DNA of 64,000 bases, from positions 372,001 through 436,000 of the forward strand of contig NC_045711.1 of assembly GCF_009834535.1 (NCBI RefSeq), written 5' to 3'. How positions within the stretch are numbered: the first letter of the stretch is position 1; every line of letters starts with the position of its first letter. The translations under genes were made by a program, and so were the position numbers. Under the pieces are notes generated by a model. That model made no database searches, had not been told where the DNA came from, and worked only from the letters and a program-made list of their open reading frames with translations. The DNA is from Camelus ferus (lineage: Eukaryota). Positions 1-64,000 of the stretch are shown here, one piece after another.

Positions 1-489
1 CAAAAGCAACTACACTTTTGAAATTCAACCTTCCAAGAGAACAGGGGAACACACTATCTTAACGACTATCTCTTGAGCCTTTTTCATTCCAAATTTCAAA
101 TCTCAGGGGCCACCAGTTAAGATTTTATTCCAAAAACAGAGGTCCGCTACGATACACTAGCACCTTCTAGCAGGGGAGTTTTATAGATACACAGCCTACG
201 TTAATAAATCTTAACTACTAATCAAAAAGCAGCATGCTTTACTCTTCCAGGTAGCTCAAAAGGATAGAACTCTGAATGGCTCTAAGTAAACCTGCGGCAT
301 CAGAATTCCTAGACTGATGCCAGGAACTGCCATTAACTAGCTGAATGACCTCTATACATCTTCAATTTCCCCCCAAATGCCCCCCACCATATATTCACAC
401 ACAGTGTTCAACAGATATGAAAGTGTTCCGTAAACTACACACAAAACAGCGCCTCTCCCTACTCTGAACACCTGCTCACAGACACTATT

Positions 490-665
490 ACTATCCCTGC
501 ACTCACACACCTGCTCACATTGTTATTTACCTATTTCACGGGTATCTGTCTCATCTTCCCAGCTAGACAAGGTTCCTTGAGGGTAAGGGCCTTGTCTTGC
601 TCATCTCTGAGATTTCCCACAACACAGTGCTTTGAGTATAGTTGACAAATTTAACTCAACATTCG
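490..665 (+). mobile_element. L2 LINE 3' end fragment
   Basis: ctagacaaggttccttgagggtaagggccttgtcttgctcatctctg...cacagtgctttgagtatagttg resembles the L2 3' terminus; boundaries approximate. Confidence 0.55.
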
Positions 666-1130
666 TCGACTTAAGCAGATTTTCCATAAACTGACTAGTG
701 TTACACGTATGGGAGAATTTGTCGCCTTTAAGAATCCCATAGGAACTCAACTGAGAAATTCAGGTTTAAAAAAAAAAATCCCTAATTTAAGCTTTCAAAT
801 AAACCCAAGGTTTGCAGACTGGATTTGCTTTAAGATTGATACATCTGTAGGAATATAAAGGCAGTGTCTTATTTCTTATTTCTAAGGCTGCAGAGAGATG
901 ATCAAAGGCGAAGATGGGAGGAGGCACATTGAGTGAGGCAATCCCAAATAGCCTGACTTCACCACAGTTCCGGGGCCGCAGAATGAAGGAGCCTGCAGGG
1001 TTGGTGCCAGGGCGTCTGCGACTTTCATGTGGTCATCCCTTTCCCTCTGGATGCCAAAGGCCTAACAGTCCATTCTCCAATAGGAAAAACGCTAGTGATC
1101 CCCACAGTTCCAGGATACCTCAAGTGATGC

Positions 1131-1163
1131 TACACACACACACACACAAACACAAACACACAC
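1131..1163. repeat. (CA)n microsatellite, imperfect
   Basis: tacacacacacacacacaaacacaaacacacaca. Confidence 0.9.
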
Positions 1164-1429
1164 AAAGTCCAGGGACACCCACCCTGAACTGTTCCCCTGT
1201 ACAAAGTCCTGGGACACTCCTCTCCTTGCAGCCTATTCCTTTCCCACTGCTCCAGGAAATCTCCCAATTTGCTACCCCACATACCGTGAGGCTTCTCCAC
1301 GCAGTATCTCTCCGCCCCATCCTAAGACACCCTCCAGCCTGTGCCTTCATCTACAACCCAGGACAAATCTCCCCCCAACCTCTTCCCCCCCAGAGCCCCA
1401 GGATCCCCCCAACTTGTGCCCTACATATA

Positions 1430-4400
1430 CTACTGGAACACCCCTGTCAATCTGTCCTCCCCCTCATAATTTTCTCCCAAATTGTCCCCCCTCACTCTGA
1501 CTCCAGACCCTTCCCCAGTCTGTCTCCTCCCACTCTGCTGTGCATGCTGTCCGAAATGGCCAATGCCTGTTTCCCCCCTTGAATCCGGGGGCACATCCTC
1601 AGATTCATTCAATCCCACAGCCGTGCTTGTCCCGGACACTCCTGGCACATTCTCAGGGTCTGGTTCTTCCCCCACAGACCTTCGACAGCTCCATAACCTG
1701 GTCCCGCGCCCACAAGTGTAAGACACCCCGACTGCCTGGCTCCTCCCTGCCAGGCCCAGGAAAATTCTACCTCCCGACTCCCCGACTAAAGCCCCAGGGC
1801 CCTCTGTGGACTGTCTCCTCGCCACGGCGCAGCCTGAGACAGCCGCATTCGTTTCTTCTGCGCACCCAGTCACCCACACTGCGGCAGGCCCACGCTCCGC
1901 CGTGGGAACCCCTCCAGCTGCAAGCACCCCCCCAGACAGAGAGACCCTCACAGCCTCGGGGACAGCTCCATTAGGTCTCCTTCTCCACAGACCTGCGACA
2001 CCTTCAGAGCCAGTGTTCCCGTCCACAGGTCCTGAAGCCCCAGCAGCCATGGGCACCTCAGACCCCTGTCTCCTTCCCCACGTACCTGAGCCATCCCTAG
2101 AGCTAATATGGCCCACCAGCGGCCCGGGGACCCCAGCAGCTGTGGGGACCCTCGCAGCCATGAGAACACCAGCAGTCACCGGCACCTCAGCAGCCTGCCT
2201 TCTTCCCAATAAGCCCAAGAGAGCCCCAGAGGGCACCTCTTCCCCCACAGGCCTGGGCACCCCTGCAGTTGTGCGCAGCCCCGTGGCCACGGGTGCTCCT
2301 GTGGTCTGTCTCCCTCCTGCCAAGTCTGAGATGCCTCCAGGGCCCAGCTTTTCCCCCACGGGCCCAGGCACCCTGAGAGTGGCAGGCACCCCCATCCTGG
2401 TGGGACCCTCGGCATCTGCAGGTCCCCACACTGTCTCTCTCTCCCTCCACAAGCCTGAGACATCTCCAGAACCAGCCGCCTCTCGCACAGGCCTAGGTGC
2501 CCTGAGAGCCACAGGCAGCCCAGCAGCTGCATACACTCCTGCTGTCACAGGTACCCCTGGAGTTGCTCTCCTTCCCGGCAAGTGTGAGAAACCCCCAGAG
2601 CCAGTCTCTGTCCCCAGCGGATCCGGCACCCTAGGAGCGGCGGGCACCTCAGCAGCCACAGGAACCCTGGTATTGTGTCTCCTTCCCCAAGACCCTGGGA
2701 CAGCCCCAGAGCCCATCTCCTCTCCCCCCAGCCCCGGAACCTCAGGGGCCACAGGAACCCTGTCAGTCACAGGAACTCCAATAGCCGGTCTCCTTCCCCA
2801 TGATCCTGGGAAGGCCTCAGAACCAGCATCCTCCCCTACAGACCATAGCTCCTCGGGAGCCATGGGAATCCCTGAAGCCATGGCTCTCCTGGCAGTATGA
2901 ACCCTTCCCCACAGGCTCAAGTCATCCCTGGAGCTGTTCCCCTGACACCCGGAGCCAGGCACCCACCCAGCAGCAGGCACCCGGACAGGTACTCTTCCAG
3001 ACCCCGGCACACCCACAGCCGTGGGCACCCCTGCTGGGGCACACCTGTGTTTGGGCACACCTGCTGCCTCTGACCTCCCCCCTGTCTCTGACAACACCAC
3101 AGCCTGTCTCTTTCTACACAGACACAAAGCACCCCCATAGCTAGTCTCTTGAGCCACAGATCCAGTTCCTCCTAAAGCTGCAGGCACCAGAGCCTCTTGC
3201 TCCCCCATTGCCTGCCTCCTTTCCCACAGACTTAAGATGTTTCCACCGCATGTCTCCTCTCGGATAACCCTTGGCACCGCCTCAGCCAGAGGCACCCCCA
3301 GAGCCTGCCGCCTGCCCCACGGGCCTGGGAGACCACCATAGCCTGTCTGTCCTCCCATGGCTCCTGGAACCACCACAGCCTGGGCCACTCCCATGGGCTG
3401 TTCTGTCCCCCACAGACCCGGGACACTCCCACAGCCTGTCTCCTTCCCCAAAGCCCCAGCTACCCCCACAGGTCGTCCTGTCCCCCACAGGCCTGGGGCG
3501 TCCCCAGCACCTGCCTCCTGCTCTTCAGGACCAGATACCTCTGCAGTCTGTACGGCTTCCCATGACCCCGAGTCACCTCCAGAGCCTGTCTCTACCCACA
3601 CTGCCTGTCCCCTTTCCCTGAATCCCGGGTCACCCCCACATCTCATTCTTTCTCCAATAGCACAAGGTACCCCAACAGGCTGTCTGGTGCCCCACGGGCT
3701 AGGGAGACTCCCAGGGCCTGTCTCCTCTACAGCTGGTCTCATCTGCCACACGACTGGGGCACCCACAGAGGTAGCTTCCTCCTCCATAGCTCTGAGTACC
3801 CCTCTAGCATCAGGCACTGCTGCGGCCTGCTCCCTCGCCCGTAAGCCTGTGGTATCCCCACAGACTGCCTCCTGTGCCAGTGCCGCAGGCACCTGCACTG
3901 ACTGCTCTCTCTCCCAGAGACCTGGGGCACCACCACAGCCCAGCTCTCCCTCCACAGCTCTGGGTACCTCCACAACCTCGGGCCACCCCATGGTCCCAGG
4001 CACTCCCCTAGTTGCTCCTTTTCCCCAAGAGCCTGGGGCAACCCCACAGCCTATCCCTTCCACAGCTCCAGGCACCCCCGCAACCTGTCCTCTCCCTAGC
4101 AGGTGTGGGGCAATCCCAGAATTTGCCTCCATAGTCCCAGGCACGGTCACAGCCCAACCCTGCCCGCACAGGCCAGAGGCCCTCTCATAGCCTGCCTCTT
4201 GGGAACGAGCTATTGACACTCCTGTGGCCCGGGGGAATGCCCTAGCCTGTCCTTTTACCCACGGTCCGGTAAGACCACCACGGCTGGTTTCTACCCACGA
4301 AGCCTGGCCAGGCACCCCCCTTTCAACGGGGCCCCCTCCTGCAGGCATAGGATGGAGCTCGACTCTGCTTCCTTCTCCACAACCTGAAGCTGCCCTCATA

Positions 4401-4924
4401 GCCTGCACCTTCAACCACAGTTCCAGAATGCTCTCATGCCCCATAGACCCCGGGCGACCTTTTCTCTCGCAGCCCCGGGGGCTCCTATAAACCGTCTCCT
4501 CCTCCCCAGTGCCAGTCGCCCACACACAGCCGGCAGGCCCCACCACCTGGGGTTCCCCCACAGCCCCGTTCACCCACACAGCCCCAGAGTCCCTTGCGGC
4601 CTCCACAGAGCCTGCAGTGCCAGGTGTCCCCGCAGCCTCATTCACCCCGGAGGCCTGGGCTGTCCCTTCCGCTTGTCTTCTCCCCCACGGCCGCCTACAG
4701 TCCTGCAGCCTTTCTGCGCCCACACAGCGCGCCTCCCGCACCAAGGACCTCTCCCGGCGCCTCGCTCCACGGCTTCGGGACGTCCCTGCACCGCATCTCT
4801 TCCCCCACGGCCGCCGGACTCCTCGCCCGGACCTGCTGGGCCCCACGCAGCGGCCGGGCGCCTCTGACGCTAGCTCGCCCCCGCGCAGCCCGGGCAAGGC
4901 CCCGCGGCCAGCCGCCCTGCTCAT
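1430..4924 (-). CDS. Uncharacterised intronless Gly/Ala/Pro/Val/Glu/Arg-rich repeat protein, 1164 aa, in the presumed KIAA0753 intron 1
   Basis: 3495 nt stop-free frame from the first ATG at 4924 (gctATGa; the track's start at 5020 is GTG, bounded by an in-frame TGA at 5021-5023) to TAG at 1430-1432. The other two minus frames are repeatedly interrupted. About 20 degenerate GxxPGLWGRRQxxGVP units. No transcript evidence can be seen from sequence alone. Confidence 0.7.
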   Translation of the reverse strand: MSRAAGRGALPGLRGGELASEAPGRCVGPSRSGRGVRRPWGKRCGAGTSRSRGARRRERSLVREARCVGAERLQDCRRPWGRRQAEGTAQASGVNEAAGTPGTAGSVEAARDSGAVWVNGAVGEPQVVGPAGCVWATGTGEEETVYRSPRGCERKGRPGSMGHESILELWLKVQAMRAASGCGEGSRVELHPMPAGGGPVERGVPGQASWVETSRGGLTGPWVKGQARAFPRATGVSIARSQEAGYERASGLCGQGWAVTVPGTMEANSGIAPHLLGRGQVAGVPGAVEGIGCGVAPGSWGKGATRGVPGTMGWPEVVEVPRAVEGELGCGGAPGLWEREQSVQVPAALAQEAVCGDTTGLRAREQAAAVPDARGVLRAMEEEATSVGAPVVWQMRPAVEETGPGSLPSPWGTRQPVGVPCAIGERMRCGGDPGFRERGQAVWVETGSGGDSGSWEAVQTAEVSGPEEQEAGAGDAPGLWGTGRPVGVAGALGKETGCGSVPGLWGTEQPMGVAQAVVVPGAMGGQTGYGGLPGPWGRRQALGVPLAEAVPRVIREETCGGNILSLWERRQAMGEQEALVPAALGGTGSVAQETSYGGALCLCRKRQAVVLSETGGRSEAAGVPKHRCAPAGVPTAVGVPGSGRVPVRVPAAGWVPGSGCQGNSSRDDLSLWGRVHTARRAMASGIPMAPEELWSVGEDAGSEAFPGSWGRRPAIGVPVTDRVPVAPEVPGLGGEEMGSGAVPGSWGRRHNTRVPVAAEVPAAPRVPDPLGTETGSGGFSHLPGRRATPGVPVTAGVYAAAGLPVALRAPRPVREAAGSGDVSGLWRERETVWGPADAEGPTRMGVPATLRVPGPVGEKLGPGGISDLAGGRQTTGAPVATGLRTTAGVPRPVGEEVPSGALLGLLGRRQAAEVPVTAGVLMAARVPTAAGVPGPLVGHISSRDGSGTWGRRQGSEVPMAAGASGPVDGNTGSEGVAGLWRRRPNGAVPEAVRVSLSGGVLAAGGVPTAERGPAAVWVTGCAEETNAAVSGCAVARRQSTEGPGALVGESGGRIFLGLAGRSQAVGVSYTCGRGTRLWSCRRSVGEEPDPENVPGVSGTSTAVGLNESEDVPPDSRGETGIGHFGQHAQQSGRRQTGEGSGVRVRGDNLGENYEGEDRLTGVFQ

Positions 4925-5256
4925 AGCCCCAGGACGACTCCCGCCTTCCCAGCGCAGCTCCGGGGCACTTTCTGTTTCAGCACCAGCTCCCAAGGAGGCT
5001 CCACACACGCACTCACACACTCAGCTCCAGCTCTCGCAGCCTTCCTCCCTCCCAGCCCCCTACCCCCGCCCAGTCCTGGACGCCCGCCCCTCCCCTGGTC
5101 CCGGCCCCCCCCTCCCCCAACCAAGCCTCGGCAGGAGAAAAGGTAAATAGGACCGACGAGCGGCAGGATCTGCCCCGGCTCAAGGTCTCCTCTACCCCAG
5201 GTCCATGACTCCTAGAGCAGCTTCCCAGAATCCCCCCAGCTCTGGCCCGAGCCCAC

Positions 5257-5330
5257 CTGGCCTGGGGCGCGGCGCGGCTACCCGGAACCGGGCAGGGGGG
5301 CCGTAACTAGGCCTCGCTTCCGGCCGCTCG
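5257..5330 (-). other. KIAA0753: Probable non-coding first exon of KIAA0753 (coding exons would lie left of the window)
   Basis: Inferred from remembered head-to-head synteny with TXNDC17; candidate donor CAG|GTGGGC at 5257/5256; no KIAA0753 coding sequence recognised in the window; boundaries uncertain. Confidence 0.3.
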
Positions 5331-5334
5331 CCCA

Positions 5335-5348
5335 GTCGCCATGGCAAC
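5335..5348. promoter_or_regulatory. RFX X-box motif
   Basis: GTCGCCATGGCAAC matches GTNRCC(N0-3)RGYAAC exactly. Confidence 0.65.
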
Positions 5349-5696
5349 GGGCGCAAGGCGGCTTGGGAGCCGTTAAGGCTCCAAAGTCACCTAAAGGTCC
5401 AGGGACTGCGCAGCGGTAGGCTTTACAGCCACTGCTCATGGGGCTGGGGCCAGGACCAGTTTGGGGCAGAAGCCGGGGTTTTAGGGTGCAGCCAGCACGG
5501 GAAGACCTGAGAAGCGGAGCAGAATGACGGCACGGAGGAGTTACGACCGTCAGAGGCTCCCGTAGCACCCCAGCGCCTGGCTGGTTCCCTCAGGCCCCGC
5601 CCACCCGGAAACAGCTTCGCCCCGCCCCGCGTGGTGCCACTCCCCGCGGCAGCGTGACCCAAGAACACCTCTCGCGATCCCAGGCGCGCTCTCCGG

Positions 5697-7688
5697 ATGG
5701 CCGGCTACAAGGAGGTGAGTGTCTCCGGCTACGAGGATTTCATGCAGGCTGTGGAGCAGCACAATGGCAAGACCGTATTCGCCTACTTTTCCGGTTCTAA
5801 GGACGCCGAAGGGAAAAGCTGGTGCCCGGACTGCGTGCAGGGTGAGGCCGCGATTCGGGGGTTGCTGCCCAGAGGAAGTGGCAGGAGGCCGAGGCTATGG
5901 CCAGAGAGCAGGGTGGAGAAGAAGCGGAAGGGAGACTTCTTGCTCCGGGAGTTCCAGGGGGCGATCTGAGCTATATCATCTTGCCTTTCCCTACCCTGTT
6001 CCCGACTCTCCTCCTGTCTTTCCCCGCCCCGCCAAAAGTGCTCTTCTACCATTCGACCCACGAAATCCTGGAATCTAGTTCTTTAAAACGTTTTCATTTC
6101 TCCAATATGATTAGTGTCTTACAGAAGAAGTGAGTTGGTCTCCTTTAGTTAAGTCAGCAAATATTTGTCTTTCATTGTTAAAGGCGCTGTGGCGCGGGGA
6201 CAAATCGGGACTGAGTTCGTCTTTACCCTTAAAGTGACTCTCAAATCAGAAAAAAAAAAAACCGATTTCTGTTAACTTCCTCAGTTAACTCCAGGTTAAA
6301 GTCTGAGTACTACCAAGACCGAGGGGAGGGAAGAGGGACGCTGTTTATCAGTATCTGACTGTAGAACTGGGGTGTAATTATTTTTATCAACTTTTCTTGA
6401 AAGCTGAACCAGTCGTACGAGAGGGGCTGAAGCATGTTGGTGAAGGATGTGTGTTCATCTACTGCCAAGTAGGAGAAAAACCTTAGTAAGTGGCAACGTG
6501 TATTCTGTTTCCCAGACATGCACTAGACTCTTGCAAACTTAGGCGAGAATGGCCTGGGATTCAGGTTGAGTTCTAAGGTATAGTCGGGTAAGTTAAATAA
6601 GTAGAAGATATTAAATTCAAATTAAAAATTTGAATGTTCAGCCATTTGTATTAGTTAAGGGTAATTCAGTGAATTTGGCCTGATGTTAGTCCAGAACTTA
6701 ACTGTCTTCAAATTTATTTTATATCTTAGCATATATTCACTTAAATGAAAACTTTGCACAGGAGAATAAGGGATAAGTCATAGACTTCAAGGTTTTTAAA
6801 ATGTTTATAACAATGAATACTAAAAGACTAAATTATACCCAACATTAAGCAAACTGTAAGAAACCAAATAAATGTTTTTCATGATCATCTTTTTTTTCTT
6901 TTAATAGTTGGAAAGATCCAAATAATGACTTTAGGAAAAAGCTGAAATTAACTGCAGTGCCTACACTACTTAAATATGGAACAGTGAGTATCTTTCTTTA
7001 ACTGGGTTGAGGATACAATTCACCCTGTCAAAACTCTTAACTTGTTCTGGATTCAAATTTGAACAACTCTTGACATTTCATCCCAAACATCATGCGTTGC
7101 TATTCAGAACGCATTCAAAACACGACCTGGCTGTCCATCTCTATGGCCAATCCCAATAAATTATTAGTAATGCAAATATTAGGTCTTTTTCATACCTCTT
7201 AAAGCCAATCTTATTTTAAAATTCTATAAGCACTGTTGAAGAAAGTTGGTTAACATATAATGCCTTAAAACAATGGCATCAATAGTTGTTCTCTACTAAA
7301 TTCATAATTCTAGGTGAAAAGTAAGGGCACCTCTTCTAGTTTAATCATGGCCATGGGATTCTAAATTAAAGAGTCAAGGGCAAGGGGAGGCATTGGGCTT
7401 GCTGTCTCCTGTTTTAGTCCACGGGAGCCAAGTATTTTAATGATTCACCTTAAGGCAAATATCTTAACTATTTCGTAAAACTTGTTACAACTAGTTGATA
7501 GTTTCTGAATGGCATAATTTCTCTGATCCAAGATTTGTGTCATTCAAGGCAGAACAATTCATTTCTCTCCTAATAACATTTTTGTAGCTGTGGGTTAAGA
7601 TATGACTGTTCTCTTACAGCCTCACAAACTGGTAGAATCTGAGTGTCTTCAGGCTAACCTCGTGGAGATGTTGTTCTCTGAAGATTAG
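5697..7688 (+). CDS. TXNDC17: Thioredoxin domain-containing protein 17 (TRP14), 123 aa
   Basis: Exons 5697-5841, 6404-6485, 6908-6983, 7620-7688 (372 nt, all GT-AG, phases consistent); [12 protein letters not shown]...[20 protein letters not shown]...VEMLFSED*; WCPDC active site. Confidence 0.98.
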
Positions 7689-7772
7689 TAAGATTTGATG
7701 GTGGCAATTGTGTCTTGATTTCATCAAGTATAAAAGAAACTGCATACTTGTTTTGAATTCATGTTAGCAGTA

Positions 7773-7778
7773 AATAAA
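7773..7778 (+). terminator. Candidate TXNDC17 polyadenylation signal
   Basis: AATAAA 85 nt after the stop; ATTAAA also at 7824-7829. Confidence 0.6.
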
Positions 7779-7873
7779 CGATGATGTAAAAAAATTCATA
7801 TATGTCTAAAACAGTACAGTGCTATTAAAAATGCTCATGAAGCCCCGAGTTTGCTTTAATATATGGACTTTTT

Positions 7874-8000
7874 CTTTTGTTTTATGAGAGGGAGGTAATT
7901 GGGTTTATTTATTTATACTTGGAGGAGGTACTGGAGATTGAACTCAGGACCTCCTGCATGCTAAGCATGCGCTCTACCACTTGAGCTATACCCTGCCCCC
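7874..8000 (-). mobile_element. tRNA-derived SINE (camelid Vic-1-like)
   Basis: Minus strand reads ggggcagggtatagctcaagtggtagagcgcatgcttagcatgcaggaggtcctgagttcaatc (A and B boxes) plus an aaataaataaac tail; imperfect TSD taatatatggacttttt / taatacatggacattttt. Confidence 0.85.
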
Positions 8001-8369
8001 TAATACATGGACATTTTTAAGCTACAGGTAAAGTAAGTCTTCAGGAGTGGCAGTAAGAGCACAAAGGAATGTGTTACTAGAGATGACAGAAATATCTAAA
8101 AGCCCCAAATAGTGCAGTAGACAGCCTCCAAGTCTCTAAAGGAGTTAGGATCTTTTAGCTTAAATTCCATTAATTTACAAAGAACTGTTATTCCTAAAAC
8201 ACCTTCTTTGGCTTTAGAATGTACAACTTAACCTAACCACTGGAGAGAAGCACAGCACATCCAACCCAGCCTCTGCTTAACGCTGGCAGCTGTTTATAGC
8301 TGTCTGAATGTGCTTCACTACCTGGGATGAGGTGGGTGGCAGAGGTCAGAGTCCATATAACCTAGTGGT

Positions 8370-8565
8370 GGGAAGGACTCCAGCCTGTGAGTCAGTCTCA
8401 CTGATTATCACCGACTAGCTGTATAACCATAGGCAAGTTACTTAACCTTTCTAAACCTCAGTTTCCTCCTTTATGAACAAGGATTGCTCTGAGGATAAAA
8501 TGAGAATGCAATTAAGCACTTAACATAGGGCCTGGTTTGTGCTATCTGCCAAATAAATGTTAGCT
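8370..8565 (+). mobile_element. MIR SINE
   Basis: MIR core ggcaagttacttaacctttctaaacctcagtttcctc...aaataaatgttagct. Confidence 0.7.
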
Positions 8566-8977
8566 TTCTTTCCCAAGTGAGCACAAGTATTTGAGACTCC
8601 CCAGTTTTGTTCTAGTTTTAAGGTTGAGTCCACAATTAATAGTTAACCACCAATCTTCTCCCTGCCATCACTGGGTCAGAGACATAGCAATGATTCTTCC
8701 TTTAAGCTCTCTTGCAAAGCAGCTGGTGATCCTGTAGAATTTAAGAACCTTTATGCAGTTCCTGTTCTCTGATTTAAAGAGGTCATTGACTCCACTCCTC
8801 TCACTCTGAGGGGGCCCGGGTGGGTGACCTGAGGGACAGCAAGGTTCCAGGAGACAGACTTGCCCCAGGCCCCACTGTACATCAGGATCAGAGCTCAACT
8901 GAGAGTTTGGGATATTTGGTGGCCCTCTCCTTGTCCCACCCCCCACCTCCTTAAACTGGTCTAAAGCACCTAACGTT

Positions 8978-8983
8978 TTTATT
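8978..8983 (-). terminator. Candidate MED31 polyadenylation signal
   Basis: AATAAA on the minus strand about 233 nt after the MED31 stop. Confidence 0.5.
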
Positions 8984-9597
8984 CTTAGTTGACTGTGTTA
9001 AATACTCATAAAAGCTTACAAACCCACAGGGAAACCAAAATAGAACAATTCTGGTTTAACAGAAATAATCTATTAACAATAAAAAGTTCAATTAAATAGC
9101 ACACTAACAGTTCTAGGTGCTACCACAATAAAGATACGTAGGAAGAGTCTTTTTTGCCTTCACTGTACAAAAGCAATATATACATGTCTTAAGAGCCTGG
9201 TCTGGATCCAGCTTTTCATTTTCCTGATGTGTTATTTTGCTGTTGCTGCTCTGCCAGGGCTTGCTGAAGACGCATCCGCTTCCGGGAATAGTGCTGCCAG
9301 TGCAGAATTTGCTGCTCATCAATAAATTTCGCACACTGAGCATTCACCAGCTCCTTGCGGAAGTGTTCATACTGGAGCAGTTCTAACATGTGTAAACACT
9401 GAGGGTACCTGGGGTTAAGTTTATAAGTTAATGATCGACGTAATGTAAGTCAAAAACATCATGCTCTAATTCAGTTACTCACTGAAATGATCCTGTAGCC
9501 TACCATTTCTGCAACGTTAACTTAGTATACTTTGGTAGTATAGTTCTTTTTTTCCCTGCTTATGCGGGAAAGCTCATCATCAACAGTCAGCAGTCAG

Positions 9598-9690
9598 GAA
9601 AATTTTCAAAAGCGAGAAAACTTAAGTTCAGAAAGATTAAATAACTTGCCCAAGACCACACAGTAACTGGTAAGCAGAGTCAACATTTGG
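9598..9690 (-). mobile_element. MIR fragment
   Basis: gaaaacttaagttcagaaagattaaataacttgcccaagaccacacagtaactgg. Confidence 0.6.
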
Positions 9691-9939
9691 GGGAAAATCA
9701 AGCTATTCTATTCTGATGGTTTCCAAAGTGAGGAACATGAACACTTTATTTTAGTAATTATGTGTTTAATGAAAATCTAATGGTTTTCCATAGATAATGA
9801 TAAAAAAACAACTTTTACTTTAAAAGTGAGTCAATTTTAGAAAGAATTATGCACAAATATTGTATTCTAGTTTTCTAACAATTCTGAAATTATGTACATA
9901 TACTCTAAGATTGAGCAAATACGAAAGTAAATACACTGT

Positions 9940-11140
9940 AGATAGAAAGCCAAATTTTCTGGCTCTCAGAAAAGGAGTTTCAGATGAGGAAGGGGAAAGG
10001 CTAGAATGAACCCTGTTATTGAGCTGGAACTGAAAATATCAGTCTGCACTCGTGGTTTTTAATACAGGCAAGTAATAGAATTAGATACAGGTGTATGTGT
10101 TTGTGTGTATACATACAAGTATACACACAGTTCCTAGCTTTGAGAGCTGAGAGAGCCTAGGAGCAATGACACTGTGGTACCAATGAGTACTTTGTACCCA
10201 GATCCTGAGTCTTAAACAGCATTATCCAGGGTTCTTTGGAGAAATGGCTGATTCTAGGGCTCACACAGGGAAAGTACAAGATAAGCCTGGAATATTATAT
10301 AGCTCCAGAAAGAAAAATGCTCAAAAAATTATAGGCACATGTCAAAAGTGCTCAGTAGCCAATTTGAAGGGGCTCCCAACGGCTATATCAGGGATCACAA
10401 ATGCAAGAAGATACATAATTATAACCTACAAGATAAAGAATCCAAGACTCCATATTGATGTGACTTTTAAAAATGAATAAATAAATAAATCAGGAACAAG
10501 GAAATGTTCCTTCCTTACAAGTGAATTCTAATAAATGAATAGAAAATGATGGAATTAGAAAATCACCACAGTAAAAATTGTTTCAAGGAAGTATTTTCAA
10601 TAGATGCTAAAGTTAGTGCATAAAAGAATGAAATATGAAGTGAGATATTTACATAGTTTCAAAGTATTTCCTCACGAGATAAAGTATTAAATACAAAAGG
10701 AAAAATAGTAACTTGATATGAAGAAAACTGGCAACCACCATCTCAACCAAGTGATCAAAATTAACATCACCAGTAGTGGGACACATGGACTTCCTGTGAC
10801 TCCTGATATACCAAGAAGGATATAACATCACTTCTGTGTCACAATTAAGGGGAAAAAAAAAAACCCAGATGAACTCAGATGAATGGAGACTAAGAAGACA
10901 TGACAACAGAATGCAGCATGAGGATAGACTAGATACTATACCAGCCACAGACGTTAATGAGACAGCTGGCGAAGTGTGACTGAGGTCTTTCCCTTAGATA
11001 GTAAGATTAGATAATGTATTCGTGTTATGACTTTGATCATTGTACTATAATTATATAAGAAGTTTACATTTAGACTATCTGGCAGAAGAATACACAGGAA
11101 TTCTCCTTACTGTTTTCCCAGTTGTTTTGTAAGTGAAATT
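9940..11140 (+). mobile_element. Old L1 (L1MC/L1ME-type) 3' region
   Basis: A-rich; contains ctcaaccaagtgatcaaaattaacatcaccagtagtggg and other L1M 3' UTR-like blocks. Confidence 0.6.
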
Positions 11141-11274
11141 ATTTCAAATAGAAAAGACATAAAATTTAAATGAGTCAATCAAAAAACATTTAGTCATATA
11201 GGGGGTACACAGACAGAGCCAAATTGGACAAGTGGTTCTACAAATGACTAAAGTTTGGGGACAACACACTACAG

Positions 11275-11414
11275 CAGTGCTTCTTAACTTTTAACGTTCA
11301 CATGGATCACTTCTTAAAATGCAGATCAGTAAGTCTGTGGTGGAGACTGCATTTCTAACAAGCTACCAAATGATGCCAACGCTGCTGGTCTCAGGAGCAG
11401 ACTGAGGAGCAGAG
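11275..11414. mobile_element. MER5A-like hAT-Charlie MITE
   Basis: cagtgcttcttaac...aaaatgcagat...ctgcatttctaacaagc...gatgccaacgctgctggtc. Confidence 0.7.
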
Positions 11415-11574
11415 CCCAACACCATGTTGTCCTCCAAACATACTTCAGGTTTGCTCTCTATACTCCAAAGATACATAGTTGCTTGTAATTGCTGGCAGCT
11501 ATGCCTGGAATGCCCTACTCATACCTACCCTCCCTATTTCCTTTTCAGAAGGACATTAGTAGCTTAAAAAAAAA

Positions 11575-11670
11575 CCTATCAGCTCTGCCATTCACCAGCT
11601 GGGTGGCCTTGAACAAGGTACTTAACCTCTCTTAAGGTTTAGTTTCTTCATCTGTAAAATAAGTTAATGT
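11575..11670 (+). mobile_element. MIR fragment
   Basis: ctctgccattcaccagctgggtggccttgaacaaggtacttaacctc...tttcttcatctgtaaaat. Confidence 0.7.
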
Positions 11671-14218
11671 GACAATGAGGAAAATGATCTTCCAAGTAGC
11701 ATTCAGTCAATAACTGTAATTCAGACATGCAGTGATCATTTATCGAACTTGTAGAAGACAATACTCAGAATACATTAAATGACAGAAAAAGGAACTATAA
11801 ATATTTTGATAGGCTACAATTATAGCATTAACCAACAAGATGAAATACAAGAGGTACAAAAAGGAAGTCCTGCATTTAGATTTTTTAAAAATAAACAAGA
11901 CATAAATGGAGAATTCAACTAATAACACTGACGAAAATAAGAACTGAAGTATTTCAGTTGACAAGCTCCCAGCAAATCAACAATGTGAATCCTCGCCCCC
12001 TCACCACCACCCCCAAAAAGGTAATATAAACTTAAGTTGAACTAACAGAAGTTTAATGTCCATATGAAGGAAAAAAATGTTATTGGTCCACCGTACCCTG
12101 ACATCTGAAGGCCTGTGTTTAGTTCTTGGCTGAATAACGTAAAGCACAAGAGTAAAATATCCAAAGGAGGGCATATGAGAAATGGCTGAAGGGAGGTGAG
12201 AAAAACTGTTGTAAGAGATACATCAAAGTTGCAGGTCCTGGCTATTCACGAAATGGTGCCAAGTGTCTAGAAGAGGCAGCTGCTCCTCTGCTCTAGCCAG
12301 TGGTTGACGTCGGAGAACAAAGACCTGCAATTACCAGATCTTCCAGAGTTTTACAGAGTAGCTAGAAATCTGGAATGAAATACGAAACTTTCCAATCTTT
12401 AAAGGTTGGCAACTATTAAATGAAAACCCTGTGCAGAAATGAAATGGGGGTTAATTTGCAACCTCTCTTGAATTTAAATATCTGAAGAGATTGGTTCTTA
12501 ATTAATTCAGGGACAAAACTCAGAACATGAGTTGAAGCTACATGGAGGTATACCATATTATAATATAAGGTAGAACTTTCTAGCATCTAGCTAACAAGGG
12601 AAATTGGCTGTCCCTGAACAGAGTAGTATGTGCTCACTGGAATCCTCCAGCCAGCATCCAATGACCATCTCAGCAATGTTGGGGATGAAACTGAACTTGA
12701 TGATGTGTAAGGCTCAGTGTCCAACACTGAGTCTCTAAGTCCACATACATATAACCTATTGCAATCTATTTAAAAAAAAAAAAGTCTTTTCTCTGGGTTA
12801 GTAAATGAATAAGTGGTTTTTTATAAAGAGCTTGTAAGGGTACAAGGGGTCCTCCTGCAGGCAGAAGGATGTGGGCTTCATGATTCAGTTGGTATTAGAC
12901 ACAGATCAGAAAAGTGACTTGGATAAAGTAAACATTTGAAACATTTTCCTCTCAAACTTGTGGATAGGGAAAGAAAGACAAAAAGTTTCACCATTGCCTT
13001 CTTTGTTGAGGGAAAAAAAAAAGTTTTACCACTGCTTTTTTCACTGCCTAGTTAAAACAAAGCAGAGGTGGCAGTTATTTTTTACCATTAAAAAGAAATA
13101 GGTTCATGATTAGAATACGCTTCTTGCAATTCAATAAACCTTAAAATGATAGCATCTGTTGCACAACCTGAATAAATAAATACATAAACATATATATACA
13201 CATACACACATATACATATGGTTTGGTTTTTTTTTTTCCCTCTCCTAAATGAGCATAGCGCTTGACACATAGGAGGCCCTAAAATAAGCAAGCAGCTCCT
13301 AAGACTCAGGAAAGATTATCTCCTCCAGAAAACCCTCCTCACAAGTACCCCTTTCTACATTCTTTCATTTTCAGCCTATGGCTATGTCATTGCATACACA
13401 GATTGCAGGTTTCTTGGGGCAAGAAACCCAGTGAGAGTACAAGATAAGGTGAAAAAAGACAGGGCCAGATCAGTAGGACTTTAGCTTGAGGAAAAAGACT
13501 AGATTTTATTCTGCCTGCAAGGGAAGTCACTGAAAGGTTCTAATGGAATGCTGTGATTTACATTTGTAAGAGATCAAGTTGGGGCCATTCTTCCTCTCTT
13601 GGATTGGCCCACTCCTAATTCTCGGGAGTGTACTATCTTTCTCTATTTTTTTTTTTACTTCACTAATAAAAATCTTGCTTATATCACACTTAAAAAAAAA
13701 ATCAAGTTGGCATTTATGTAGAAAATGGTTTTGCTTTGCTTGCCTTTGGAGGTGGGATGGAAGTTGGGATACCAGTGAATAGATTACTAGAATAATCTGA
13801 GTTAGATTAGAGATAAGTGTGTCTTGTATTAAAGTGGTGGCAACTAAAATGCAGATATTCAAAGTATATTTTTTTCCAATGTGAAACTAAGAAGTCTATT
13901 AAATATCAGTGCTTTGAAATATAATAAAGTATACACATATTTAGGACTATAAAAATTAAACTTACTTTAGATACTTGGCATATTCTGGTTCTTTCCAGTA
14001 AAGCAAGTACTTAAGATAATTAACAAAAGCTTTGTCTTTGAAGTAACCTCTCTGGGCAAGAACTGAAAGGCATAAAAAAAAAAAAACACACCATCTGTAG
14101 AGCAAACCAATCCTTGGACTACTGATTTGCGACTCCTAACATAAACAAAGAATTTACTTACATAACATCCCCAACACCAACACATGCTAAATTCAAAACA
14201 CAAAGGTTGCTCAATTTT

Positions 14219-14266
14219 ATATATATATATATAGATAGATAGATAGATAGATAGATACATATATAT
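14219..14266. repeat. (TA)n(GATA)n compound microsatellite in MED31 intron 2
   Basis: atatatatatatagatagatagatagatagatagatacatatatat. Confidence 0.9.
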
Positions 14267-14322
14267 CAGTATAAGTATAGCAGTAATTCCACTGAATTGA
14301 GAATATATAAAAGTAGATACTA

Positions 14323-14503
14323 AAGTCATCCTTTGGAATCTGCAGGGGGACTGGCTCCAGGAGACCCCGTGGATACCAAAATCCACAGATGCCCAAGTCC
14401 CTTATACAAAATGGCACAGCACAATGACTGGTAATATTGTCACCCTCCGTATCCAGGGATTCAACCAACTGCAGTTGAAGCCTCGGATACAAAGAGCCAA
14501 CAG
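14323..14503 (+). mobile_element. Short MER2/Tigger-like MITE
   Basis: ggataccaaaatccacagatgcccaagtcccttatacaaaatggc matches the MER2 left arm; degenerate TIRs; preceded by TA. Confidence 0.7.
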
Positions 14504-15399
14504 CACTATGAATTGCAACTCTTCTGTCAGAAATCATTAATTACTACTCAATTCAATGAGGTGCTCGACAACTTACAATTAAGGTAATTTGGGTTGGCTA
14601 AACACTGCACAAATTCCAACTCCAACTGAAACCGAAGTCGATTTCCAGCATCGTCTAGGAGAAAAGATAGCAAAAACCATCCAAAATAAACTCCTGTATA
14701 TAATATTGATTTGTAGCAATGAAAACAGTAGTAAAGACACCTGACTAATGCTGAGATACATTTCCACATAAAAGAAGGGCATGGGTTGTTTTCCTAAACT
14801 GGACGTGGGAGGAGAAAAACCTTCCTGAGAAGTCTAAGAAAAGCAAAGCCTTGATTAAAAGGAATAACTCAGACGTTTCTCTAAAGTTAAAGAGAAGTCA
14901 TCAAAGAAAAGAATACACTCGTTTATTACTCGTAAGCCACTATGTAGGGATTTTAACAGCGATCACTGGAATAGGTTGTGGTAACTACGCTTTCCCGTAT
15001 TTTAATAATGTGTTGCAAGTTGTTAAGCGATTAAGTTCAGCAGAAACAAAGGGAATGCTAAATTCATTAAGAAAAAGTTCAGAATGCAAGCTGAAAAGGA
15101 CTAAGGCGAGTACTGAAGATCAAGGAGCGTGTGCTCAGGTGAGTAGCGTCAGTGGCAGACTAACACACAAGTCTGTCGACGATACTGAAAACTTCTGCAA
15201 GCTCATATGAGACGCAGAAAACAAACGGAGGAGGCAGTTTAAGATAAAAATCCTCTCCCTTAGTTTCGCCGAAAGCCGTCGGTGTTTGAATAGCAAGTGA
15301 GGAAAAGGAAATGACCACAAACCAAACTCTGAAGAAGCCAAACCACCTGTGCTCTTCCAGACGCTAGAAGAGATCCCCCAGTCGGAACTCTCGCCCAGC

Positions 15400-16341
<942 letters not shown>

Positions 16342-16999
16342 GATGCTTCCTTTCCTGGGGCCATGAGAGGGCCATGGCCCTTGGCCAGGGCAGAATTGCA
16401 GCCAGTTCGAAGCCAGCCTGCTGCCAGATGGGCCCATCATCTTTGGTTTCCTGGAAACAGTCCACAAATCAATGTGAGAAAAAGCCAAGATGCGGTTTCG
16501 GGATTCAGCCAACATTCATTGACCCTTCTGCACCTTGGACCATCCTGCCTTTGACCCAATGAACTATTTTAACTATTTTAACTTAAGCCACCGCAGAAAA
16601 AGTTTTCAGACCCTAGATACTGTGTAAATTGAGTTGATGGACGTAGAGGCTGTTTGAACCTCTGACCCAGGTGAGTTTTGGATTCTTAGCCTCCTGAATG
16701 ACCTTCGCTGCTTCATATTTAGGGACAGGCAGCAAGCCGAAATCATGACTGGTGGAATGATTGTATACCTACCGAAAACTGAGGGGCAAAGAACAGGCTT
16801 TTCTTAATTAATTAGTTGGCCTTTGTTTATGTTTCAGAATAAGCGGTTCTTTGTGCTGAGCCGTTGTGCGTGGCAGCCCCAGCCACATATGTTTTAACAT
16901 AGGCCAAATGTAGGTCAAAATGAAAAATGAAGGTCCACATCAGGAATCAAGAATAGTCTTAGAAGGGAATCTTGACCTGTGATTCGAGGAGGTGCAGGG

Positions 17000-18310
17000 G
17001 AGGAATGTTTACTGAGCACCTACTCTGCGCCAGGCATTATTCTAGCACTGGGGCTACAGCAGTGGCCAAGGCAAATAGGGTCCTGGTGCTTGGGGAGCAT
17101 ACACTCTGGTGAAGAGGCAGACAACAAATGACAAAATGAGAGTTTTCAGTTGTGATTAACACCATGAAGGAAATAAACAAGTAGTGGGATAGAGAATATA
17201 TGTAAGGGGGTTCTTTAGATAGAATGGTCAGGGAAGGCCTTGCAGTTCAGGCAACATTTGGTCTGGGACTTGTGTAGTGAAGAGTGAACGGTGCAAAGAT
17301 CTGCGAAGTGCATTCTAGGTAGAGGAAATAGCAAGTTCAAAGAGTGGAGGGGAGCAAGCTTGGAATGTTCAAGGAGCAGAAAGAAGACCAGTGTGGTTGG
17401 AGCTTAGAGAGGGAGAGTAATATATGGAAGAGAGGATGTTAGAGAAGTAGGCAGTGGCCAGTCCTTAAGGGTCTTGAAAGCCACCATAAGGAGCTTGAGT
17501 TTTATTTTAAGGCCGAAGGGAAGACATTAGGAGGGTTTTCAGCATGGGAGTGACATGATGCAATTTGTATTTTTAAAATATCCTAGTTCTTGTGTGTAGG
17601 ATGTGGTAGTTCTCGACCAAGGGTGATTTTTAGCCCCCAAGGAACATTTGACAATGTCTGTAGACTTTTTTGTCACAATTTGGGGGGTGGGAGAGGATGC
17701 CATTGGCATCTAGTGAGTGGAGACCAGAGATGCTGCTACGCATCCTAAAATGCGCAAGACAGCTACACACACACATGCACACACACAGACACCCTCCCCC
17801 CAAAAGGACTGGAGACTTAGTCTAAAATGTCAGTAGTGTGAGGCTGAGAACCCCTGATGTAAGAGGCAAGAGAGGAAGCAGGAACTCATTAGGAAGCTAA
17901 TGTCATGGTCCAGTAAAAGTTGATAGTGGCTCGTATTAGGGTGGCAGAAGTGGAGCTGGAGAAGAGAGAGCAGATTAGGGGTGTGTTCTGGAGGCGGAGC
18001 TGACATGACTGATGGATAAGAAAGGTGAGGGAAGAGGAATAATAGAGAATCAAGGATGACTTAACTGAGTTTTGGTTTGAGCAGTTTGGTGTACGGTGGT
18101 GCCATTTACTAGGGGGAGAAATACTAAGAGAAGATCAGCTTCAGGAGGGAAAATCAGTTCTATTTTGGCCATATTGAGTTTCAGGTGCCTATCAAGTACC
18201 CAAGTAGAGACACTGAGTGGCAGTTGAATGCAAGAGGCTGGCTACCATAAGAGAGGAGTGGATTGGAAATATAAAATGTGGGGTCATCAGGACATAGGTG
18301 ATATTTAAAG
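17000..18310 (-). mobile_element. L2 LINE interrupted by MER20
   Basis: tttactgagcacctactctgcgccaggc (reverse L2 3' end) continuing to about 18310. Confidence 0.75.
17604..17856 (+). mobile_element. MER20 (hAT-Charlie) nested in L2, with an internal (CA)n stretch
   Basis: gttctc...catttgacaatgtctgtagac...ggcatctagtgagtggagaccagagatgctgct...aaaatgtcagtagtgtgaggctgagaacccctg. Confidence 0.8.
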
Positions 18311-18718
18311 CCAGAGGACTGAACGACAATCATCTGCCAGTCTATCTCCCTCGTTTTATGCCCCATGAGTGAATTTGAGATCTTGTTCTCCAGGGAGCAC
18401 CAGCTGGATAAACACCTCTTCCCCTTCTGTCACCCCCACAGGATCTGCCTTGACCTACCCAACTTTTCCTTGCCTGTAGACCTTTGGTAGGCATCAATAA
18501 GGGAGAAAATTTGCACTGAAGTGTGATGCAGATGCTTCAGAAAACTTGACTTTCACAGGCAATGTTACACTGTTCCTGGGAAGTAGGCCTTGAAGGTCCA
18601 AAGTTCAAATTTTGGGGGTTTTGGGAGGGGTTTGGGGGGAGTTGGCATGGATATCAATGTGTAGTCCTAGTCCCAGGTTCTCATGGGGTGGCTGAAGAAC
18701 AGCTGAATTGATCTATAA

Positions 18719-18947
18719 CAGTTGGTTCTCAACCCGAGGCAGTTTTGCCCGGCAGGGGACGCTTGGCAATGTCTGGAGGTATTTCTGTCACAACCCTGGG
18801 CGTTGGATGCTAATGACATCTGGTGGGTGAAGGCCAGGGATGCTGCTAAACATCCTACCATGCACAGGGTCATGTCCCCACTGGACCTCCAACAACAAAG
18901 AATCACTTGGCCCAAAATGTCAATAGTACCAAGGTTGAAAAACCCTG
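18719..18947 (+). mobile_element. MER20
   Basis: cagttggttctcaacc...ggcaatgtctggagg...ggccagggatgctgctaaacatcct...ccaaaatgtcaatagtaccaaggttgaaaaaccctg. Confidence 0.85.
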
Positions 18948-19184
18948 AAGATTCTAGCAGCTTAGAAAGCTAGAGCATGGCCCATTAGGGGAAGCACTCC
19001 ACTTCGTAGCAGATTTGCTGTGGGAAAGGGGTAGTGGCCTCGGTCAGATGTTGGGTCAAGAGCTCTCAGAGGGGAGAGATGTGTTGTTTTTTTTTTTTTT
19101 TGAGGAGACCTTACACCCCTGCTTTCAACAATGTGTGATATTTACCCCAGCTTTCTTTTGACCATTATTAGAACAGTGCATCTT

Positions 19185-19930
19185 TTTCTAACCTATTTGT
19201 GTCTTTATATTCAAAATTAATTTGTTGTTAGTATTGTATAGTTGGATCTTGTTTTCTTTTAGCTTAATAATTTCTGCCTTTTAATTAAGCTGTTTAGACA
19301 ATTTATATTTTCTGTGGTTATTGATGTGGCTGGATTTAAATCTACCATCTAGCTGTTTGTTTTCTATTTGTTCCCTCTGGTCTTTGTTCCCTTTTCTTTT
19401 TTTTTTTTTTTAAGATTAATTTAGTATTCTTAATTATTCCATTTTATCTCCTTTGTTGGCTTACTCATTCTTTTTTACTTCAGTAGTTTTCATGAGGCTT
19501 TATAGTATACATTTTTAAGTTATCATCTTCCACCTTAATGTGATATTTGTACGACTTGACACACACTGTAAGAATCCTACAAGAGTATCCTTCTGTTTTT
19601 CTTGGCCTTTTTGCTCTTGTTTTCGTACGTTTTACTTATACATGTTGCAAACGCCACAGTACATTGTTAGCATATTTGCTTTAAACAGTTGATTGTCTTT
19701 AAAAGAAATTTAAGTGATAACTTTTGAAAGCTCTTTATATTTAGTCTCATAGTTAGCATTTTGGGTGCTTTCCTGTGTGTAAACCAAATTTCCACCTGGT
19801 AACATTTTCCTTCTGCTTAAAAGACTTCCTTAATCATTTCTTCTAGTGCAGGTTTGCTGGTGATGGATTCTCTTAGTTTTTGTATGTCCAGTAAAATCTT
19901 GATTTTGCCCTCATTTTTGAAATATATTTT
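19185..19930 (-). mobile_element. Old L1 fragment
   Basis: T-rich; atttcttctagtgcaggtttgctggtgatggattctcttagtttttgtatgtc typical of reverse-oriented L1M. Confidence 0.65.
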
Positions 19931-21779
19931 GAGAGTCATCAATCAAATCTAATCCCATCAATCGAATCTAATCCCTTTGTTTTACTTAATGAGGAAACAG
20001 GCCTAGAGTAAGAGCATTTTGCCAGTTACGCCGCATTTGGCCCCACCTGCAATGGCACTGCTCGCTCCGGTCTCCCAGAACAGCAAAGATTTCGCCACTG
20101 GAAACTCACGCGTTTAGATGTCAATGGCCTGTCCATGTTCCCCTTTACAGATACCAGAGGAGAGGGCTGAAGTCATTAAGTTGCTCTTTAGTGTGTTTTT
20201 AAAATCAGATTCCTTTACCAGATCCAGGGCCACTTCATCCGTTAGGCACGGCAGGTTGTAACCCTAGGGGCTGTGAACTTCGTAGGGGGCTGCAAAAGTG
20301 GTTGAAGTTTGAAAAATTCATTGACTTCAAAATACAGAAGGAAAACAACAAAATTGAAATTAGTAAGTTTCAAGATGCACACATTGTAATATGTGTGATA
20401 TGATATGGATCAGGACCTTCAGAAATAAGGGTGTCTAAGACCCAGGTCTTAAAGTGGCTCTGCCAAGGTCATGATAAACTGACATCTGGGCTCTGGTGAG
20501 ATGACAGGGTGGGGGCTCTCTTCAAAAGTGATAAGACTGGTAGATTTTATTTCCTTTTTCCCCCCCTGTGACCAGACTGACCTTCCCACTAACTGAGGAA
20601 CTAGACCTCGGATAAGTGAATTCACCTCTCTGGGCCTCACTGCCCCCACTGAAAATGAGATGTTTGGACTAATCTGTAGATCTAAGATTCCCAAGACGAG
20701 GAATGCAGACACTACTGCTGTGCAAGATGATTTTAGAAGGTATGGAAACATTTTTTATTTTGATAATTAAATATTTACTTTCGTGTATATTAGATTTAAA
20801 AAATGCCCCTAGCCCTCAAACTTGCTGCTTCACCAGTATTTGACCTTGACTATAGTAGGCATTTTTAAATGTTTAAATGAATTGATTCAAAGAAAAAATA
20901 ATCAAGTTCCCCGTAAACAGTAGGCCTTGGGTGTGGCCAGAGGTTCGAAAGTGATGTGGAACACACTGACTGACGTTTGGGAAATAAGGTACTAATTTAG
21001 TTCCCTAAGTGAAGGTTTTTTGAACTCCAGGAGAAAGCCTGATTATAATTAGCATTTTTCTTATTAATGAAGTAAAAAATAAAATGTATAGAATATATAA
21101 GAGTGTCCACACATAGTAAAGGTAAGAATTGCTTTGTGAAACTTTTGTGTACGTCACAGTATAAAATAAGTTAATACTGGGAGTCACTGTGAAAAAGTTG
21201 GAGAAAAGTGCCTCCTCTGAGTCGGTGACCATCTCTGAGTTTGTGCCATGACAGATGGTGGACAGCAGAGGTCAGACAGTCCCCACATGGCTGCAAGGGC
21301 TGAGCCTTAGCTGAGCAGAAATCTCAGAGGCATGCCAAGTAGACAGAGGCCTGAGGCCAGGCCTGAGGTGACAACTGTCAGGAAACCCGCTCTTTTGCCT
21401 TCAAGCGTGACCACTTCTGAGAGAGATCAGAGTACCCTGGTCCTCCCCTGGGCACTCAAGGGGGCACAGCCCCAGCCACTTCCCATTCTCCTTCCCCAGA
21501 CTGAATTCTTGTCTCTGGACTTTCAGAACACCCTGGGGATACTTCAGTGCCTAGTGTCTCTCAGACCGAGCCCTCTGATTCAGGACTGGGCCCTAGCCAT
21601 GTTTATCTGGGAAAAACCTAAGCATCTTCATGTGACGTGCCCACCTTGATTTAAGGGAGAACGCTCATGTCTCACATTCCCTTCCAAAAGGAACCTTGCT
21701 GTCTGAGCGCAGCGAACACGCACTGAGCACTTGTTTTCCCCCAGGCACTGTTCAGCACACTCAGGCCTTCCTCGCGTCT

Positions 21780-21895
21780 GCATTAGGTAGATCAGGACAC
21801 TGGGACACAGAGAGGTTAAGTGACTTGCACCGGGTTACTAGCTAGGAAGAAGAGGAGCCAAGATTCAAACCCAGAGCTTGTGCTCTAAACCACTG
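21780..21895 (-). mobile_element. MIR fragment
   Basis: acagagaggttaagtgacttgc...ccaagattcaaacccag. Confidence 0.65.
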
Positions 21896-22439
21896 GCTTC
21901 TGCTGGTCCAAGAGGACTAGAGATCTATTCTGCTATGTGTTGTATATACTTCAAAGGATCGTGAGGGGGTAGTTTGTCCGGAGAAATCCTGGAGGCCATC
22001 AGAAGAGCCTGGCCTTCAGTTCTTGGGCATCTCTGCCACTAGGTCACTCTGGACCCTCTGTGCCACAGCCACTTTGTGCTTGTACTCACTCCTGGAAGCA
22101 CATTTTCTGTGACCTGGTTCCAAGTTCTGCTGGGAATCCAACACCGCTCCCTGGAGGAACAGGAGGAGGAACATAGGCATGGGAGTTGGTGAAACCAAAG
22201 CAGCTGCAGGACTTGGTGTTCTGTGAGCACGATGCAGCAGGTGTCGCACGACCCAGCAGGCACTTCTGGATGAGGGTGTGACATGTACCAGCACTCTGTC
22301 AAGGGCGTTAGTGTGCAGGGCCTGCATCCAGTCCTGAGACCTTTAACTCATGGCCAGAGCCTGGCTGTGATGCAAGAGATGTTATAATTTCCTGGAGCCC
22401 AGGAGCCAGCGTCAGGAGCAGGCCTGGCTCCTCACTGCC

Positions 22440-22897
22440 TCTCTGATCTCACCTCCTACCCTTGACCGCCAGCCCCAATTCCTTTCCATCTTGTTTGTCG
22501 TCATGCTAATCCTTAAATATGCCATTTATTACTGCCTCAGGGCCTTTGTACTTTCCATGTATGTTGCCTAGAATGTTTTTCCCCAGATTTTTAAATGATT
22601 TGCCTCTTCACATCATTTAAGCATGAAATAAAATATGGATTTTACTGATTAAATACCTGCCTTCCTCCCTGATCCTCCATCACCCTTAGCCCCTAATCTT
22701 TATTTCACAATTTTCCATAGCACCTTCCACAATGTGAATTTATTTGATTTGCTGCATGTTTACTGTCTGTGTTCCCCACTGGAAGGGCAAGGACCCTGAC
22801 TTGTTTGTCACTATATGCCTAAAAGCATATGATAGTACCTAGCACAGAGGAGGTGTGCAATAAGTGTTTGTGGTACATGTGACTGAATCAATGAATG
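22440..22897 (+). mobile_element. L2 3' end
   Basis: ctgcctcagggcctttgtact...agtacctagcacagaggaggtgtgcaataagtg...gaatcaatgaatg. Confidence 0.75.
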
Positions 22898-24072
22898 AGC
22901 AGTCGGGATGCACCTCAGGATCCTCAGCATTTGGGCTTAGACTGGGGCTGCCACTGCGCTCTGTCCGTCTGGGCAGGATCGGCCGGGGCTGAGCCAAGGT
23001 CTTTGGCAGGCTCAAGGGTAAGGAGCTGGGGGCGGCCTAGGTGGCTTCTCCCACCTGTCCTTGGCCCTCTGATGTTCCTTCTGCCAGGTAAAGTCGTGCC
23101 TGTCCTCAAGGCCCTGCTCCATTTCCACCTCCCCTTGCCTAGTCCTGCACCCCATCCTGAGCCCACTTCCAAGTGTTCTCACTCCCACTGCTGCTGCCTC
23201 TTCTGACAGCACCCCATGTGACTGCTCTTTGAATTGCTCCTCATTGATTACTCCTGTCTCTCTCTCCCATGAGATTGGAAAAACATCAAGGGCAGGGACA
23301 ATCATAAAGCCTCTTTGTGTTCAGTAACTTTGCATGGACGGAATGAACAAGGTTAGGTTTGTCTGGACCAGGCATGGTCACTGAATGTTCTTGGCCCCTG
23401 TAGGGCAGAGCATCCCCTGACAGTAAGCAAGTACATGGGGTGTAGCTTCTCCAGAGCATGAGTAAGGGACACATTTGGAAAGCCAGACAGGCTTTGAATA
23501 AAGGCAGAATTGTTCCGTGATGCTCGCTCACTCATGTACTATGTGGTCTTTTCTCTTTCTCCTTTTTGTTCACCCACAATATACCGAGTTCCTACTCAGT
23601 GCCAGCTTCTATGAGCTAGGGGAAGACATAAACTGGATGTTTCAAGTTTAGAATCAGATCTGTGCCTGCTGTTGGGGCAGGCCAGGAGGGGGTGACCCCA
23701 TGGTCCCTGCTCCCTTTGCCTTCAATCTGTTGTAAGTTGCTTTCACCCCGTGATGCTTCAGTCGGGAGTCCAGACTTCAGCTGACTTAAATGGATTACTG
23801 TGTTTGCGAATAGCAAGACACTTCAGAGCCTGCAAAATCACTTTATCCCTTTTCTTAAATGAGGATCTAACTCCACCATACCTCTTCTGGTTTGGCTTTT
23901 TGGGGTACGACCTTGGAGTGACTCAGCAGGCATCACCCAGACTCCCTGGGGCCACCAGAGTAAGCTGGCCAGGTGGGCAGGCTCGGTTGTGACTGTCTCC
24001 CAACCAGTCTGAGGTCGTGGTTGGAGAGTTCCAGACAGGGAGTGGCAGGGCAGGTCCCTAGGGAAGACAGGA

Positions 24073-24107
24073 GTGTGTGTGTGTGTGTATGTGTGTGTGT
24101 GTGTGTG
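24073..24107. repeat. (GT)n microsatellite
   Basis: About 17 GT units with one interruption. Confidence 0.9.
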
Positions 24108-24169
24108 ACCAGCTGGGAGTCAAGAACCACTGTTCACCAGAAGGGCAGGGTCACCGGAGCATCTAGCTG

Positions 24170-24620
24170 GCTGGCTTATATAATTATTAAGTTTTATGTA
24201 CAAGTAGTTTTATTTTCTATTTACACATAGCATAAGGATCTTTAAATCTTATTACATAGTCTCCATCGTCCCTATTTGTAAAAATAGTCACAGTGGCCAT
24301 ACTGTAGCGTGTGGGACGTAACAGATAGCACCTCACTCATCTTTTATGAACAAACCTGTTATTTTTCTGTTGAATTATTTCCTTGCAACCCATTCCCAGG
24401 TGTGGAATTACCACGTGAAAGGGGATGAACATTTTAGTAGCTCTGGAGCCGTACTGCCCAATTTCTTCCTTTAAAGGCCGTGCTAATTTCCCAGGCCCCT
24501 GGCAGTGTGTTTAAGCTGGTTTTACCACAGCCTCAAGAGCGTGAGATGGTATCATTTTGTTAATGTGTGCTAATTTAGTAAGTGTGGAGGCCGCTCTAAC
24601 GTGCATTTCCCTGACTGCAG
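24170..24620 (-). mobile_element. Old L1ME-type 3' fragment
   Basis: cccaggtgtggaattaccacgtgaaaggggatgaacatttt... typical reverse L1ME 3' segment. Confidence 0.5.
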
Positions 24621-25659
24621 CGAGGATGAGCGTGGTGCCGGTGCTGCTCTCCTCCCTGTAGTTCACCCTTGGCGATGGCCTGCCTGTTGCGTTGCAGCCC
24701 CTGTGTCACAGCCTGTCTCTCTCCCCGTCTCTGCCTCTCACTGACTGCGTGTCGTCCTCACTCTTTCTTCAAGCCTGTCTGTCTGTCTTGGTCTTTCAGC
24801 TTCTAAAACCTGTCTTTCTCTGGTTTCTAACCGGGCAGACACGTGGCTGGTTCATGGAGGTCCTGGAAGAGCCCTGACAAGCTGCCAGCTGGACCTGGAC
24901 ACTGGACACTGGCTTCTAAGGCCTCCTTCCCCAGTGAACTCATTCGGGGCCCTTCCTTGCAGCAGGGGCTCATCAGGAGCCCTTTCCATCTCTCCAGGTG
25001 TCCTCATCCCAGGAAATGGCTGGGAATGACCAGTCTGGGAATGACCTCCAACGGTGTGTTCCAGGCTCTCCATACTCAGGACAACTTGCCAGACAGACCT
25101 GCATGTCCTGGCAGTTGGCAGTGCGTGGTCTGACAGAGCCAATGAGTGGGGTCCCCAAAGTCCAGATGTGCAGCAGCAGACGGGCCCACAGCAGTGACAG
25201 CAGCTTGGCTTGTCTTCCTGCTCCAACAAGCCCCTTGGCTGAAGTGGCAGAAAGAGCTCACCTCTCGGATGGAAAACCCACTTGGCCCAGGTGAATAGGG
25301 AGCCCCCAGTACTCTGTAGTGTGGTAGGGACAGCGGGGGCTGGCACACTGCTCCACTTCAATGGCCATGAAGGTTCTTGGATGCTTGGGAAGATTTCAGA
25401 AGGGCAGCTGACCTCAAGGGAAGTCTTGTGAACCCCAGTGGTTGGCGAGTTGCTGACTCCAGGCGCTGGACCCGTCACTGCTTGCCACTGAGGCAGACGG
25501 GCCTTCAGAGTTTAGACCTTTACATTACCTCCCAGACTCCCTGGATGGTTCTAGCACGTGAGAGATTGTTAAAAGCCAGATGGGAACTCAAGACATCAAG
25601 TTCTGTCCTTTCATTTAATAGTTTTAACACTCAGCTCCTTTAAAAATGATTATTGTAGT

Positions 25660-25823
25660 GGGGAGGGTATAGCTCAAAGTGGCAGAGCACATGCTTAGCA
25701 TGCACAAGGTCCTGGGTTCAATCCCCAGCACCTCCTCTTAAAAAAAAAAAAAAGTAAATAAATAAATAAACCTGATTACTTCTTTCCCCCGACGCACACA
25801 CACGCACACACGCACAAGCAAAC
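25660..25823 (+). mobile_element. tRNA-derived SINE (camelid Vic-1-like) with TSD
   Basis: ggggagggtatagctcaaagtggcagagcacatgcttagcatgcacaaggtcctgggttcaatcccc, A-rich tail and (CA) extension; TSD aaaaatgattat(t/g)gta at 25642-25657 and 25824-25839. Confidence 0.9.
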
Positions 25824-25839
25824 AAAAATGATTATGGTA

Positions 25840-26360
25840 TAAGAAATGCATGCCCATTCTAAAATATTTAGAAAATATAGAAAATAAAGAAGAAAATACA
25901 CTACTATAGATTCACCAAAGGTAACTGCTGTTACATTTCCATCTCAGTGTTTTTTCTATGGTTGTATGTATTTTTATTATCACTGAGATCATATAGTATA
26001 TATAATTTGTATCTGTTTTATTCACTTTAAATTAGATTATAAGCATTTTCAACATAGTGAAATGTTCTTCATAAACACTTTTAGCGACTGCGTAGGAGTT
26101 TTGAGTGGACCCACCATAAATACTGTCACCCAAATGTTGGGCGTTTTTTAGTTGTTCAAGAATATAAAACCACACTGAAGTCAACATCTTTTAAATATAA
26201 ATCTTTGTCCATAATTTGAATTTTCCCTTAGATTAGATTCATAGTTACAGGGTATAAACATGTTCTTAGTCTGCTTTCCAGAAAGATTGAACTGATAACA
26301 CGCCTATCTCACCACACACAACTACACGAAGAAATAGCACTTTAAAAAAACATTTACTGA
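25840..26360 (-). mobile_element. Old L1ME-type 3' fragment
   Basis: AT-rich; cccttagattagattcatagttacagggtataaacatg. Confidence 0.5.
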
Positions 26361-27869
26361 TTTGAAAGGCAGTGAGACTATTGCTTCCTTTTAATAGGTA
26401 AACTGAGACTTGGTGAGAGAAAAGGATGTGCCTGGGGTCACTCTAGGAGAGTGTTGCCTCGTTCCATGCTCACACAGCCTATGATCACGGGAGAGCTAAG
26501 GCGCACGGATGACATAACCTGCCCAGACTCACATCAGCTCCTGAGTTGGGGAGCCTGAGTTTAATCCCCACGGTCAGAACCCAAGGTCTTTTACCTCTGT
26601 TCCATACTTCACCTCTCTTCTATAGCTGCTGTTTGTCCCCAGATAGGCTGCTAAAAGGTGGTCTGGGGTCAAGACCTGAACTCAGGGTTTGGATTTACTC
26701 TCTAGACAGTGGGGTGCCATTAACGGTTTCTTAAGCCTCAAGACTGTTTTACAAAGATGTTTCTGGTGGACTGGCTGGGGGGAGCCGGAGATAGGGCGGC
26801 CAGCTGGGGAGATGCGGCATACAGATAATGTGCACAGCCCCATGCGCACGTGTGCTTGCGGTTTGCAGGCCGTGGGCAGTCAGGAACATTAGGGGTCTGG
26901 GGAGGCCTCCTGCCATGCCCTTTTCCCTGGGCAAGAGCCATTTTTATCTGCTACACGTCAGGCAGAACATGTGCCAACTGCCAAAGACTCCACCTCAAAT
27001 CTAGCAAATAAGAGAGAGGACGGTATGGATTACGTTATATTTAAAACAAGCCCACACAATGCCTGTAATTTTTTATCCTGACACCATAATTATAGCTCAA
27101 GACCAGTCAGATCATAGTTATCCCCACACCGACCCGCTGTTGAGACACATTGAATTAAAGGCTTTGCTGCTCCTCCAGATTCTATTTTAGATGCCAAGCA
27201 CTGGCAGGTAACTGGCCTTTCACAAGGCCTGTCTTGGTGGAGCCCCTCCCAGGGCAGCCTGCACAAAGGCCAGGTCAGCACCAGGCTCTGGAAAAGACCA
27301 CCAATGCTTGGGATGCTTTGCCCAGCCTGAGCCTTGGGCCTGAGCCAGCGATCTGGGGAGCTGAGGAAGCATCATCCTTGGAGCAGACCAGCCTGCCTTG
27401 GTCAGCCTGATCTCAGAGCCTCTGCACTCTAGAAGATTCCTGGATGCTGCTGTCCCCAAGACCCTGACCAGGGTCCCAGGGTCAGACAGGCCAAGAGCTG
27501 GCTGTGGGGCACAGTTGTCCCAGAGAGGCTGGCATTGCCCAAAGGGGCCTAATTCAGAAAAGAGGAGAAAAAGAAAATCAGAGGCGTACAAGCCAGCCAG
27601 GCTTACAGAGACAGCCCCTACAACTAACCAGGCCTGGGTCAACGAAGGCCCCCGTCCTGGTGGACTGTGCCCCCTCTCCTGTCCTGGGATCCACCAAAGA
27701 ACACCACCTCTCAGCCCTACGAAGACGCCCCTGACAGAGCTAGAGTGGGGCTGGGTCCCTGCCCACAGACCTGGAGCCCCACTGCCCCTTCCTCCGCATG
27801 GCCCCCACACCCAGTCGGCCTCTGGGTAGTGCCGTGGGGGAGACAGACTAGCTCCCGTTTATCCATAAA

Positions 27870-28085
27870 CTGCAGGACTGGGCTCTGTTAGATGCCTTCA
27901 CATGTCCCATCCCATCTGTTCACGTCACCCCTGCCAAGTAGATGTGACTAGTGTTACCATAATTTCCCCTTTAGACGCAAGGAAATGGCGCTCAGAGAGG
28001 TAAAGTGTGGGGCTCCAGGCCACCCAGCTCATATGTGAAGAAGTGAGAACTGGAACCCAGTTGTCCAGACTCCTCCAGACCACAT
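27870..28085 (-). mobile_element. MIR
   Basis: aaatggcgctcagagaggtaaagtg...ggccacccagctc...ctggaacccag. Confidence 0.6.
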
Positions 28086-28236
28086 GGCTCAGCCACAGGC
28101 TGCTTGCCTGAAACCACCAGGCCTGCTCTCAGCTGCTGCTCAGTGGTCTCACGCCCCCAGGCAGCTCACTGAGTCCTTGGGCCTGAGAAAGCGCAGTCCC
28201 AGTTCCTGCCTCAGCACAGCCCTCCTGCTGCGCACG

Positions 28237-28261
28237 CCCCGCCCCCCCCCCCCCCCCCCCC
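28237..28261. repeat. Poly-C tract (20 consecutive C, 28242-28261)
   Basis: ccccgcccccccccccccccccccc. Confidence 0.9.
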
Positions 28262-31200
28262 GCATCGGCCAGCTCCCTGCGCAGACCCTTGCTCCCGTGT
28301 CCCCACGTAGAACGGAGGGGTCCTTCCTCTGGCCTTTGATACGTCTTGCACACACTTCATTTTTAACATTTAAGACATTCTTGTCCCCATTCACATGACT
28401 TCCCCTACTAGACCTCTCAGAGCAGAGCCTGTGTGCTGTCTCTCTGCTACTAGTTTAACACCCGGCACATAGTGGCTGCTTACTATTGTTGCAAGAAAAA
28501 AGGAGAGTCTGAAAAGCTATTCTTCCTTCAAAACTGCTTGGGATAGATCCTGAGAAGCCTTTCCTGATTCACACAGAGTGAGTGGACCCCGTCCACTCAT
28601 ATACAATCAGAGGAAGAACTGTTTACTTGGGTCCACCCTGGGGGCCAGGGACAGAACCTGGTTCTTCCCTGTGACCCCATCTCACAGCGCTGACCAGGCA
28701 TCCTTCAGGGGTTGGTAAGTGTAGAACTGAATTGCTCTTTGCTTCAGAGACCCAGATCAAGGGCCCCGTGACCTGAACCAGCTAGACGCCTCAGTCACCA
28801 GGCTGAAAACCACCAAGGACTGGCATGCCAGGGTTGTTTACTGAGGAAGGGAACACTGAAATAAATCCTAACTTTAAAAAAGAAATATATCCAATCAGTG
28901 TCCTATTTATATGAAAATCAGCTCTGTTTTTAGGTAACTGCCCTCCCGCCTCACCTCCCTGAGATGGGCCCTGCCCTCCCGCAGGTCCCCTCCACACCCT
29001 ACCCGGTAATCATGGCCCTACCTGTTCCCATCCCCTCTCCTATTTGCTCTCTGGGGTTTCCCTCGATTGCAGGGTGAGAGCTTCCAGACGCCCCAGCAGC
29101 CTGTCTCATGCCTGGCCCCAGACTCCCTCCCTCTCTCCCTGACCTGCCCTTCTAATCCAGGAGTCCAGGGGAGCAGGCCGGAGTCAGGGCCGATGGCCTG
29201 TGGGGTGGGGAGGGGCAGGGCAGGGAGTCGGTCTGTGACTGGGCGGCCCCTTAACTGAGCCAGAGCAGGGCAGATCCACAGCTCGGGGCATAGGAACCAG
29301 GCCCTGCTCCTGCCGGTCTCTGTCAGGTCAGCAGGACCCCACTCCCTAGTTCAGACAAAACTCAAAGTTTACATGGCTCAGTGAGGAGAACAGGACTTTG
29401 GAGTCAGGCTCTCAGTCCTGGTCCTGGCTCCACTGCGGCTGCCAGCATCTAGACAACTCTCTTACCTCCCATCCTCTCGCAGCCTGAGACCCCTCCCTGG
29501 CCAAACGGAGCCGCACCTGCTGCACTGGTCTGCTGAGGGCCACACTGTGAGGCAGCTGGGCCACGTATGAAACCCAGTAGGTCGAGAAATTCAGATTGGA
29601 GAGCAGCAGCTCCATGCATCCCATGTGCTCATCAAGCCCTGGTCCTGTGAGCCTCCTCCTCTGGTCCCCCTACTCACCCGCACCTCCTCCATCAGCTCCC
29701 TTGTTCCAGAGTCCCACAGGGGCCTTAGGGAGCACCCCACCCCCACCCCACTCTCTGGCAAGTTTCCAGCTCCTCATGGAGGGCCAATCGGGAGAGGGGT
29801 ACCAGGGGACCCTCAGTATCCTGACAGCTCCTTCCAGCCTCCAGCCAGGTTCTACGAAGAGGAAGCGGCAAGCCTGAGGTGGGGGCTGGAGCTGGGGCTC
29901 ACCGTCCTGGGAAACTTCTGAGCCTCCCTCACAGCTCAGCACTCAGGCAGGCACCCAGCTACCCACAGCTGCGGTTTCCAGAGAGCCAGGCCTTCCACCG
30001 CAGAGACAGTAAACTGAGAAGCACTGGAGCTATAAATGTGAAGTGGTGAACCACGGGACACTGCCGCAGCCCCACAGCGGGCAAGAGCCTGCCTCCCCTG
30101 CCTCCCCACCTCCCTGCAAGCTGTGGGTCCCCCCAGCCGCCCCCCACCCCAAGCCTCTGAAACAGCCCAGGCCTGCCCACCAGCCTCCCAGCTCTGGGCT
30201 CTGAGCAGGCTTGTTGCCCCACCTCCACCCCCAGGAGGTCCCAGGCACAGAGTAAGTCCCTGCTGGGGGCAAGGCAGGCAGGACGCCACACAGCACTTTG
30301 TAAGCCAACAGTCAGGGCCACTAGTCTCACCTCACAAGCACTGTCTTGTTTTATGTTGACTTACGCAAAAGGAGGGGGACCCATAATCTTTCTGGAGCTT
30401 ACTCTTAGTCGTGCCCGGGGTGGTGCCAGGTCACAGCTTCAGATCCATTTGGAGGCTACCTCCAGAAAAGTCAGGGTGACCTTGGGGTGGACCTGGGGCT
30501 CATGTGGTCATGACGGACATCCTCATAGGCACTGCTGAAAAGGAGAGCTGGGAGTGGCTGTGATGGCTGATGACACAAGAGCAGCCCCCTTCACCAAGTG
30601 CCCTGCCGTGTGCCCAGCCCAAAGCTCTCAGACCATGGAAGGGTTATTGTTTCACAGGTGAGGGACCACACCCAGGGAGGAGGTCCAGAGCTCAGCTGTG
30701 CCTCAGATCTCCTCACCGCTCCCACACTCAGGCCTGGGCAGGAGTGCAGTGCAAGGTGGGGAACCAGGGCCCATCGGGAGGAGTCTGGGGAAACAGAGCA
30801 AGGGAAGGGAGGCCCCTCTTTCTCTGTCCTCTCAAAGCCTGCCAAGGAAGGGCCTGTCCTCCCACATCCCTACTCTGCTGGACAGTCTGTTCCTAGCAAA
30901 GGCGCCTTACATTGGGCTAGGGAGCTGGCCGGGAAAGGTAAGGTCACCCTCAGTGTGTCTGCCACCTGCCCCACAGGGGAGCCTAGAGATGAGCCCTTGG
31001 TCTCTGGGGAGGCCCCATGCCGTAGGATTCTCTTGAGCAATGTTCCTTAGCTGCAGCCCCTTCAGGGAGGTGGACAAAGATGGATGCCTGGGAAGGGCCA
31101 TCAGCCAAGGCAGAGGTCCTCCCGGGAACCTGCGAGGAAGAGCTCTGGGCTGGGTGATGGAGAAGAGAGACAGTGAGGGGCCTCTAGACATGACCACAGC

Positions 31201-31490
31201 CCAAGGGTCGCCGATCAGGGAAGTCCCTGGGGCCTGGCAGCCCGTCCACATTCTGTGTGAGTCAGGTAGTTTAGTTTCCCAAGCCTGCTAATAGGAAAGA
31301 TAAAAAATAGACTGGGCAAATGCTTGCTGCAAAAGACATTTAGTATTGCTTATTTGTAAGAAACTTCAAAACTTTACAAGGGGTCATAAAAGAAAGGTTT
31401 AACATACGGAAAAGCACCATTTTGTTGTGTAGGATGGATCAATGTTGTAAAGATGTCATTTCTCATCTAACCTTGTCTACAAACCTATTC

Positions 31491-31526
31491 TGGCAGGTGA
31501 GAATTCTACCACTGAACCACCAATGC
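31491..31526 (-). pseudogene. Tailless retropseudogene: 5' half of tRNA-Gly(GCC)
   Basis: Minus strand GCATTGGTGGTTCAGTGGTAGAATTCTCACCTGCCA matches tRNA-Gly-GCC nt 1-36 with one CpG-type mismatch; 12-bp TSD tacaaacctatt at 31478-31489 and 31527-31538. Confidence 0.85.
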
Positions 31527-31538
31527 TACAAACCTATT

Positions 31539-32150
31539 TTGATTCATTCATTCATCCAACACTTATTGAGCACCTACTGTGTACCAGGCATGTTCTAGGC
31601 ACAGGGGATACAAGAGTGAACAGAACAGAGAAAAATCCCTGTCCTTGTGGGGCTTACATTCTTAAAGATGGGAGAGAGGCAGACAAACAAAAGAGAGAAC
31701 TAAAGAAGTAAATTATCTAGTATACTAGATGAAAAATGCAATTGAGGAAAATCAAGGACAATGTAGGGAGTGTAGGGCAGGTGAGGAGTTATTTAAAATA
31801 GGCTGAGTAGTAGTAGTAACATTTGAGCGGAGTTTAGGAAGGTGATGAGGCAGGAGTGTACTTTGCTTGCTCTAGGAGCAGCGAGGAGGCCCGTGTAGCT
31901 AGCTATCAGAGTGAGTCAGCGGTTCTCAGACATTTGGCAATGCCTGGAGACATTTTTCATTGCCACAACTGGGGGAGGGGGGTGCAGGGTTGCTGCTGGC
32001 ATCTGATGAATAGAAGCCAGGATGCTGCTGGACATCCTGCAGTGCACAGACAGCTTCCTGCAGCAAAGATTGATTTGGTCTGAAATGCCAATTGTGCTGA
32101 GGTCAAGAAACCCTGGAGAGCGAGGAGAGTTAGGGGGTGAGGTAGCTAGA
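31539..32150 (-). mobile_element. L2a 3' part, split by MER20
   Basis: ttcattcattcatccaacacttattgagcacctactgtgtaccaggcatgttctaggcac. Confidence 0.8.
31917..32115 (+). mobile_element. MER20 nested in L2
   Basis: cagcggttctc...catttggcaatgcctggagacatttt...ggatgctgctggacatcctgcagtgcacag...gaaaccctg. Confidence 0.85.
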
Positions 32151-33503
32151 GACATAACTACCAGCCAGATTTTTGGGGAACTAGAGCAGCTGATTCAGAA
32201 ATTCTTATGGAAAAATATTTGAGAATTGCTGGGGGCAGGAGGTGGAGAGGATTAAAAAGAAGGATAAACAGTAACTAGCTTTGCTAGATCTTAATATACA
32301 CTATGAAATGACTAATCTCCTTAATATATATAGAGTTCTTATAAGTGAATAAGAAAATATCTTTTTAAAAAACTCTTGAGAAATGGGGAAAAGACAGAGT
32401 TTACAAAAGAAAGATATACAAATGGATTATAAATATATGAAAAGTGCTCAAAATTACTTGGAATTTAAGGAAATGAGAATGAAAATCATGAGAGCATTTT
32501 GCAACTATCAGAGTAGCAAAGATTGAGAAGTTTGATTACACACGGAGTTGCTTAGGCTGTGGAAGAATATGGTCTCATGCACAGTTCTTCAGAATATATA
32601 TTGGCATAGCCTTTTTGAAAAGCAAATTGGCAATAGCTGTCTCAGATTTAAATACGTATACCTTTTCATCCATCATGCCATTCTAGGAGAGTATTCTCAC
32701 ATAGGTTTAACTAAATACAGATGTGTTTATTTCAATATTAGCAAAAGATTGGCAACCATCCAAATGCCCATCAACAGGGGACTTGTTTATTATGTGTTAT
32801 GCACTTACAATGGAATACTATGCAGCTTTTAAAAAGATTGTGGCTTACTCCTAGGCACATAGCCAAGAGAAATGAAAACATGGGTCCAAAAAAAGACTTG
32901 TGCGGAGAATTTTCTAACAGCTTTATTCAGAGAGCCCTCAACTGGAGCAACCCAAATGTCCATCAAAGGGGAATAAACAAATTGTGGCATATTCATACAG
33001 TGGAACACTACTTAACAACGATAAAAAGAATAAATGATTACACAAGAATGAATTTCAGAAACATTTTGTTAAGCAGAATAAATCAGACACAAGAGTGTGT
33101 ACTATATGATGCCATATACATGAATTTCAACAGGCAAAACCAGCTCATGGTCACAGAAATCAGAAGAGTGGTTGCCTCGAGAAGGTGCAGATTCCTGGGA
33201 AGGGCAAGAGAACCTTCAGAGGGTAAGGAGATGGAAATGGGGTGTTGCTTACATAGTATACACAGTTGTCTAAATCATTGAATTGTACACTTAAGGTCTG
33301 CAGTTCACTGAAATTAATTTCACTTCAATTTAAAAACAAAATTAACCATTAAATGGGGGGGAAAAAGTCAAACTTAGTATGTCCTGAAATAGAATGATCT
33401 CCCAATGAATTAAGGGAGAGGGGTAGAAACAAGGGCAGAAAATGTGCGTAGTATGCTCCCAGAGGTAATAAAATGCTAAATGTCTATTACATAAGTGTGT
33501 CTG

Positions 33504-33681
33504 CAGTCTGCCCTCTGTGTGCACAAGTTCCGCCTCTGTGGATTCAACCAACCGCCACGCGGGATCCGCAGATACTGAGGGCAGACCCTCCTAGGCCGTT
33601 TTATATAAGGGACTTGAGCATCCGCGGGTTTTGGTTCCGGAGAGGGTCCTGGAACCATCCCCTGCGTTACAGGACCAACTG
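33504..33681 (-). mobile_element. Short MER2/Tigger-like MITE
   Basis: cagtctgccctc ... ttttatataagggacttgagcatccgcgggttttggttcc ... ggaccaactg followed by TA. Confidence 0.75.
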
Positions 33682-34338
33682 TACCTGTAGCATTTCTAGA
33701 AGGGCACATAAGAAACTGTCGGACAGTGGTTGCCTTTCTGGTGGGGCATGGAGGCCTCAAGGTCTGAAGTGGAGGAACATGTCTCAATACTTTTTTGCAC
33801 GGTTGAGATTTCTTCCGCTGTGTTCATGGTAACTTTTTAGTTATAAAAACTGTTAAAATTTCTTGATTGGACAGCAGTGTTCTAAGACTGTAGTATTTCT
33901 CTACCCTTGATAGCGGGAGGCAGGGACATAAATGCTGCTCTGAGACTGCCAGCCATGGGCGGCCTGTATTTCTGAGGGTGGAAGTGTGAGTCTGCCCAGC
34001 ATAGCAGGGAACCGCCTGGAAGGCGTTCCTGGGGCAGGAACGTGAGAACCTGAATCAGGGAAGTAAACTGAATATCTATCTGAAATCAGGGACTTCCACC
34101 AGAAATGATAAGCTTTCTGTTGAAGAATGTAAAAACCCATCCAATGGTATGGGAGATTTATTTTGATGGATTTTTTTTTTTTTATGTTAAAAGAAGTTTC
34201 CTCGGGTTGGAGCACAAGGCTTTTAAAAGGATGTGGGAGTAGGGGAGAGAAGGCTAGATAGAGTAGGCTAGAAGAAGGAGTTCCTAGCTAAGAAGACTGC
34301 TGGGTGTAGTTTTTAACCAGACAATCCAGCATTTGGTC

Positions 34339-34344
34339 TTTATT
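34339..34344 (-). terminator. Candidate SLC13A5 polyadenylation signal
   Basis: AATAAA on minus about 2.45 kb after the stop; alternatives at 34157-34162 and 34835-34840; cannot choose without RNA data. Confidence 0.3.
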
Positions 34345-36791
34345 TCCACAAACAAGAACATGCCATCAAGGGTCCTACCTGAGAAAAATCTGTATTCATT
34401 TTGAGAATTGGACTCTGTGATAATGGGCTGACTCGCTGCTTGGAGTCCAGAGCAAACTACCCGTTATTTTTGTGTGTGAGAGATGGTGGGGAGGGGAAAA
34501 GGCCTTACCTGTCCCAGGGCATGCCCTGCTCACTGGCCCTGCCAGAGGAGGTGGCCCAGGTCTTTCCCTAAGGAGGTTCTCAGCTCAGAGGGACAGGAAA
34601 GGATCCCAACTGGTCAGCCTCCTCAACCTTGATATCCGCTCTCCCAAAACCCCACCCAGCTTTCTTGTCACCCCTCAACCAGATGGAGTCCCCCTGCCCT
34701 TCCATCAACCCCATCACTTCCTCCCCCATCAGTCTGGCCAGTCCCACTCAGCCTTCAATGCCCACTAGATGACCTTCACTGACCTTGCTCACTACCACCA
34801 GGCATGCATCTAATTGACCACACTGAACTAATCATTTATTTACCGATCACACTTGTGGTGGCCTGCTGTGGCTCAGCCATAGGGCCTGCACAGGACCAGA
34901 GGGCAGTGTGAGTCCCGGGGGCCCTCACAGTGTAGGGAGCACTGATAGAGGGGTGGCTCAGTTTTATCTTGTGGGGGAGCAGGGAGCCATTTTCATACTG
35001 CTCTCTCCAACCGAAGGCTTGGCTTCTGCAGGCAAAGACCAGCCTTGTCTGCTCCAGGACTGACTTGAGTCCATCTCAGAGGAGGCAGCAGAAGGGGGCT
35101 CTTGTTGATGATCCCTGAGCAGGCAGGGCCTTGGGGTGGATTTGCTCTTGGCCACCACCTTTCCCCACAGGCCCTACAAGGCCAAGGCCCTTAATAGCTA
35201 GAGGAAGCAGCAGCGGACATGGCAGTGGAAGATCTGGATTGGAACCCCAACTGCCACTAACTTGATGCGTGACTGTGGACATGACTTGGCCTGTCTTAGC
35301 CCCAGTATTAATGAAAGCCAGATGAGGTTAATAACGCCTGCCTATCTCACAGGCTACGGCAAAGGTCAAGTGATAACTAGCAGACAGACGCACCAGGGCC
35401 GGGGAGGCCTGGCACACAGGAGGTGAGCAGTGAGTGCTCTTCATCCACTCACCCCGCCCACCCCCGACAGCTCAGTGCACCTTCCATGGGAGACAGATGG
35501 GATGGTCAGGAGTCATCCCACCCAAGGAATAAGGTGGAACCAGGTGGTACGTGCTTGGTCCTTTGCAGGGGGGTGGGGGGCAGTCCCTTGGGTTCCCATA
35601 CCTTCTCCTGCTCTGAAAAATACCACCAATGGAGCAGCACAAGAGAAAAATTAAAATGAGTTGTGGGCAAGAGGGTGGGAGTCTCCCATGTATCTCTCAC
35701 AGGGGATCCGAGGGTTCCCAGCCACTCTGGAGTCTTTGCCCAGCAACTCCAGGTAGATTCACTCATGGACAGGGACTATCTGCTCCAGGACCACCAGGCA
35801 TTGCTTGTTCTCAATGCTGCTCTGTCACCACCAGTCTTGGCTGTTGGCAAGGGGAGCCTTTCCCCAGAGGAAACCAAACTCCAGCATGACAGACAAACTC
35901 TGAAGGAACCCTGCTCTTGGTAATTAACAAGTGTCCCCTCTGGACCTGCAGGTGAGGGAGCACCTGGACCCCCAATTGTGGCCCCAAAGGAGCCATCACT
36001 GCCTGTACTGGAGTGTGATCCCAGCCATCAGGGTTGGGGTGGGGGGCAGGAAAAGCATCTCCTGGAAGAGCCAAATTGACCTGCTGAGGAGAAAAAGGGT
36101 AGATTCCAACAAATGTCAGCAGGACAACAAAGGGGCCTAGGAACTGAAGGAGATGCCCCGCAGAGCTGCGAAGGAGGTCCAAACTGTCCGTTAAAGTGGA
36201 GCCGGTAGCCGTGGGGTGCTGCGGGTGGCGTGGCCCAGAAGTTATCGACTCAGATCCACCATACTCCTGCTGGTTCCCACTCTCACTGCAGCAGTGGGAA
36301 GCCGCCCAGGACCAGGCGTTCTGTCCCTGGGCTGGGTTGTCCTTTCCAAGTGACAGGGGTGATCTGAGGCAGCCCAGGGCAAGCTGGGAGAGGCATGGGC
36401 TCTGGAAGGTTGTTCTCTCACCTCTCAAACTAGGATCTGAGTCCTATTTACATGATGAGTGGACACCAGAGCCCAGCGTGGGGCTAGCTCAAGACTGAGT
36501 TGGGGAGGACCTTGCCCATCCCAGAGATGATGGCAGGACCCAGGAGAGATGGACACCAGCAGCCCCTTGGGAGGCACCCTTCACTTCCAAGACTACCCTC
36601 CAGGCACCTGTCCCCAGCTGTGACCCCAGGCGTGGAGGAAGATGTGGCCCATTGGCTGGGTCTCCATAGGGTGTGGTCATCATGGGATCACCATGGTGGT
36701 GGCCAAAGCTCTGCTGCAAGGTGTACTGGAAGTTTCGAGAGTTCTCAGGAGCATGGGGTCGTGGTCGTGGTCTTATGGCTCTTCCTAAGTC

Positions 36792-59333
<22,542 letters not shown>

Positions 59334-59389
59334 CACGCAAGAGGGAGACTGGCAGGAGAAGCTAGAGGGGGGCAGCCAGTTGCTTCGCT

Positions 59390-60200
59390 GGCTTAAAAAG
59401 GGGCCGCAGTCCAGGGCGTCGGAGGGGGCGGTAGCAACTCCGCCCCCCACGTGGGGCCTCCCCGCGGCCCCGGGGCGGGGCCATCCCGCGGGGTCGGTGG
59501 GACAAGCCTGCCCCCAACTCTGCCTCCAGCCGGCGGCGGATGACGCCTGCGGACTCCAGCGCTTCGGGCGGGCCCTCCAGGAACAGCCTGAGTCCTGGCA
59601 CCTCCTGGCTCTCCAAGCCTTTCCTGCGGCGTCCTCGTCATCAAGCGCTCCCGAGGACGGCCAGGCGGGAGCAATCATTCATTCAGTCGGCCTGCTTGGA
59701 CGTGCTGCCCCTCTTCTGTATCCGCACCTGCCCTTCCCGGGTCCTGCCGGGGTCCCAAGTGAAAGTCCCCACCGGCTTCTGGGTCTTTCAGATCCATCTC
59801 CCCAACCTCTCCCTCCTTTTCAACTGGTTACTCCCGCTCCTCCCACCCCCATCCTGGAGGGGTCTCCCGCAGAGGCGATGACCCGCTGGGCACCCAGCGC
59901 CATCTGCTCCGCAGGCTTCCCCTGCCCCCGTCACCCTCTGCTTCCTCGCTGCGTCCGCGATGCTCTGGGCTCAGGACGCTTCCCCCCCGCGCGCGCCCTC
60001 TCCCACCCGGCGCATCTCGGGCGCTCTCCTCGCGGAGGAGGCGAGACGGCCGTCCTCCGCAGGCCGGGCGGCTTTCGCCCTCCAGCGGACACCCGCGCAG
60101 CCCTCAGACGTCCCGCTGGCACTGCGTGCGCCTCCCGGGGCGGGGGCGGACTGAGCCCCGGTCGCCGGTGCTGCCCGCCTGACCGAGGCAGCTACTGCCA
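59390..60200 (-). promoter_or_regulatory. SLC13A5 promoter CpG island
   Basis: TATA-like TTTTAA at 59393-59398 (about 60 nt before the ATG), GC box ggggcgggg at 59472-59480, CpG-rich blocks 59400-59700 and 59930-60200. Confidence 0.7.
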
Positions 60201-60339
60201 TTCTACAGGGCAAAGGCGGGTCCAGAGAGGAAGGGACTTAACCACGGCTACACTGTTCATTCAGCCCGCCGCCTGCGAACAAGAACCGAGCACCCATTCT
60301 GTGCTAAGCCCTGCTTTGTGTGCTCGAAGTACAAGGATG

Positions 60340-60860
60340 CAGGCACCACCACTCTGTCACTTTCTTCTTTCCTCCCTTCTCTGCCTGCCTGTCTTCTCAT
60401 TCTGCAGCTTTCTTTCGGGGTCTTACCCCTGTTTGTGGTTTAACCACAGCCTGCTCCTGATTGATTACCACCCTCTGTCTTTAACGCAACCCTGGTGCCA
60501 GAGTCTCAGATCTCTCTATTCCCAACCTTTTCCCGCCTAGATGTGCCTCAGGCCCTAAAACTCAACACACCCTCAATCAAGTTCACAAATCTCTTTCTGT
60601 GACCTCCACCTAAGGACACATATTCCCCCAGACCCTTCCTGCATCTGCCTTCCTTCTGTCCTCCCTCTTTGTAATTCTCATTCATCTAACCCTGGGTTTC
60701 CGCCCCCCTCTCCCCCATCCCAGGGCACTTAGCACGCTTTGAACCTATATATTTATTAGTGTGATTTTTATTTAATGTCTGTTTTATTCATCACCACATG
60801 TCCAACCAGCACCTTTTATAGTGCCCGATCCAGTGTTTGCATTCGAAATGTTTTTCTCTG
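60340..60860 (+). mobile_element. L2 fragment
   Basis: ctagatgtgcctcaggccctaaaactcaacacac...atagtgcccgatccagtgtttgcattcgaaatg. Confidence 0.55.
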
Positions 60861-60882
60861 GGATGTGTGAATGAGTGCAAGT

Positions 60883-61349
60883 TGACAATGAAAAATCAAG
60901 CAGTAGTCAATTTAGAAAGAAATAGAACTTTTATTTGAGCCAACCTGAGGATTAAAACCCAGGACCGTCTTGTAGAAAGCTCTGAAGACTGTTCTGCCTG
61001 CTAGAGGTCAAGCATACGTAAGTTTTTGAGACAAAGGGTTATACATCAAAGTAACATGTTGATGGTTTACACAGTCCAACAAGGCGAGTAGTGAGTTATT
61101 GTGACCCCTTACAGGATTGAGAAAGGAATGTTATCTTCTAAGGAGTCACCTTGCTGGCGTCAGGAGTTTTTGGCGGGGGGTGGGGGGGGCGGTTAGTAGG
61201 CATCCCTGTGTCTTCTAAGGGGATCTAGTTAATGTATGGCGCAGGTGCACAATGCACACTGCAGGGGAGGGAGGAGTGCCTCAAACTGGCAGAGAATTTT
61301 ATGTTTAAAATTTTTCTTGTCCTGCCTTAAAAGCAATTTTTTTCATTCA
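60883..61349 (-). mobile_element. ERV solo LTR (ERV1-like)
   Basis: TG...CA ends with short inverted termini (tgacaatgaaaaa / tgaatgaaaaaaa); AATAAA on minus near 60929-60934; caagt at both junctions. Confidence 0.6.
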
Positions 61350-61401
61350 AGTAAGCCATTTCCCTACAATAATACAATTCCCTACAAGAATACAATAATT
61401 C

Positions 61402-62193
61402 TTTTACTAAACTGAACTGAACTTGGATCCCCTTGTCCCGTCCAACACGCAGCAAAGCCAGTCTGATGGCGGGTTGTGGTGAGGGCAAGTACTGCGTCTA
61501 CTGCAGGCACCAAGCAAGGAGAACAGGCAGCTCATGCTCAAAACACCCAGACTCCCCCGTGGCTTGCAGGGAAGTCGTTTTTTTTTTTTTTTTTAAGGCA
61601 ACATTTGGGGTGAGGATTGCAGGTGACATGAATTTCTTCTGATTAGTTGGTAGTGGTGAGGTAACACGGTGGCGTTTGGGACTCTTTATTATCAAGTCTT
61701 TGGTTCCAGCCAGTCTGGGGTCTATGCACTGTGGTCAGCATGTATCACCCTCCTCCTCCTCCTCGATGGGGGTCGTAGTTCTTGCCCAACAACTCAAAGA
61801 TACGTGTCAGATTGTATGCGCATCCCAAGAGGAGAAACAAGTACTCTGTTTTATCGCTGAACTAGTGTTTCTTGACTGCTTTTCCTTTGTTTCTGCATTC
61901 CTTCATTAGTAACTGCTCGAGTCTGCTCTTTGGAACTCAAGGAAGGCATAGAAGACCAAAGCCTTTTTCTGTAAACAAGAAACAGACACAGAAGGCTTTT
62001 TTATTTTTTACCCAGGAGGGCCCCACGGGGTCCTGCTTGGTTTCAATCCCCCTTTTCTTTGCTCCTCCTCAATTCTGAGGGGAACAGGGGGAGGATAAGA
62101 AAGAAAATAGAGTTTTGGATAGAAAGGTTAATCATAAACTCTGCAGGGGAACTCAGTTTTAGGGGAACTCAGTTTTAGGGGAACTCGATTTCA
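61402..62193 (-). mobile_element. Second ERV LTR (about 61402-62045) with adjacent polypurine tract and internal remnant
   Basis: Minus strand reads ...aaagaaaaagggggat|TGaaaccaagcaggacccc (PPT abutting the LTR start); body gcagcaaagccagtctgatggcgggttgtggtgagggc resembles laurasiatherian ERV LTRs. Confidence 0.6.
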
Positions 62194-62204
62194 CTTTGAA
62201 GAGG

Positions 62205-62435
62205 GTTTACATGCTTGGAGCACAGGCTCTGGATCTAGACTGCCTGGATGCCTGTCCTGGTCCTGTCTCATCCTGGCTGGGCGCCCTGTCAACTTGTCCT
62301 CTCTGAGCTTATTTTTTTTTCACAAATAACACCAACTTTGATTTCAGAAGTTTGTTTTGAAGATTATATGAGTTAATGCTCAGAGAATGCTTAACAGTGC
62401 TCTGGCATATTGTAAGCAAGCAGTAAATATTTGCT
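62205..62435 (+). mobile_element. MIR
   Basis: ggagcacaggctctggatctagactgcctgg...gaagattatatgagttaatgctcagagaatgcttaacagtgctctggcatattgtaagc. Confidence 0.7.
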
Positions 62436-62639
62436 CTTGCAATTATATGCAAAATACTCTGAGTGTTAGGAACAATGGGGGAAGGCTTCACGGAGGAGGT
62501 GGCATCTGAGCTGAGACTTCAAGGTTGAGTAAAAATTTGCCAGGCAGCCGTGGGAGGCTAGTCAAGATCACACTGGATGAAAGCGTTCAAATCACTGAGA
62601 AAAATCTCGAGATAATTCAGGAATACAGGAGACTAAAGT

Positions 62640-64000
62640 GTAACTATGACAAAAAAAAAAAGCTAATAAATGGAAAGATTATACCAAGTTCATGGATAGG
62701 AAGACTAAACATTGTAAAGATATTCATTCCTCTCAAATTAATCTATAAATTCATTTCACTTCCAATTAAAATCTCAACAGAATTCTTATTTGACAAGCTA
62801 AATCTAAAGTTCAAAAACTTTTGCAAGGATCCAAGAATAGTTAAGACACTTTTGGAGAAGTGAGGGGAAATTGCCTATCAGAATTCAAGACTCACAAATT
62901 GATGGTAATTGATGTAATTATTAACTATTGGCATGAAGATAGAAAAATAGATCAGTAGCATAAAATAAAGAGCCTAGAAATTGATTCACACTTACATGGA
63001 AACTTGATGCACAAGAGGGTTTGCATGGACCATCCAGTGCTACTGGCAGCTGCTGGACTAGACTAATTCGTTTTTTAGCAGTAGAGACATTTTTCCTTCA
63101 CTAAATATGTTACATACATAAGAAAAGTTTGATCATAATATGTTATAAATTAATAAAGTTATTTCTGATTTTTTAATTCACGAGTCATTTAATTATTCCC
63201 AAGTCTCATCAGTTGAAATGGGAGTTTAATTGATACATGCAAATTTATTTACCAAAAAATACTAACAAAGTACGGGTGAGGACGTATAGCATTCATTGCT
63301 GGTGGGAATATCAGATAGTACAGACGCTCTGAAAAATAGTGTGGCAGTTTCTCATAGAGCTAAAATACATTCACCGTACAACCCAGCATCCCACTCCTGG
63401 GGATTTATGGTAGAGAAGTGAAAATCTATGTTCACACAAAGACCTATATGTGAATGTTTGGAGAAATTTTACTTGTAATGGTCCCAAGCTAAAAACAGTC
63501 CACACGTCCTTCAGCGAGTGAGTGGAGAAACAGACTGGGCTCCATCCACACAGTGGAGTACCACTCAGCAGTAAAAAAATAACGTACTTGGATGGATCTT
63601 GAAGGGCATTATGCTGAGTGAAAAAAGCCGGTCGCAAAAGGTTACACAAATGGTATTATGCCATTTATATAACATCTTGTAAGTCAGAAAATTAGAGGGA
63701 GGCAGAACAGGACAGTGGTTGCCAGCAGTTAGGGTTGGGGGAAGATGTGACTATAAAAAAGGTGACTGATGGCCACACCAATCTATACAGGTGATAATGC
63801 TTCATAGAACTACACACACACACACTCACACACACACATACATTGTGCTTGTTAAAAATCATTGAATCCAAATAAAATCTGTAGTTGAGCTGTAGGATTG
63901 CACCATTGTCAGCTTCCTGCTTTTAATAACACACTATGGCCATGTGGAATGCTGTACTGGGGCAGTCTGAAGAATGGTACCTCAGAACTCTGTACTATTT
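62640..64000 (+). mobile_element. Old L1M fragments (degenerate ORF2 piece and 3' end)
   Basis: ORF 62525-62863 reads NGKIIPSSWIGRLNIVKIFIPLKLIYKFISLPIKI, a decayed L1 ORF2 segment; caccgtacaacccagcatcccactcctggggattta L1MB-like 3' end; (CA)n at about 63810-63842. Confidence 0.75.

What the first reader, a model, noticed from the sequence alone, without database searches (positions are those of the whole stretch)
1430..4924. Hidden 1164-aa intronless ORF downstream of the KIAA0753/TXNDC17 promoter
Seen: 1165 codons without a stop on the minus strand, starting at a reasonable Kozak ATG about 400 bp from the CpG promoter, while the other minus frames are broken many times. Even if only 1% of codons were stops, a run this long has probability about 1e-5, so neutral sequence is unlikely. 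I recognise no domain. Inference: a real, essentially uncharacterised protein-coding gene or alternative exon sharing the promoter of the ciliopathy gene KIAA0753 (OFIP/Moonraker). I recall an uncharacterised 'novel protein' model at the syntenic human position but cannot verify this.
Basis: partly seen in the sequence, partly recalled or inferred. Interest (0 to 1): 0.85.

Follow-up and report, generated by a model that had tools for sequence, protein, structure and literature searches.

The report
Conserved orphan gene inside KIAA0753 intron
The long open reading frame is a real protein-coding gene kept in placental mammals, already present in databases (often mislabelled "collagen") but never studied, and it encodes a 1164-residue, almost entirely disordered, tryptophan-punctuated repeat protein of unknown function.

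Summary
A 1164-codon ATG-to-stop frame lies on the minus strand at 1430-4924. The other two minus frames carry 30 and 37 stops, and composition-matched random sequences never exceeded 484 open codons.

The coding interpretation is supported. 65 full-length relatives (720-1203 aa) were found in all four placental superorders. In nine fetched genomes the gene sits between TXNDC17 and the first coding exon of KIAA0753. 94% of DNA-level gaps are multiples of three. ML dN/dS is 0.63 overall, 0.16 in a nearly invariant block (aa 113-226) and 0.71 elsewhere. All three reject neutrality, and off-frame controls give 0.84-0.96.

The gene is not hidden. Mouse has a RefSeq NP_ entry (LOC122526781, Ensembl Gm43951), and many Gnomon models call it "collagen" or "mucin". 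It has no Gly-X-Y tracts, no Pfam match and no signal peptide.

AlphaFold2 predicts disorder apart from one invariant helix (aa 166-180). About 28 tryptophans, in PG(L/S)WG(R/T)RQ and VWV(T/E)G motifs, are the best-conserved residues outside the block.

A conserved splice donor at 5257|5256 places the ATG about 330 nt inside KIAA0753 intron 1. No relative was found outside placental mammals, and no paper describes a function. The transcript structure and the molecular role remain inferred.

The parts
1430..4924 (-). Single-exon CDS, 1164 codons plus a stop at 1430-1432. It is the orthologue of mouse LOC122526781/Gm43951.
   Evidence: open frame; 65 full-length relatives at 40-71% identity; in-frame gaps, dN/dS.
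4589..4924 (-). Arginine-rich N-terminal region, aa 1-112 (pI 11.7, 24 R+K). Two PWG(K/R)R motifs.
   Evidence: composition. (dN/dS 0.53). The start ATG is conserved in 8 of the 9 other aligned species.
4247..4588 (-). Strongly constrained block, aa 113-226, present in all 65 relatives.
   Evidence: mean column identity 80% over 62 sequences. (omega 0.16). (pairwise differences at codon positions 1/2/3 are 0.12/0.09/0.35).
4385..4429 (-). The only predicted structured element: a helix at aa 166-180 (ILELWLKVQAMRAAS). L169, W170, L171, V173, R177 and A179 are invariant in 69 sequences.
   Evidence: helix in the block-only model; pLDDT about 65-83 in the full-length model. (column counts).
1955..4246 (-). 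Degenerate in-frame repeat region, aa 227-990. Units of about 23-43 codons are centred on PG(L/S)WG(R/T)RQ..GVP.
   Evidence: 18 copies of a 59-nt core at 60-76% identity, every spacing a multiple of 3. (W motifs). One search gives omega 0.71 for all codons outside the block, which includes this region.
1433..1954 (-). C-terminal region, aa 991-1164, with the conserved LGVLAAVGVP...PAAVWVTG motif and a conserved stop position.
   Evidence: W1017, V1016 and A1014 invariant or nearly so. (the C-terminal residues and stop position match in 7 of the 9 other species; dingo and woodmouse end differently).
5255..5260 (-). Conserved splice-donor sequence CCAG|GTGGGC. The inferred end of KIAA0753 non-coding exon 1 is 5257, with the GT at 5256-5255.
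   Evidence: the GTGGGCT core is invariant in 10 species. Coordinates are read. Use of the donor is inferred, not shown.
5307..5342 (-). Conserved 11-codon upstream ORF (ATGGCGACTGGGCGAGCGGCCGGAAGCGAGGCCTAG) in the presumed KIAA0753 exon 1.
   Evidence: the best-conserved stretch of the upstream alignment, intact in 8 of 10 species; elephant has GTG and tenrec ATA at the start. Coordinates.
5061..5090 (-). Conserved GC boxes (GGGGCGGGCG ... GGGCGGGG) 140-170 nt upstream of the ATG. They may mark a separate transcription start for the ORF.
   Evidence: conserved in most species. The promoter function is inferred only.
5697..5840 (+). TXNDC17 exon 1 coding part, the divergent neighbour that anchors synteny.
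   Evidence: PF06110, E 2e-13. (the same neighbour in nine genomes).

Best explanation
The ORF is a genuine single-exon protein-coding gene. It is the orthologue of mouse LOC122526781/Gm43951 and of the many RefSeq models misnamed 'collagen alpha chain'. It lies in the first (5'UTR) intron of KIAA0753, just downstream of the CpG-island promoter shared with TXNDC17. It appears restricted to placental mammals and was probably built by in-frame amplification of a unit of about 31-37 codons before the placental radiation.

Shown here: the coding constraint, the synteny, the predicted disorder, and the conservation pattern.

Inferred:
(a) The product is an intrinsically disordered scaffold. An arginine-rich N-terminus (possibly a nuclear or nucleolar targeting signal) and one invariant helix (aa 166-180) would dock it to a partner. 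About 28 conserved tryptophan motifs would act as multivalent short linear ligands. Selection would then act on the anchors, the reading frame and the length, and not on the linker sequence.
(b) The mRNA is an unspliced alternative to the KIAA0753 mRNA. It would come either from the same start site without use of the exon-1 donor, or from a start next to the conserved GC boxes. On that reading this protein and KIAA0753 (Moonraker) are alternative outputs of one promoter region.

My odds: real coding gene under purifying selection about 0.93; disordered multivalent-scaffold mechanism about 0.5; the specific transcript model about 0.5.
For: The open frame far exceeds chance. 65 relatives of 720-1203 aa occur in Laurasiatheria, Euarchontoglires, Afrotheria and Xenarthra. 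Nine genomes show the same order MED31 / TXNDC17 (opposite strand) / intronless ORF / KIAA0753 MNR-domain CDS 1.4-1.7 kb downstream. A frame-blind MAFFT DNA alignment has 926 of 981 pairwise gaps in multiples of 3. NG86 dN/dS is 0.47 overall, 0.15 in the block and 0.51 in the repeats, against 0.84 and 0.96 in the two shifted frames of the same alignment. Under the GY+F3X4 codon model omega is 0.63, 0.16 and 0.71, with 2dlnL against omega=1 of 189, 225 and 96. Substitutions in the block concentrate at third codon positions, 0.12/0.09/0.35, against 0.31 in flanking non-coding DNA. Repeat spacings are all multiples of 3. AlphaFold2 on a 69-sequence alignment gives pLDDT below 50 for 1123 of 1164 residues and one helix at 166-180, and that helix is nearly invariant. 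W is the best-conserved residue type outside the block, 0.78 against a mean of 0.58. W content is constant at about 2.6% across 69 orthologues. WG is enriched (12 observed, 5.6 expected, shuffle P 0.003), and the W[GE]xx[Q] motif occurs 10 times and never reached that count in 20000 shuffles. The exon-1 donor, the uORF and the GC boxes upstream are conserved. Mouse has an NP_ RefSeq entry, and UniProt lists the protein under the Kiaa0753 orthologue's gene name. Gm43951 appears in mouse RNA-seq differential-expression tables (PMC9222422, PMC10746429).
Against: No RNA, ribosome or peptide evidence for this species or any other could be examined. The Logan contigs that carry the ORF are colinear with the genome and say nothing about splicing or transcription. 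Outside the block the constraint is weak (omega 0.71), so much of the protein could be nearly neutral filler. No canonical poly(A) hexamer is conserved between the stop and KIAA0753 exon 2. An unspliced transcript from the KIAA0753 start would carry two or three upstream ATGs. The database holds only intact annotated copies, so lineages in which the frame is broken would not show. The restriction to placental mammals rests on protein libraries, not on inspection of marsupial DNA. The mechanism (scaffold, W ligands, nuclear targeting) is inference from sequence alone.
Confidence: 0.85

Rival explanations
1. The frame is conserved for a non-protein reason. The DNA or RNA would be constrained as part of the CpG island, as a G-rich R-loop-prone promoter-proximal region, or as a regulatory 5' leader or retained intron of KIAA0753. 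Translation, if any, would serve only as a giant upstream cistron that tunes Moonraker output, and the protein itself would be dispensable.
For: The ORF sits inside KIAA0753 intron 1 next to a conserved exon-1 donor and uORF. There is strong G-over-C skew on the transcribed strand for 3.5 kb. Omega outside the block is only 0.71. A conserved donor-like block lies downstream of the stop and no poly(A) signal is conserved. UniProt files the mouse protein under the Kiaa0753 orthologue's gene name.
Against: A purely nucleic-acid constraint does not predict third-position-specific substitution (0.12/0.09/0.35), omega 0.16 in the block, off-frame pseudo-omega near 1, or 94% in-frame gaps. A regulatory upstream cistron would not need about 1100 codons kept open in 65 lineages, nor conserved tryptophans along its whole length.
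Confidence: 0.07
2. It is a chance or composition-driven open frame in G+C-rich, stop-poor, repeat-derived sequence, propagated as gene models by automatic annotation.
For: High G+C, a degenerate internal repeat whose unit is a multiple of 3, long open stretches on the antisense strand as well (364, 277 and 213 aa), no Pfam domain, and predicted disorder.
Against: Markov simulations reach at most 484 codons. The repeats are only 60-76% identical yet still in frame. The frame is open in 65 divergent lineages spanning the placental radiation. The likelihood-ratio tests reject omega=1.
Confidence: 0.03
3. It is a collagen-like or mucin-like secreted structural protein, as the RefSeq names suggest.
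For: Gly 18.6% and Pro 8.4%, GVP/VPG motifs, and automatic names such as 'collagen alpha-2(I) chain' and 'mucin-19'.
Against: The longest Gly-X-Y run is 5 triplets. There is no Pfam Collagen hit even at E up to 1, and no hydrophobic N-terminus (maximum 10-residue Kyte-Doolittle mean of 0.14 in the first 45 aa). None of the 65 relatives has a precomputed Pfam domain.
Confidence: 0.02
4. It is a prohormone-like precursor. The recurring PG(L/S)W-G-R-R resembles the Gly plus dibasic amidation and cleavage sites of cnidarian GLWamide precursors. This resemblance is recalled from my own knowledge and was not tested against any sequence.
For: WGRR or WGKR occurs six times in the window protein, and GRR(Q) recurs throughout the consensus.
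Against: There is no signal peptide or hydrophobic segment, so the protein would not enter the secretory pathway where such processing occurs. The motif's W and Q are conserved, not the dibasic pair specifically.
Confidence: 0.01

Closest known systems
Mouse LOC122526781 / Gm43951 (NP_001382938.1, UniProt A0A0N4SUT6, ENSMUSG00000107877) and its RefSeq/Ensembl orthologues in other placental mammals
   Same: Full-length alignment at 51% identity to mouse and up to 71% to warthog. The same invariant block and helix, the same intronless structure, and the same position between TXNDC17 and the KIAA0753 coding exons.
   Different: Only the species differs. The window's own protein is not in the searched collection, where the best hit is about 70% identical. 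Many orthologues also have a Met about 21 codons downstream of the first ATG; it is the annotated start in rodents, rabbit and shrew, but this species has Ala there and keeps only the upstream ATG. No member has a described function.
GW182/TNRC6-type GW-repeat ('Ago hook') proteins
   Same: A long disordered region in which tryptophans next to glycine are the main conserved feature, while the sequence between them evolves fast. WG is enriched. This is a functional analogy only.
   Different: No sequence homology and no Pfam Ago_hook hit. The residue before W is mostly L, V or P rather than G or S. Only half of the tryptophans touch a glycine. Binding is untested.
Fibrillar collagens (the names given by automatic annotation)
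   Same: Glycine- and proline-rich low-complexity composition.
   Different: No Gly-X-Y periodicity, no collagen Pfam domain, no signal peptide, no propeptide domains.
Upstream or nested cistrons sharing a transcription unit with a host gene (for example SNURF-SNRPN, recalled from my own knowledge)
   Same: A separate protein is encoded upstream of, and on the same strand as, a host gene's coding exons under a shared promoter region.
   Different: Here the upstream frame is about 1100 codons and lies in what is an intron for the host mRNA. Whether both frames ever share one mature RNA is unknown.

Membership tests
LOC122526781/Gm43951 orthologous group (placental mammals) | Full-length sequence similarity to annotated members | tested here: met
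   65 hits with E from 0 to 6e-140 and coverage mostly 92-100%; colinear alignments at 50-73% identity.
LOC122526781/Gm43951 orthologous group (placental mammals) | Invariant N-terminal block with the GHESILELWLKVQAMRAASG helix | tested here: met
   the block is found in all 65 relatives, and the window sequence is 68-89% identical to them over the block and matches the family consensus at every helix residue 162-185.
LOC122526781/Gm43951 orthologous group (placental mammals) | Intronless ORF head-to-head with TXNDC17 and upstream of the KIAA0753 coding exons | tested here: met
   (TXNDC17 exon 1 in the window). (the same order in nine genomes). KIAA0753 exon 2 itself falls just beyond window position 1, so that side rests on the orthologous loci and on the aligned downstream sequence.
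Collagens | Long uninterrupted Gly-X-Y triplet tracts (Pfam PF01391) | tested here: not met
   the longest run is 5 triplets; no Pfam family at E up to 1.
Collagens | N-terminal signal peptide for secretion | tested here: not met
   the maximum 10-residue Kyte-Doolittle mean in the first 45 aa is 0.14; there is no hydrophobic segment anywhere (maximum 19-residue mean 1.36). This is a hydropathy check only; no dedicated predictor was available.
GW182/TNRC6 Ago-hook proteins | Homology to Ago_hook or GW182 domains | tested here: not met
   (no Pfam hit). (the block profile finds only orthologues). (the Atlas search found nothing related).
GW182/TNRC6 Ago-hook proteins | Multiple GW/WG dipeptides in a disordered region, with W the conserved element | tested here: inconclusive
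   12 WG and 3 GW among 30 W (shuffle P 0.003), W is the best-conserved residue type, and the region is predicted disordered. However, L, V or P precedes most W, unlike typical hooks.
GW182/TNRC6 Ago-hook proteins | Direct binding of the tryptophans to Argonaute PIWI (or CNOT9) W-pockets | not testable with these tools
   This needs pull-down or affinity-purification mass spectrometry with W-to-A controls.
Amidated neuropeptide precursors (GLWamide type) | Signal peptide plus repeated peptide-Gly-dibasic units | tested here: not met
   WG(R/K)R units are present, but there is no signal peptide.

The most novel reading that the evidence does not exclude
A gene born in the placental-mammal ancestor by in-frame amplification of a tryptophan-centred unit of about 31-37 codons inside the 5'UTR intron of KIAA0753. 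Its product would be a 110-120 kDa fully disordered protein that works as a multivalent tryptophan-ligand platform, analogous to GW182-type binders of Argonaute or CNOT9 W-pockets. It would be docked through one invariant helix and produced as the alternative output of the promoter that also drives the centriolar-satellite protein Moonraker.
Probability: 0.1. Interest if true: 0.8.

Novelty: new member of a known kind. Interest (0 to 1): 0.45.

Why it matters
Few proteins of more than 1000 residues that are conserved across placental mammals remain without any published study. This one sits in the first intron of a ciliopathy gene (KIAA0753) and beside TXNDC17. Variants, knock-outs and expression changes assigned to intron 1 or the promoter of KIAA0753 may therefore in fact hit a second protein. 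The systematic 'collagen' and 'mucin' names in RefSeq are wrong and could mislead enrichment analyses. The family is also a clean example of a lineage-restricted, repeat-built, disordered protein in which selection is visible on a short module, on tryptophan anchors and on the frame itself, and this can be tested directly in mouse (Gm43951).

Tried and rejected
- Tandem Repeats Finder found no clean array over the ORF. The repeat shows only as a degenerate in-frame family, so a young minisatellite that trivially preserves a frame is rejected.
- Pfam, ESM Atlas and PDB sequence profiles (only chance hits to designed 'Pizza' propellers, E at least 0.03) gave no relatives.
- The exhaustive profile search with the conserved block found only orthologues or their fragments. 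P0071 and P0073 are unrelated repeat proteins matched by chance.
- AlphaFold2 models of the block and of the whole protein were too low in confidence for fold searches, which were therefore not run.
- Logan contigs were examined in the hope of seeing spliced transcripts. All are colinear with the genome, and the '121-aa TXNDC17' on one of them is exon 1 read into its intron.
- The tail of fragment P0070, which diverges after '...SGEE', did not map within 3 kb downstream in the wood mouse. A splice junction there is unproven and the contig may be chimeric.
- The search for a conserved poly(A) signal failed. The window's AATAAA at +1301 nt is not conserved, and four species have no canonical hexamer.
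- Rfam found nothing credible in 1-6500.
- Literature searches for Gm43951, LOC122526781, A0A0N4SUT6, ENSMUSG00000107877 and KIAA0753+PhyloCSF returned only differential-expression tables.
- A syntenic check in marsupials could not be done. No tool reaches eukaryotic genomes without an exact protein, and TXNDC17 is multi-exonic.
- No human sequence was used, and the N run at 46786-46915 was left alone.
Full report
**Observation.** The minus strand carries an open frame from 5020 (first GTG) to 1430. The first ATG is at 4924, which gives 1164 codons plus a stop.
- Over this span the other minus frames have 30 and 37 stops, and the plus frames have 25, 9 and 27.
- The sense strand is 42% G and about 64% G+C.
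- With the observed base composition a stop is expected at 3.3% of codons.
- 500 shuffles gave at most 320 open codons. 600 Markov order 1-3 simulations gave at most 484.
- Codon-position composition is periodic, with G at 51% of first positions.

**Neighbours.** TXNDC17 exon 1 lies on the plus strand at 5697-5840 (PF06110, E 2e-13). It is separated from the ORF by a CpG-rich region of 68-72% G+C.

**Relatives.** A search of 5.8 billion proteins returned 65 clusters with E from 0 to 6e-140, lengths 720-1203 aa, mostly covering 92-100% of the query.
- They come from warthog, cow, deer, porpoise, horse, many bats, shrews, a mole and carnivores.
- They also come from lemurs, a macaque, New World monkeys, a colugo, rabbit, pika and many rodents.
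- Armadillo, elephant and tenrecs are represented too, so all four placental superorders are covered.
- None has a precomputed Pfam domain.
- Their names are 'collagen alpha-1(I)/2(I)/2(IV) chain', 'collagen, type I, alpha 1b', 'mucin-19', 'uncharacterized protein', 'Gm43951 protein' and 'RIKEN cDNA 4933427D14 gene'.
- Cluster look-up shows that the mouse member is NP_001382938.1, 'uncharacterized protein LOC122526781', UniProt A0A0N4SUT6. Gibbon, green monkey, marmoset and other primate models also exist.
- The window's own protein is not in the collection, and the best identity is about 70%.

**Synteny.** In nine fetched genomes the called genes are in the same order: MED31, then TXNDC17 on the opposite strand, then the intronless ORF, then the MNR-domain (KIAA0753) coding sequence beginning 1.4-1.7 kb after the ORF's stop on the same strand. 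The genomes are warthog, cow, elephant, vampire bat, ring-tailed lemur, grey squirrel, dingo, wood mouse and tenrec. In the window that first KIAA0753 coding exon falls just beyond position 1.

**Coding constraint.** A MAFFT alignment of the ten DNA sequences made without reference to the frame has 926 of 981 pairwise internal gaps in multiples of three.

| Region | NG86 dN/dS | ML omega, GY+F3X4 | 2dlnL vs omega=1 | Pairwise differences at codon positions 1/2/3 |
|---|---|---|---|---|
| Whole ORF | 0.47 | 0.63 | 189 | – |
| N-terminus, aa 1-112 | 0.53 | – | – | 0.27/0.25/0.36 |
| Block, aa 113-226 | 0.15 | 0.16 | 225 | 0.12/0.09/0.35 |
| Repeats, aa 227-990 | 0.51 | – | – | 0.27/0.25/0.35 |
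| C-terminus, aa 991-1164 | 0.53 | – | – | 0.27/0.30/0.36 |
| All codons outside the block | – | 0.71 | 96 | – |

- The same alignment read in the two shifted frames gives 0.84 and 0.96.
- The flanking non-coding DNA shows pairwise differences of 0.31.
- The block is therefore under strong purifying selection at the protein level. The rest is under weak but significant selection, and the frame is preserved throughout.

**Protein anatomy.**
- Composition is G 18.6%, A 12.1%, V 10.6%, R 9.5% and P 8.4%, with W at an unusual 2.6% (30 residues).
- The first 112 residues are arginine-rich (pI 11.7).
- Residues 113-226 are nearly invariant. Mean column identity is 80% over 62 sequences.
- The rest is a degenerate repeat. 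At the DNA level, 18 copies of a 59-nt core are 60-76% identical, and all 17 spacings are multiples of three (69-369 nt). Tandem Repeats Finder sees no clean array.
- The protein unit reads roughly EETG-x-GG-x-PG(L/S)W-G(R/T)RQ-xx-GVP. A second flavour, VWV(T/E/N)G, recurs in the block and near the C-terminus.
- Outside the block W is the best-conserved residue type, 0.78 against a mean of 0.58.
- W content is 2.2-2.8% in the sampled orthologues, with a median of 28 residues across all 69.
- WG occurs 12 times against 5.6 expected (shuffle P 0.003). The W[GE]xx[Q] motif occurs 10 times and never reached that count in 20000 shuffles.
- There is no hydrophobic N-terminus or membrane segment.
- AlphaFold2 with a 69-sequence alignment gives mean pLDDT 36.8, with 1123 of 1164 residues below 50. 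The single helix at 166-180 has pLDDT of about 65-83. The block-only model found the same helix.
- That helix (ILELWLKVQAMRAAS) has six residues invariant in 69 sequences and most others above 90% conserved. It is not amphipathic (muH 0.04).

**No relatives elsewhere.** Pfam gave nothing at E up to 1, and the ESM Atlas search found nothing related. PDB profile hits were chance only. An exhaustive HMMER search of 1.84 billion cluster representatives with the block profile found 17 proteins. Fifteen of them are orthologues or fragments, and two (P0071, P0073) are unrelated repeat proteins; P0074 was not inspected. Since that library includes ORFs called on raw public assemblies, the absence of any non-placental hit argues for a gene restricted to placental mammals, though it does not prove it.

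**Relation to KIAA0753.** An alignment of the interval from the TXNDC17 ATG to the ORF ATG was made in ten species. It shows four things:
- An almost invariant stretch containing an 11-codon uORF (window 5342-5307).
- A donor sequence CCAG|GTGGGCTC whose GTGGGCT core is invariant (exon end at 5257).
- Unusually good conservation for another 100 nt or so.
- GC boxes at about 5090-5061.

The ATG at 4924 is conserved in eight of the nine other species. The wood mouse uses a Met about 21 codons downstream. Many other orthologues also have that Met, but it is Ala in this species. The ORF therefore lies inside what is intron 1 for the KIAA0753 mRNA.

How its own mRNA is made is not shown.
- No poly(A) hexamer is conserved before KIAA0753 exon 2.
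- A block of about 100 nt at window 636-531 is highly conserved and ends in AAATAG|GTAAAT, a donor-like site.
- UniProt files the mouse protein under the Kiaa0753 orthologue's gene name.
- These points fit a transcript that shares the KIAA0753 start and skips the exon-1 donor. A separate start at the GC boxes is equally possible.

**What it is not.** It is not a collagen: the longest Gly-X-Y run is 5 triplets, there is no Pfam hit and there is no signal peptide. It is not a prohormone, despite the WG-RR units that recall amidation sites, because there is no signal peptide. It is not a chance frame.

**Most likely mechanism (inferred).** The product would be a disordered scaffold. Its invariant helix and block would dock to a partner, and its roughly 28 tryptophan motifs would act as multivalent short ligands. 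This explains selection on W, on Q and G around it, on frame and on length, while the linkers drift. The arginine-rich N-terminus suggests nuclear or nucleolar targeting or RNA contact. The nearest functional analogy is the GW-repeat Ago-hook proteins. Membership in that family is not supported: there is no homology, and L, V or P rather than G or S precedes most W.

**Literature.** Gm43951 appears only in RNA-seq differential-expression lists: mouse heart ageing (PMC10746429), Pdcd10-depleted endothelial cells (PMC9222422, which gives ENSMUSG00000107877), and one preprint that was not opened. Searches for LOC122526781, A0A0N4SUT6 and KIAA0753+PhyloCSF found nothing further.

**Verdict.** The gene is already catalogued, and often misnamed, in other mammals, so this copy is a new member of a known but wholly uncharacterised family. 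The earlier notes of this scan did not touch it.

Noticed in passing
window 531-636 (minus strand): A block of about 100 nt, 0.8-0.9 kb downstream of the ORF stop, is much better conserved across ten placental mammals than its surroundings. It ends in a conserved donor-like AAATAG|GTAAAT. It could be an alternative 5'UTR or poison exon of KIAA0753, or the 3' end of a giant first exon that carries the ORF.
   Followed up: partly
window 5307-5342 (minus strand): An 11-codon uORF (MATGRAAGSEA) in the presumed KIAA0753 exon 1 sits in the best-conserved stretch of the upstream alignment and is intact in 8 of 10 species (elephant has GTG and tenrec ATA at the start). It would precede both the KIAA0753 coding sequence and, in an unspliced RNA, the 1164-codon ORF.
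   Followed up: partly
L007 (dingo) about 2300-2500, and the dingo branch in the codon tree: The dingo promoter region carries an insertion of about 135 nt of GGGGCGGGG-type repeats. The dingo orthologue is shortened to 980 aa, with very high dS (0.78 overall, 1.7 in the block) but still low dN/dS (0.07 in the block). This looks like accelerated, G+C-biased evolution of this locus in canids.
   Followed up: no
P0070 (a 97-aa mouse-like fragment from a public assembly): It matches the ORF up to '...VWVTVSGEE' and then continues with unrelated sequence that does not map within 3 kb downstream in the wood mouse. It is either a chimeric contig or a splice from inside the ORF in rodents.
   Followed up: partly
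window 1806-2900, 3357-4190, 4509-5150 (plus strand): Long antisense open frames (364, 277 and 213 aa) overlap the gene. One plus frame has only 9 stops. They are the expected by-product of a G-rich, stop-poor sense frame and were not treated as genes.
   Followed up: no
window 128-133 (minus strand): The only canonical AATAAA between the ORF stop and the window's edge (+1301 nt from the stop) is not conserved as a hexamer in the other nine species.
   Followed up: yes
   Followed up: no
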